Shown here piece by piece: positions 1-64,000 of a stretch of 64,000 bases of DNA. The DNA is from an uncultured Nitrososphaerales archaeon (lineage in GTDB: Archaea; Thermoproteota; Nitrososphaeria; Nitrososphaerales; Nitrososphaeraceae): the NCBI GenBank assembly GCA_963713605.1, contig CAVQMO010000010.1, forward strand, positions 416,001-480,000. The letters run 5' to 3'. The notes under the pieces are model-generated. The model had not been told where the DNA came from, ran no database searches, and was given only the letters and a program-made list of their open reading frames with translations. The stretch's first letter is position 1. Every line of letters starts with the position of its first letter. A program made the translations under genes and the position numbers.

Positions 1-1797
1 TCAGAGAAATAGCATATATTTTGGAAACGGGGATAACCGAAAAAGGCAAAGAAGACCAAAAAACGAAACTAGGTCTAATTTTTAAGATCAGGTCTTATAG
101 AAGGGCGGCAGATGTGATAGAGAACCTCTATCCTGAGATAGATGAATTATATAAGACAGAGAAACTAAACGGGCTTTTAAAATTACCTTCTATTGGTAAA
201 GCTATTGCCTTGAAACTTGAAGAATATATTACTACAGGTAACCTGAGCTATTATGAAGATCTAAAGAAGAAAATTCCGATAAATATTAGCGAATTCATGA
301 ATTTAGAGGGAATAGGACCGAAAACAATCGTAGCGCTTTACAACGTGCTCAAAATTCAAAACATCTCCGAGTTAGAAAGGGCAGCGAATGAAGGCAAAAT
401 TAGGAAAATTCCTGGTTTTTCTCAAAAACGCGAAGAAGTTATTCTGAAAAGAATTCAGTTTCTTAAGAAAGGCAAGGAAAGACGATTAATTGGTGAAATC
501 TACCCGCTTGTTAAGAAAATCGAGGAACGACTTACAAGTATTGCGGGTATTAGAGATGCCATAGCAGCTGGCTCTTTTAGAAGGATGAAGGAAACAGTGG
601 GAGACATAGACTTCTTGGTTTCGGTAGCAGAAAGATCCGACAGTACTACTAAAGCCAAAATAATTGATTATTTTACGAGAATGCCTGAGGTTAGAGAAAT
701 AATCGGCAAAGGATCAGCCAAAGCATTCGTAAAGCTCAGAAATGGGGTACAGGCAGATCTGTTGGTAGTCCCTGAAGATAGCTTCGGTGCAGCACTTCAG
801 TATTTCACAGGAAGCAAAGAACACGGCGTAGCATTGCGGAAAGTAGCTCTATCAAGAGGTTCTAAGTTAAGCGAGTGGGGAGTATTTGATGGTAACAATC
901 ATAGAGTTGCGGGCCGAACGGAAGAAGAAGTATATCAATTCTTAGGCCTGGAATGGGTTCCTCCGGAAATTCGAGAAAATAAAGGAGAGATTGAGCTCGC
1001 AGCTAAAAAGAAAGGCAATCTTCGCAAGAAGGAAAGTAAAAAGACAGAAGCAAACCTACCTCAATTAATCGATTATAACGATCTGCAGGGAGATCTTCAA
1101 GTTCACAGCAACTATACTGACGGAGCTTTCTCAATAGAAGAAATGGCACAAAATGCAAGGGTTAGGTTTGGATTGAAATACATAGCTTTATCGGATCACA
1201 CGAAGAGCCTCAAGTTAGCCAATGGACTTGATGAGCAACAATTAATCGAACAGTCAAATAAGATTGCTGAAATCAATGATGAAAATAAGGAGACAGGTTT
1301 TCGTATACTTTCAGGCGCTGAGGTAAATATTCAAAAAGATGGATCGCTTGATATTCCCAATAATGTACTGGACAGGCTGGACATCGTAGGGGCTGCCATT
1401 CATTCTAATTTTTCCTTACCGATTGATATGCAAACTAATAGATTGATAGAAGCAGCCAAAAATCCAAGCGTCGACATTATTTTTCATCCTACCGGCAGAA
1501 TAATCAATAGACGGGACGGGTATCCCGTAGATATTGCCCGGCTGATCGAGACTGCAAGGGACACAAAAACTGTTCTTGAAATAGACGCACATTATAATAG
1601 ACTTGATCTCAAAGATGAGGTACATACGGATGGCCGTCGACAACGATGCAAATCTCGTAATCGATTCAGATGCCCACCATCCTCTACATTTTGCTTTCTT
1701 GAGATTTGGCATCGGTCAGGCAAGAAGAGGGTGGGCAGAGAAACCGCGTATCCTGAATGCTCTACCCGTTCGTCAGCTGCTAGATAGTTTAAAGTAA
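1..1797 (+). CDS. polX: DNA polymerase X family with C-terminal PHP domain (5' end outside window; frameshift near 1620)
   Basis: HhH motifs (LPSIGKAIA, LEGIGPKT, IPGFSQK); palm GSFRRMKETVGDIDFLV plus third Asp in QADLL; LQYFTGSKEH. PHP motifs DLQVHS..TDG, SDH, HPTGR, RLDL, with DSDAH in the continuing frame 1603..1797. Frame is open back to the window edge (REIAYILE). Confidence 0.95.
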
Positions 1798-2011
1798 TAT
1801 TAGATCACTTGAACTTCATGTGTGTAATTGAAATTTTATTGGGTCTATCTTTGAAGTACTGTCAAAAGGAAGTTTAAATTTTAGGAGGTAAGAATCCAAC
1901 CTTCCATTACGGAGTCGATCTGGCTTGATCCTTGAATTCAACGCACTATTGCCTTCTTAACACTGTATTGAAGAAACAGGCAAACCAATTTGTATACTCT
2001 TTAGAAAAAGG

Positions 2012-2880
2012 TCATCCATACATAACATTTTCTTCATTTTGACCTCTCTCGTTTTCATTCATCGATTTCTGCTGATTGCGCATGGATCTTGCAATTTTTT
2101 CAAGATTCTTCTTGACCTGGTTTCCTTGTTCTCTTAACTTGGAGACATCAATTTTCAATTCAACGAACCTTGTTATTTTTGCAAGTGTATCAAGAATTAT
2201 AGCAGCACCTTCAGGATCTGGAATGCCACTTAACGATGGGACAAGAACAGCACTACATGGGATATTGTTGGAAATACAGGAAGATAACAAGCCGCCAGAA
2301 ATTCCGCCAATATATGTAGGACCTAAATTGTCAGAGGTAGTATCATTGTACTGTGATACGGTTTCATTACCGTTTTCTTCTTGGCTTTTTTTACTCGATT
2401 GCTTTAGCTCATTCAGTTTATTGATTAGAGTATGATCCTCTTCAGTGTTTGATAGTATGAATGGATTCCTTTTGGATTGCGGTATGCCTTGCATTGGCAT
2501 CCCTTCTAAAACTAGTACCTTGGTTACATTACTGTCCAATGCCCACTTCATCACAGCATCGAGGACGCGATGAATGCCTTGAACCAGTATCGGAGTTTCA
2601 CAAACAAGGACACAAATAGTCCCTTCATTATTAGCGTACAGTCTAAAGGGGTGCCTTAGTTTTCCTCCAACATAGATTACACCTGGCATAATGAATTCTG
2701 ATTCGACGCATGCTATCTGTCGCATCCTTAAAGATTCTATAATGAAACTTGTACTGAATAGAGCCAATAAGGCCAGGACCAGGAAATCCTGCAATAAGAA
2801 GTGGATTATTCAGCTTTACCGGTCCTTCTTTTCTTGAGATTGTTGAGTTTATTTCCGTGTTATGCCAGTTACCACCTATA
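2012..2880 (-). CDS. PAC2-family proteasome assembly chaperone (frameshift near 2756; start approximate)
   Basis: LNNPLLIAGFPGPGLIGSI (ORF 2643..3116) joins STSFIIESL...HPFRLY...GGISGGLL...PDPEGAA (ORF 2012..2794). Confidence 0.85.
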
Positions 2881-3142
2881 GGTCCGACGCGTGAACTGTC
2901 CCTGGCTGAATTAATCGCACGCAGGCCGTAATTTAGTCGTTGATTAACCTTGTGAGTGTTATTACTTTTCTTATTTTGTACCAATAACGATGTATTAACC
3001 TTCAAGATTGATAATTGTTTTCGTATCTGAATCCGATACGAACTCAACGGGTGTATGCTGAATCGAAATGGGACTTTAACTGCAATTTTCCTATTAAGCC
3101 ATAGATAATTTCGCAAGCCAGATTAGCCCAAACAACAGGTAT

Positions 3143-3925
3143 CTAGCTCTGCTCACCTTGGACAGTTGCTGTAAACCTTACTGATTCATTAGAACCGGGA
3201 GTTAATGGGGACTTAATATCATCTACTGTGATCGTTATTCCACCGCTATAATTAGGATCTAACATAACCCTCATAGGAGCTCTGCCTGCAGTCAAAGTTT
3301 GATCCATTTTGTTCCACAATTCATTCCCTTTATCGTCATAAATTGTTATGTCAAAACTATCTACCGGCATTATGGGCTCTACCGTAGAGAGATTGGATAC
3401 CTCGCTAGTGATTGATCGCTCGAAATCCATGGTCAGATTACTGTTATTGCCCTGCATCGTCTGAGGAGTTGCTTCTGGTGAGCTAGCATTTAGAAACAAT
3501 AATTCCATATCGAAACCGTCTTTTGATAGGATAGCTGGGGACTGAATATCCACAGGCGAGCTCCAGCGAAGCTCTACCTTGTAAGTACCTTTGTCAGACA
3601 CCTCTGTTATGATAGGTAGTCTAGGTGAACTGGTCAGATTCTCGGTAGTTCCCGAGCTGTTCTCTTGCCCTAAGTCTCCCGGCTCATTCGTCTGGCTCAT
3701 AGAACTTGATAAGTTAATGTTACTGTTGTTCAACGATTTATCGCCCGTAGTGTCCTCCTGAGCTAATAAGGAAGTCGTGTAGCCTAACTGATTGACTGTT
3801 ACCGCAGTAATCACAACATACAGCGCGATAAAAAAGGAACACTTTAGACATTTAATAAGCGACAGAAACGGGTATTTGACGGGCCAATTTGCAGCAATAT
3901 CATCGTTTAAGCCGATTTTTGACAT
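3143..3925 (-). CDS. Secreted/membrane-anchored hypothetical protein
   Basis: N-terminal hydrophobic segment, S/T/N-rich linker, beta-rich C-terminal domain. Confidence 0.7.
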   Translation of the reverse strand: MSKIGLNDDIAANWPVKYPFLSLIKCLKCSFFIALYVVITAVTVNQLGYTTSLLAQEDTTGDKSLNNSNINLSSSMSQTNEPGDLGQENSSGTTENLTSSPRLPIITEVSDKGTYKVELRWSSPVDIQSPAILSKDGFDMELLFLNASSPEATPQTMQGNNSNLTMDFERSITSEVSNLSTVEPIMPVDSFDITIYDDKGNELWNKMDQTLTAGRAPMRVMLDPNYSGGITITVDDIKSPLTPGSNESVRFTATVQGEQS

Positions 3926-4543
3926 GTTAAAATATTTTTAGCACAATAGGATATAACCATTTATTATCTTTGATCTCTTTCCTCTTCTCTCTCGGAAGAA
4001 TCGATCCTCAAGATATCGCGGCAACTAAATATCTGAAGTTACGTTTAGGCATAAATCTGCATATCCGTAACCCTAGTCAAATCTCAATTTAATTACTGAA
4101 ATTTCAAAGTTATATGCTCCGCCTATTCTTTGCCTCGTAACGCTAATCTTCTGCACTCAGCATTTCGTACGAAAGTGTCTGTACAATTCATATATTCAAT
4201 ACTTCCAACGCTCTCCTATACCCCTCTCTCGAAGTGCTTATGTTGAACAAGATCGTCCTGATTTTAACACTGCTTTCCACACATGTCACAGGTAAACAGT
4301 TTCATAGCTGTAAAGTAAATAGTGAGCGATTAATGTAGGGTAGACGGGCGGAAATGCTACGTCGGAGAAGACCTAATATTTATTACCTACAGCAAGATCT
4401 TACAATTATACATTGACTCAAAATTAATTTTGCTCATTACTCTTGATTCTTCCCTATCAGCCTAGAATCATAAAAGCTCACGAAAGAGATCTCTTCATGC
4501 GCTTCTACAGGACGCTTAGACACGATGAACTTCACGATATAGT

Positions 4544-5407
4544 TTAATCATTCCTTCTGTTACTCCTTGAAGAAGATGATGGTCGCTCCAAACTTGCCTT
4601 CAAAGCTGATATCAAATCTTGTGCTTGCTGAGGCTCCTTGGTTACTTGTCTAACCACGCGGACCTTCCCTTTTGCCTTTGCATTTATTAGCTTTTCTAAT
4701 TCTTCTGTATATTCATCATGGTAACGGGAAATATCAAAATCTTTAGTCGTTAAGTTTTCTACTAACAAATGGCCTAAGGATCTTTCTTTTTCGTCAATCG
4801 AAGGAACTTTGGTCTCTGATATCTCCGTGATTGCCTCAAGAGGTTTTAATTCACTCAAGTAGTGAAGTGTGTGCAGGACAAGTCCCCTTTGATAGGCTCT
4901 TATAGCAACTAAGTGCTCTTTTTCCCCCCTTAAGACTACCTTACCGATTGCAGCCTTTTTTGTATCATGTAAAACTTTCACTAGCAGGGAATAAGCTTTG
5001 TCTTGAACGGCTGGTGCAGAATTGCCCTTTAACTTCTTTCTCCCTCTCTTATCCGTTGAGTCAGGCGCTATGTAATAGCTCTTCTCTACAAACAATGGGT
5101 CAAGCTCTTGTTCATCGATAAATTCTTTAATATCTATGGTCCTTGTGCTTTCGACAGCAATTTTTTCTAAATCTTGTTTTTCAATTACTACATACTGGTC
5201 CTTGGCGATTTCATATCCTTTCTTTATTTCAGAATATGCTACTTCCCTTTCTTCGACTGGACACCATTTCTTATATTGTATTCTATGTCCTTCTTTATCA
5301 AGCTGATTAAATGAAAAATCTTTTGAGGTATCGATTGTAGTGTAAAGCCTAACAGGTACATTGACTAATCCAAACGATATGCTGCCTGTCCATATAGTGG
5401 AGACCAT
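4544..5407 (-). CDS. ku: Prokaryotic Ku DNA end-binding protein
   Basis: IWTGSISFGLVNVPVRLY, RIQYKKWCP, EIKKGYE, TIDIKEF, SYYIAP, AAIGKVVLR, DEYTEELEKLINAK, DLISALKASL. ATG at 5407. Confidence 0.96.
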   Translation of the reverse strand: MVSTIWTGSISFGLVNVPVRLYTTIDTSKDFSFNQLDKEGHRIQYKKWCPVEEREVAYSEIKKGYEIAKDQYVVIEKQDLEKIAVESTRTIDIKEFIDEQELDPLFVEKSYYIAPDSTDKRGRKKLKGNSAPAVQDKAYSLLVKVLHDTKKAAIGKVVLRGEKEHLVAIRAYQRGLVLHTLHYLSELKPLEAITEISETKVPSIDEKERSLGHLLVENLTTKDFDISRYHDEYTEELEKLINAKAKGKVRVVRQVTKEPQQAQDLISALKASLERPSSSSRSNRRND

Positions 5408-5707
5408 TAGGATCAAATTAATTTGATTCTTAAGTTTAATAAATTCAGCTGTACATTTCTAGGGTTCTTCCCTCAGAGGATGAAATTGCAGAAAAATGAT
5501 TACACCTGATCTTTGATAACAAAGTTACGGAAAAATATTACTGAGATCCAAAGCATGACTTCAGATAATACCTGTGCTAGGAAACGTTGCCAGAATGGCA
5601 GTTCAAAATCATATACCCCATAGCTAGCTAGCGATTGAGCTCGGGGCCATCTCATAAGTTGAAATTATTAAATAGTATAAGTAGCAAGGACCAGCTGATC
5701 AACGTAG

Positions 5708-6208
5708 ATGTATGAAGATGCCTATGTTTATGATTCGGTTGGGAAAAAGATTGGTAAGGTCTCTAGGGTTATTAATTCAGATTATATCATAGTAAGAAAA
5801 AAAGGACTAATATCAGACGAAGAATTTCAGATACCAGTTGCTTGTGTCTCCCATTTCAATTCATCGGAAGATCATCTCTCTATCACTCTAACCATAGACC
5901 AATCGTGTCTAAAGCATGGGTTTGAGGTAATCAGTGGAGGTAGTGGCGGTGCAATTCCTTCTGCTCACGAGCCGGAGCTTATCCCAACTTCGAAGGAAAC
6001 TATACGTTACACAGTGGATGAAACACAACATGGTAACAACCAATCCAGTCTAAATGATACTAGCTTTACCAATTCCTCATCTTACATGGTTGATCGGTTG
6101 CCTCAAGATTCATCTTTCATATGTGATATGTGTTCGAAAAGACTTGACAATCAAGAAAAATTGCAAGCACATCGTGAGTTGGAGCATAATACTGCCACAG
6201 ATGTGTAA
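5708..6208 (+). CDS. PRC-barrel/DUF2171-like domain plus C-terminal C2H2 zinc finger
   Basis: VYDSVGKKIGKVSRV..DYIIV...EFQIP; C-terminal FICDMC...LQAHRELEH. Confidence 0.7.
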   Translation: MYEDAYVYDSVGKKIGKVSRVINSDYIIVRKKGLISDEEFQIPVACVSHFNSSEDHLSITLTIDQSCLKHGFEVISGGSGGAIPSAHEPELIPTSKETIRYTVDETQHGNNQSSLNDTSFTNSSSYMVDRLPQDSSFICDMCSKRLDNQEKLQAHRELEHNTATDV

Positions 6209-6499
6209 TTTGCAGATATCAAGGAACCAAGTCAGTAATAATTGAAGCTTTGATTATCAATGGATATCATAGTGGCTGTCTGCTGTTGCCACTGACTAAC
6301 TGATTGGTGACGAGGGACGATTTGCTCTTCCATTGGTATTTTAGCAAGCATTTTTTACCATGCTTAATATAGTATTGACTCGAAAAATATACTATTTTCT
6401 TCCATGTTTAGCTATTTAGATTTGGTAGAATTTTTCTTTCCTCTCTAGGACTGATAACATAACTAATATGGGTGTTATCTCAAGCAACCTTAAACTATT

Positions 6500-7367
6500 A
6501 TGCCTGCTAGACTCATTGACGGAAATGCTGTTTCTGCGACTATAAGGTCCAGGCTTACAAATAGTGTTAGCGAGTTAAAGGAGAAAGGGATCTCGCCCTG
6601 TCTGGCTACAATTCTCGTAGGCAATGATCCCGCCTCTGCCGTTTATGTACAAAACAAGCAGAAGGCAGCCAAGGAGGTCGGACTAGTCACCCAAGATTAT
6701 CGGTTAAAAGAAGATCTGCAACAGAATGAGTTGGCAATTCTAATCGATACTTTGAACAACGACTCTCGTGTCCATGGAATTTTAGTGCGAGCTACCCCTT
6801 CCAAAACATATTAACGAATTCGATATAATTAACAAAATCTCGCAAAGAAAAGATGTCGATGGATTGACCTCGATTAATTCAGGTTTACTACTGCATGGCC
6901 AGGCTTCGCTGAAACCATGTACTCCATCTGGGATTATAGAATTGTTGGACTATTATGATATTGTGATTAGGTCTCAGAATGTAATATTAGTAAACAGATC
7001 CATCCTTGTAGGAAAGCCTCTAGCTTTGCTTATGCTTGAGCGTGATGCAACAGTTACAATATGTCATTCGAAATCAGTAAATTTAAATCGTCTCTTGTTA
7101 CAATCAGATATAATAATTACTGCTGTTGGGGACAGAAATAAATTCGTTCTTAAACCTGAAATGATCAAAGAAAAAGCCGTTGTAATAGATGTAGGAACTA
7201 ATAGACAATCCGGTCAATTACTCGGGGATGTGGACTTTGAATCTGTCAAAGAAAAAGCCTCTTGGATCACTCCCGTTCCAGGAGGAGTAGGTCCAATGAC
7301 CATAGCTATGCTTTTGAGTAACACCGTAACGGCTGCGCTAAATTCTGAATCTGTATCACCCGTTTAG
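6500..7367 (+). CDS. folD: Methylenetetrahydrofolate dehydrogenase/cyclohydrolase (frameshift near 6789)
   Basis: LATILVGNDPASAVYV..K. Removing one G restores HGILVQLPLP. Also KDVDG, PCTPSG, DATVTICHS, ITPVPGGVGPMTIAML. Confidence 0.96.
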
Positions 7368-7782
7368 CCTGCAATCTGCATAAACTATTCAGCAAAAGTG
7401 TCCTCCCTCCCCTCAGACTTTTATAAATGCCCTTTAAGCGAATGCAATAAATATCATTTTTCAGAGGGATTAAAATTTTGCCAAAAGTTTATCTCCATAT
7501 TCTGCTCAACATATTACTCAATCGAAAGAACAAAAAATTGGAGAGCGACTGGCCAATATTCTTCTGCTAGACGTATTAACGAAGATTAACTGATCGCTCC
7601 ATTTCATTTTCAGTTATTAATTCTAAAATTCTGATTGCTTCCTGCAGGTATGAGGCATATAGATGATAAACTATTCTGTAAATAGTCAACCGAAAACTAC
7701 TATCATAAATATAGAGCCGCCATAAGTTCTCCTAACTGAGTGTGAACTCAGAACGACGATTGATGTAACAGAAATTCTTACG

Positions 7783-8472
7783 GTGCTTGCTATAACCGCA
7801 TTTGCAGGTGGTACCTCCTTTGTCGGTGCTTTGATAGCACGAAAAAGAAATTTCTCTGAACAACAGGTGTTATTTTTCACGGCGTTTGGAGCAGGCATCC
7901 TGATGGCTGCAGCAGTATTTGAAATGGTCATAGAGGCTGAAACAGAACTAGGCATCGTAATTACAATATTGGCATTTTTGGGAGGAGCTATTATTTTCAC
8001 ATTAGCCGACATCATTGCAGAAAAAAAAGGTGGTGGAGCTGGGATATTGCTTGGTATCGGACTGGATTCAATACCAGAATCCCTCGCCATAGGAGCATCC
8101 ATTGCGGCTGCTGGTCCTGCAATGGCACTAGCGATTTTAATCGGAATACAGAATGTTCCGGAAGGTATTGCATCATATCGAGAAATGATGACTGGAAAGA
8201 CTGCATTCAATAATAATCCAAGGAAGGCACTCACTGCAATAGGTGTTGTATCTATAATTCCGATATTCCTTGGACTAGTGGGACTATTCTATTTGCAAGG
8301 TATGGCAGATATTATTGCTATCATCTTGGCTCTGTCCGCAGGGGGTATTTTCTATATGCTTTACTATGATATGATACCAAAAGCCCATAAAGATCGAAAG
8401 TGGCTGCCAACATTCGGCGCTGTTTTGGGTTTTATCATTGGATTTGCTATTGTAAGAACTATAGGAGGCTAG
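7783..8472 (+). CDS. ZIP (ZupT/GufA-like) divalent metal transporter
   Basis: About 7-8 hydrophobic helices; FGAGIL, LDSIPESLAIG, IQNVPEG, SAGGIFYM, MIPKAH. Confidence 0.85.
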   Translation: MLAITAFAGGTSFVGALIARKRNFSEQQVLFFTAFGAGILMAAAVFEMVIEAETELGIVITILAFLGGAIIFTLADIIAEKKGGGAGILLGIGLDSIPESLAIGASIAAAGPAMALAILIGIQNVPEGIASYREMMTGKTAFNNNPRKALTAIGVVSIIPIFLGLVGLFYLQGMADIIAIILALSAGGIFYMLYYDMIPKAHKDRKWLPTFGAVLGFIIGFAIVRTIGG

Positions 8473-8811
8473 TGCTCTTTGAAAAGGGAATTCCATAACC
8501 GCCTTCTCAATTAACCAGTATATACCTTCAAAGATGCAATGGACCTCGTTCGGGTGTTTCTGTGTCCCCAATTAAGTGCCATAATAGATTATACTCTGCC
8601 TAATCCTATTTTGTTTATTAGGCAACAGTCATCAATTCGGCCTCAATGAAGGTACAAATGCAGTTTGAAGACTCAAATTGCTATATTCATACTCAAAGAA
8701 ATCTCAATTCGAATCTTACAAACCTGCAAGCAAATCTACATTGGTTCTTCATTTAAGCCGAAGTTACAAAGTTGTGATTTATGAAAAAAAAAGTAAGGTA
8801 AAGTAATAAGG

Positions 8812-9951
8812 TTGACTCTCGTAGCCGTTGTTAGATTTGTATTGGAAAAACAACAAGAATCAATATCATATGATAGCTATGTCAACCGATTGCAACAATT
8901 ATTGGATTCTAAAAAGATTACAATTGAACACTTCGACCATTTCAAATCAAGAGGCATCGAAATTATTCGTCCCTTAAAAGATTTCGGTTTGAGCTCTCTT
9001 GGCCGTGCATTGCCAGAAATTGTGATAGGAGCCTCATATGATTTTATTAAAAGAATGAAGATTCCATACCAAGCGACTAGCTTCTTGGTTGCAAATACTA
9101 AATCTAACATGAATGGATGGTACGTGTACAAAATTCCTGAACAGCCTAAGGGTGGACTCATTCTTTTGAGCGGGGGTAAAAGAAGGCTTGGTGATAATAT
9201 TTTTGCTTCCACACATAGAATAATCTTGGGGAGAAAAGCGATTCTAGTCAGTGCAATTAATTTAATGACTAATAAGAATAATATCTGGAATTGGCATTTT
9301 TTTGGGGATCATTTAAAGCAGGACAATGAATCACTGTATAATGATCTGGTAAAACTCGAGACCATTTTGAATCGTAATGATGACTCCCCTGACAACATGA
9401 AAAGAAATAGCCCCCATTACTACATAATAATCGCGAGATCGGAATCAACTTTTAAGAAATTAGAAATCGTTGGGAACTATTTGCAAAATAAAATTGCAGT
9501 TTTGAACCCTGAGAATAACATACACACGATTTTTGTTACTAATAAATCTGGATCTGACTTCGCTTCAAAAAGAATTGAGGAATCAAGTTTGGTTAGTTAT
9601 ATTGCTACAGGAGAAAACTTTAATCTGTATCAAGGAATGCAAGTACTAAAGCGAAAGTATGGGATTGACATGATACTAAATGACGGCGGACGTATAATGT
9701 CAGATGGAGTTAGGGGGGAAGGACTTTTGGGTGAAGAGAGAATGTCTTTAGAACCATTCCCTGGTGAGGATATCTTTCCTCCGGACAAGTACATCGATCC
9801 TACAACAGTAGCTGGATCACAAGGTCTAGGTTTAGACGGTAGTGAGATAGAAGGATCCATCTTATTACACTCAATCGACATTGAGGATGAGAAATTGAAC
9901 GTATATATTTACCCCTTGGAGGAACGTAAAGTACTGCAAAGTCAAGGATGA
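8812..9951 (+). CDS. Hypothetical protein with divergent RibD-C/DHFR-like reductase features
   Basis: Long clean ORF. FLVANTKSNMNG, AILVSAINL and LKRKYGIDMILNDGG resemble RibD-C motifs in the expected order. Confidence 0.5.
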   Translation: MTLVAVVRFVLEKQQESISYDSYVNRLQQLLDSKKITIEHFDHFKSRGIEIIRPLKDFGLSSLGRALPEIVIGASYDFIKRMKIPYQATSFLVANTKSNMNGWYVYKIPEQPKGGLILLSGGKRRLGDNIFASTHRIILGRKAILVSAINLMTNKNNIWNWHFFGDHLKQDNESLYNDLVKLETILNRNDDSPDNMKRNSPHYYIIIARSESTFKKLEIVGNYLQNKIAVLNPENNIHTIFVTNKSGSDFASKRIEESSLVSYIATGENFNLYQGMQVLKRKYGIDMILNDGGRIMSDGVRGEGLLGEERMSLEPFPGEDIFPPDKYIDPTTVAGSQGLGLDGSEIEGSILLHSIDIEDEKLNVYIYPLEERKVLQSQG

Positions 9952-10327
9952 AGATCTATTGAAAGTATTAGGTAATCTAGATTATGGTATTAAATAACAA
10001 AATTCTGGTCGAATTTCCTCCCTATCCCTCAGCCCAAAATTGCTCTTGACTATTGTTTTTCGACCTTAATTACAGTAATTAGAGCTATATGGAAGACAAG
10101 CTTTTGATAAATGGAAGACTTTCCTCAGTCTTCAGTCATCTATGTGGACGTTTTAGTATCCTATTAACTCAAGATCAAACGCATTGGGAACATTGAAGAT
10201 TTGATATATGTCGTACAGTCAGAATGTTTGTGCTATTGTCTTCAAAACCACTATTTGTAGGCCGAATAACAAGAAATGAGAAAGGATGATAAAACTAATG
10301 AATAGAACTAAACAGAGGATTAAATAT

Positions 10328-11621
10328 ATGAAAAGGAAGAAACTTAACGATACCAGTGTTAGCCCAACCATGGATAATCATAACACTATTGAAAACGTAC
10401 TGAGTACTTCAAGGCGGCGGATCTTTGGGGGCTTTTAGCTGTGGAGTATTCAAAGCTATCGCAAAGTACAATATCAAAATAGATATTATTGCAGGTACTT
10501 CTATTGGTGGCATAAACGCTGCGATTATAGCTGGAAGCAAAGATGAAAAACACCCAGAAGAAGCATTGGAGCGCTTCTGGTTAGAGTTATCAGAGAGCTT
10601 TGTGGACTTGGATCAAATAGTGCCTCCTCCTTCAATTTCTGTCCCGGAATTTGTGGAAAAGTCGCTTCTACTCCCGTCTAAGTATTTGTATAGTGGTAAT
10701 GTCTCATCCTCGACCCCCATCGCAAAAGATAACCTATCAAGACTGGATGACCGCGAAAATAATATAAAGATGAGGCAAATTCGATCCTTCTACAGCTCGG
10801 CCATATTTGGGAATGAGAAAATGTTTAGACCAAGATGGAGGCAGGAAACTGCTCTATCAGATCCAGAGTTTTTCACGCCACAAAACTGGACTTATATGTA
10901 TGACCATACTCCCCTGGTGAAAACCTTAGAAAACTATATCGACTACGATAAATTAAGACCCGACGGAAATCCTAACTCACGTTTGATATTAACAGCAGTA
11001 AATATCCTAAATGCAGAACCTTTAACATTTGACAGTTCAAAGGAACAAATAACACCTAAGCACATACTTGCCACTTCAGCTTACCCTTTATACAACTTTC
11101 GTTGGGTGGAGGTCAAAGAAGGAATATATTCCTGGGATGGAAGTCTGCTTAGTAATACTCCGTTAAGGGAGGTAATAGATGCTTCACCTGTAAATAACAA
11201 GCGGATATTTATTGTTGAAAATTATCCAAAAAAAGTTGATCAGCTCCCGAAGAACTTGCCTGAAGTCTATCATAGAGCAAGAGATATTATATTTTCAGAT
11301 AAAACCGAGCATAATGTAACAATGTCAAAAGTAATTACGATGTACCTAAAGTACATCGACGAACTCTACCAAATGATCGAAGATCATATCGATTTGTCAA
11401 AAATCGATCAAGAACAACTCAAAAAAATTCGCCATAAATATGAGAAGATCAAGCGTGAGCGTGGAGCTGAAATAAAGGATATCTTGTACATAACACGCGA
11501 TGAACCTTTCCCCCATATCTACGAGAATGCAGATTTCTCTCCCCAAACGATAAAAGCTTCGATCAGAGAGGGCGAGATGAAGACTCTTAAAATGTTAAAA
11601 AGGCGGGCGAATCGAAGCTAA
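10328..11621 (+). CDS. Patatin-like phospholipase (frameshift near 10403)
   Basis: Removing one A gives ENVLVLQGGGSLGAF. Nucleophile motif GTSIG; WDGSLLSNTPL. In-frame ATGs at 10328 and 10370. Confidence 0.9.
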
Positions 11622-11784
11622 AAGAGCGTATAGTATGAATGAAATGGATGCGATTCTATCGTTAATGATTTATTTCTCTGCTCTTGCCTGAATTTCATCT
11701 CATTTCTTGATACCCCCTAGTTTAGAAAATTAATCGTCAAACGGCTCGGAATTCTTTTTTATGGTGCTAAGCTGTTTGACTCAT

Positions 11785-13959
11785 CTATACAGCATCTAAC
11801 AGTTTCGCTAGATCTTGTCGACTATCAAGGATATCAGACCAACTTGATAAGAGTTTTCTGATGTTATTCTTGCCAACGATCTTTTCAGTAATGTTTAATA
11901 GCGTAAAATCTGTCGGCAAGATCTGATCTATTATCTCCCAATCAAATGGCATTGAAATGGTGGCACGTTCAATAGGTCTCACTGAAAGAACCGATGCAAT
12001 TGTCTTTCCTTTCGCATTTTGGTTGTAATCAAAGAAAATTTTTCCTCGTCTTTTAGAAGTATCCCAATCCATTGTAATCATATCGGGTCGTTTGTTCATC
12101 AGTGTTCTTCCAATGATTTCAGCAAAGCTTCTTGCCTGGTGATATGTGTAATTCGAAGAAATAGGTACAAAAATATGAATTCCCGTTTTACCCGAAGTTT
12201 TAACGTACGATTTGATTTTCAATTTGTCAAAAATCTCAGATTTTAGGAATAGAGCTACTTCAACTGTCTTTATAAACGCGGTACGGTTGTATTCTGGTTC
12301 CTCATTTGTGCTAGTTTCTAAGCCCGAGTAGATATATGGATCTAAATCAAAAACAACGAAATCCGGGTGATTGAGGCCACATTTTTCTTCATCTAGTGCA
12401 GTAGAATTCTTTAAGCAGGCCTCGTAGTCAACAACTCTACTATACCATGGGTGTAGTTCTATACAGCCAAGGTTTGCCAACCAAAGCAATGTTTCCTTAT
12501 TATTGCAGATCAAATAGTTGGTCAACCTCATTGCAGATTCGGAATAAAGCTTCACCGAGTCTACAAAATCTGGCTTTTCCATGTTCCAATTTTTTTGATA
12601 AAAGTGCTTACTATTGATTCCGTCAGGATATCTGCTCAAGGACAAGGGTCTGTCTTTAATCAAGGGAAGCAAGTAGCCGCTTATTTTGTCATAGTATTCA
12701 ATCAAGTCTCCCTTCGTTATCTCATGGTGGTAACGACTCTTCGGCCAAAAAACCTTATCTAGGTTAGAAAAGCTATACTTCATACTATTGGCAGTTACAC
12801 TGGAAGGGGTACCAGAATTTAGCAATTGTGATGTCGACCGCGAGGGCGATATTGATGATATTGACGATGAAATAGATGATGCTACCGAAAGCTCATTAGA
12901 ATTTTGTGGTTTTACGTTTGATAGCTCTTCTACATGTTTAGGCTTTTCAAGAGTGCACTCCTGAGGCTTCTTGTCGTCTCTAACCCTTAAAAATATTGGA
13001 GCCCTCATAATCTTGTCCTTTGTCCATCCGTCAAACTTAACCTCAACTACTAGAAGCGGCTTTACCCAGACTGGCTCCCTATTGGTATAAGGAATGTAAC
13101 TGACAGGACTCTCATCGATAATTATTTTTTGCAATTTATTGAAAATCTCGACGATTTGTGGGAAGTCAAATCCACTTCCAGAATGTCCAACAAAGACAAG
13201 CTCTCCTCTATCGAACACAGCAAGCAGCAGAGACCCAAAGTAGCCTTTTCTATTACCTTCACCGGGAGTATTTCCAATCACCACACAATCCTGAGTCTGT
13301 ATATTTTTGATTTTTAACCAATCATTTGTTCTAGCCCCCTGCAGATATTTGCTTTGTTTATTCTTTGCAATGATGCCCTCTAGGTTGAGTGCCATGATAT
13401 TCTCGAAAAGTTCTATGCCTTTTCCTTCAAAGGATTCTGATATCCTTATCACCTTTTCGCCGCTTCGATTCAAATTCAAATCTAGGACACTTGAAAGTAA
13501 TTCTCGCCGCTTCCACAACTCTAAATTCTCGAGGTTTTTCCCATCTAAGTATAAAATATCAAAAATGTAGAATGTAGAAGGTATTTCATTAGAAAGGTGT
13601 TGTATATCTAAACTGTTTTCTACATTCATTCTTCTCTGATGACTTTGAAAGTCTGGACGGCCCTGCTCATCTAAAACTACTATCTCTCCATCAAGCACAA
13701 TGGAATTCTTGCATCTTATGATCGAAGACGTTATGATGGATTTGATAATTTCTGGATATCTGTGACTAATGGATTTATTAGTTCTCGATTTGAGCTCAAG
13801 TATGTTTTTACTTTTGTGATAAAACAGGATAGCTCTTACTCCATCCCATTTGATTTCGAAATCCCATTTGTTATCATTAAATGGTTTATCAACTGCTGTA
13901 GAAAGCATAGGTCTTATTTTACTCGGGAAATCAGATGATGGGAGATGTTGCATTTCCAT
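11785..13959 (-). CDS. ligD: LigD ATP-dependent ligase domain fused to primase-polymerase (POL) domain
   Basis: Ligase motifs EIKWDG, LDGEIV, YIFDIL, EGIIAK, WLKIK, RAPIFLRVRDDK; Ser-rich linker; POL motifs SNLDKVFWP, TKGDLIEYY, RYPDG, FYQKN, ELHPW, FDLDP, KTSGKTGIH, FFDYNQN, SVRP. Confidence 0.96.
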   Translation of the reverse strand: MEMQHLPSSDFPSKIRPMLSTAVDKPFNDNKWDFEIKWDGVRAILFYHKSKNILELKSRTNKSISHRYPEIIKSIITSSIIRCKNSIVLDGEIVVLDEQGRPDFQSHQRRMNVENSLDIQHLSNEIPSTFYIFDILYLDGKNLENLELWKRRELLSSVLDLNLNRSGEKVIRISESFEGKGIELFENIMALNLEGIIAKNKQSKYLQGARTNDWLKIKNIQTQDCVVIGNTPGEGNRKGYFGSLLLAVFDRGELVFVGHSGSGFDFPQIVEIFNKLQKIIIDESPVSYIPYTNREPVWVKPLLVVEVKFDGWTKDKIMRAPIFLRVRDDKKPQECTLEKPKHVEELSNVKPQNSNELSVASSISSSISSISPSRSTSQLLNSGTPSSVTANSMKYSFSNLDKVFWPKSRYHHEITKGDLIEYYDKISGYLLPLIKDRPLSLSRYPDGINSKHFYQKNWNMEKPDFVDSVKLYSESAMRLTNYLICNNKETLLWLANLGCIELHPWYSRVVDYEACLKNSTALDEEKCGLNHPDFVVFDLDPYIYSGLETSTNEEPEYNRTAFIKTVEVALFLKSEIFDKLKIKSYVKTSGKTGIHIFVPISSNYTYHQARSFAEIIGRTLMNKRPDMITMDWDTSKRRGKIFFDYNQNAKGKTIASVLSVRPIERATISMPFDWEIIDQILPTDFTLLNITEKIVGKNNIRKLLSSWSDILDSRQDLAKLLDAV

Positions 13960-14626
13960 TTTGGTAGAATATAAAAGAATCCATTTCGTAATTTTTTACC
14001 TTGCTTTGGACAAGATTAGAAGTAGAATCAACTCGAGAGTTAGAAAATTCATTACTCACATTGTTTTTTTTTGTAAAAGTATTTTTTTTTGTTTGTGACA
14101 ATACAGAATTAGGCAGAGAGGATGTCAGGTCCTCTTCTGATGCGAACTCATCATTGTACTTTATCAAAAGCCACTGGTTTTCCCGGACAGTTCTAATTAA
14201 TGAGAATTTACCATTTACCTTGTTCCCATGTAAACTAAATGTGATCTTTCCTCTATCAAAATGCTCCGAAAAGTTTTCATTAGATTTTTCTAACTTATAG
14301 AAACCAGTATCCCATACAAGAACTGTACCTGCCCCATAATTTCCCTCAGGGATCGTACCTTCAAACAAAAGATAATCGAAGGGATGGTCTTCCGTAAGAA
14401 CAGCAAGGCGTTTTATTTTGGGATTGAGAGAAATCCCTTTTGGCACGGCCCATGATTTTAGAACGCCATTTTCATCTTCGAGTCTAAAGTCATAGTGCAA
14501 TCTTCTAGCATTATGCTTCTGAATGACAAAGTGCCTTCTGATATCCTTCTTTTGTCCATTAGTGGGAGTTCCAACAGGTTCAGGAGTCTCCGCAAAGTTT
14601 CGTTTCCTATTATATTTTTCAAGCAT
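13931..14626 (-). CDS. LigD 3'-phosphoesterase (PE) domain protein
   Basis: YNRKRNFAETPEP, FVIQKHNARRLHYDFRLE, SWAVPKG, RLAVLTEDHP, FEGTIPEGNYGAGTVLVWDTG, WLLIK. Overlaps the LIG-POL start by 29 nt. Confidence 0.95.
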   Translation of the reverse strand: MLEKYNRKRNFAETPEPVGTPTNGQKKDIRRHFVIQKHNARRLHYDFRLEDENGVLKSWAVPKGISLNPKIKRLAVLTEDHPFDYLLFEGTIPEGNYGAGTVLVWDTGFYKLEKSNENFSEHFDRGKITFSLHGNKVNGKFSLIRTVRENQWLLIKYNDEFASEEDLTSSLPNSVLSQTKKNTFTKKNNVSNEFSNSRVDSTSNLVQSKVKNYEMDSFIFYQNGNATSPII

Positions 14627-15263
14627 GCACTAAATCTAGCCTTTACGTGCTACCTTAATTATTAGGCAGTATGATATTTTTGGATTTGCGTTGTTACATA
14701 GACTTATTCTGTTTACATTAATTATCTTAGCTTCTCGTGCCTTTCGACCCTCTTAATAACTATTAGCGCTTGTGCTGCATTATACAATTACAATTTAATA
14801 GAAGATTGAAGGGTAAAAACCCCTGAAAGGCGGCATCCGTTTCTGGCCGCATATAGAAATCTACTCGGAAACTAGAATTGAGTCTGATAATGTAGTATGA
14901 AACCTTTGGCCTGAGTCATTTACACCCCGCATGTCAACGGAACTACGCATGTCAAATTCTCATTTTCCACAATTCATTCAAGGGTTCGGAATCTACGTTA
15001 AAAGCACCCAAAATACAGGCATAATACAGTAGAGGTTTTCTCGAGTTTATAGGGGTACGGTTACGACATCCTATGATTTGTGCCATCGCCATTTAGGTCA
15101 GGAAACTACCTGTCCACTTTATTATCAAATAAGTCGATCCAATAAATACCGTTCAAAGAATTTAGCATGTTCTTCCTACAAGGAATTACTACGCAACATT
15201 TGAACAATATTGCAAAATTGCGAAGTTGAGATGAATGTATGAATGTGTAGCTAAAGTATACTT

Positions 15264-15779
15264 CTATCTTATCTTCGATCTTTTAATTTTTTCCTGCAAA
15301 AGCATAACACCTTGAATCAAAGTCTCGGGACGGGGGGGACAACCAGGAACGTACACATCAACAGGAATGATCCCGTCGACGCCCGGAAGCACATTATATG
15401 AGTCAATATATAGGCCACCTGTAATCGCGCAAGCTCCCATCGCCACGACATATTTAGGATCAGGCATTTGATCATAAACCATACGTAGCCTCGGTGCCAT
15501 CTTTCTTGTAACGGTCCCTTGTACGACTATTAAATCACATTGTCTAAGGGAACCAAATGCCTCTATTATCCCAAATCTCTCTGCATCGTATCTAGGTCCA
15601 GAAACAGCACCAAATTCAACACTACAACAAGCTGTCTCAAGATGAACCGGCCACAATGACCAAACTCTCCCCCAGTTTATTGCAAATCCAAGTGGCTTAT
15701 CTAGTGCGTTAATTAAAACGTCTCCAATTTTGCTTACCATGACATTGAAGTTAGATTGATTGAGCAGTTCGGTCTTCAA
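15264..15779 (-). CDS. nuoB: NADH-quinone oxidoreductase subunit B (stand-alone)
   Basis: TACCSVE, RQCDLIVVQGT, MGACAITGG, VDVYVPGCPPRPE. Likely TTG start at 15779 (ORF extends to 15809). Confidence 0.93.
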   Translation of the reverse strand: MKTELLNQSNFNVMVSKIGDVLINALDKPLGFAINWGRVWSLWPVHLETACCSVEFGAVSGPRYDAERFGIIEAFGSLRQCDLIVVQGTVTRKMAPRLRMVYDQMPDPKYVVAMGACAITGGLYIDSYNVLPGVDGIIPVDVYVPGCPPRPETLIQGVMLLQEKIKRSKIR

Positions 15780-15908
15780 TCTTTTTATAGCCTCTCTGAG
15801 ATCCAACAATACTCCCCATACATCCTATTTAATACTTCAGAATACCTCATTCTATGAAGAGCATTCTAAATTATCAAAAAATGTATAAACGATAACTAAT
15901 TTCAAGTA

Positions 15909-16880
15909 ATGACATTGGGATTAAGAATCGGATTCCACGTATCAATTTCAGGAGGAATTTCAAACTCCGTGGATAATGCACTCAAGGAAGAATGTACAGC
16001 ATTTCAAATATTCAGCAGAAATCCTCGAGGGTGGGCGGCCAAACCTTTAGATGACAAGGACGTAGCATTATTCAAGAATAAACTGTCAGGAGACTCTGAT
16101 GGTAACGTATCAACCAGAAGTACGCAGGCGAAACCCCTCCATATCGGTAAAGGAGAGATGGCGAGAAAGGGCAAGCAGGAAATCGATAGAAATGCTATTT
16201 TCGTCCATATGCCTTATCTTCCGAACCTTTCTTCACCAAATAAACAAATTTATGATCAATCTGTGGCTGTCTTGACAGATGAACTCAATCGATGTGATGC
16301 TTTAGACGTACGCTTTTTAGTAGTTCATCTGGGAAGTCACCAGGGGGAAGGAATCAAGAAGGGGGTTGAACAATTGGTTATGGCATGCTCTCATGCTTTC
16401 GAGTCGACTTTGGGGGAGAACGCTGTCTCTATACTTTTAGAAAATAGTGCCGGTCAGAAGAACACCGTTGCCAGTGATTTTGCAGAATTAAGAATAATAC
16501 TCGATAGGCTGTATGATTATAATTCAAGTAGCAAAAAAGATCGATACGGCGTATGTTTGGATACTTGCCATGCATTTGCTTCGGGTTACGATCTTGCCTC
16601 AGAAGAAGCAGTTAATGTCACGATGGATAAATTCGACTCGCAAGTTGGATTAGGGCATCTCAAACTTATACATTTGAATGACTCGAGAGACAAGTTCTTT
16701 TCTCGCAGAGACAGGCATGAGCATGTAGGCCTCGGAGAAATAGGGAAGGAAGGGTTTAAGGCATTCTTGAAACATAAATCCCACATAAATACACCCCTAA
16801 TAATGGAAACTCCAATCGATAATAGAAGAAGCAATTCAGATAACCTAAAGTTTGTTAAGACTATTATTGGTAGCACTTGA
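15909..16880 (+). CDS. nfo: Endonuclease IV (AP endonuclease)
   Basis: IGFHVSISGG, FQIFSRNPRGW, HMPYLPNL, HLGS, LLENSAG, CLDTCHAFASG, HLNDS, DRHEH, IMETP. Confidence 0.95.
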   Translation: MTLGLRIGFHVSISGGISNSVDNALKEECTAFQIFSRNPRGWAAKPLDDKDVALFKNKLSGDSDGNVSTRSTQAKPLHIGKGEMARKGKQEIDRNAIFVHMPYLPNLSSPNKQIYDQSVAVLTDELNRCDALDVRFLVVHLGSHQGEGIKKGVEQLVMACSHAFESTLGENAVSILLENSAGQKNTVASDFAELRIILDRLYDYNSSSKKDRYGVCLDTCHAFASGYDLASEEAVNVTMDKFDSQVGLGHLKLIHLNDSRDKFFSRRDRHEHVGLGEIGKEGFKAFLKHKSHINTPLIMETPIDNRRSNSDNLKFVKTIIGST

Positions 16881-17133
16881 ATAAGAAGAACGCTACGATC
16901 TGCTCTAGGAAAATACTTTAGGAGAGTTGTTTCATTATCAAAAGAAACCGACGTCGTAGCAACATTTCAAGCGATAATTGGTGGGTAGTCAGTTTTCAAC
17001 TTAATTGCCGTCACATCTTGGCTAGACCATTGTTGATGCTATTTCATTGAAGTGTAACAAGTCACGCACGAAATACAGTCATCAGAATAAAGATCTACGT
17101 ACATTCTCCTTGGAGACTTTATCCTGATATCTA

Positions 17134-17418
17134 TCAAAGATCGCTGACTGCTATATGTTCAATTGAATGCGTTGGAATTAATTCCCTATTGATTATTACA
17201 TTCGCGGCTTCATCCTCATAATAAGTGATTGTTACATATTCTGCGACCACCTGTACATTAATTGTTTCAATCGACTCATTTCGTTCATATTTTGTCGTGG
17301 ATATATCCAATTTTTCTACCATACTCGAGACTGATGTACGCCTCAAATGAGTAATGATCACATTTTTGACCCGTACTCCATGAAACTTTATGGACGTTTC
17401 TTTTCCTGAGTCATCCAT
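17134..17418 (-). CDS. Small hypothetical protein
   Basis: 94-aa ATG-started ORF with an AT-rich promoter-like region upstream. Confidence 0.6.
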   Translation of the reverse strand: MDDSGKETSIKFHGVRVKNVIITHLRRTSVSSMVEKLDISTTKYERNESIETINVQVVAEYVTITYYEDEAANVIINRELIPTHSIEHIAVSDL

Positions 17419-18000
17419 TACTCAACTCTAATTGTGCAAGTACTTTAACGTATCTAAAGGTGGAAAAGACGAAGTTACAGCAAAAAGATGCTGAGGGTCG
17501 GTTTAATAGTAATCTTTAGATTACAAAGGTTGAGCTACAATGAATGACTGATATTAAACCATATTGGAAGGGAGCAAAGCGAAGCAAATGCTCAAACCCT
17601 AGGGTTGAGCGTCATGCTCAATAAGCAGCGTAGAGAAAAGATTTAAAAATTTGTTAAAACTGAAACATTCACTTTTATTTCTCCTATCTATTTACTCTTC
17701 AACAGGTACTTTATGACGGCATACGTAGTTCCTATTAATCCTTACAATGTTGTGAACAAGTTAATCAATTTGATCTCTCGTGCATGCAGCACATCCACAT
17801 CTAGATAATGTTACTAATATAGAGGAATTTCAAATATAGGGCCAATTGAATTGGTCCATTTGCGCTATTTCTCTCCTGCATGAATTAATATGTCGAATTA
17901 CGCTTATTTGATTAAATCTAAGATTTCGTAAAGACCAATGTCAATCATTTGGTTAGATACCAAAACAACCCTTAACTAGCTCCTAAGTCAGTTCTTTAGT

Positions 18001-18168
18001 ATGAGTATCATAATTCTAGAACTTACCAGGAAGGAGTTAGAGATTCTGTATGCTTCTTTCAAGAGATATTTAGATCCGTCGACTCCTGTGCTTGTACCAG
18101 AAGATGCCACATTAGATGAGATGAACGAACTCTCCGAGAAACTTAAAAAAGAATTAGATAAAAGTTAG
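18001..18168 (+). CDS. 55-aa microprotein (not in ORF track)
   Basis: MSIIILELTRKELEILYASFKRYLDPSTPVLVPEDATLDEMNELSEKLKKELDKS; protein-like helical composition. Confidence 0.55.
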   Translation: MSIIILELTRKELEILYASFKRYLDPSTPVLVPEDATLDEMNELSEKLKKELDKS

Positions 18169-18291
18169 ATAGGACCTAGTGTGTCCCCAAAAAATAACAG
18201 GTTCTGATGGTTTTTGCATACTTAAATGTCATGAAATCTATACTAATTAAGTATCATCCCTCCTAACTTGCTACCAAATAGTGAATGACAC

Positions 18292-19836
18292 CTAGATTTG
18301 GGATGCTGCTCTAGCAACAACCTCTGATAGGGCGGGATGCACATGAACGGCCCTGTTAATATTATCGATAGTTCCGACATTGCCCATCGAATCAGAAGTT
18401 TTCATGGCTACCGCCACCTCATGAATAAGAACAGGCGCATCTGTTCCGATGATGTGACAACCAAGTATTTTTCTGCTTTCCTTGTCGACGAGGAACTTTA
18501 CGAAGCCTTCGTGATCCTCTATTGCAAGGCCCATCCCAGTGTTGATGAAAGGGTAAATTGATTTTAAGTAATCTTTATTCTCCTTTTTTCCTTGCTGTTT
18601 CAATGATTGCTCTGTGACACCAACCGCAGCAATCTGTGGAGAAGTAAATATTGCGTGAGGAATTGCAGCATAGTCAACCGGGATCTTGTCTTGTCCGTGA
18701 ATTATATTATGAATTGCATACAGTGCTTCTAAATTCGCACTGTGTTTGAATGTATATCTTCCGACAACGTCTCCAAGTGAATAGATATCTTGAATATTCG
18801 TCTGTAAGAATTCGTCCGTTAAAACATACCCTCTCTCATCCAATTTCACACCAGTTTTTCCCAGATCAAGTGTATCTGAATTCGGAATCCTCCCGACTGC
18901 TATCAGTAACTGATCAGATTCGACCTTTATCGTACTTCCCGATTCATTATTCTTTGCCGTAACTCTATAAATTTTGGAATTATCACTTCCAGTAATTTCG
19001 CTATTGTTTTCAAGGGTAACCCTGTTGGGATTGTTAACCTTTGAAACTAACTCTGTGAAATAACCTAGATACACATTGTATTTTTTAGAAAGTAAATCAG
19101 TTAATTTTTTTGAAATATCTTCATCCTCATTAGGTATCAATTTGTTTTGAATCTGTATAATATTTATTTTCGTTCCAAGGCTTCCAAAGAAATGGGCTAA
19201 TTCGCAGCATATGTATCCTCCTCCTATTATGGTAAGATTAACTGGTTGTTTTTTTAGCCTTAGGGCCTGATCGCTGGTTATAAAACCAGATGCATTTAAC
19301 CCCTTTATTTTTGGAATTCTTGGTCTGGAGCCTGATGCGATTAGAACCTTACGGCCAGTAATTCTTTGATTTCCTGCGTTGTGACTATAAGAGTGTCGTT
19401 TGTTGCCTTGTCCAATTATCCTGCCGCTGTGCGGAAATGTATCTATTCCTTTGAGCAATAATTCTTTAGAGCCAATGAACTTGCACTCATTGTAAAATAC
19501 TCTTGGATTATTCACTCTATTGTATGCTTCCTTAATTTCCTCAGAATGTGAATCAACTATGCTAATTACGCGACTTACTATTTTTTCGAAATCAATCAAT
19601 ACCTTTCCGCGTATAGTTATCCCAAAAGTTTCGCATTGCCTAATTAATTCCAAGACATCGGCGCTGTGAATTAGTAATTTAGAGGGAATACAACCCCTAT
19701 TAAGACAAGTGCCACCCATCCTATCTTTTTCTATTAGAGCGACACTAAGTCCCGTTTTCGCAGCTGCATTTGCAACGTCCAAGCCAGAGCCAGATCCTAT
19801 GACTATCAAATCGAAATTATTAGAGTCCTTGATCAT
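18292..19836 (-). CDS. Class I pyridine nucleotide-disulfide oxidoreductase (dihydrolipoyl dehydrogenase/mycothione reductase-like)
   Basis: IGSGSG, GGTCLNRGCIPSK redox disulfide, IIGGGYI, GRIPN, GDV, C-terminal HPALSE. Confidence 0.9.
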   Translation of the reverse strand: MIKDSNNFDLIVIGSGSGLDVANAAAKTGLSVALIEKDRMGGTCLNRGCIPSKLLIHSADVLELIRQCETFGITIRGKVLIDFEKIVSRVISIVDSHSEEIKEAYNRVNNPRVFYNECKFIGSKELLLKGIDTFPHSGRIIGQGNKRHSYSHNAGNQRITGRKVLIASGSRPRIPKIKGLNASGFITSDQALRLKKQPVNLTIIGGGYICCELAHFFGSLGTKINIIQIQNKLIPNEDEDISKKLTDLLSKKYNVYLGYFTELVSKVNNPNRVTLENNSEITGSDNSKIYRVTAKNNESGSTIKVESDQLLIAVGRIPNSDTLDLGKTGVKLDERGYVLTDEFLQTNIQDIYSLGDVVGRYTFKHSANLEALYAIHNIIHGQDKIPVDYAAIPHAIFTSPQIAAVGVTEQSLKQQGKKENKDYLKSIYPFINTGMGLAIEDHEGFVKFLVDKESRKILGCHIIGTDAPVLIHEVAVAMKTSDSMGNVGTIDNINRAVHVHPALSEVVARAASQI

Positions 19837-20095
19837 CTAGGTGGGAAGGAAATTACATAGCAGAGATAAAAGGGTATTTGGAAATAGCTGCTACAATTGC
19901 TAATCAAATGGTGGAAAATTAATCTTATTCTATCTTCATGAGCCGGATAAATTAACCATCCCACCTAGTTAGATTTCTATATTTAATCCTTACAGTTGGC
20001 AACGCACCTATTGGCACCTACTCTATTATCTCGATATACGAGTTTAACCCGTGTAAGCTATAGATCTTTAATCTCACTTACAACTTTATTGTAAT

Positions 20096-20470
20096 TCAGT
20101 TTGATTTTTTAATGACGCGTACAAAAGGTAACTTATCTGAAAATTTTTTATCTTTTTCTATAGCCTCGCTTCCGTAGCCTTGATCTTTTGTAAAGTAGTA
20201 AGATTTGTCAGGTTTAGCTTTTCTTTCAAATTGCTCTGCTTCGTCCTCTGTAATGGTGAGATACACTACATGTCCATCCCACCCTTCTACCTTAACTACC
20301 GGAATGTAATAGTATTTTTTACCTTTTTTTATCACGATCGTGTCTTTGTTTACAGCCTCAACCTCCCCGATTTCCTTCCCCTTTCTTTTTCTCACATAGA
20401 CGGGCTGTTTGGTTAAATCCATTACACTTTTTGTAGACTCCTTATCACGATCTAGCTTATTGTATGTCAA
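20096..20470 (-). CDS. PRC-barrel/DUF2171-like small protein
   Basis: GKEIGEVEAVNKDTIVIKKG..YYIPVVKVEGWDG, similar to 5708 and 22420. Confidence 0.7.
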   Translation of the reverse strand: MTYNKLDRDKESTKSVMDLTKQPVYVRKRKGKEIGEVEAVNKDTIVIKKGKKYYYIPVVKVEGWDGHVVYLTITEDEAEQFERKAKPDKSYYFTKDQGYGSEAIEKDKKFSDKLPFVRVIKKSN

Positions 20471-20836
20471 ACGGCTCCTACCTTTTTATTGATTATAATA
20501 GTATTTAACGGTATAATGCCTAGCTTATCTCCCCCAAAGAGAGGATACAAAATATCGGCCAATCGTTGTAGAACTTTTCAAGGGATGAAGATATCATCGT
20601 CGGCTGTAGTATCTTATTCATATAGAGGATCAAGATGTTTTTATTAACGATACTATCAAAATAAGATACTATCAGACCGGTAATATTGAAAGTAGCTGCG
20701 ATCTATCTTGATTTCTCCGTTAAAAGGGTCCAATATAGCAATATAATATAGGATTAGCGGTGTTAAATAGATAAATTTCACCATCGACGAAACTGGAGTC
20801 TACTCTTTTATAGTTTGTCGAATAAATTTTGTTGAA

Positions 20837-21172
20837 ATGGGAAAGCTAACTGACAAAGTTAAAGATACTTTAGCGGGGGCTAAGGACTCTATTATGGGAA
20901 CTGAAGAGAATACTAAAAATCGACAATCTGGCAGTGATCCTTTAACTGAATATGAATCTAAGGAACCGATGACGCCTGCAAAGATAAAAGAACATGAACC
21001 AACAGCTGTCAAGAGAGAAATGACAGAGAATATTACAGAGGCAGGGCAAGTGAGAACAAATCCACAAGAGGCTGCTGAGAGAGCTCGAAGAAGCGGAATG
21101 ACTAAAGGAACAGCTGGTGCAGGCACCACGGGAAGTGAATACGAAGAAGGGAACACGGGCATAAATCAGTAA
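20837..21172 (+). CDS. Hydrophilic, probably disordered small protein (stress/LEA-like composition)
   Basis: 111 aa rich in E/T/K/G, no Cys/Trp/Phe; followed by a T-run at about 21197. Confidence 0.7.
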   Translation: MGKLTDKVKDTLAGAKDSIMGTEENTKNRQSGSDPLTEYESKEPMTPAKIKEHEPTAVKREMTENITEAGQVRTNPQEAAERARRSGMTKGTAGAGTTGSEYEEGNTGINQ

Positions 21173-21339
21173 ATTTATTTGATGAAATAATATTACTTTT
21201 TTTACGGTGAGATAAACCTTTCATGAGATTGTAAATGAATCTTGTTCAAGGTAAAAGAACCCTTGATAGATTAATATCTTTTCCAAAATCACAAAAAATA
21301 ATATTTTGAGAATCTGATGCGGGTAATATACTCCCTACC

Positions 21340-21570
21340 TTAGGGATGTGCATTTCTAACATGTTCATCAAGTTCTTCATTATTACGAGCAGTTAATCCA
21401 CAAATCGTACACGTTTGAGACAAATTATAATCCTGCTCTGTGATCTTGCTGACATTTTGTATATGACCGCAGCTTAAATAATGCTCATCGAAATTAGCGC
21501 CATTAACAATTTCTGTTATTTCAGCATCACAATTGCACACACGACATTTTGTTGTATTCCGGCTTCCCAT
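21340..21570 (-). CDS. Small zinc-binding protein (CxxC...CGH plus C2H2 finger)
   Basis: CRVC...LSCGH and CTIC...LDEHVRNAH. Confidence 0.7.
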   Translation of the reverse strand: MGSRNTTKCRVCNCDAEITEIVNGANFDEHYLSCGHIQNVSKITEQDYNLSQTCTICGLTARNNEELDEHVRNAHP

Positions 21571-21731
21571 TAGATCACCTTACTTGTGCCATTATTATTT
21601 ATTAAAGTTCGTTTGAAAGAGAATTGAGGAACTGCTACGTGTGGTCTCCCTTCCACATCTACATAGTTTGATTTATTTTAACCTCTCTCCTTCTCTTTAC
21701 CTTTAAATATTATATATTCACATCTTTGTAT

Positions 21732-21860
21732 ATGCAGGGAGAACCAGGTGTTGACTACGACGAACCCAATCTTGATCCGCTGATATGCGATATATGCAAG
21801 CAGCGATTCGACAGCCTTGACACATTAGGAGAGCATCAAAAGAAAAATCATAATATGTGA
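21732..21860 (+). CDS. 42-aa C2H2 zinc-finger microprotein (not in ORF track)
   Basis: MQGEPGVDYDEPNLDPLICDICKQRFDSLDTLGEHQKKNHNM; TATA-like tttaaata about 30 nt upstream. Confidence 0.75.
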   Translation: MQGEPGVDYDEPNLDPLICDICKQRFDSLDTLGEHQKKNHNM

Positions 21861-22076
21861 ACTCCAAATTACCTGTCTTCGACTCAACAGCACTAATTAT
21901 AAAACATTTAAAAAAAATGATAAATAATCATTATCATGTGCATCAGTTAGGACAATAGATTCTTGGCTAGAAGGTTAAAAGTTTCTTTAGTTGAATTGGC
22001 GCTACGTTAGTTTATAAGAGGTTATTTACTGATCAGATTCAGGTTATCATTATTGAAACGAAGAAGTAGTTTTTCG

Positions 22077-22205
22077 ATGGGGGCTAAATGTGAATGTATG
22101 TGTCATACCAAGGGCAATATTCAAGATTTTTGTGGTTATTGTGCATCATCTCATACTATTAGGACTTCAAAAAGATCAGCTGCAACAGCCGTGACTAAGA
22201 CGTAG
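22077..22205 (+). CDS. 42-aa Cys/His-rich microprotein (not in ORF track)
   Basis: MGAKCECMCHTKGNIQDFCGYCASSHTIRTSKRSAATAVTKT, followed by a T-run. Confidence 0.55.
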   Translation: MGAKCECMCHTKGNIQDFCGYCASSHTIRTSKRSAATAVTKT

Positions 22206-22419
22206 CTTCTACTCTTTTTAGCTCAATCTTATCTAACATTCCTTGTCCTTTTTTTACTGCGATATAGTACGAAGAACGAATTGAAGGTTCCTTTTGTGCT
22301 AAACTACGATTGAACCCACAATAGTGTAAGTCGAAAGATTACCCCACCTTTAAGACTGCGATAACGATTTTAAGAAAACTAAATTAAACTATTATATACT
22401 TTTTTGAGCAAGCTTTGCT

Positions 22420-22713
22420 ATGTTATTTGGTAAGGACACTGCTATTACCGCTAAAGATCGATATGATCAAGGACAAAATATCAGGAATACCTTAGATTCC
22501 AGTTATTATACCTCTCATCGGATTCCAGTTCTACTGCAGTCGAGAGAAATTGGCAAGGTGTTCGCTGAAGTTAATGATAATCTAGTTGTCATTGCTGGTG
22601 AAAATAAAAAAGAACACGAATATTTAATCCCCAAGTCTAAAGTGAGTCACTATGATGAGAGACAGATTTGTGTTAGTATTACAAACAATTCTTTGAAGGA
22701 ATTTGAGATTTAG
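22420..22713 (+). CDS. PRC-barrel/DUF2171-like small protein
   Basis: REIGKVFAEVNDNLVVI...EYLIPKSKVSHYD. Confidence 0.65.
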   Translation: MLFGKDTAITAKDRYDQGQNIRNTLDSSYYTSHRIPVLLQSREIGKVFAEVNDNLVVIAGENKKEHEYLIPKSKVSHYDERQICVSITNNSLKEFEI

Positions 22714-22997
22714 ATAGGAATTACACTCATATGTACGAGCAATATTAACTAACGGCCACCCGGTGGGCCCTACGTTGACAAAGGACTCAACACAGAATCA
22801 AGATAGGCACTATTCTTCATCATCAGTGTACGTAACGAGATTCTTCTCGTTCGCCAAAATACAATGGGTTTCAAACACTAATCAGATGATAGATTGGCCG
22901 GGCTGGTTTCCCTCGATAAACAATGGACTCGGGAGAATGTTGACCGAAATACTGCAGTCGGCAACTACCATCTTTATTAGATACTTGATTTCTTAAC

Positions 22998-23401
22998 CTA
23001 TGTACCCTTTTCTTTGTTTGTTGGTAACCCTGCTGTTTTCTTTGCAGTGTTTGCATTATTAATATTTATTCTTGTAAGCTCTTTTGTATGTTGTTGAGTG
23101 CTCTCAAATGCGTTCCCAAAAATATCAAATTTCCAAAGATAGTATCATTACTTAATCTTGCTAGTGATGAAATATTGTCTGCAATATTACTTACAGTTCT
23201 GGCATATGTCTCTGTCGGGATTCTGGGAGAGACCCAATAACTATACATTCTATAGAAGTTTTCGTAGTACGGTCCCCAAACTGAGAAGTTGAAAACGGAA
23301 TCAATTATAGATTTCTGAGCATCAATGTAACCCACAATCATTTCACGGGTGGACTGTAAGGCCTGTTCCTGATAGTTCTTAATTACATCAGCGGTAGACA
23401 A
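22998..23401 (-). pseudogene. Helical hypothetical protein fragment (5'-truncated; frameshift near 23130)
   Basis: IKNYQEQALQSTREM...SPRIPTETYARTVSNIADN continues after a 1-nt shift as FGNAFESTQQHTKELTRININNA to a stop at 22998. No good start. From memory it resembles a multicopy Nitrososphaeraceae family. Confidence 0.5.
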
Positions 23402-23865
23402 CTTCTTACAACGTTTTCAAGACTAAGTGAAGAGTTCGTAAAGTCAATACCATTTTAAGAACCTTCTCTATTTCATCTCCTACCATCTGTCACGTATCGA
23501 ACAAATACGGGAGGGGGACCAGAAATAGTTTCTACAGCAATAGGATTGCCTTGGCATAAAGAGTGCTGTTAATAGTTAACTTAAATAGGTATTAAAAAGA
23601 AGAGTTGAAAAAGGAACGTTAGTAAGGCTATTATAGTAACAATATCAATTATAGTTAGTATTTAACCATAAAACACGGCCAAAGATAAAGTCACTAGACT
23701 AGCCAAACTAGACCAAGAGATGTAATAAAGAATATGTATTCTATCCTGCAATTACGCTCATTTCCGTATCGCAGACTAGGTATGATGCAGGCTGAATATG
23801 ATTATATAGTTTGCTACATATGCGAAATTGTATGAGTGATAGATTAGACAAAGGTCAGAAATCTG

Positions 23866-23970
23866 ATGAGAGCAGTACCTAACATAGACGCATACTATTC
23901 TTGTGAAGATTGTGGTCAACAATTTAAGTCACGTCAAGAGTTAAAAGAACACGAGAGTAGCCAACATTGA
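23866..23970 (+). CDS. C2H2 zinc-finger microprotein (34 aa; may start at 23832 through a frameshift)
   Basis: MRAVPNIDAYYSCEDCGQQFKSRQELKEHESSQH, canonical Y-x-C-x2-C-x3-F-x5-L-x2-H-x4-H. Confidence 0.7.
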   Translation: MRAVPNIDAYYSCEDCGQQFKSRQELKEHESSQH

Positions 23971-24132
23971 ATTTAACAGCATGTTGGAAAACCTTACTCT
24001 AGGTAGCGTAGGTCGCAAGCGGGATCCTCTTAGTTGGACCGGCTACCCATACACCTATACCAGCTTCTGCCATCCATGAACTATGGGAGGTATTGTATTT
24101 ACTTCTGACCAAAATTTTTTGCGTAGTTCAAG

Positions 24133-25089
24133 GTGACTTATCAAGTCAGTTTATACACAACAATTCAAAAATTGAAATACACTGTAATAAAATCCATTAG
24201 CTCTGGATCGTTTGGTACAGTATATGAAGTCTTGCTAGAGCATGAGGAAGACGGCGTTACTACTAGCACGACTAAATGTGTCCTGAAAGAGCTTACAAGG
24301 CTTGATAATCTTAGTATGGAGCGCTTTGAGAGAGAGATTAGGATACTGCCTGAGCTCAATCATCCTAACATAGTTAATATTTTTTACTGGAATATAGGCG
24401 GTGATCCACCCAAATTTCTGCCGTACTATATTATGGAATATTTGAAGGGCGGATCTCTACGTAAATATATGGATGAGAAATTCAATGCAAACAAGAATTT
24501 TGTCCTCGAACCAACTTGGGCGATAACCAAAATTATCCTTCCCATCTGCAATGCATTGGCACAGGCACATAGCTCTAACGTATATCACAGGGACCTTAAA
24601 CCCGACAACATTATTTTTACTGATGATACCAAGTCAAGTATTAAAGTAGCAGATTGGGGACTTGTAAAAGGTGACGCAATTGACAAGGAATCTTTAGAGC
24701 TTACAACCGTTACATCAGGAGGACAGATTGGTGGGACACCCGGTTACTGCTCGCCCGAACAATGGTTTGCATTCAAGAAAGATGAAATAGATGGGCGAAC
24801 TGATATCTATTCTTTAGGAATATTATTTTACGAAATGTTAACGAGAAAGCGGCCCTCCCCATATGACTCAAATGATCCCTCTACCATGGAAAAGAATCAA
24901 CTGCAGCTAAAACTTCCCACGTCTCAGCCTCTTTTATCAAAACGAACAAAAGTTGATCCACCATCCAAGTTCAATTCGAATGTAACTGCGCAGCTGGATG
25001 CTTGTATTCTCAAAATGATTGAAGTAGATCCTGAAAAGAGACAAAATTCAGTATGGGACTTGATAACAGACCTCGATATGTTGAGATAA
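24133..25089 (+). CDS. Hanks-type Ser/Thr protein kinase (catalytic domain only)
   Basis: SGSFGTVY, VLKE, RFEREI, HPNIV, HRDLKPDN, DWG, GTPGYCSPEQ, DIYSLG, DPEKR. Confidence 0.93.
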   Translation: MTYQVSLYTTIQKLKYTVIKSISSGSFGTVYEVLLEHEEDGVTTSTTKCVLKELTRLDNLSMERFEREIRILPELNHPNIVNIFYWNIGGDPPKFLPYYIMEYLKGGSLRKYMDEKFNANKNFVLEPTWAITKIILPICNALAQAHSSNVYHRDLKPDNIIFTDDTKSSIKVADWGLVKGDAIDKESLELTTVTSGGQIGGTPGYCSPEQWFAFKKDEIDGRTDIYSLGILFYEMLTRKRPSPYDSNDPSTMEKNQLQLKLPTSQPLLSKRTKVDPPSKFNSNVTAQLDACILKMIEVDPEKRQNSVWDLITDLDMLR

Positions 25090-25274
25090 TCATCATATAC
25101 CGACTATTCACTGATAATTCTTTGGCTCAGACGAACCGACTAGCAAAGTAAAAAAAGTGAAACTCAATCGCAACAAAGTAGCACACCAGCGGGGTTCAGA
25201 GACTCAAAGGACCTATCTGGCCTACCTGCAAAGAACTGTTGTATCTGTTAACTTCAATAGTTTTTGAAGGTAGT

Positions 25275-25781
25275 TCATTTTCTGAGTCTATAAAAGATAT
25301 AAACAGATACAAACGGTACCACCGAAAGTATGTATGCCCAGTATTCAATTATTGGAGAGTCGAAGGCTGAATGTAGTCCAAACTTGAGTCCTAACAATAA
25401 TCCTAAGTATAATGTAATAAAGAGCGGTGCGGTTCCAAACACAAGGAATCTGTGGCTTCTGAGTTTGAATTTTTCAATGTTCCGATACGGATACTGCAAA
25501 TGATGGTAAAAAACTGGCATAGATAGAAAGGAAGTAGCAAAAGTAATCGTAAACAGAGCAATCATAAGAATTATGCCATCTTCGAACGAGAAATCGCTGG
25601 GCCTATTAATCGAAATATTAAGTAGGAATGCGAAGAGAAACCCAGACACGGTCGTAAGAACTGCGCTTTCTTTTAAGATAGTATCGTAGTCCTTGGAAAT
25701 ATCTCCGTCGGTCCCATATTTTTCTCGCGGATCTGAATTATTTTTTCCTTCACCATTGTTATTAGTACTTTCATCATCCAT
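25275..25781 (-). CDS. Four-TM membrane protein (DUF6328-like)
   Basis: LKESAVLTTVSGFLFAFLL, MPVFYHH; four hydrophobic segments. Confidence 0.7.
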   Translation of the reverse strand: MDDESTNNNGEGKNNSDPREKYGTDGDISKDYDTILKESAVLTTVSGFLFAFLLNISINRPSDFSFEDGIILMIALFTITFATSFLSMPVFYHHLQYPYRNIEKFKLRSHRFLVFGTAPLFITLYLGLLLGLKFGLHSAFDSPIIEYWAYILSVVPFVSVYIFYRLRK

Positions 25782-26257
25782 GTGGTTGATTAGGTGCGCA
25801 AAAAGTATAAGAAGGTTATATCTGCATATTCGCATTTAGTTGACGATGTTACCTAACTAATAGAAGGGACGCACATAAGATTTTGAGTAGATTATCCCGC
25901 ATTATGAAATATCATACGATGCTACGCGTAGTATACTTGTCCTACTTTCACAATAGATTTCCATAATTTTTCAAATTAAGATCAATGCCGATCAGAGTAC
26001 ACGAGAGCCCATGCCATATTGAACCAGTCGATACAGATAGCTTCGGATAAATTCATTGTTTATCTTTGTTTACCTCTAAAGGTACACTGCTGCCGGCATC
26101 GCGGACGCCAAAACGTAACTCGCGTGTTAATCGTCTATCAATAACTATACGTTCACCTCGTATGAAGCTTGGTCTACCGACTCTTCCAAGGCAATCTCGT
26201 AACTTCCATATTTGGTGAAATACTTAAAGGTAGTTTCAAACCAAATTCACAAAAATA

Positions 26258-27070
26258 ATGGATAAAAAGCGTAAAAGCAAAATCATGCGAGTCGTTTCAC
26301 AGTTTATCAAGTCTGAAGTCAGTAGAAGAAAATCAAAAGGTGTCGTAATCGGTATGAGTGGAGGAGTAGATTCTTCAGTAGCGGCTTGCCTGGCAGTCAA
26401 TGCTCTGGGAGCAGAAAAAGTATATGGCCTTATTCTCCCAGATTCGTCAGTAACGCCGCAGAATGATACCACAGACGCAGAGAAGCTTGCAAAGAAACTA
26501 AAAATAAAACACAAAGTTATAGAAGTTGGAAAGGTAAAGAACCAGCTTCTAAGAAACTTTCCAAAAAATAAATTAGCGCGGGCTAATTTTTTAGTTAGAC
26601 TGAGAATGTCTATTTTGTACTATTACGCAGCTGTAATGAATAGACTTGTTCTGGGTACGGGCGACAAGAGTGAGCTTCGACTGGGTTATTTTACTAAGTA
26701 TGGTGACGGCGCAGTCGATCTAATGCCCATAGGCGACCTTTATAAGACTGAGGTCAGAGAGCTCGCAGAATTCTTGCATATTCCTTTAAAGATTACCACG
26801 AAGAAAAGTAGTGCAAGGCTGTGGAGAGGCCAGACGACAGAAGGAGAAATTGGATTGGCATATGAGCAAATTGACTCTATACTTAAACAGCTTGACAATT
26901 CTGGACAACGAAAGAGGAATATGAGTCATAAGAGCTATCAGGATGCCCCTCCTATTACTAATAAGAAATACAAATTGGATAACAGCCACAGAGATGTACG
27001 ACGAGTATTAGATCTAATTGACAAAAATGAACACAAACTTACCCCCCCTCCCATTTGTCGAATCGGGTGA
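26258..27070 (+). CDS. nadE: NH3-dependent NAD+ synthetase
   Basis: GMSGGVDSS, RLRMSILY, GTGDKSE, GYFTKYGDG, DLYKTEV, SSARLWRGQTTEGEIG. Confidence 0.95.
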   Translation: MDKKRKSKIMRVVSQFIKSEVSRRKSKGVVIGMSGGVDSSVAACLAVNALGAEKVYGLILPDSSVTPQNDTTDAEKLAKKLKIKHKVIEVGKVKNQLLRNFPKNKLARANFLVRLRMSILYYYAAVMNRLVLGTGDKSELRLGYFTKYGDGAVDLMPIGDLYKTEVRELAEFLHIPLKITTKKSSARLWRGQTTEGEIGLAYEQIDSILKQLDNSGQRKRNMSHKSYQDAPPITNKKYKLDNSHRDVRRVLDLIDKNEHKLTPPPICRIG

Positions 27071-27116
27071 ACAACCACTTAATATATATTAATAATCCAT
27101 ACTAACCGTATCTTAA

Positions 27117-27713
27117 ATGCGTATATTGATAGCTGAAGATGATCTTGATATAGCAAACCTGTACAAGAAAGCCTTAGAGAAAAATAACCATAAAGTGGTC
27201 CTTACATCAAACGGTTCAGATTGTCTTACGAACTATCTTACTACCCTTAAAAATCTGGCATTAAGAGCAACACAACCAAATAAGGCATATGCACCTAAAA
27301 CAAATTATGACTCATCTCGAAATTTAAGTGCTGAATCCAGGAAAGTTGTCAATACGGATGCATCTCCGTACGACGTCGTCATTTTGGACTATCGTATGCC
27401 AGGTATGAATGGTATGGAAGTAGCTAAAGGAATACTGAATGCAGATACTCATCAACGAATAATCTTTGCATCTGCATTCGTAAAGGAAACACTAGAACAC
27501 TCTGTTAAAGAACTCAAGCAGGTGGTCGAGTTGATACAAAAACCTTTCACATTGAAACATCTAACTGACACAGTGGAGGATACTCAAGCTTTTGAAGAAT
27601 TAAAAGAACTTAATGTAGATGTTGGCAGAATCAGGGGGGCTGATTTATCACACGAGCAGATTTTCGAACTTCTGGTTAAGTTAAGGAGAATACAGAAGAA
27701 CAGAACATTTTGA
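27117..27713 (+). CDS. Response regulator receiver protein with internal insertion
   Basis: ILIAEDD, ILDYRMPGMNG, IIFASA, IQKPF. Confidence 0.9.
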   Translation: MRILIAEDDLDIANLYKKALEKNNHKVVLTSNGSDCLTNYLTTLKNLALRATQPNKAYAPKTNYDSSRNLSAESRKVVNTDASPYDVVILDYRMPGMNGMEVAKGILNADTHQRIIFASAFVKETLEHSVKELKQVVELIQKPFTLKHLTDTVEDTQAFEELKELNVDVGRIRGADLSHEQIFELLVKLRRIQKNRTF

Positions 27714-28314
27714 TTGTCTTTTTTTTAGGCTCGAAAAAAAGCAAATGATGTGGGGCAATTTTAGAAGTGCTAGTTAGATCAGAGAATAAGGATTTCAGAA
27801 AGAAATCGTAGATTGCGAAAGGAGATTTTCGGTCTTGAGGAAATGAACAGTGTGCCGCATCCAACGAGTTTGTAATTTCTAATGATGGCGCATGCACAAA
27901 AGAACTACTTTTATGAAGCCATTCAATTCGTTTTTTATATAGCTGTGTATTGACATGTCAATTGGCAAATAGGTTGCAATTCTTTAATCAGTTACCTATA
28001 TTTTGGTTATAGTTCGGCTAAAACCTAAAATACTCTGAATGTGCAAAAAATAGCACCCTGATATTTTAGATGAAAATTCAATCCCGCATCTGCGACATAT
28101 TACCAAGGATCGCCTGTAGGAATGAATAAATGACTATATAACTATAAACTACAATACTCAGTCCTATAATCAGTCTTCAAATATACCTAATCAAGATCCA
28201 CAATCAATTCGTTCTCTCCTCACAAGTGATAGCTTCGAAAAGAACATCAGAGCGTAGGCTTCTCCCAATGGAAAACCTGATACTTCACTCCGGCCGACCA
28301 TCCAGTGTAACAGT

Positions 28315-28678
28315 AAAAGAATTCTAATTGTGGATGATGACCACGACATCGCCAGGTTCTTTAAGTTGGCTTTAGATCGTGTCGAATTTATCAGAGATTT
28401 TCAACGATCCACTATCATCATTGACGAACTTCAAAAAAGGAGCATATGACTTGTGATTATTGGATATTAATATGCCACAGATGACTGGTTTTGAATTGTA
28501 TAGAAAGATCAGCCAAATAGATGAGGTCAAGGTATGTCTCATTACAGCATTTGAAGAATATTATGGTGAATTCAAAAGCGAATTTCCCGATCTTACTAAT
28601 TTAGAATGTTACATTAAGAAGCCGGTAAGGATGGAATATTTGATTAACGCCATGAAATCACGACTAGATTGCAACTAA
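28315..28678 (+). pseudogene. Degenerate single-domain response regulator
   Basis: KRILIVDDDHDI, then a frameshift near 28395 and an in-frame TGA at 28454-28456 (YDL*LLDINMPQMTG), then CLITA and IKKP. Confidence 0.8.
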
Positions 28679-28697
28679 CCCAAAAGTAGATTTTCTT

Positions 28698-29990
28698 CTA
28701 ATAGATAGTTGGGACAATCTTGCTATAGCAATACATATACTCTTCAGCGATTTGTTTCCAAGTAGGGAAGGTTCTCCCAAAGCGTAACGCCTCCTGTTCT
28801 TGAAGATAACGTTCATGAGGATTTATGAGTAACCTGATTACGTTATTCGCAAAATCCGAGACTTTGTCACAAATGCATAGCGCTCGGTTGTTGAGGGTGA
28901 AACCCTGTGCCCCAACCGATGTGCTAACTATAGCTTTTCCAGCTTTTAACGCTTCTAATATCTTCACCTTAATTCCTCCTCCTATTCTAAGGGGACACAC
29001 TACAACCTGAGCAGCTTTATAGAATGGATTAAGTGATTCCACGTAACCTGTGACTTTGATATGTGAGGATATATAATTGGTATTCATTAAGGCAGAAACT
29101 TCAGCTGGCGGGGAATTGCCAACTAGAAATAGTACTGTATTAGGAACACATTTGAGAATCAAAGGGAAGATGGAATTGGAAAAGTATAATGCGGCGTCAA
29201 CATTTGGTTCGTACGCAAAATTGCATACAAAGAGAAGGGATGGGCATTTACCATCATCTTGCTTATTCAAGTATCTGCTACATTCAAGAGTATTCCATCT
29301 TTCGGGCGAATGCAGCTCATATATACTCGGTTCATGGTCGATCCCGTTTGGGATCATTTGGACGTCAACTTTTGGTTCAAGGCGTCTTATCGTTGTTTTG
29401 TCTTCGGCGGTAAGGGTAACTACCTTAGAAGCTCGTCTCCAAAAAGTACGCTCCCACAAGAATGTAAAATAATATTCGCGCCAATTAGAAAGAAAATCCT
29501 CAGACGATCTCGACAAAAGGGTTCTTTGCAAATCAAGTGAGTATTCAATATTATGTTCGACGAGTACAATGGGGAGATCAAGATCCATTGGAAGAAGCTG
29601 CATAAGATGATAACCTTCAAGATGCACTAGATCAAAGCGCCGATCCTTGAGAAGCTGAGAGATTCTGTGCACGCCCTCTTCTGAATAGTATTTATTCATC
29701 AAACAAGGACGTCCTCGAGTATGCCCATTTAGCCGCGTGGGGTTCGATATCCTAAAAAGGCTAATGCTTGCACAATAAGGTTCCAAATGCCTTAAGTTTG
29801 AATAATCCATTGCTGGTTCAAAAGTTATTGAGCATAAATGTATTTTGAAATATTTTCCAAGCCTTGAAATCAGCTCAAACTCCCTTCTACGACCCCCACT
29901 TGCAGGCGGATATGGCAGATGAGCAGTCAGAAATAGTACTTCCATTTGGGGAAAGCCCATTTTTTTGGCTATACTAAAATTAGAAAACAT
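28698..29990 (-). CDS. Glycosyltransferase family 4
   Basis: PYPPASGG, EHNIE, IPNGID, PNVDA, PLRIGGGIKVKILEAL, STSVGAQG. Confidence 0.92.
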   Translation of the reverse strand: MFSNFSIAKKMGFPQMEVLFLTAHLPYPPASGGRRREFELISRLGKYFKIHLCSITFEPAMDYSNLRHLEPYCASISLFRISNPTRLNGHTRGRPCLMNKYYSEEGVHRISQLLKDRRFDLVHLEGYHLMQLLPMDLDLPIVLVEHNIEYSLDLQRTLLSRSSEDFLSNWREYYFTFLWERTFWRRASKVVTLTAEDKTTIRRLEPKVDVQMIPNGIDHEPSIYELHSPERWNTLECSRYLNKQDDGKCPSLLFVCNFAYEPNVDAALYFSNSIFPLILKCVPNTVLFLVGNSPPAEVSALMNTNYISSHIKVTGYVESLNPFYKAAQVVVCPLRIGGGIKVKILEALKAGKAIVSTSVGAQGFTLNNRALCICDKVSDFANNVIRLLINPHERYLQEQEALRFGRTFPTWKQIAEEYMYCYSKIVPTIY

Positions 29991-30113
29991 ATCTAATAAG
30001 TATTATTAGTAGATAACATAGATACTTTTGAGTCGCTTGTAATCTGAATCATAAACGAAACACGCAAAGGGCCTAGACAGATACCACTAATGTCAACACG
30101 AGTTAAAATATAA

Positions 30114-30358
30114 CGGAGGAAGGCTCCAAAAGGCTCTAGTGTTCCAGTTGGGACAGAGTATCACTGGTATATTCTTACCCATCAAATGTAAAAAAGGTAG
30201 ATGCGAACAGGTATACAACTGCTATGACAGGAATTAAATACAAATTGGCTCACAAACGCGCTGATCAGGAAAATTGGAATGTGAGCGAGCATGCACAAAA
30301 GAAACGATTAATACAGTTATTGGAAAGATTAACGGTTCAATTAAAAGGTGAAGAGTAG
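30114..30358 (+). pseudogene. C-terminal fragment of a conserved hypothetical protein (not in ORF track)
   Basis: RRKAPKGSSVPVGTEYHWYILTHQ, frameshift near 30187, then VKKVDANRYTTAMTGIKYKLAHKRADQENWNVSEHAQKKRLIQLLE. A stop lies immediately upstream, so the N-terminus is missing. Confidence 0.6.
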
Positions 30359-30729
30359 TAGGTGAGGACTAGTAGAACATAATGATTCGAACTCTAATCC
30401 TGATCCATGATTAGAAATCTACTTTGGTATTGTAATATGGAAATGAAATATAGGTTTCTACGTAAGTCTATATCACTAGTGATACTACCGACATCTGAAC
30501 GAATTCATGTTTAGGATTTTGTTTCTCTCTAACTAGTAACATACTATCTATTAATAACGGTAATACCTAAAGTTCTGTATAATACATTATAATACATTTG
30601 ATGACTTGTGAATGGGTATCTTCTGAGTGCTGACAACTCCCGTGAGTTCGAAGATTTATTCTAAACGGCTGCTCTAATAACGTACGTTGGATCCCTTCTT
30701 GGTTGAAGAAATGAAATCCTCAAAAACAT

Positions 30730-31038
30730 TTGTGGAGCAAAATTAGAAAAGATTTAAGTTCTGCCATGTTCTTAGAAAGCTGGTATAGCGAGCACGTGAG
30801 TAAGCTTATACAAAATAAACAAAGCAACCTTAGTACTACCCGAATCAATGAACAGTGTATATGTATGCCAAATAACATTACGATCACTCCAATCTATCAT
30901 ATCCGTGATAGTACGTCTTATCACGTAGTTAGGTGTAATTATTGTGGAGAGGAGTGGGCAGAATATTGGACCAGTTATAGGTATATGGTCTCTTCTCTAA
31001 TAGATCAAAGACAAAACCAAAAATGGGTCAGGTCATGA
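30730..31038 (+). CDS. Small putative zinc-ribbon protein (start uncertain)
   Basis: CIC...HVVRCNYCGEEWAEYW. Confidence 0.45.
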   Translation: MWSKIRKDLSSAMFLESWYSEHVSKLIQNKQSNLSTTRINEQCICMPNNITITPIYHIRDSTSYHVVRCNYCGEEWAEYWTSYRYMVSSLIDQRQNQKWVRS

Positions 31039-31585
31039 TCCTGTCGGGGTCACTTCCTTTGCTTATCGGCTATAATTTCAAAAATTGATTAAAGACGGGG
31101 AACTATGTTACAAATCTCCTCTGTTCCATACATATGTTTGTTGATGTGAGAAAGACTGTCCATAAGAATGTGGAGAATAACAAATTTGGGTCGTCTATTC
31201 TTTGTTTGACTATCCTGTAGCCGTTATGAAGATTTCTCTCTCATTATCACAATATTTTTGTGTGTTGTTAGAAACGGTTAAACTCTCGTTTTGGGAAAAA
31301 TATGCATTCCTGGTAGTGTGACTGGCTGTCCATAGGCCGTTGTAGCGGTCTTTTATTATAAATTCAAGGCCACATTTATTACTTCAGCAATATCCTTGTC
31401 TATAGTAGCTAATGTGTCACCGTCCATCTCGCATTCTTTACTCATCTCTATGTGCCTCAAATAGTATCTATATGTTGTGAATAAATAATTAAAACGTACC
31501 CCGAATTGAATGTTCTTTATTGCTTATTTCTCTCGTCGAATAAATTAGACCGTGCCCGGGGTCGCAGAAAGAAAGAGGAAAAAAT

Positions 31586-32050
31586 CTATTTAGACTGGTT
31601 TCCTCCACTAAACATGCTGCTGAGTGTTTCACCTATTTGTTCTAAGGGGTTTTTTGTAGTCTGGTTACCTCCTGTTTCAGTCTGATTTGCTGTAGTAGTA
31701 GTTGCCTCATTGGCCGTTCCTCCGCCAGTTTGATTATTTGTCGTATTTACATCAGTTGTTAACTGCTCTTTTTGCATCCCTTGTGCAACAGAAGTATCAT
31801 TTTGACTTTTGATATCTGTCTCATTTCCGATTACCGGTATATTGCCAGCAGTCATGTTTTCAATTTGGCTAGCACTTCCAATTTCTGCCGTCTGATTCTG
31901 CTGTTGTTGCCCTTGTTGAGACTGAGGCGTTGAGGTCGTATTACTCGTCTGGTTTTGTTGTCCGTATGAAGAACTTGTACCTGCTGAAACAGAGGACATG
32001 AGTCCCAAAGACAATACCAAAGTCAATGTAATCAAAAATATTCGATTCAT
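31586..32050 (-). CDS. Secreted low-complexity Q/T/N-rich protein
   Basis: Signal peptide MNRIFLITLTLVLSLGLMSSVSA; many N-x-T sequons; ends NPLEQIGETLSSMFSGGNQSK. Confidence 0.85.
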   Translation of the reverse strand: MNRIFLITLTLVLSLGLMSSVSAGTSSSYGQQNQTSNTTSTPQSQQGQQQQNQTAEIGSASQIENMTAGNIPVIGNETDIKSQNDTSVAQGMQKEQLTTDVNTTNNQTGGGTANEATTTTANQTETGGNQTTKNPLEQIGETLSSMFSGGNQSK

Positions 32051-32741
32051 TGAAATAAATAGCCCAAGATAAGATTTAAAGGTTGTATTTAGATTATTTA
32101 GGCAGCAGGTCTTGATGTTTATAGGTACTACCAGTCGCTAAAGTTCGAATATCACATGGCGAGTATGGGACTAATTCGAGTAATTATTGGATGCTTCTTT
32201 CTGACTTTAGAAGCTGCATCTCAAAGGCACCTATTTGCTGGACAAACACTAATTAATAAAACCTATTCTATTTGGTCCGTTTACCTTTCTAAATGCAACA
32301 ATTCTGCATCATCTGATCAATAATAACGATGTCATCAATCGAAGGCCAGCAAGAGTCATTTGCTGTACTAATTTACTTCAGGTAGTCCATCGCAAGTCGC
32401 AACATATTTTGATGCCGCTTTAGAAGAGAGTATAACCATGGAATATTCAGGTAATGCAACAAATACCACAAAATAACTGGGCCCTAACTTCTTGCAATGT
32501 TTATAGGTCAGCAGTTGGTAAAAATATGAAACCTTAAGGGGCTATTTATCAATCTTGCTAATATTATTGCATATGAGTCAGGATATATTACCGATATCAT
32601 TAAAGCTCTCGCCCATAAGTTCAAGGAATTGAGTTTGCAATTTTTTTATAACGGATTATGCTTCATTACACAACTTCCGAATATGCATTGTCTGTTTAAC
32701 AATCCATTGATAAAGTATTCACCAAAATTCTAACAAGGTGA

Positions 32742-33194
32742 CTAATCTTCGTCTTCCAAATCCTTCCTTAATTTGGTAGATTCCTTCAAACTATTTAGTT
32801 GAATATCACCACTTCTCGTGATTAGTCTTGAAAACGAGGGATGGGCTCCTTCCCCCAAAGTGATTGCTTCTTTACCCTTTCTTAATACTGATAAGGTTAT
32901 CATATTATCCGACAATTTTTGAGCGAATTCTGTAGCAGTTCTCAGTTTATCGAATAAACCGAGATCGTCATCCTGGAGTTTAAATAGACCAGGTTCCAAC
33001 AAATCTGCCTTAATGCTCTTCTTGCTACTGTTGCTGAGATTATCTACACTGTAGATGCTTATCTCTGCAGCTGGTTTGTTGGCAAATTCCAGTTTCACAG
33101 ACCCTGAATTTGCAAAGCTCAATAACCTAACTAGTCCATCTATAATGTGATCACTTTCAGGGATGTGAAGATGTCTTTTGCCAAGAAATACCAT
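32742..33194 (-). CDS. Hypothetical protein
   Basis: 150-aa ATG ORF with globular composition. Confidence 0.7.
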   Translation of the reverse strand: MVFLGKRHLHIPESDHIIDGLVRLLSFANSGSVKLEFANKPAAEISIYSVDNLSNSSKKSIKADLLEPGLFKLQDDDLGLFDKLRTATEFAQKLSDNMITLSVLRKGKEAITLGEGAHPSFSRLITRSGDIQLNSLKESTKLRKDLEDED

Positions 33195-33439
33195 CGAAGT
33201 TACATATTTAATTATGATTTTATACTATTTATGCTTAACAAGTTCGTCCAAAATTTGTTCGTAAATATTTCAGAGTAAACCGAGAAAAATTGAATTACTA
33301 TATTTCCAAATAGTTTCTGATTTAATATTGTTACAGGAGAAATCTAGAAGGGAATGACATAATTTTGAAGCGACCGTGTTATTGCACACTCATGCAGACG
33401 TTGTACTTTATAATATACTTGAAAGACGATGAACCTTTG

Positions 33440-33727
33440 TTATTGGTCTCGAGCTTTATGTGCTTCCGTTGTCCACACTACTTTTCCATTTAATTTCCAA
33501 GTTGCTCCACCTAAATCTCTCCCATCCGGTCCCTGCGCTCTCGGAATATCAATTTCTAAATTGTCGAAACTAATTGTAGTGGTCATATTGGTACCAGAAA
33601 CTACCTTTTCCATCACTTGACCTACTACTTGAGCCCATTGTCCTGGCTGCTTTAGCTCGCCTTGCAGAGATTTTCTTTCTTGGCCAGACTTCACGTTACT
33701 AGTTAAACCAGCTTCATTATTGACCAT
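33440..33727 (-). CDS. Hypothetical protein
   Basis: 95-aa ATG ORF with a TATA-like element upstream. Confidence 0.7.
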   Translation of the reverse strand: MVNNEAGLTSNVKSGQERKSLQGELKQPGQWAQVVGQVMEKVVSGTNMTTTISFDNLEIDIPRAQGPDGRDLGGATWKLNGKVVWTTEAHKARDQ

Positions 33728-33849
33728 ATAATCTCTATTTAAACAACTTCGGATTTAAGTGATATTATGACGTACAAAAATAAAGTTATTCTGGCCATGG
33801 TCATACGATCACCGTAGCAATCATTATTAAACAAAGTTTGCCTATAATT

Positions 33850-33980
33850 TTAGTCTCCTGCAAAAATGGTGCAGCGGGTTTCGGTCCCGTTCCCCGAGGC
33901 ACAATTGAGGTAGAGAGGAAAGGCCAAATACGGGACTGGCCAAAAAGAGCCTCTTACCTGCAGGAGATAAGGCCTCAGAT
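33850..33980. ncRNA. Candidate structured RNA element
   Basis: GC-rich intergenic island with several nested complementary segments and a possible loop interaction (see findings). No family recognised. Confidence 0.4.
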
Positions 33981-34356
33981 TCACTCATGGATTAAGGCTA
34001 TTTTCGCTATTTCAAGCAAATCTCAGAGTCGCTCCTAATAGTTAGGATGGTTGGTTTGGCAACAATTTCTATGATATTAGTTTAATGTAATAAAGGACGC
34101 CAATTTGATCAAAATTAGGCCGTTTACAGCCATTCACAGCTCTAGTTATAACGACGAAAAAACTTTCACATCAATTGCAACTTAACAGTGCGTATTGAAC
34201 ACTTTTAGAAATTCAGCGAGGCGATTTGACTGATTCTGAATAAACGAGGTGGTATATGATCTTATATGATCTGCTGCTTTACTGATTTCCTGCATTAAGG
34301 AGTGAAATATTTATAAACGATTTTTCCTATTTTATGAAAAAGGAATTCGTAATTAC

Positions 34357-34464
34357 TTGGATAATAGAGATAATAAGGGAGAACCTGTAATGTGTAGCAA
34401 ATGCAACGTCGTATTCGAAAGTGAGACAGAATTTATCATGCATTACGACAAGAATCACAAGTAG
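34357..34464 (+). CDS. 35-aa C2H2 zinc-finger microprotein (not in ORF track)
   Basis: (TTG) MDNRDNKGEPVMCSKCNVVFESETEFIMHYDKNHK. Confidence 0.65.
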   Translation: MDNRDNKGEPVMCSKCNVVFESETEFIMHYDKNHK

Positions 34465-34654
34465 GATTCTTCGTTGACCATGATTCTACGTTATATATTC
34501 AAAAACCATGGAATCTATGTTCGTCGATTCTAACTATTACCTATAGTAAAGTAAATGTACAATGTGTATGCACGCCCAAGTTTACTGCCAGAATCATGCT
34601 TCCTGTGCAGGAAGCTTTGATTAGTAGGATCTCTTATTTGAGACGCGATTATGA

Positions 34655-35059
34655 TTATTGTCTCGCTCTATAGTCGCCACGGATTTGATACACTACTACG
34701 CCGAATAACGTAAATGCACCAACGATAGCCGCGATAAAGGCTGCCATAAATACACTGGTGGCGATCTGAGCTAATTCAACACTAACGCTAGCCGTGAAGA
34801 TCGCGAAAACTAGAATAATAAATCCTATTAGTGCAAATAAGCCCAGAAGTATCATTCTGATATTATTAGATATCCTAATAGATTCAGAAAGGGAGACATC
34901 ACTTTCATCTGATTTACCGTCTGTCGTTCCAGTTATTTTACCTACTATTTTATCTTTGAAGCCCGTAATCCCTGATGGCTCAGATTTCTTATTAGATTCG
35001 GTAGAATCAAATTTACTGTGTTCCTCATTACTGTTTTTCAATTTCTCTGGCTCACTCAT
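34655..35059 (-). CDS. Two-TM membrane protein
   Basis: Charged N-terminus followed by two long hydrophobic helices. Confidence 0.7.
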   Translation of the reverse strand: MSEPEKLKNSNEEHSKFDSTESNKKSEPSGITGFKDKIVGKITGTTDGKSDESDVSLSESIRISNNIRMILLGLFALIGFIILVFAIFTASVSVELAQIATSVFMAAFIAAIVGAFTLFGVVVYQIRGDYRARQ

Positions 35060-35180
35060 TTTATAATACAAATAATGCTTGCATACTATTAGTATCTTTG
35101 CTGGAGAAAAACATAATCATTACTGCGTTGGTGTTAGTAATTGTTTACTTCGAGCATGCATGTGTATTATAATATCAATC

Positions 35181-37021
35181 TCAACCACCAAACATGTTTG
35201 AAATTGCTTGACCTAATTGCTCAAATGGATTTTGCCTTGGTGCTGGCGGTGCTGCTGATGCTGTTTGATTTTGTTGCGGCTGCGGCTGTTCTGTTAAGTT
35301 ATTGTTAGTCTGTACTGGTGCTGGCGGTGCTGCTGATGCTGTTTGATTTTGTTGCGGCTGCCGCTGCAGCTGCGGCTGTTCTGTTAAGTTATTGTTAGAG
35401 GGTACTGGTGCAAGAGCTGTCTGCTGTTTCATTGGTTTCCCCTGGCACAACTACAGTGCCCCTTGCAATACCATTTCTAGTACGATCGACAGGAGGTGGT
35501 GTCTCCGATTTCTGATCGGGCTGCGGCTGAAGACCTGTAATGGTCAATACTAATTGATACGCTCCCGCGGCTGGGAACTTAATTGTCTGTGTATCTTGAG
35601 AATCCTTTGCAGTCAAACCTTTCTTTTCAAACACTTTTGTGCCATTACTATCAAGTACGGAGAGGTCGTATAATACATCTGCATTAAGAACTCCTCCGGA
35701 AAATGCGTCAGTAAAGTTGAACTTGGCAGATGATTCTGTGTTCATTCGAATAGGAGTCGGTGACCACATAACATTGGCGTGGATTCCCCCCGTGTCAGAG
35801 AGTAGATCGGTAGAAGTTGCATTCGCAGAAGAGTTAGGGGGCGCAGTTGCTGCCTGGTCCTGGGTGCTAGTGCCATTGGTCGAACCACTCGTAACGGCAG
35901 ACGGGAGACCTGGCTGCACGGTCTTAAGTGTAAATTCCATTATGCCACTTACGTTCTGATTGTTTGTAGAAGCAGCTCCTCCTTCAAGTGATACCGGCTG
36001 CATACTTGAGGTAGTGGTAGAATTACCCTGACCTATTGCAGTCGTATTCAAACCTTGTTCTCGTTGCTGCCATTCATTGGCAATTTTGATGACGTCGTTC
36101 TTATTGATTAGATAATGCAAAATTACAGCATCTGGAGATGTAAAAGGATCAATCGCAAGAGTTCTACCAGATATTGGCTCTCCATTAACAGTTGCATTAA
36201 ATATGCTACTACCAAAGAGAGCCTTAGGGCAGCTTGATCTCTTCGTGGACAAATATTGGATTCTTCTCTAGTCTCTGAACATCATAATAGAATGGCATAG
36301 ACCAAGAGAACTCACCAGAGGTCGAATTAAAGTTGAAATCATCAATCTTGTCGTAGTAAGATATAAGGGTTGTATTAAATGGCTTTCCTTCATAGGTCAA
36401 ATTATCAAAATTGAAGACGTCGCCTACACTCAGGAAGGTTTCAAATGTGGGAGCCTTGTCTGGAACAAAGATGTTTCTATCATTGTCAACTCCAAATATT
36501 TGGATATCAAACCTGTACAATCCTCCTTCCTGCAAAACAGGTCCTCTCAAATTGATGGTCCCGCCTGGATCCGCTACATATGCAGCTTGAAATGGGTCTC
36601 TATCTCCGAAAATGGTTAAAGAACCATTTGATGGCTCAACTTTGAGAGTCAGTAATCCATTATGTGCATGGAAAAAGTCACGAACGAGTGGTTTCTCGCC
36701 TTCGACTGGGTTTGCACCCTTGCTAACACTAATGTCGTACGTTACATGTTGGATTGTTTCATTTGTTTTGGCATCGAACAACCTAAATTGCATGTATGCA
36801 TCTCCCCCTGTGGCGGTTGTATAAATTGGGGGGCTGATCTTTACAAACAGGCTTCCTTCTCTATTTCCAAGGCTTGCTGGGGGAAGATTTTCTTGCGTTA
36901 AACCATCACCATGGGCTTGCTGCGTAAATACATTTTCAAAGGCGAATAGGATAAGAGCAAATGTTAGGATATATACGATTCCGAATTGCAAATTGGAAAC
37001 GTTTATTCTGAGCAAATTCAA
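35181..37021 (-). CDS. Large secreted/cell-surface protein (about 610 aa; frameshifts near 36230 and 35421)
   Basis: Signal peptide, then DGLTQENLPPASLGNR. Three ORFs join by single indels (VHEEIKLP|KALFG; GETNETA|TALAPV). Ends with P/Q repeats and NPFEQLGQAISNMFGG. Confidence 0.85.
35238..35411. repeat. Intragenic tandem duplication, units of 78 and 90 bp
   Basis: Units start at 35238 and 35316 and encode NNNLTEQPQ..PQQNQTASAAPPAP twice. Confidence 0.95.
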
Positions 37022-37337
37022 TTATGCTGCATAAATCTTCCCAAATTCCCTATTTAATTATTACATTTTTGATGCTATTCATCCAATTTTTTTTCTATTA
37101 GATCAGCCATTAGCTGCGAACATTATGTTTATATTCACGCTATGCATCAGTCTACGCCTTCAAACAAAGCATGTTACCTTACTTAGTGATCTGTCTTTGC
37201 TTTCTAAAACTCATACCTAATGAGTTGCAATTAACCCTTCCAGTTCCAGGGATGGCTTTTCACCTTGGATATGGACCCCCCCATCCCCGTCAACGTGCTT
37301 CAGTTTTTAAATCAATTAGTTATGAAATACATTTGTT

Positions 37338-38300
37338 ATGAATACTTGGTACTCCAATATGGCTCCAAAGCTCGAAACTAAGAGTTCAAAGTCATTAATT
37401 CATTCGTTTATAGTTAAGGAGCATAAGGGTCTGACAATAAACCCATATCAAGGCTGCCAACATCGATGTGGATACTGTTACGCAACTTATCAATGGTCAC
37501 CTGATTTTTATGACAAAATATATGCAAAAAGCAATGCTCCTGAGATACTAGAAAGACAGCTCAAGTCATCTAAATATGACAATATTGAGCCTGTCATGAT
37601 ATCGTCTGCAACGGACCCATATCAGCCGGCAGAAATAAGATATGGACTCACCCGCAGATGTATTCAAGTTCTGCAGAAATGCAAAGCACCATATTATGTG
37701 TTCACTAAATCAACTAACATACTTAGGGATTTGGATCTCCACAAGGGATACAGAGACAATTGTTTTTTGGTGTGGTCCATTACTACCTGTGATGAAAAAA
37801 TAAGACGCCTAATTGAACCTGGAACGCCTCCATCAGAGGCCATCTTTGGTGCAATAAGAAAATTTGTTGACGCTGGAGTGTGCTGTGTAGTAAATATCGA
37901 TCCAATACTGCCTCTAATCACCGATTCTGAAGTTCACTTAGATGAAATACTAGACGCATGTAGCGACGGTGGTGTTAGGCATGTTGTTGGAGCAATACTG
38001 AGACTCAGAGCGGATATTTGGGAACGGATGAAGACAGTAATAGCCTCACTCGATATCCCTGAAGGAATTTACAAGTACCAGAAAACCATTTTTCAATTTT
38101 TAGAGCCTATTCGTCCCGGAGTCAATATCGGATCTTCTAAATCATACGAGAACAGAATACTTGATACTCTGAAATATAGAGTCATGTGCAAAGACATGAT
38201 ACCAGAATTTCCGACCTTTCTTTGGGATATGCATGTTATGCCTCAACGCCCAAATATGATAAATGATGGGCACCAACTGACATTAATGAAATATGTATAA
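37338..38300 (+). CDS. Radical SAM protein, SplB/spore photoproduct lyase-like family
   Basis: INPYQGCQHRCGYCYA (CxxxCxxC), SSATDPYQPAE, TKS, RDLDL, IEPGTP, PILPLITD. Confidence 0.9.
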   Translation: MNTWYSNMAPKLETKSSKSLIHSFIVKEHKGLTINPYQGCQHRCGYCYATYQWSPDFYDKIYAKSNAPEILERQLKSSKYDNIEPVMISSATDPYQPAEIRYGLTRRCIQVLQKCKAPYYVFTKSTNILRDLDLHKGYRDNCFLVWSITTCDEKIRRLIEPGTPPSEAIFGAIRKFVDAGVCCVVNIDPILPLITDSEVHLDEILDACSDGGVRHVVGAILRLRADIWERMKTVIASLDIPEGIYKYQKTIFQFLEPIRPGVNIGSSKSYENRILDTLKYRVMCKDMIPEFPTFLWDMHVMPQRPNMINDGHQLTLMKYV

Positions 38301-38601
38301 TCTCAATTCGCCAAGTGTTGGAGTTACTGTACATAATAAAGCATGTAGTAGGTCTCAGTTCAAGGATAACAACAACCAATAGGCAGTTCGGTTGGACTAG
38401 CTCCGTTTACCGTAGTATCCTATTTTCCTGCAATGGTGGAAGAGGATCATGCAAAGCTAGATACTACGCTCAGCAAAAGAATGGGGGCCATTTCAATCTA
38501 ATTATCCTACGATTATACCAAAAGTATGTGAATTCTGGTAGGAGGTTGCATATCAGTGAGAAATATAACCATTATATAATATGGTGCTCTATGCGGCTAC
38601 A

Positions 38602-38862
38602 ATGAAGAGTGAATTCTTTGCAGCAGTAACTGTTGCAGTAATTGCAACAATTTTGGCAATGGGATTTACGTCAGTTATCTATGGCCAAGCAAACATGACA
38701 GGAGGAAACATGACTGGAGGAAACATGACAGGAGGAAACATGACAGCTGGTAACGCAACCACTACCGGTGCAGGAGGCGGTGGAGACAATGGAGATGATG
38801 ATAATGGAGACGACAACGATGATGATGAAGAGAATGAAGGTGAAGGCGGAGGGTCCAACTAG
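38602..38862 (+). CDS. Small secreted protein with NMT repeats and acidic tail
   Basis: Hydrophobic N-terminus, ANMT(GGNMT)x3, AGNAT, then a D/E-rich tail. Confidence 0.8.
   Translation: MKSEFFAAVTVAVIATILAMGFTSVIYGQANMTGGNMTGGNMTGGNMTAGNATTTGAGGGGDNGDDDNGDDNDDDEENEGEGGGSN
38692..38745 (+). repeat. 15-bp coding tandem repeat (aacatgacaggagga-like, about 3.6 copies)
   Basis: Visible directly; encodes NMTGG. Confidence 0.9.
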
Positions 38863-39081
38863 ACTATTCGGACAGTACTCTGTTCTCAAAATTTGAGGAA
38901 TCTAATTCTAGACTAAGGTAACACATTATTTTTAATTTACATTTATCCCACTTATACGTGGTTTTTTGCCGTCAGATAAAGACTAATGAGAGTATGCTGA
39001 ATTCTCCTTGATATTATTACGATTCAAATAGCAACGTCCAAATTTTGGGAAAAAAACAGTTCTTGATTGGGTAATACATTG

Positions 39082-39246
39082 TCATCCATCCTTAGAAATC
39101 TTCCGGGCAGCCTTTTGCCTTGAATTTTCCATTTCCCTGATCGAATCAGGTATGTCGTCGGCTCTTGGTTCTTCCCCCAATTGACCACTACTCGCGTCGT
39201 TTAATGCTTGACCTCGTTTGAACGGGTTCTTTTTTTCGGTACTCAT
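39082..39246 (-). CDS. Small hydrophilic hypothetical protein
   Basis: MSTEKKNPFKRGQALNDASSGQLGEEPRADDIPDSIREMENSRQKAARKISKDG. Confidence 0.55.
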   Translation of the reverse strand: MSTEKKNPFKRGQALNDASSGQLGEEPRADDIPDSIREMENSRQKAARKISKDG

Positions 39247-39903
39247 TTCTCTAAAAGCAATATGGAGAGCATGACTAATAGATATTTGCAAACTACTGCC
39301 GAAATGTAATTAGACTACAAGAAAATCTATAGATAACCTCGGATTTCCGACGTGTGAATTTTCCTAAACAGACAATAAGGCCCTCAGTTTTCAATGTGAG
39401 ATGTGTTAATGATTGTGAAGTTAGAGCATTATATCGCAAACGGCAAATACTGAACAATAGCAATTCAAATGAGCAAGCACGCATCTTAAGTACCTATATA
39501 CGATGGGGCGAAGCGCTGGTTGGCTGCAGATAGAATAGAAAGAATTTACGAGGCTACAACTATCTTATTACTGTTACTTGTTACCTGTACCGTGGGATGT
39601 GTGATAGAATACTTTAGATACTTACCAATTCCAATATATCTGGCTCTGTTTGTGATTGCAAGTTTTACTCTCATTAGCTGGCACTATAAATGGTAAAGAG
39701 TAGATAAAGTGGATATTAGTATTTGACGGCTATCTGATTCATGATTTAACTTTCCTACTTCATAACAGGGTTGAAGTTAAGTTAGAATAGTGTTTTTCCA
39801 TCTGTTCACAAGCAGGAATTCATTCATTATTGGATCGTTATTGCCATACATGGTAAGTATAATCATGGCAATTACTGTAAGAATTTAGGAAAGTCTTTTA
39901 AGA

Positions 39904-40285
39904 GTGAGTTACTTATCCTCAACTATGATAACTGATTATGGACATATCCACAATCAAATAATGAAGCTTGATCCCAGTATCCGATTAGTTACCATATGTA
40001 CCAACGATGGACAGATAATGTATTCTGATCATCGTGAAGGTGTCAAGAACTTACTGACTCAGGACGAAAGCAAGAGATCTCTCGACTTAGCGGTAAATGC
40101 TTGGAAGGTACGTAGTGAACTGAGCCATAAAATCGGTAAAGGAAAGTACGTATTGGCCGAGTACCGAACGAATAAAACGGATTACAATGCCACTGAATGA
40201 CAACAAACATTTAGTGTACATTACTACTGAAATACCCTCTGAGCATGAAAAAATCATCGAGGGGGTCAGACAATTAAAATTGTAG
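39904..40285 (+). CDS. Roadblock/DUF6659-like small protein (frameshift near 40165)
   Basis: LDPSIRLVTIC..DG...IGKGKYVLAEY continues as ERIKRITMPLNDNKHLVYITTE. Confidence 0.75.
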
Positions 40286-40495
40286 AACCTGAATGTCTAT
40301 TGCACTGCATCTCAGAATTATAAGGTTTTCGTATTGTGGTATGAAAGATGATTATAATTAGAGTGTTATAATAGCCAAAAAGATGTACTGTTTAGTCGGA
40401 ATGATCAGACAACTTAAGACGTACCTTTTTAGGACACAATAGGTTTGTTTCTTATGCTAAATTCTGAATTAGTCAGTGGTTATAGAAATCCAAGT

Positions 40496-40972
40496 TTATA
40501 CTACTGATACAAAATTAACCTTCAAACTTTTTATTCCACGATTTTCAGAAATATGTTTTGCTAAATCCCTTATTCTCTTGATATTCCCCTTAACCATGAT
40601 CGTCTCAAGACAGTTATCATTTGCAAGATGGAGGTGAATTGATGCACTTATGATATCAGCATACTTATGTTGGACGTGTACTGATTTCTTATCTTGATTG
40701 TATATATGATTATTGTATAACATTACAATAGCCCCCGCACCATCTGCCTTCTCTTCGCTTTTCCATGTATATTCGTCCACTAAATAGTGCATGGCTGCTT
40801 GTAAAGCCTTTGATCTATCTGTATAACCTGTCTTAGCCATACTTTCGTCAAATTTTGATAGTAGGTCTGACGGTAACGATATACTAACTCTACTTAATGA
40901 TGCATTTCTCCTTCGATAGGGATTGGTGGCAGAATGGTGTTCCGTATGATGACGAAGACTAGTAGGAGCCAA
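40496..40972 (-). CDS. nikR: NikR-family ribbon-helix-helix regulator
   Basis: RVSISLPSDLLSKFD..GYTDRSKA, YNNH, QH, IHLHL..NCLE metal site. Confidence 0.88.
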   Translation of the reverse strand: MAPTSLRHHTEHHSATNPYRRRNASLSRVSISLPSDLLSKFDESMAKTGYTDRSKALQAAMHYLVDEYTWKSEEKADGAGAIVMLYNNHIYNQDKKSVHVQHKYADIISASIHLHLANDNCLETIMVKGNIKRIRDLAKHISENRGIKSLKVNFVSVV

Positions 40973-41716
40973 ATATTGATGAAATATAGATTATCTATCT
41001 TAATAATATTTCTTCAAGGACCAGCCCATTATATCTTTGTGAGAGGACTATTTGAAAAAAAGAGTCCAACAAAACTCAATTTGATATGATCAGGTTTTCT
41101 AATCTTAAGGCGGCTCTCGTAGAATTCATTGAGTGAATCAGAATTGCTAAAAATTGCATGAGTTAATTCGCATCTGTTGGTTTGTTAGTATGGTACTCCT
41201 ATTCATGTTACTCTGATCAAAGGAAGTTGAGAGGATTCGCTTTCATTTCTTTTTATTGTAACAAAATTATCACACACGCTCTGTCCAATTAGTAATAGCA
41301 ATAGTGTATCAATCTAATTTGAGTAAATCCGTCAGTCTCAAGGCAGGTTTTCAAACCTCGATACTTCGTTCTTGTTCCAGATTAAACGATCAATTCACAA
41401 GATTAGTGCATGAGTTCAGGATTCCTAAATGGAAAATGTGAGCTGACGGAATTTTGCCATGATGTCAAGAATCTATCCCTTGCCTTATCTAAATTGTTCA
41501 TTTATGGTATCTTGCCTCATGCCGTACTTCCATCCAAGCAACACGGTTAGCAATAGAAATCATACAATTTGATATTGTTCCTCCAATATGAAATCGGATC
41601 GTAGGTTTGAAACTTTTTCATTTGAAGGAGATAGGGTGATGACCACCTAATGATCTTTCATGAAGGGATTAAGTTTTCATTGCTCTGATTTCATTGTTCT
41701 GTTCCGCTGCAGCAAA

Positions 41717-42010
41717 TTATAAGTTATTGACGATATTATCTAAATCATAGTATGCTGTCAAATATTGAATGCCTTTTTCGGTAACCATATATTTTTTTGT
41801 ACCCACATCACGTTCTATCATTCTACATTTGAGTAATTCTATCAAATAGTTCCGGGCTTGGTCATATGAAAGATAAACCTCATACATCACATTCAGCGTG
41901 GTAGCTCCACCTCTTGTACTAAGTGTCCCATATGCTTGAATTGCTTCTAGTATTAGTGCCTTATTTTCAGTGTGTTTTCTCGCTATCTTCGGGCTTCGGT
42001 TAAGCAACAT
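41717..42010 (-). CDS. Winged-helix DNA-binding protein
   Basis: TLNVMYEVYLSYDQARNYLIEL...YMVTEKGIQYL. Confidence 0.8.
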   Translation of the reverse strand: MLLNRSPKIARKHTENKALILEAIQAYGTLSTRGGATTLNVMYEVYLSYDQARNYLIELLKCRMIERDVGTKKYMVTEKGIQYLTAYYDLDNIVNNL

Positions 42011-42207
42011 CGAACAAAGGAGACAATGGTATTTATGAGAACCTTCAGTTATTGTAGAAACTTAATTGAATCGCTATTTGTAATTAGTAAATGACACAAA
42101 TAAGGATCATAGTATTTAATTGAAACTATCAACAGAAAATCAGTTACGTTAGGTTAGACTAGGAGATTTTGTATAGTTTCATCCTATTAAAAATAGTCGT
42201 AAAGTAA

Positions 42208-42519
42208 TCATATAATTGCAAACATTAACTTAGCTCTAAGCCTGTGGACAAATGTCTTTTCGTCTTCCTTATCAATGTTAAAGATATTGGGTGATTTAAC
42301 TAATCTATGCACTATATTACAAGAATTACTCGGACTTAATATTTCGATGATTTCGTTCATTTTGGTCCTCTCTTGTAAATTCTCTTCATATCTGAATCGC
42401 ACCGTATCTTTGGAAGTTCTTTCGAAGGTCAGTATTGACCAGCGAATGGACATTTCAATCGCAGAATCGTATTCTTTATAATAATGCAAGTAAAGAATGA
42501 GAATTGCTGATGCAGTCAA
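42208..42519 (-). CDS. Hypothetical protein (start uncertain)
   Basis: 103-aa ORF with no recognised motif. Confidence 0.35.
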   Translation of the reverse strand: MTASAILILYLHYYKEYDSAIEMSIRWSILTFERTSKDTVRFRYEENLQERTKMNEIIEILSPSNSCNIVHRLVKSPNIFNIDKEDEKTFVHRLRAKLMFAII

Positions 42520-42606
42520 TATTATTTTGTTGAATGATCTATTACTTAAGGTGAAAAGTCTTACACTAATTACTTTTAGAGAAATGTTCTATAATTCCAA
42601 TCGCTT

Positions 42607-42918
42607 ATGCCTAAAAGTATTCAGATCAAGCACTCCAGTACAATTTCTGACTTAAGTGCATGGCACATACTCACTCTTGATGATTTCACCAGATATAACC
42701 AGAAAGTAAAAAACGCTAACCGAGATTCTATTGTATCGGTCTACTCAGTTATCGAGAAGCAAAGCGGACAAGTTACCACCAGGCAGATTGAAAAACAAGT
42801 AGGGCTAGATATAGGAACTGTGCGCTATGCTATAAAATACCTCACAAAGGAAGGTAAGATCCAACGGGTTAAGGGATTAGGAACCAATAAGATAGAATTT
42901 TATTACAAAGTCTGTTAG
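42607..42918 (+). CDS. Winged-helix DNA-binding protein
   Basis: VTTRQIEKQVGLDIGTVRYAIKYLTKEGKIQR. Confidence 0.75.
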   Translation: MPKSIQIKHSSTISDLSAWHILTLDDFTRYNQKVKNANRDSIVSVYSVIEKQSGQVTTRQIEKQVGLDIGTVRYAIKYLTKEGKIQRVKGLGTNKIEFYYKVC

Positions 42919-43521
42919 TCTATGTAGGTCATTATGAATCCGAAAACAAAGACACCTGCAGAACGGCTAATTAACCAGCAAAAATATCCGTAGGAGGTTA
43001 ATAACTTATAATTTGCTCGTAAGTTGTGCTCTGCTATCGGGGTGCTTATGAGTTGAGCTGCTACTAGGGGGTTTCACGGACGGTCCTAGTACAAAGCGGT
43101 TGTACAAATATTCTTCGAGCAATACCGCTCGGAATATTCATTTTTCAAAACTACCTCACAGATTACGAATAGCGATATCCCATTTCTAACCATTCAACAA
43201 GTTATCTTTGCTTTCAGGCTCTAGACCAATCAATGCTAAACCATACTGAAACGCTCACCTTTCATCATTCCGTTGATCAATTATCTGAATTGTAGAATGA
43301 GCCGAAGAATAAGATGCAATAATAATGATCAGGCAAAAAAGTATTCCAAGTACTAAGACTATCATTGCTTCTTTATCTTGGCTCATTCAAACCGATCCCT
43401 TTCTTTGCAAGTGTAATTCCACTAATATTAAAACGATCCTTCAATTATCCTCATATTATTCTCAATTTATCATAAGATGTATTATAGAACGCTTTTTATT
43501 TTATAAAAGTAATTCTCTTGT

Positions 43522-43662
43522 ATGGGCGAGGATTTAGAGACTAAAGAAACTGAAGATGATGAAGTGAGAGAAGAGATCAAAGAAGAAATCAAGGAAGAGG
43601 TTCATGAACTGCAAGATTACGAAAGTGAGGAAAGCGAAGAGGACCCTGATTCAGAAGAATAG
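43522..43662 (+). CDS. 46-aa extremely acidic microprotein (not in ORF track)
   Basis: MGEDLETKETEDDEVREEIKEEIKEEVHELQDYESEESEEDPDSEE; AT-rich TATA-like sequence upstream. Confidence 0.6.
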   Translation: MGEDLETKETEDDEVREEIKEEIKEEVHELQDYESEESEEDPDSEE

Positions 43663-43763
43663 CGTTATTATTCGTTTAGAATGTAAATATTTGGACTGAA
43701 GGGGCCCACTCATTAAGCCGCCTGGATAGACTTCACTGTGATAATGGTCCCCTCCTGACCAAT

Positions 43764-44432
43764 ATGGATTTTCCTTATAGGAGAAAAAGTAAAAGGTGGC
43801 CTTTCCCTAGTGAACTCCTGTTGTCAAAGACGAAGGTTGGGAAGATTATAACCCTAGAAGGAATAGAAAAGTCGGGAAAGACCACCCAGGCACAGATGTT
43901 AAGTCATTATTTGAGCAAAGAGAAGCATCTAAACACGGCTCATTTTGATCTCCCTGACTATCAGACGGATGTAGGTAAGCTAATAGACAAATACCTTAAT
44001 TATGCAGAGATGCCCTCTAATCCAGAAGTATTACATCTTCTTTACGCAGCAAATAGATATGAAATTAGAGATGTGATCAATTTCAATCTCAATGATGGGT
44101 ACGTAGTGATAATGAATCGTTACTATCAAAGTAACATGGTATACGGATACGTTAATGGTTTAGAAATTGGATGGCTATCTACCTTAGATGAAAATATGCC
44201 CCGTTCAGACTTGACAATGATCCTAGACGTGCCAGTACAAATCAGCGAAAAACGAGGTACTATCATGAATAAGAACCGATTCGTATATGACAAGGAATTT
44301 ATTGAAAGGGTGAGAGAAACCTTTTTGAGCTTAGCGGAAAAAGAGAAGTGGAAGGTGATTGATGCAGCCAGAAGTAAGGAAGATATCCATAAAGATATCA
44401 TAAGGATTGTCGAGAGCCATTTTGGAAGTTAG
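43764..44432 (+). CDS. tmk: Thymidylate kinase (true start may be TTG at 43821)
   Basis: ITLEGIEKSGKTTQ, LLYAANR, NRYYQS, DLTMILDVP. Confidence 0.92.
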   Translation: MDFPYRRKSKRWPFPSELLLSKTKVGKIITLEGIEKSGKTTQAQMLSHYLSKEKHLNTAHFDLPDYQTDVGKLIDKYLNYAEMPSNPEVLHLLYAANRYEIRDVINFNLNDGYVVIMNRYYQSNMVYGYVNGLEIGWLSTLDENMPRSDLTMILDVPVQISEKRGTIMNKNRFVYDKEFIERVRETFLSLAEKEKWKVIDAARSKEDIHKDIIRIVESHFGS

Positions 44433-44751
44433 ATAAGTTAAAGAAAGCCTTAGACTTGGGTATCATTTATTCACAAACATTGCACCGTGTCGGATCAGGC
44501 GTTCAGAAGGAAAGAGATTGAGATTTTGCACATTCCACACTAAAATGACTTGAACATACAAGACAAACTTTCTGCATTCGTTCTGGATAATGATAAGAGG
44601 ACTTAATACTACCACTCCATTGTCAGCGAGACACTTCTCTAGAAGCCCGAAATCACATTACTTGTGATCCATAAGTTTGAAATTGAATTGAGGTCGAAAT
44701 TCGAAGATTAGAATATCCTGTTCAGAGAAACCCGGATAATGATGGCGGACC

Positions 44752-45048
44752 TTACATCCTTAGGTATTTTTCTACTTCATCACCGATGAGAGTAGGAGTT
44801 ACCGTATTGAAGTTGTTCGCATTTGCTCCCTCTTCACGGTTGGATGTCGAACTCGTCTCCTGAGTTACTTCCTCATTGTAGTCCAGACGTTCACCCCCTT
44901 CGTTAATGAGTTCTTTTAAAAGTTGAACTTGACCTAGGATTTTTCCCTTTCCCAGATCTGAAAATCCATTGTTCTGTAAGAAGGATAGATATCTAATGAG
45001 AACATTTAGCTCGTTTAATTTTGTTTTAGCTAATTCTAACGTTATCAT
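44752..45048 (-). CDS. Hypothetical protein
   Basis: 98-aa ATG ORF. Confidence 0.55.
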   Translation of the reverse strand: MITLELAKTKLNELNVLIRYLSFLQNNGFSDLGKGKILGQVQLLKELINEGGERLDYNEEVTQETSSTSNREEGANANNFNTVTPTLIGDEVEKYLRM

Positions 45049-45385
45049 GAGTGTTTGACGATAGTATTGATGATGCTTACTTTGCCTTAATTACCTAAAG
45101 GTTGAATATGTTAGATAACACTCTGCAGAATAATTAAGTCGGTATGAGCTGACCGTTCAGATCATGATCCAGTATCTCATTAAGGATTATCATTCTCACG
45201 GTGATCATCGAGAAGTTCCCAAGTTTCAAGATATACACACAACAATCCTATTTCCTGAGCTTGCCCAACCACACTACTAGTATATCGACCCAAAAAATTC
45301 TGAATTCAGTTGTAAAGAAATTTGAACTTGCGCAAGTAAATAGCTTCCGTACATACAGATGAAATAATACACTTTGCAAACGTCT

Positions 45386-46029
45386 ATGATTATAAAATCC
45401 CTAGGAACTACATCACAAGCAATCAAAACAACAATAGCCTCATCCCATAGAACCTCTTTTGCCATCTCCATAACTATCGTTGCTCTGATGATACTGGGCC
45501 CTACAGCTCCCGGTATGATCCATCAGACGGTAGCTGGGCAAGCAGATCCAACACAACAGAACAAGAACAAGGATACGTGTCGTCTTCGCAACGGGAAGCT
45601 GCACAAGAAGCTGAAAGGGCTGCCGCCTCACAACCAGACTACAGTAGCAATAGCGTTTCACAGAGATTAGATTACGCACACTTTGTTCCCTTGACCAACA
45701 GTCCAGGAAACCAGGTAAAGTTACTATTGAATTACTCATCTCTAAATCCATCAATGACCAATGCTCCTATTAACGCAGTAATGGAAGTATATGCAGCCAA
45801 TCAAACTCTACTAAGGACTACTTCATTCCCTCAACCTCTCTTCCTTAATCAATCAGGAGAAATACAACTTGCCACTACATTCGAGGATGAGTCACTGAAC
45901 AACATAACAGCAAGGACAATGTTAACAGATGGGGAAAAGGTGATTCCAATCTCTAACACCCTTGAAACCAGACTCGCTTTAGGGCAAAACGTTTCTGACA
46001 CCGGAGAAAAAATTACTGGCACAAATTAA
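45386..46029 (+). CDS. Secreted hypothetical protein (frameshift near 45565)
   Basis: Hydrophobic leader in ORF 45374..45670; globular part LDYAHFVPLTNSPGNQVKLLLNY...INAVMEVY in ORF 45577..46029. Confidence 0.7.
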
Positions 46030-46256
46030 CCACTCTATTTTCTTTTTATTATTACTTTATCCTAATTCCAAAATCGTTCCAACCGAGAATTTCAGTCGAT
46101 TCATATGCTCAAGCAGTAGTTTACGTGCTGCTGGCAAGTATGAACAGAAATACGGAATCTATAAACTACGACTTTATTATACTGAATATTTCAATAAAAA
46201 TAATAGGTGAATAAGAATCTTATTCATTATATCCCATAATTGACATAAAACTTCTG

Positions 46257-46469
46257 TTGAGTGTCGATTATACCAAGAAAAAAACGAAGATAAATCCTCG
46301 GAATAAAAAATTCTTAGGATGTCCATTATGCCACTCATCAAAGTATGTGGTCTTTACATCTAGTATACCAAATACCAAATATCAGGTACACGAATTATAT
46401 TGTCATGGCTGTGATGTCATATTTTCTCCATCCAATGCGACTCTGCCAATAGAGATTATTGATTCTTAG
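46257..46469 (+). CDS. Small zinc-ribbon protein
   Basis: CPLCHS...LYCHGCDVIF. Confidence 0.6.
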   Translation: MSVDYTKKKTKINPRNKKFLGCPLCHSSKYVVFTSSIPNTKYQVHELYCHGCDVIFSPSNATLPIEIIDS

Positions 46470-46671
46470 AATCCAATTTTCAATTCCCCCGTCCTGACAT
46501 CCTTCGTCTATATGAGGTTTGAAGAAGACGTTGTGTCCAAGACTAGAGGCATACTGGCTTGAACACAATTACTCTCGTTTGTCACAAATCATATCTGGTT
46601 AAAAAAATGGTACCTACTACCTATTAGTTAACCCGACTATCTACCGATTCATTTCTAGCATCCCGATTAAA

Positions 46672-47185
46672 TTAGTCCGTTGATCTCTTATCTGGCTTCC
46701 TAAATCTGTGAGACTGCTCGCCGACGGCCAAGAGTATTTGTCGTGTGTTATTGTCAGTCAATGAATTGTTCTGCGATATCCTGGTAACTTCTTCTCCTGT
46801 ACGAAACACAGATGCGATTATTTTCTGTAGGGCGTCATCTGCCATCTCGACATGGGAAATTGCCCCAGAGGTGTTTCCTGCAAATGCAAATTGATATCCA
46901 AGTGATAGCTGAGATTGTATCTCATTAAAACCAAAGGTACTGGCTAACTGATTATTCAGCTTATCTCCTTGACTGGCCAACTAGTTCTGAATATCCTCAC
47001 TTGCTTGCTTGAGTCATCATGGCACTGATTGGTCCAGGATCTTGAATAGTTGCATCATTCGTAGTGGTTGATGCAACTGCAACTCCAATCGCATCTGTTG
47101 ATGTCAACAATAGTCCTATTGCCCCCAGTAGGAAGAAAAACATCCCGCCTGTCCCCTCTATATTTTCTAAAACTCTCCCACTCAA
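46672..47185 (-). CDS. Secreted helical hypothetical protein (frameshifted)
   Basis: Signal-like segment in 46997..47185 followed directly by helical ORF 46672..46980. Confidence 0.55.
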
Positions 47186-47289
47186 GAATCAATTAAGGTC
47201 TAATAACGTGTGACTTTGGAGCATAAAAACTTGATAAGAACAAGAGTCAAAAGAATGTGGAATGTCACATGCAGGAAATTGCCAAATAT

Positions 47290-48762
47290 CTATGTAGAGT
47301 TTGAAAATTGCCCTCCAGATGAATGTCGTAACTCTAGATGTTTGCCCAAAGTGTCCCTTAAAGCCAATTCCAGATAAGGAAAGCGAAACTGATATCCCGA
47401 TTCAATTAAACGCGAAGGCATGACGCGAGTACTAGAAAGCAAGAGCGCATCGGTAAGCTCTTGACCTACTATCGTTCTTAAGAGAAATTTAGGAACTGCG
47501 ACGAATGTTGCTCTTGCTAAGGTCTTTCCCAATGATTCTGTAAAATCGGTGTTCGTAACAGGATTAGGAGAAACAGCGTTTACCGGTCCGTTAAAAGTCT
47601 CATCTGCAATCATTGATAATATAATGGTGAGAAGATCCTCCAAAGCAATCCAACTAACATACTGGTTCCCTCTACCTATCCGCCCTCCTAAACCTAACTT
47701 AAAAACAGGCAATATCTTCGCAAGAAGGCCTCCTGATGAGGATAACACTATCCCAAGTCGTAAATTGACGACGCGAATTCCAGCCTCTTTCGCTATCTGA
47801 GTTGCGTATTCCCATTCTCTACACAAATCTGACAAGAAGTCAATAGATGGAACCTTGCTCGGAACAGATGATGCTCTGGTACCTGCTTGACTATCTTCTG
47901 ATAATAACTCATCACCTCTATTCCCATAATACGCAATTGCTGACACAGATACCAATACCGAAGGCGGTTCATCGAGTGAAGCTAGTCTTTCGCATAAAGC
48001 AGTGGTAGTATTTATTCTACTTTCTGATAACTTTTTTCTCTTTTCCTTCGTCCACTTTCCAAAGATGTTTTCTCCGGCAAGGTTAACTACTGCATCTATA
48101 TGATTGCCGTTTAAAGGATCTAGATTGAACTGACTCCGAGTTTGACCTGGATTGGTGTGCAAACAGGGAGCAACATGCCGACTCCTAGAAAGTGGAACTA
48201 CTCTATGCCCACCTGTCGTGAGGAAAGGCATTAATGCTTTTCCCACAAAACCACTCGAACCAGTAATGGCAATAGTCAGAGGCTTCTCGCTTTTTCTTAT
48301 TCTATTGATGACAGAATGCGTACGAAGATCTTGACTAATAGTCCGATGACGATAATCAAAGATCTTCCTTAGGTTCCTATCCACAAATCGGTGGGCTGCT
48401 AATCTACCTATTCGACCCGCGGGAAGAGAATATTCAATGCGATCCTCTAATATACAAGATGTCCCGAACCGTTCAAACAAGTGTAAATGAACAAATGATG
48501 GAAAAAAACCTTTTATCTGGATATCTTTGAATTGCCTTTCCGGGATATATTCGGCGTGCCTAACGACCCATTTCATTGAGAGGGGTCCAATCTTTGTTCG
48601 AAGCTTTACAATCCCATTATTTTGAATGCTACCACTACGCCCGATTACCTCGAATTGTTCCCATGGCGGTTTTAGGCGTTCGAAAGCACCCTCCCTTATG
48701 TGCCAGGCAAATACCTTTTCTAAAGGCTGATCAATTCTGCTTGAATGTACGAAGGATTCCAC
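47290..48762 (-). CDS. SRPBCC domain fused to TIGR01777/YfcH-like NAD-dependent epimerase
   Basis: VFAWH..GAFERLKPPW, FKDIQIKG, LEDRIEY, FDYRH; ITGSSGFVG, VVNLAGENI, SAIAYYG, CREWE, RLGIVL, GPVNAVSPNPVTN. Confidence 0.9.
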   Translation of the reverse strand: MESFVHSSRIDQPLEKVFAWHIREGAFERLKPPWEQFEVIGRSGSIQNNGIVKLRTKIGPLSMKWVVRHAEYIPERQFKDIQIKGFFPSFVHLHLFERFGTSCILEDRIEYSLPAGRIGRLAAHRFVDRNLRKIFDYRHRTISQDLRTHSVINRIRKSEKPLTIAITGSSGFVGKALMPFLTTGGHRVVPLSRSRHVAPCLHTNPGQTRSQFNLDPLNGNHIDAVVNLAGENIFGKWTKEKRKKLSESRINTTTALCERLASLDEPPSVLVSVSAIAYYGNRGDELLSEDSQAGTRASSVPSKVPSIDFLSDLCREWEYATQIAKEAGIRVVNLRLGIVLSSSGGLLAKILPVFKLGLGGRIGRGNQYVSWIALEDLLTIILSMIADETFNGPVNAVSPNPVTNTDFTESLGKTLARATFVAVPKFLLRTIVGQELTDALLLSSTRVMPSRLIESGYQFRFPYLELALRDTLGKHLELRHSSGGQFSNST

Positions 48763-49226
48763 CCGATAGCTATATTCTTATCCTACATAAATTGATCAAC
48801 TGCAGCAACTGATAGTGTCATTGCGAACCGCGGTAGTAATAGATGACTGGAAGCTTGACAAGCAGCAAACAACATATGACGATGTACTAGATTCGTTTAG
48901 GCTTGAATGCTGTAACTATGAGACTCCAAGAAACAACCCTTGAACCTTGGTTATTGTTCTCTTCTACATACCGTGAGTATTTTTTTTGGATTACCCAATA
49001 GTTGCTGAGTGACCATTTGATGGAAACCATGGTTAAATTTGTTCAATCTCTCAAAAATTGAAAATTGCAGGTTTTAAGGGGGGATAACATAGGTATATGT
49101 GCGTGCATTCATTATGGACACCTAGAGGAAGAACCTATTGTGAATTTTTTAGAGGCTTCAACAAAATCTAACCTCTTAGTTCTACTGCTAGGTCTGCTTC
49201 GAGGAAATCTCCTCATGATGAATCGG

Positions 49227-49397
49227 TCAGCTATATCTGTTCGTTCTTTTGTAATTTGTATACCATCTGTAAACAAAATAAGCAATGGCTATAATTACCA
49301 CAGCGATTATCAGAGGACTAAGAAGATAAATGACAATGGCGGCGACAATGATGAGAACTGCTATTATTGCTATATCTGATATCTTTAGGTTGGTCAT
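49227..49397 (-). CDS. 56-aa membrane microprotein (not in ORF track)
   Basis: MTNLKISDIAIIAVLIIVAAIVIYLLSPLIIAVVIIAIAYFVYRWYTNYKRTNRYS; hydrophobic hairpin with basic tail. Confidence 0.7.
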   Translation of the reverse strand: MTNLKISDIAIIAVLIIVAAIVIYLLSPLIIAVVIIAIAYFVYRWYTNYKRTNRYS

Positions 49398-49763
49398 TCA
49401 GATCTATTTCACATCACCATCACTTAAGGTGGACGTGTACTTTGTATGGCACTGGTTAATTAATTGCAAAAGATTCTTTTCTAAGACAAGGATAGTAAAG
49501 TTCAGAACCCACCTTGAATAGTGGGTGCGGCAAGAACAACATTGGGTACTGTCAAAAAATATTATGAAAATTTCAAACCCAATGTGCTATATAGATATGC
49601 CGTTAATCTGACTTTCTTCAAAACTTAATTATCACAGCTAAGTTTTGTCAAACAGTTGAATCAAGTTGTCGACAACAAGAATTATCGACAAGTTATACTG
49701 TCTATAAATATTGCTTGAGCTATAAGTAAGCTCGAATGGTTAATGATGAGGTAAAGGAGTAGC

Positions 49764-50296
49764 ATGGCAGCAACAGCAAAAAGTATCATATGATACCTTT
49801 TCACTATGACACTTATCGTAAAAGTTTCAACCACTTCATGGACTACATCAAGATTCATGATCTGCAGGTGTTGTTAGATTATAGTCCTAAGATTGTCGAG
49901 TCATTCTTTATTGACTACGTTATACACCTTAGAGATGTAAAGCGAGCTAAAATACATGTCGATACAGGTGGATATCGCTGCAATCTTTCACTTCCTGGGA
50001 ATGAATGATTTTGATTTATCCGGTAATAGCAAGAAGAAAATCAAGAGATTTTTACCATCTGATGAATCTACTCATGACGATAGAGCCTATACTAAAGAAG
50101 AGATTGCTCGGATACTTTCAAAGTGTGACGAACGTTCTAAGGTTATCATTCTGCTCATGGCCTCCACAGGTATGAGGATGGGTGCTATTCCTATTTTAAA
50201 GATAGGGATAAGAGGTTTGGCAAAGGACTAAAAGATAAAGCTCCACTAATAAGAGAACAGTTTAACATAGGAGATCGTCTGCATATCCAGAATCCT
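49764..50296 (+). pseudogene. Tyrosine integrase remnant
   Basis: DDRAYTKEEIARIL...ILLMASTGMRMGAIPILKIG (box I Arg). Frameshifts and an internal deletion before KRFG...APLIREQFN. HxxR and catalytic Tyr absent. Confidence 0.85.
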
Positions 50297-50870
50297 GGAT
50301 TCTTATCAGAGCCCGACTGGGCTACTAGTACCATGATAGGGAGGAGCATGGGTATCGGTGTAGCGTGGGGAGACACATCAAAGTTTGGTATTGTTATTAC
50401 TCAGAAACGTAACAACAAGGTAGAGGTATTCTACGCCAAGAGCTTCGAGAAGCCACTAATGAACAATATCATCAACCATATCTCGAAAGCAGACACACCA
50501 TATCTCGAAAGTGTTCGTAGACGGCGCTAATCCAGAAGTCACAAGAGAACTAAAGATGAGAACAGATGACGTTGCTCCTTACTTTGAAAGAATAGATGAA
50601 CAAGACCTGTCGAATATGCGGACCGGAGACATGCAGATTATTCCAGTCAACTTTCAGAAAAGGCATAAGGAGATGCTTCGGTGGACACATACTTTGATGG
50701 CAAAGAGGCTTATCAAGATACATCCTTCGCTACATAAACTCATTGTATCCCTGAGGTCAGCAGTAGTGATAGATGATTGAAAGCTGGACAAACAGCAAAC
50801 ATCACACCATGATTTACTGGATTCTTTTAGGCTTGCTTTATGCAACTATGAACCTCCGGAGAAGCTCTGA
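50297..50870 (+). pseudogene. Terminase large subunit C-terminal nuclease-domain remnant
   Basis: RSMGIGVAWGDTSKFGIVITQ, VFVDGANPE, IIPVNF..HKEML, KLIVSLRSA, LDKQQTSHHDLLDSFRLAL. Frameshift near 50500 and internal TGA at 50778-50780. Confidence 0.7.
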
Positions 50871-50999
50871 TTATTAAGAGGGGTGGATTTCGTTTAGCGC
50901 AAAAAGGATAAATCTCGATATCCTAACGGGATCCAATAATCATCCAATAATCAACATCATTCTGCTAGTCGTTCAAAGTCAGAACAACTCTAGAGCTCG

Positions 51000-51404
51000 T
51001 CATGACGACTGTAATGCCGTATCTAGATCAACTTCAAAGTTCTTCAGCAATCTATCCAAGCTCTTTTTTAGGTCTGTTATTCTTTTTTCTACCTCTGTCT
51101 TGAAACTTTCCTTATCCATTGAAGCATACACATGGTAGTATCCTCTTTCCTTCAAAGTTCTAGTTTCCTTACTCACGATGCGTTGATTTACTAGTTTCTG
51201 TAGAGATGTCTAAAAACTGTAGCTTTTATCCCTATCTGCTTTTTCAGACAACTCTTCTAGAGTACTAGACTCTGGGTTAATCTTGATCAAGAATAGCAAG
51301 ACTTCCAAATCCAAAGGGGATAGATCAAAAAGAAAGGCAAGAAGATTTCTTATTGCTGAGTTAACTCTGGTAATCGAAAGAACCGATGATGAATGAATTG
51401 ACAT
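51000..51404 (-). CDS. TrmB-like HTH transcriptional regulator (two small indels near 51208-51221)
   Basis: FDLSPLDLEVL..STLEELSEKADRDKS|TVFR|SLQKLVNQRIVSKE..GYYHVY. Confidence 0.8.
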
Positions 51405-51544
51405 ATATAGTGATTATCCCCTCCTTCCTATGTCTACCTCTTTCTACCAAAGCGTATTTATACATATTGTGTAGAATTTGTTAGTTTTGCCCAAGTTAAG
51501 CAAGCCTTAAATATCCAACTGCTACCTTATAACATTAAGAAGAA

Positions 51545-52093
51545 ATGTCCCTAAATCAGCGCGTACTTCACTCATTATCTAGAAAAAGTAATAAAAATAA
51601 ATATCAACAAACTGACTCAGATAGCAGTACACTTTCATCAGTGCTCTCTGCTATATCCGACAACAAATCACTGACATTGTTCACTACCATTGCAAACGGG
51701 TCAAATCCTGCATCAGCAGCTGATGAGCAGCAGCAGCAGCCCATCGCCGAGATGCTTATATCACGTATGAATATGACTCGTAAGCAATATTATACGCGTA
51801 TTAACTACTTCCGTGAAGCAGGTTTGATTCGTAGGCAGGGAGTGAGATTTATTCTTACTTCACTTGGAAAAGTAGTCTATGAAACCCACAAGACAATAGG
51901 ATTTGCAATCCACAACCGATGGAAACTACAAGCGATAGATTCACTGGATACATCTCTATCTACAGAAGGAATGCCTTTTGAAGAGAGACACAAACTTATC
52001 AAGGCGTTAATTGGAGATCACGAGGTTATACAAGATATTCTACTCTGCCAGAATGATGTCAATGTTAAAAATGATTATTTGTTAGCAGCCTAG
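51545..52093 (+). CDS. Winged-helix hypothetical protein
   Basis: LSAISDNKSLTLF...MTRKQYYTRI..AGLIRR...LTSLGKVVYE...WKLQAIDS. Confidence 0.8.
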   Translation: MSLNQRVLHSLSRKSNKNKYQQTDSDSSTLSSVLSAISDNKSLTLFTTIANGSNPASAADEQQQQPIAEMLISRMNMTRKQYYTRINYFREAGLIRRQGVRFILTSLGKVVYETHKTIGFAIHNRWKLQAIDSLDTSLSTEGMPFEERHKLIKALIGDHEVIQDILLCQNDVNVKNDYLLAA

Positions 52094-52252
52094 ATCCATA
52101 TTTATCTACACAGCTTCATCATGAGGTTGCCTGTTAGTAGCATCTAAGATACACGATGTCTCTGCAATTCGGGCATTAATGATCTTCACCACTACCACCA
52201 CCACCAACAAACCTCTAAATATTTTATTTAACACGTTAAGAAGAGTTTCCAC

Positions 52253-52501
52253 ATGTCAAGTTCATCTGAGAGAGAAAATAGACTAAGCAGTCTTGGCAGA
52301 ACACTAGGTCGCGAACTAGGCGACGATTTCAGAAAGGCTGGGAACAAACTGAAGGATATTTTGATTCGTGACTTTGATAGAGAAATGTCGCTAGCAGAGG
52401 TATTTGCTGACCGGAATGATCTCATCGAAGCGGCATACCATAGGACGTTGGCTTATGCGATACATAACACTCTGAGGGATATTGAAATGATGATCGAATG
52501 A
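52253..52501 (+). CDS. Hypothetical protein
   Basis: 82-aa ATG ORF, charged and helical. Confidence 0.5.
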   Translation: MSSSSERENRLSSLGRTLGRELGDDFRKAGNKLKDILIRDFDREMSLAEVFADRNDLIEAAYHRTLAYAIHNTLRDIEMMIE

Positions 52502-52774
52502 ATAATGAGATGAGATGAATCCTAGTGAACTAGCAGCAGGATGTAAGCAATTCTGGCATTAAAGCCTAAAGTTGTAGTAAAAGACGAATAAAGGCCTCCC
52601 GAAGACCCGTAGACCTGCACCACGTCACCAGTAGGAAACGAATCATGAAGAATTGATGGATGCGTTTAGATGATCCTTGCAGTTCTGGCAACTTGATTTT
52701 ACACTGTATGCGTTACGTAGTCGTGGACTCCACGTCTTTCCAGAAATCATCCCATGTGATATAGGACTTATCCC

Positions 52775-53110
52775 TTAGTTGTTTTCTACAAATATTACGT
52801 GCAGTAGTCCTGAATCTAGTGGTATAGTGAATGTGTTGTTTTCATGTTCGACCATAAGATCCGCTTCCACAAGAAGTCTATAAACCTCGTCATGGACTCG
52901 CTGATAAAATGGATGTTCTCCACTGAACTGGTGTACATCTACTCCCAACTGATCCAGTAAACCCCTAGCGCATTCCTTCATCATATCCGTACTGTGAAAC
53001 GACGTAGGTTTGTTGGATATTATAAGATCGCATATGCATTCCAAAATGCGACTTCTGAGCATGTCAAAGTATTCTCCTTCACTCTCTTGCCCACTTACTC
53101 CGTGTTCCAT
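52775..53110 (-). CDS. Hypothetical protein
   Basis: ATG ORF with protein-like composition, divergent from 53154. Confidence 0.5.
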   Translation of the reverse strand: MEHGVSGQESEGEYFDMLRSRILECICDLIISNKPTSFHSTDMMKECARGLLDQLGVDVHQFSGEHPFYQRVHDEVYRLLVEADLMVEHENNTFTIPLDSGLLHVIFVENN

Positions 53111-53153
53111 CGATCGGTTCCATTGCGATACTATCATTTATGAGCTTCTCTTA

Positions 53154-53443
53154 GTGATTCCCTTACTCTTGCCCCAGCGAGACAAATATGACATCATCAA
53201 AGACGTCCTCGAGATAGTCTATACCACTCAGCCTCTTTATCGAAATCAAATGAATCAGACAAGAATAGGCTACGAAGCAAGGTTGACATATCCACAAACC
53301 GTCAAGTATCTAAGGCGGTTAGTAGAGTTAGGACTACTCATCCTGACGGATTTCAAACCCTTTTCGTACTACGAATAACTCCTAAAGGTGAGCGCTTCCT
53401 GCAGTTATTCGCAGAAATAGAAGACGATTTAAGACCTTGGTAA
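53154..53443 (+). CDS. Winged-helix DNA-binding protein (frameshift near 53376)
   Basis: RDKYDIIKDVL...TRIGYEARLTYPQTVKYLRRLVELGLL...YYE|ITPKGERFLQLF. Confidence 0.8.
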
Positions 53444-53482
53444 AATTAGATATCATTATCAAGCATTTATGACCAAGATAAC

Positions 53483-53641
53483 ATGGTGCCAAAAAGAATT
53501 AGTAGCAAACCAACTGATGAAAATAACAAAGAGTGGAACTGTATGGCATGTGGCAAGAACATGGAGAGCGAGTACATCCTTAATTTTCATATCTTGTTGG
53601 AACACAGCCATTCAAGGAGATCTCCGGTAGGAGTGGCTTGA
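53483..53641 (+). CDS. 52-aa C2H2 zinc-finger microprotein (not in ORF track)
   Basis: MVPKRISSKPTDENNKEWNCMACGKNMESEYILNFHILLEHSHSRRSPVGVA. Confidence 0.7.
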   Translation: MVPKRISSKPTDENNKEWNCMACGKNMESEYILNFHILLEHSHSRRSPVGVA

Positions 53642-54194
53642 TTAAGGTAAGCATACCGAACTAAAAAAATTTGTTTACCGCATATTTAAGGCCATAAAGC
53701 ACAAGTTTTGATTCAAGTACAAGTTCATCCAGAACGGATACCATCACTGATCTCAGACAATGTGATAGTGATGAGCAATAATCCATTTGGATAAGCTCTG
53801 ATGCATGGCGTTTCTCAAGAATAATGTCAGAAATTTAGAGTGGCAATTGGAATCATGCTACAGCTCTAAGCAATTGATATCTAATTTATGGAATACTCGT
53901 TTAGATTGTCATCACTGTAGTTAAAGAAAGGCATTAACCTTTTTTCGTTATCTCCAAAACCCCTAAGGTCTTTATTTGAGAGCCAAATCCTAACTGCAAT
54001 GACTAATATACTTAATTATATTAGTAGGTGAGGAAGAAAATATCCAATTATTATAAATTAATGCTAGATACCTAAGAATTCTATCGCGATCCTACACTTG
54101 AATTTTAGTTACTAAGGAATTTCTGAAATATATTATAAGCATGTTCTGCGTATCATTAAAGGGTAAGGAAAAATAGGGGTGAAATGGACAGTCA

Positions 54195-54452
54195 ATGGCA
54201 TGCAAAGGTATCTGTATTAGGCATAAAGCTCAAAAACCAGTAGGCTCAGGAAGATATGCTGCTGGTCAGAAGCGTTGTCAAGTCTGTGAAATCTTTCTCA
54301 ACTGGATAGGTCTCTGGTGCCCGTGTTGTGGGTACAGGCTAAGAGGAACACCAAGAAATTTCAAGTACAAGAATAGGCTACGGGAGCATAAAATGATGAA
54401 AGAAGTTAAGAAGGATACACGTCAAGTACTGGTGCGTATCAACAATTCGTAG
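54195..54452 (+). CDS. Cys-rich basic small protein typical of Thaumarchaeota
   Basis: CKGICIRHKA...GRY..GQKRCQVCEIF...WCPCCGYRLR. Confidence 0.85.
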   Translation: MACKGICIRHKAQKPVGSGRYAAGQKRCQVCEIFLNWIGLWCPCCGYRLRGTPRNFKYKNRLREHKMMKEVKKDTRQVLVRINNS

Positions 54453-54599
54453 TATGTGTCAAATGCCAAATTTGATCGTGTCCAATCTTCTATATCTACG
54501 CAGCAAGGCAACGGTCATTGGTTGAAAGAATTGAAAAGTTCACATCTTATTTTTGTTTTGCTTTATATGTATTAATACCAGTAATATATTTCATCATCT

Positions 54600-54956
54600 A
54601 TGGCTGCACATTTGAGAGTGTGTGACGAAAAGACTTTGAAAGATGGTGATATATTGGGCTTCGACTACGAGATTAATGTTGACAACAACACACGCAAGGC
54701 CAATAAGCGTCTATTGATTGCCAAGACTGGAGGCAAAATCTATGCAACAGATGGAATATGTACTCATCAGTATGCAGATCTATCCATGGGGATTCTAAAT
54801 GAAGATGAGAAAACAGTAACGTGCCCCCTTCATTTATCTCCCTTTAGTTTGGAAAAGGGGATCCCACTGAATCCACCTGCTGAAGAGCCGTTAAAAACTT
54901 ATGAGGTCTTTATCAAACCGGAAGACGGCGGAGTCTATGTATCATTACCTGATTAG
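54600..54956 (+). CDS. Rieske [2Fe-2S] ferredoxin
   Basis: CTH...CPLH ligands, PPAEEPLKTY. Confidence 0.9.
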   Translation: MAAHLRVCDEKTLKDGDILGFDYEINVDNNTRKANKRLLIAKTGGKIYATDGICTHQYADLSMGILNEDEKTVTCPLHLSPFSLEKGIPLNPPAEEPLKTYEVFIKPEDGGVYVSLPD

Positions 54957-55088
54957 GGATCGAATGACTCCACAAAGGAGTTTACCGACGTAGACCGTTT
55001 TCTTTTGCTTGTGGAAAAGTCAGTTTTATCCATTGACGCATGCATTTTGAATATTTTCAGAAAGGTTTTAGAGTATCTAGGGTGCAAC

Positions 55089-55466
55089 ATGGTAACACGA
55101 AGAAATCAAAGGGAAAACATAGGATCAGAGACTACACAGAGACCAGTGAATGAAATCAGTGACGATGATGTTAATTTTTTTGTTCACAGATTGGAAGAAA
55201 GATTAGAATCTGGTGAGTATCCTAAGATAAGGGAATTGGAGAAAATGCTTAAACCGCACCTCTCATCCCAAAAAATAATTGCCGTGTTGGGCTACCTGCA
55301 AAGATCGAGGATGTTAGAGGTGGATCTTGATGGAAACATAATATGGATAAGGCGTGATACTTCTGGAAGTGTTGAAAGTGGCACTTTATTTGATTCCGCC
55401 ATTATGAGTGAGGACTTTAGGAAGCTGATGGAGAATCACAATCAAACGCAGTACCATACTAATTAG
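55089..55466 (+). CDS. Hypothetical protein
   Basis: ATG at 55089 within ORF 55005..55466; LEVDLDGNIIWI. Confidence 0.65.
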   Translation: MVTRRNQRENIGSETTQRPVNEISDDDVNFFVHRLEERLESGEYPKIRELEKMLKPHLSSQKIIAVLGYLQRSRMLEVDLDGNIIWIRRDTSGSVESGTLFDSAIMSEDFRKLMENHNQTQYHTN

Positions 55467-55652
55467 TAACTGCCATTATGGTTTGGAGCGCCCAAGAGAT
55501 ATCGGACAACACTTTCTTATATCAAGTTACAGCGTTGTTAAGGGATATCGAATACTGAATATAGGAACTAGGAACTACAATGAGGCATGTCTAAAGCGGT
55601 ATATCATGTGTCCCACAACTATTCATTCAGCCCGTTAAAGTAGATTATCCTG

Positions 55653-56273
55653 TTATGAGTTTAGCTTTATTGAATTGATCCATTTCATAACGATTTCAAA
55701 CGCATTTGCTTTTAGTTGGCTGATGGTAAGCCAATTGTTGGAGATGACTTCATCGGCTAGCGCAATAACCTCGCTTATTCCCACGTCTAATTCTCGTATC
55801 TCCCTCTCCATAAAATCACCCTGAGTCATAGGTGCGTCCGTTCTTCCTCTCTCCTTTAGATGGACAAACCGAACATGCGATGATGCATGAATTGCCAGAA
55901 GCCGCACTTGACCAACACGATTAAGAACATTTACCTCAGCAATACTCCTTATACCGTCTACAACTAAAACGGCATTATCTTCATTGCGTTTCGATATTAA
56001 CATAGAGTCAATTTTCTTTACAACTAATTCAGCCACGGCGCCCTGACCAAACTCTTCGCGCAACTGGATCATCAAATTCCCTAAATTTGTATCATTGAGA
56101 TCGAGTTTAAGTCGCATCGCCTCTTCTCTAATTACGTCACCCATTGTTATAACAAGGAATCCATTCTCCTTCAGCGACCTCGCAACCGTAGATTTTCCTG
56201 CACCTGGCATTCCGGTCAGACAAATAATGACTAGACTCTTTGCAGTCGAATCTCCTGCAGCTTTCTCTACCAA
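55653..56273 (-). CDS. P-loop nucleotide kinase (archaeal dephospho-CoA kinase-like)
   Basis: LTGMPGAGKST, MGDVIREE, VDGIRS, RGRTD, ELDVGI..ALAD. Confidence 0.85.
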   Translation of the reverse strand: MVEKAAGDSTAKSLVIICLTGMPGAGKSTVARSLKENGFLVITMGDVIREEAMRLKLDLNDTNLGNLMIQLREEFGQGAVAELVVKKIDSMLISKRNEDNAVLVVDGIRSIAEVNVLNRVGQVRLLAIHASSHVRFVHLKERGRTDAPMTQGDFMEREIRELDVGISEVIALADEVISNNWLTISQLKANAFEIVMKWINSIKLNS

Positions 56274-56486
56274 GTCTCTTTTCCCTCTATTTAAGTAGCT
56301 TACAAATCAGTCGGTGATAATAAGATACTTCTTGATTGCATTTTGGAATAGTTCACTATGATTTCAAGAAGATGTACTTACAGATGATGGCATTGAACCA
56401 AATGAAATACATCTAGATCTGGTGCTGAGTCGATCTAATAGACTATTTTATCAAATTTATAACCTTGAATGTGAAAATGATCTCTT

Positions 56487-57153
56487 GTGGTCTCGATCAA
56501 AAATATTCTTAAGAATATGGAAGCGGCACTGTACACTGCTAGACCACCAAGAATTACTGCCCTCGAATCCCTACGATGTGAAGAAGGAAGCGACCCATTC
56601 AAAATATTGATTGGAACCATATTGTCAGCTCGCACACGAGACGAAAGTACAGACCAAAATAGTGCACAATCTATTTTTGCGTTTTAAGAATAGCAAGGAA
56701 TTGGCTGATGCCAATTTGGAAGAAATAAAGGAGATAATCAGAAGCATAGGATTTTACAATGTTAAGGCTGATCGAATACAAGCTGTCTCTAGAATAATAA
56801 CCACAGAGTATAAGGGAATAGTTCCAGAATCAGTAGAAAAACTTTTGCAGTTACCTGGAGTAGGTCGTAAAACTGCTAATTGTGTCTTAGTCTATGGCTT
56901 TAACAAACCAGCTATACCCGTCGATGTACATGTTCATAGAATATCAAATAGACTTGGTATTGTCGATACCAAAACTCCTGAAATGACAGAAATTGAATTA
57001 GCCAAAGCAACCAGTAGGAGAAATTGGATGAGAATCAACAATACCTTTGTGATGTATGGACAGAACATTTGCTTGCCAAGAAATCCACGGTGTAATGTGT
57101 GTCATCTTAAGGATGATTGTAATTATTACCAAGAAAAGGATTCCAGATTATAA
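56487..57153 (+). CDS. nth: Endonuclease III (frameshift near 56652)
   Basis: PFKILIGTILSARTRDE, IGFYNVKA, LPGVGRKTA, VDVHVHRISNR, C-x6-C-x2-C-x5-C. Confidence 0.95.
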
Positions 57154-57445
57154 GAACGGCAATACTAATGATTCGCATTAAGGGAACGGGGAGCATGAAA
57201 AACTAGATAATTAGGATTTGTAATGTAGAACTTTGCCCTAAGACGAAAATCATATTGGGGATAGTAAAAAAACAGCAATTATTGAAAAGCATCCTTACGA
57301 TTGAAGAAAAGCAGCCTTAAGGCTGATTGAGTAACTGGATACAGAACCTCATGAATCTGGGCGTAACACTATGAATTACAATCATATTGATCTCTCCTTT
57401 TTTTATTTGTGTTGTAGCTGTTTTCTAATCCATGCTTAGAACAAC

Positions 57446-58180
57446 TCAATCTGGTGGATTAGATCTCTTCTTGAATACTACCAGGACCACAACCAAACCT
57501 CCAACGCCTACAAGCATGGCAAATGGGAGATAATAGACTGGAGACTCTGAAGGGTCACCAAAAATTAAATCAAATGAAATGGTCCCGGCATATGTATTCA
57601 GTGGGGAATTTGAGCTGTCCTTGCCATAGATTGTTATGTAACTTGGATTAAATCCATCAAGGGATAGTCTATCTGTTACTATCCTTTGACCATTATTCAC
57701 TGATAGTCCCTGATTATTTCCATGTCCAACAACTATTGATTCGTCTTTGCTCCAACCGCCAGTGTCTCGCTCATACACTTTGATATATCCAGATTCTTCC
57801 GTGTTTACAGCGGCCCAAAATTTGTCAGAGGTACCGCCAAACATGGCAATCTCAATGAACTTCTCACTTGGGCTTGCTTCATGCAATCTAATGATAGTCT
57901 TTGCATCTTCTCTTTGCGCATAAGACATGTTATTCTGGATTGTTAACATCCAATTTTCTCCGATAGGGTCGCTAAGAGTGAAATTTACCGGGTTTCGCCG
58001 ATCTGCATTGGACACATTGAACGCATAAATAAACTGCTCATTGCTTTTAGTCTCTGTTGACTTTATTGGTTGAATATTTTGTAACCGTTCCTGACTCTGT
58101 CCAATCGCGGAACCAAATTGTATAAAAAAACCAAAAAGTAACAAGAGAAGAAATATTCGTAAGGCCACTTTGTCCCTCAT
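57446..58180 (-). CDS. Exported protein with C-terminal membrane anchor
   Basis: Signal peptide; C-terminal hydrophobic helix followed by KKR. Confidence 0.8.
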   Translation of the reverse strand: MRDKVALRIFLLLLLFGFFIQFGSAIGQSQERLQNIQPIKSTETKSNEQFIYAFNVSNADRRNPVNFTLSDPIGENWMLTIQNNMSYAQREDAKTIIRLHEASPSEKFIEIAMFGGTSDKFWAAVNTEESGYIKVYERDTGGWSKDESIVVGHGNNQGLSVNNGQRIVTDRLSLDGFNPSYITIYGKDSSNSPLNTYAGTISFDLIFGDPSESPVYYLPFAMLVGVGGLVVVLVVFKKRSNPPD

Positions 58181-58484
58181 TCATATATTCACGGCAATAT
58201 TAACCGTAATGGAATATTTGCCTTTATCTTTAAGCAAGCATTTTTCAAACTATGGGTCGAATGTATACTCTCCATTTAGGAATCTCGATTTTGAAGCGGA
58301 AGGAATAGAAAATGATAGCGTTGACTTGCACAGTATTTGATTATATAACCCTCTATCTCGACCTATCATTGAGAACATTAGAATGTTCAAGGGAGGCAGG
58401 ATACCAAAGGAACTGTCTTAGGATGTCGGTATCAGAGCTGAGAGCGTTATTTTTTGAACTTGCATCTACTAACCTAGCATACTT

Positions 58485-59631
58485 TTATTTGACGAATGGC
58501 TCGGCGTAGGAAAGTATGACTTTGGCGACCTCTGGTCTCATTAAATGATCAGCAGGCATTGTTCCAGAGCTTACAAGGTTTCTCATCTTAGTACCACTGA
58601 GTTCTTCCCTTTCTTCGGAATTGTGGGGACATATCTTTGCGCTAGAATACCCTCGACACTTCTTGCAGTAATAAAAGGCTGGAAAGAATACTGGTTCAAT
58701 TTCCAGGTCTGGATATTCATAGAATATCCTTTGCGCGGCCAACGGTTCATAATAGTTGCCTACGCCAGCGTGGTCCCTACCAACAATGAGATGTGTGCAT
58801 CCAAAATTCTTGCGCATTATTGCATGATGAATTGCCTCCCTAGGGCCAGCATATCTCATCTCTGTATGAAGGGAAACAAGCATCGCACTTCCGCTCGAAT
58901 AATAACTATCAAGCAGAGTTTCATAAGTATGAAGTATTACTTCATCCTTAAAGTCTCCTAATTTTTTCTTACCAATAAGTGGATTGATAAATAGACCATC
59001 AAATAGACTAAGTGCGGTCTTCTGCAAGGTTTCGTGGGCTACGTGGGGTACATTTCTGGTTTGAAAACCTACTACACTTTTCCACCCTCGAGTTAGAATT
59101 TCGTTCCTGGTTTCAGCAGGAGTTTTCCTCAGCTTTCTTGATTGCGAAAAAGGGATTCGGGAGAAAACTCTTATCTTTCCCCCAACCAACACGTCATTCA
59201 TACTCATAGTTTTCATCACGCCTGGGTGTTGCAGATCAACTGTTTGGTATATCTCTTTTGCAACTTTTCGCTTATCGAATCGATATATATCATCGACTGA
59301 CATAACCCCGAAGGCTTCCCTATTATTTACTAGCGAAACTTCACCTGCATCTTTCATCTTGATCGCAGTTGCATTCTCAACATCAAGTAACAATTGGAAT
59401 CGTCCAGGGCAGTCCGTTTGACAATCTTCCTTTACTAACGATACTCTCAAAATCATCTTGACCGACAAATCCTTCTAAGGGGCTAAAAATTCCGTCAGCA
59501 ATGTTTTCAATGTCGTTCCTCGTATCAGTATCAATAACAATAGAGAACATTCCATCAAGATTTTTTTGGTGAGAACTAAATCTATTGATCAATTCACCTC
59601 CATGAGGGGGAGGCATTCCACTTTTTGCCAA
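58485..59631 (-). CDS. sat: Sulfate adenylyltransferase (frameshift near 59390)
   Basis: PPHGGELI, FSPLEGF, PWTIPI, FQTRNVPHVAHE, MRYAGPREAIHHA, VGRDHAGVG, LSGT, RPEV. Confidence 0.95.
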
Positions 59632-59649
59632 TTACATAATCACTTATTC

Positions 59650-60453
59650 CTAGCTCGGATCCCAATGCAAACCGCATTCTTTATGCGCAGAACCCTCCCA
59701 CCACCATCTTCCTGAACGCGGATCTTCGTTTGGTTTTACTGCTCTAGTGCATGGCTCGCACCCTATACTTGGATAACCTTTGTCATGAAGCTTATTGTAA
59801 GGTACATCATTATGCTTGATATAGTTCCAAACCATATCGTTGTCCCAATCTGCTATTGGGTTGATCTTAATTATATCATTATGAATAGAATCAATTTCTA
59901 TCTTGTTGATGGTAGATCGAGTCGACGTCTGTTCTCTTCTTAAGCCAGTAATCCAACCTGACATATCTCTTAAGGCTCTATCAAGGGGATGAACTTTTCT
60001 AATTTCGGAGCAGAGTTTTCGATTTTCAACAGAGTCATACATTAAATTCATTCTATGAGTTCTGAGCATAGTTTCTAGCTCGTGGTGATCAGGACAATAA
60101 CTGTCCACCTGGATTCCATATTTCTTCTTAATCTCATCCATTACATCATAGGTTTCTTGGTTTAGCCGACCAGTGTCCAACGTAAAAATCCTTGTCTTCT
60201 CTGTATCAATTTTCGACATCATATCAATTATGGCCACGTCTTCGGCCCCAAAACTTGAAGCTAAAGCTACCCTTTCACCATATGTTTCAATGGCCCATCT
60301 CAATATCTCTTCTGCAGATTTGTCTCTCATCCTCCTCTCCAAGTCTTGTACCTCTATGCGAGTATAACGAGTAAATATGGATTGACCGGGTCTGTTTTCC
60401 ACAATGGTTCGTACCTCCTTAGACTTATAATTTTTCGTTATTAAATAGGTCAA
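59650..60453 (-). CDS. cysH: APS/PAPS reductase (start uncertain)
   Basis: ASSFGAED, LDTG, RKVHPL, WITGLRREQ, KINPIADW, GYPSIGCEPCT, RSGRW, ECGLH. Confidence 0.93.
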   Translation of the reverse strand: MTYLITKNYKSKEVRTIVENRPGQSIFTRYTRIEVQDLERRMRDKSAEEILRWAIETYGERVALASSFGAEDVAIIDMMSKIDTEKTRIFTLDTGRLNQETYDVMDEIKKKYGIQVDSYCPDHHELETMLRTHRMNLMYDSVENRKLCSEIRKVHPLDRALRDMSGWITGLRREQTSTRSTINKIEIDSIHNDIIKINPIADWDNDMVWNYIKHNDVPYNKLHDKGYPSIGCEPCTRAVKPNEDPRSGRWWWEGSAHKECGLHWDPS

Positions 60454-60505
60454 TAAGAAATCGACCAGAATTTATAAATTTGATGTAGCATAACATCAGA
60501 CCGAA

Positions 60506-60688
60506 ATGAAGAGATTGACATGCAGGGACGTGGGTCTGGACTGTGACTATGTGTTTCTTGGAGATTCGAACGAGGAAGTGACTTCCAAGGCCGTTAAACA
60601 CGCGTGGGAAGCTCATGCGATAAGCGCTGAGGAAATGACCTCCGATATGAAAACTAGGATAAAGGAGAACATCATAGCTACAGAATAA
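60506..60688 (+). CDS. DUF1059 small metal-binding protein
   Basis: CRDVGLDCDY...EEV...HAWEAH. Confidence 0.85.
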   Translation: MKRLTCRDVGLDCDYVFLGDSNEEVTSKAVKHAWEAHAISAEEMTSDMKTRIKENIIATE

Positions 60689-60866
60689 AGGATAACGTTT
60701 ACTTGGGTAGAAAAAAGTTACAAAAGTGCGGACAAGATTGCATTTGAAAGTTGTAAATCTCTGAAATGCTCCATTTCTCTTGAAATGAAGTTAGATAGAG
60801 GATCATCTTCGCATGAATCTAATGAGTCTAACAGAGCGTGCTCGCAACGGTAATGATATGTTTTTG

Positions 60867-61334
60867 TTAACCTAAAACGTTGAGGGTAAAGTTTGCAAAT
60901 TCTGGTCGAATTGGATTAAATAAAATCCCATACACAGGAATTTCTATTCTGTACTGGCCAGCCTGATTGAATTTGTAATTTAGCATGGGTATCGTCATTA
61001 CTCCCTCAATCGCATGTAAAGGAACCTCCGGTTGACCTGTTGAATTAGTTGCTTGAAATACTCGACTATTGTTATCATAAATTCTTAGATTAAAATCGAC
61101 ATGCTCTTGTAATGCATTAGTACCCGGCTTTAGAAACGATATTTTAAATTTGGTTGAACTCTCATTCACCTTAGCTGGGTATGGGGTGGGCTCCAAGAAT
61201 ACATCTAGACTTGATCCACTAGTTGCATTTTGAACTGATGACTTCTGGGCATCTAACAAGTATGGCGTACAAAGGGAATATACTATTAGTAATGATAAAA
61301 CTATTAGAAAGAAAGCGTACCTACTTCGCATCAT
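60867..61334 (-). CDS. Secreted hypothetical protein
   Basis: Signal peptide; QEHVDF...PLH..EG...GILFNPIRPEFANF. Confidence 0.75.
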   Translation of the reverse strand: MMRSRYAFFLIVLSLLIVYSLCTPYLLDAQKSSVQNATSGSSLDVFLEPTPYPAKVNESSTKFKISFLKPGTNALQEHVDFNLRIYDNNSRVFQATNSTGQPEVPLHAIEGVMTIPMLNYKFNQAGQYRIEIPVYGILFNPIRPEFANFTLNVLG

Positions 61335-61691
61335 TTCAGAGGGACTATCATTTTTCTGAATATTTATGATTTACCATTCTTCTTCACAAGACGTTTGTTA
61401 TTGATTTGCAAAGGAAAGGCATTGCATTGATGCTCTCCTTACATCAGATATTAAAAGTTAAAGGCAGGCACTTTATTCCCAATGTTTATCATTACCATAA
61501 TTCTTCTTTCAATCCAACTCTAATTACGTCCGATATTCAATATCTTGAGAATCAGCAATCTCCGTCTGCAGAATTGGAGCAGGAACAACCGTTTACTTAT
61601 CCGCTGCGACTGACGCGTCAACAATAATCATTTAAGGTTCATAGGGACTATCGTAGATGCGTTGCCAGTAGGACTTCTGACATTTTCTCAA

Positions 61692-62919
61692 CTAGTCAGA
61701 TGTTGTCGCAGTTGACATTTTTAGGTCTTTTGCAAATCTCATTACGTACGGAGTTATGAACGTAGTTATTATGGTTACTATACCTATTATTGGGAATATG
61801 CTAGTCGAGATAGCTCCACTTTGCTGACCAGTCTTAGCTACAACCAAGGACATTTCAGCTCGTGCAGACGATAAACCTAGCCCAGTTCTTAGAGCAACAT
61901 TCTTATCATATCCAGCCTTAAGTAACACAACGCTTATTATCAACAATTTTGAGGCAAATGTAGTTACTATTAGAATCAAGGCGGGTAGAATTAGAAATGG
62001 GATCTGCGATATATCCATAAGTGCACCTATCGAAATAAAGAATAGTGCAGCAAATACATCCCTTAATGGAACTGTTACTACCCTTGCTATTGCTGCACTC
62101 TTGGATTCGGCAACTAATACTCCTGCGAGAAATGCTCCTGTTGCTACCGACAATTCAAGAGATGATGCCAAGAAAGATAATCCGAAAGCTAAGCCAAGTA
62201 TAGAGATAAGGAGTAAGTTATAATCATTAGTCTTACCTATTTTGTCTATTATGTTTGGAATAAACCTTGAACCTACGGTAAGAGTTATTCCGATAAACGC
62301 AGTTACAATTGCAACCGGGATTGCAATCTGAATTATGGAAGAAGTTTGATTACTATCATTTATTCCCTCAATTGCTATGGACTGAAATATTCCAAGGGCC
62401 GTAATGGCGATAATATCTTCAACAATCAAGACTCCTAGCATAAGCGTGGCTGACTTGTCTCTAATCATATTAAGCTCCTCTAGGATTCGAACTATAACTA
62501 TCGTTACTTGAAATAGACATACATAACGCAAGGAATAGTGAATCTCTAAAAGAGAACTGTAAGGCCTGAGCCACATAATACGAAATAATCATAGTACCAA
62601 TTGTCTCACTTAGTGCTACTATAATAGATATTCTACCCACTGACCTTAGTTTAGCAATGGGAAAGTCAGTACCAATGACGAAAAGAAACATAATAATCCC
62701 TAACTCAGAAAAAGCGTTTAGAGTATCAATGCTTTGAATCAGGCTAAATGGCGGAGTATGTGGACCTATTATCATACCGGCTATAATATATCCTATAATC
62801 ATAGGTTGTTTTAGTTTATGAGTAACTGCAAGTATCACGGCGGCGACAATCATGACTACGGCAAAATCCTGAACAAGAAACACGGAAGACAGTGAATCAC
62901 CAGGAACGTTTGATTGCAT
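61692..62919 (-). CDS. Cation:proton antiporter, CPA2/KefB-like (frameshift near 62505)
   Basis: KQPMIIGYIIAGMIIGP, ELGIIMFLF, SISS|TIVIV, LIVEDI, GAFLAG, LRDVFAALFFISIG. Confidence 0.92.
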
Positions 62920-63086
62920 TATGATGTCCTGGAAGATCAATTCGATGGTTATTTTTGTGATCCGTACATTATTAAGAATTTGGTTTGTGACAAACAAATA
63001 TTAGTAATAATCTTAAGTACCTGCTTGTCACTGCGATATCTTGACGCTTTCACGCTCAAGACTTTGTTGCTCTTGAACTAGTAACG

Positions 63087-63401
63087 TCAATCCGAGTCAT
63101 CAGATTCATTCTCTTCCATATAAAGTTCGAGACCATCATTTGAACTGCTATTATTATTGCAATCAAAGTCGCTGCTGTCTGGTAATAAATCAAGGTGCGA
63201 GGGAAAATGTCCGGAACAGTAGTAATTGGTGCATTTTTTACATTGTTTGGTTGGCTTGTTGAAGCAATTTACTATACCGCATATGCCTTCCTTTCTTGAC
63301 CTTCGGGTCCATTCATTTATCTCTTCTTCAGTTGGTAGTAGGCCGCCGCCAGTGTGGGAGGGCAACTTCTCTACCTCTATATCTATTGATGTTGTTAGCA
63401 T
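63087..63401 (-). CDS. Small Cys-rich zinc-finger protein with acidic tail
   Basis: CGIVNC..PTKQCKKCTNYYCSGH. Confidence 0.7.
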   Translation of the reverse strand: MLTTSIDIEVEKLPSHTGGGLLPTEEEINEWTRRSRKEGICGIVNCFNKPTKQCKKCTNYYCSGHFPSHLDLLPDSSDFDCNNNSSSNDGLELYMEENESDDSD

Positions 63402-63687
63402 TGTAATTTATTATCGTCGATTTACATGGTGGCGAGCGACATTCACATGTAATGTTATCGCTCCGCTTACATACCCTATGATTGGTTGTTAGACAGGCCA
63501 GTGAGACGTTCATTTTATTATTACTTGGTATAAAATAGTCGAAGGTCCTAAAAAAATAGTATATAGTAAACGTCCCCAACTCGTAACATAATACTAAGAG
63601 CTAAATATCTAGATTGTACTTCAAGAAGAAATCTATGATTTAATAAATAGCCTAATTGACCAGAATCTAGAAAAAGGAATAGCCTTG

Positions 63688-64000
63688 ATGGCCATCATTA
63701 TCGCAACTATTGCTTCTTTAGCCCTTTTAGTAGTACTAGTTTCTAGCCCCGCCGCAGATGCAAGGTATTCAAACAGTCAGGCTCAATCTCTAGTTTAATG
63801 AGTGTGGTCTAGATGGGACCTCTGGGATCAATTGTGCTAATAATGGTCCTCTGATGCAGGGCGATAGTTTGGCTAGTTCGTCAATAGTTACACAGTTTGG
63901 AGGAGGACAAGGACAGCAAGGACCAGCAGGACCACCACCGACAATAGACAAGGACCACCGAGCAGACGAAATAAGAAATATCATAGACCTTTGGCAGATA
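63688..64000 (+). CDS. Secreted protein with short collagen-like Gly-X-Y stretch (frameshift near 63796; runs off window)
   Basis: MAIIIATIASLALLVVLVSSPAADA...SQAQSLV|NECG...NCANNGP...GQQGPAGPP. Confidence 0.55.

Follow-up and report, generated by a model that had tools for sequence, protein, structure and literature searches.

The window analysed here, a stretch of 64,000 nucleotides from an uncultured Nitrososphaerales archaeon, carries genes for Ku and for the three LigD domains PE, LIG and POL. An initial annotation had placed Ku, PE and LIG-POL genes with intact catalytic residues on one strand, and profile matches and residue checks bore this out. The following features are used below.

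21-1787, plus strand: polX (PolX-PHP), listed as a neighbour only, without assigned membership in the system; frameshifted at 1619 in the assembly
4544-5416, minus strand: ku, single-domain prokaryotic Ku, 290 aa from a TTG start
11785-14626, minus strand: ligD, three-domain PE-LIG-POL, two overlapping ORFs in the assembly; about 946 aa without the extra base (arithmetic)
11785-13959, minus strand: ORF LIG-POL, 724 aa (PF01068, PF04679, PF21686; TIGR02776 458 bits, cut-off 373)
11785-12771, minus strand: POL domain, AEP primase-polymerase (PF21686 E 1.1e-70, 238 bits versus 27)
12970-13908, minus strand: LIG domain, ATP-dependent ligase (PF01068, PF04679; TIGR02779 268 bits, cut-off 228)
13931-14626, minus strand: ORF with PE (PF13298 E 8.9e-41; TIGR02777 204 bits, cut-off 144)
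13978-13979, no strand assigned: extra base in the PE-LIG linker which shifts the frame (1-nt gap versus G003)
14192-14626, minus strand: PE (3'-phosphoesterase) domain (PF13298 over residues 36-145; G003 orthologue aligned to PaePE 2LJ6)
15909-16880, plus strand: nfo, endonuclease IV (TIGR00587 245 bits), likewise listed as a neighbour without assigned membership

Ku and ligD are located 6.4 kb apart and five genes on the opposite strand lie between them. The position on the same strand within 10 kb therefore does not reflect an operon, and the two genes cannot share a transcript in this genus. Three other species (G003, G010 and G011) show the same gene order, polX-PAC2-Ku-folD-patatin-ligD-nuoB-nfo, and in G059, G069, G100 and L156 Ku directly adjoins ligD. 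The polX gene adjoins the locus in G003, G010 and G011; regions of 15-16 kb from G059, G069 and G100 showed none. Among the loci examined, nfo was next to the locus in those of the same genus only. A DNA-repair island including polX and nfo was considered as well and was rejected, because this arrangement is limited to the examined loci of the same genus and does not extend to G059, G069 and G100. An Rfam search of the window gave no match. For the RNA runs X19 and X20 the shares were 0.05-0.06. The same contig contains amoA, which identifies the host as an ammonia-oxidising archaeon, as the initial annotation had proposed.

Profile searches with Ku revealed matches to PF02735 (E 2.7e-43) and TIGR02772 (248 bits, cut-off 150), and the structures 9VNQ, 8V53 and 9I91 matched at E ~1e-34. 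The ATG at 5407 corresponds to the start used in relatives and is the likelier start of ku. P0334 and P0371, two near matches, carry the names Nitrosopolaris and Nitrososphaeraceae Ku, and a search of the ESM Atlas returned generic Ku clusters only. A viral vector for Ku was dismissed, as there was one viral contig only, with 33% identity.

The PE domain contains all six catalytic residues (H38, H44, D46, R48, H81 and Y85), with roles assigned from the accessible parts of PMC4797286 and PMC3082917. These first six positions are kept in 15/15 family rows covering PE; 24 family rows cut by the locus edge were left out of this count. In the N-peptide R9 and E16 are kept (for Arg14 and Glu21), and N10 takes the place of Asp15 of P. 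aeruginosa PE, which is required for 3'-phosphatase activity according to the accessible parts of the same two papers. Asn is present at this position in 21/22 family rows; the column is also variable in bacteria (Asp in 23/64) and the alignment of the N-end is unsure.

In LIG, the adenylation lysine K37 (numbering of the 724-aa ORF) and the residues of ligase motifs I-VI are present, and 37-39 of 39 family rows contain the motif residues. POL scored 210.6 against TIGR02778, just below the cut-off of 214.7. Its aspartates D538, D540 and D644 are kept in 39/39 family rows. Two inserts surround the DxD motif, the first with a cysteine pair, C515/C527, kept in 36 and 38 of the 39 rows. The AlphaFold model of POL (pLDDT 93) was matched by Foldseek to Prim-PolC, M. 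paludicola Pol and the Mtb and Pae PolDom (E 1e-26 to 4e-20). Comparison with the G003 orthologues yielded dN/dS values of 0.16 for PE, 0.15 for LIG, 0.17 for POL and 0.07 for ku, the lowest of the four; the neighbours nfo and patatin showed 0.17 and 0.22. With matches for all domains (Ku TIGR02772, PE TIGR02777, LIG TIGR02779, POL PF21686) and purifying selection, a complete set of Ku and LigD, as initially claimed, is supported at the level of sequence.

Among 201 genomes of the Nitrososphaeraceae, Ku is present in 135, POL in 137 and PE in 138. Ku and POL occur together in 125/201, Ku only in 10, POL only in 12 and neither in 54; the genomes are kin and not independent, so these counts overstate the coupling. 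The system was found in 13-14 of the 18 genera sampled. The family rows form one clade each for POL (SH 100), LIG (99), PE (98) and Ku (100/100), and Ku and LigD of the window fall inside this family-wide Nitrososphaerales NHEJ clade. The accessible text of Abby et al. 2020 (PMC7554672) describes NHEJ (Ku FAM004995, LigD FAM010452) as a gain of the Nitrososphaerales ancestor, reports it for three Ca. Nitrosocosmicus genomes and for RRmetagenome_bin19 (two Ku) and states its loss in Nitrososphaera; this text gives no domain order, and the tree listed there under NHEJ covers Ku only. A further prior report is PMC13006922. The system is already described for the lineage and common in the family, neither rare nor new, and is no discovery in itself. 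The initial annotation had considered it rare and novel, and had itself noted that prior descriptions of a common system would remove the novelty; profile counts place it in about two thirds of the 201 genomes, and the system was on record in 2020. Compared with the accessible text of that report it is the same system in the same lineage, without a difference in kind; the present analysis adds a wider genus sample and the demonstration of a single PE-LIG-POL chain, at the strength given below.

We consider it very probable that the locus encodes a family-typical, vertically inherited prokaryotic NHEJ system consisting of Ku and one three-domain LigD (PE-LIG-POL), and that the split of ligD is an assembly indel. 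In the assembly as written the single reading frame over PE, LIG and POL is interrupted. The orthologue in G003 is one ORF of 956 aa, and a single ligD frame of 930-962 aa is present in 10/13 same-genus genomes. Of the public runs, X1 and X5 cover the frameshift site and X7 and X9 do not; the extra base is missing from the near-identical contigs of both covering runs (depth 10.5 of 10.5 in X1 and 5.89 of 5.89 in X5). Run X1 may be the source sample of the assembly; over 2.2 kb its record 8 also differs from the window in 11 letters and has 25 gap positions. The contigs represent near-identical strains, not provably the same clone, which leaves room for a strain-private frameshift. The same kind of +1 base occurs in polX, PAC2 and folD within the same 15 kb, and about 31% of the tested genes are frameshifted in the window's assembly (frame switches in 51/163 G003 ORFs versus 22/164 in the reverse direction). 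Based on these comparisons, an assembly error is the most likely source of the extra base near 13978 and a single PE-LIG-POL chain the most likely native form, so that the separate PE gene of the initial annotation becomes part of one ligD. A genuine split in this strain would yield PE and LIG-POL as two polypeptides (ATG at 13959) or involve programmed frameshifting, and would represent a transitional stage on the way to the arrangement of Methanocella. The in-frame ATG directly before the LIG domain, whole domains in both ORFs and two A9 runs about 100 nt upstream of the frame shift would fit such a split, but in G003 the ATG codon is AAA (Lys) and both A9 runs are interrupted. Together with the gap versus G003, the public contigs without the base and the indel-rich assembly, this led us to dismiss a natural split or programmed frameshift as improbable. 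It should serve as a warning that most split genes of this assembly go back to indel errors. There is next to no likelihood of a recent bacterial transfer, contamination or a chimeric contig: apart from the bacterial type of the genes and an estimated genome contamination of 4.5%, nothing was found in favour of it, and it was dismissed in view of amoA on the contig, the synteny in three other species and a base composition like that of the neighbours (locus GC 0.365-0.384, GC3 0.33-0.38, neighbours' GC3 0.30-0.44). In addition, the nearest relatives of POL, LIG and Ku in the trees are same-genus genomes. The check for a chimeric contig suggested initially thus gave no sign of a chimera, because the gene order recurs in G003, G010 and G011.

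Ku and LigD are a textbook pair. For the NHEJ system favoured here, the genes, domains, catalytic residues, POL fold, purifying selection, co-occurrence of Ku and LigD and one clade per domain were observed directly, and the mechanism can be modelled on the systems characterised in mycobacteria, Pseudomonas and Methanocella. By analogy, Ku dimers would bind and protect broken ends and then recruit LigD. POL would anneal the ends and fill gaps with ribonucleotides, PE would trim 3' ribonucleotide flaps and 3'-phosphates, and LIG would seal the nick. Such end joining would count in non-replicating cells without a second chromosome copy; the initial annotation had suggested that it may help cells to survive desiccation or dormancy. 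A biochemical or genetic test of thaumarchaeal Ku-LigD was not found in the literature searched. LigD probably acts also in Ku-independent excision repair of oxidative lesions. It appears unlikely that LigD, in the manner of Prim-PolC/LigC, mainly fills and seals gaps in base excision repair independently of Ku, with the genes for endonuclease IV and PolX close by and the joining of double-strand breaks second in importance. Mycobacterial Prim-PolC, an excision-repair enzyme and not an NHEJ PolDom, is indeed the top phmmer and Foldseek match of POL (TM 0.79, 32% identity), the locus is flanked by nfo and polX in the genus, and the accessible text of PMC5663958 reports for M. smegmatis that LigD needs no Ku to bind gapped DNA and that ligD mutants are sensitive to oxidants. 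Unlike Prim-PolC, however, the window POL has no Loop 3 (in the alignment, with a deduced offset, the orthologue ends within the helix preceding it), is part of a fusion with PE and LIG and occurs together with Ku. POL is accompanied by Ku in 125/137 genomes. In other genera Ku and ligD are direct neighbours, and no nfo or polX was seen nearby there. Ku is also the most constrained part.

The likeness to Pseudomonas LigD noted initially applies to the domain order PE-LIG-POL (Pseudomonas loci L181 and L199), and PE matches PaePE with E 3e-45. It does not extend to POL: Pseudomonas POL is only 29% identical and far off in the POL tree, the two inserts belong to the window POL, and PE differs by the Asn at Asp15. 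Pseudomonas as donor was dismissed because of the distance in the POL tree. With the AP-NHEJ of Methanocella paludicola the system would share the same four activities; the POL fold matches 5DMU (E 1e-23) and the six catalytic residues of PE are kept. However, M. paludicola has separate operonic Ku, Pol, PE and Lig proteins (accessible text of PMC4797286), whereas here LIG and POL are fused, PE is fused to them in relatives and the unlinked Ku lies 6.4 kb off.

In the POL tree the family clade is sister to an insert-bearing bacterial clade within a branch of SH 100. This clade comprises Chloroflexota, Melainabacteria, some Gemmatimonadota and Proteobacteria; its POL is 39-51% identical to the window POL and shares both inserts, including a DPYIYSG-type stretch. 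The bacterial insert stretches compared did not show the cysteine pair, which is a family-typical feature of Nitrososphaeraceae POL. The Ku of these bacteria has only about 38% identity and is placed apart from the Ku of the family, which groups with archaeal Ku. The acquisition from bacteria proposed initially thus holds, as far as the trees indicate, for LigD-POL, with LigD of bacterial type, and is doubtful for Ku. These relationships hint at a mosaic origin. Tentatively, Ku may come from an archaeal lineage (Aenigmatarchaeota, Micrarchaeia, other Thermoproteota) and the POL of the fused LigD from this little-studied bacterial clade, with the conserved cysteine pair added in the family as a possible disulfide or redox switch. 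If true, soil ammonia oxidisers would represent a large reservoir of fused LigD among archaea, in which Ku and LigD are paired across domains. What remains is a modest use: the fused LigD of this family is archaeal and carries an insert-bearing polymerase that is so far unstudied, and for future efforts to edit the genomes of soil ammonia oxidisers an end-joining pathway of their own would be of importance. The LIG tree resolved no sister group; in the PE tree the family PE groups with Bacteroidota-type PE, at SH 93 only.

The Ku and LigD genes of the window show the following matches.

4544-5416, reverse strand: Ku (TIGR02772, 248 bits, cut-off 150)
11785-13959, reverse strand: LIG-POL ORF, ATP ligase part (LIG; TIGR02779, 268, cut-off 228)
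11785-13959, reverse strand: the same ORF, LigD primase-polymerase part (POL; PF21686, E 1e-70)
13931-14626, reverse strand: LigD 3'-phosphoesterase ORF (PE; TIGR02777, 204, cut-off 144)

With TIGR02778 the POL part scored 210.6, slightly below the cut-off of 214.7. The initial annotation had placed Ku, PE and LIG-POL on the same strand within about 10 kb; positions and strand are correct, but a separate PE gene is unlikely. The spacing between ku and ligD is 6.4 kb, and PRC-like, folD, ZIP, unknown and patatin genes are located between them on the opposite strand, so that ku and ligD do not form one operon here. Pfam and NCBIfam searches with the 379-aa protein encoded in this interval (8812-9951) gave no match; the protein is conserved within the genus (78-89%). 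The genome (4.09 Mb, 15 contigs, 87% complete, 4.5% contaminated) belongs to an ammonia-oxidising archaeon, since amoA is present on the same contig, C10. It contains at least four near-identical copies of nuoB, in four places on C10 (including 15264-15809 of the window) and on C12, with 91-97% to the protein of the same-genus genome G003. A DUF72 gene is convergent to ligD in G003 (L095:11439-12167); in the genome of the window it is found elsewhere, on contig C8.

The PE and LIG-POL ORFs, initially described as two genes, share 29 nt but are read in different frames. Comparison with G003, which has a single ligD ORF of 956 aa and 90% DNA identity at the junction, revealed one extra base near 13978-13979 as the sole frame-breaking difference. 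A single frame of 930-962 aa holds the match in 10 of 13 same-genus genomes; the remaining three (57-80% complete) gave weak matches to other ligases only. From 24 public sequencing runs listed, four were compared at the locus and two from different studies, X1 and X5, cover the frameshift site. The extra base is missing from both (depth 10.5 of 10.5 and 5.89 of 5.89), the contigs being from near-identical strains that are not provably the window's clone, and X1 could be the source sample. Among the indel rows listed, the extra base at 1619 that breaks polX is also missing from X1 and X5. Relative to G003, one base is added in each of polX (1619), PAC2 (2755), folD (6789) and ligD (13978). In a crude genome-wide comparison of ORFs of 200 aa or longer, shadow ORFs included, 51 of 163 ORFs taken from 395 kb of G003 switch frame in the window's assembly; the reverse comparison gave 22 of 164. 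Because the base is absent from X1 and X5, the relatives have one frame and the assembly is rich in indels, an assembly indel is far likelier than a natural split, and we treat the locus as one ligD and split genes of this assembly as probable indel errors. A Na+/H+ exchanger gene is likewise broken, at about 62470-62576, into two overlapping ORFs.

For the analysis of catalytic residues we aligned frames of 780 aa or longer from 39 genomes of the family. Residues of the ligase motifs, labelled here with motif names and Mtb/Pae numbering, are conserved in 37-39 of the 39 rows, and every row has the three POL aspartates. The six PE catalytic residues defined for M. paludicola (in the part available of PMC4797286) correspond to H38, H44, D46, R48, H81 and Y85 of the window PE and are kept in all rows reaching them; the locus edge cuts the N-terminal end in 24 of 39. 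The catalytic motifs are thus intact, as the initial annotation had stated. The P. aeruginosa PE requires Asp15 of its N-peptide for 3'-phosphatase activity (PMC3082917, available part), whereas 21 of 22 family rows have Asn at this position, in a column that varies in bacteria too, so that the Asn need not mean that the activity is lost. The dN/dS values against G003 were 0.07 for Ku, 0.16 for PE, 0.15 for LIG and 0.17 for POL, the ligD domains being similar to the neighbours nfo (0.17) and patatin (0.22). The Ku-LigD set is intact and under selection. The predicted POL structure (58-row alignment; pLDDT 93, pTM 0.91) matched best Prim-PolC (E 1e-26, TM 0.79), followed by the NHEJ polymerases of M. 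paludicola, M. tuberculosis and P. aeruginosa. Loop 3 is the defining feature of Prim-PolC (PMC5663958, available part), but by alignment the POL stops ahead of it. A POL insert contains the cysteines C515 and C527 of the 724-aa ORF (about 12380-12420), which are present in 36 and 38 of 39 family rows and lie on short insert helices of the model; they are candidates for a disulfide or a metal role.

Complete systems had been presented as rare in archaea. In a sample of 201 genomes of the family, including that of the window, Ku was found in 135 (126 over the cut-off; 81 of 114 high-quality genomes; 13 of 18 genera), POL in 137 (82; 14 genera) and PE in 138 (83; 13 genera). Both Ku and POL are present in 125 genomes, Ku only in 10, POL only in 12 and neither in 54; genus g30 mostly lacks the system (8/37). 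In the class sample Ku was detected in 20 of 39 Nitrososphaeraceae and one of four genomes of family f4, and in 0 of 257 genomes of 13 other families. The gene order of the window is repeated in three same-genus genomes (G003, G010, G011); ku and ligD are adjoining and convergent in G059 and G069, and in tandem, ku then ligD, in G100 and locus L156. GC and GC3 match the neighbouring genes. The system is old, vertically inherited and ameliorated. The counts and some alignments include genomes marked unpublished by the depositors (G013, G099, G176, G184; G856 and G991 in the Chloroflexota Ku search), and no conclusion hinges on them.

In the parts available, Abby et al. (PMC7554672) report a gain of NHEJ in the ancestor of Nitrososphaerales, its presence in Nitrosocosmicus and its loss in Nitrososphaera, PMC13006922 restates this for arctic clades, PMC11936186 lists four thaumarchaeal Ku carriers, bioRxiv 10.1101/2023.09.30.560322 gives all parts in 97 of 567 archaeal species by loose BLAST, and PMC7719229 gives Ku plus ligase in 10 of 243 archaea; 10.1101/2020.07.02.185041 has no bearing on the system. 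The system is therefore genuine and intact, but it is ordinary for the family and has been published before, and the novelty claimed for it falls away. A biochemical test of thaumarchaeal Ku or LigD was not found in the open-licence literature. Taking the evidence together, the locus very probably encodes a family-typical, vertically inherited NHEJ system of Ku and a single PE-LIG-POL LigD, split by an assembly indel.

Direct support for this system comes from parts, residues, fold, selection and co-occurrence; the steps of the mechanism follow characterised systems (available parts of PMC4797286 and PMC5663958) and general knowledge. By analogy, Ku dimers would load onto broken ends and recruit LigD, POL would bridge the ends and fill gaps with ribonucleotides, PE would trim displaced ribonucleotides and 3'-phosphates, and LIG would seal. 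A Ku-independent role of LigD in excision repair alongside NHEJ is plausible.

Two leads remain, the POL cysteine pair and a possible mosaic origin. In a FastTree analysis of POL (121 rows) the family forms one clade (SH 100) within a branch (SH 100) of bacterial POLs sharing both inserts, from Chloroflexota, Melainabacteria, some Gemmatimonadota and Proteobacteria and one Armatimonadota, these names stemming partly from 73 of 613 confirmed loci. The likeness to Pseudomonas LigD noted initially holds for domain order, but not for POL, which is distant in the tree. The LIG tree (113 rows) gave a family clade (99) with an unresolved sister group, and in the PE tree (113 rows) the family clade (98) stands beside Bacteroidota-type PE (93). 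Acquisition from bacteria, also proposed initially, agrees with the POL branch but is doubtful for Ku, which groups with archaeal Ku. IQ-TREE analyses (LG+G4, 61 and 68 rows; 9 of 15 Chloroflexota loci and none from the Myxococcota search; without Bacillota, Patescibacteria and Euryarchaeota rows) placed it with Aenigmatarchaeota, Micrarchaeia and the G027 Ku (92/97 and 83/96, bootstrap below 95), the next outward group being other Thermoproteota Ku (85/94). A constraint to Chloroflexota-type Ku was rejected (p-AU 0.009; group named after the trees were seen). In blastp the window Ku scored 244-253 bits with named DPANN Ku versus 202 with the best Chloroflexota Ku. The best bacterial full-length identities were 43% (201 Chloroflexota genomes) and 41% (101 Myxococcota genomes), and plasmid Ku reached about 37% in the best 25 of 716 records. 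Two archaeal Ku queries named no bacterium among the best 120 matches, most of which are nameless. The archaeal affinity is partly in print, since the Ku tree of Abby et al. (PMC7554672) prints Nitrososphaerales leaves between Archaeoglobi and Methanothrix/Bathyarchaeota, as text order without visible topology. These sequence comparisons make a mosaic origin of the family's Ku-LigD possible.

The genome carries a second full-length Ku (C11:9201-10058; L098, L002), 77% identical to the window Ku and a within-genus paralogue; a ligD search on contig C11 gave no match. Fragments of Ku are found at three other sites, C10:410890, C10:75661 and C10:272846. Ku heterodimers are possible, and two Ku copies in one bin appear in the available part of Abby et al. 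(PMC7554672). Beyond the family, the class sample contains a single Ku, in G027 (C10; L100:7156-9028), followed by a stand-alone 325-aa ligase; POL and PE were not seen in 16 kb around it. This Ku shares 69% identity with one from Aenigmatarchaeota, which argues for a separate acquisition. A different complete archaeal NHEJ arrangement, separate POL, Ku and then a LIG-PE fusion, occurs in loci L206-L216 of families f33, f37 and f58 of the same phylum, where 7 of the 11 loci show this layout as far as the fetched flanks reach; 8 of 25 genomes of family f37 carry Ku.
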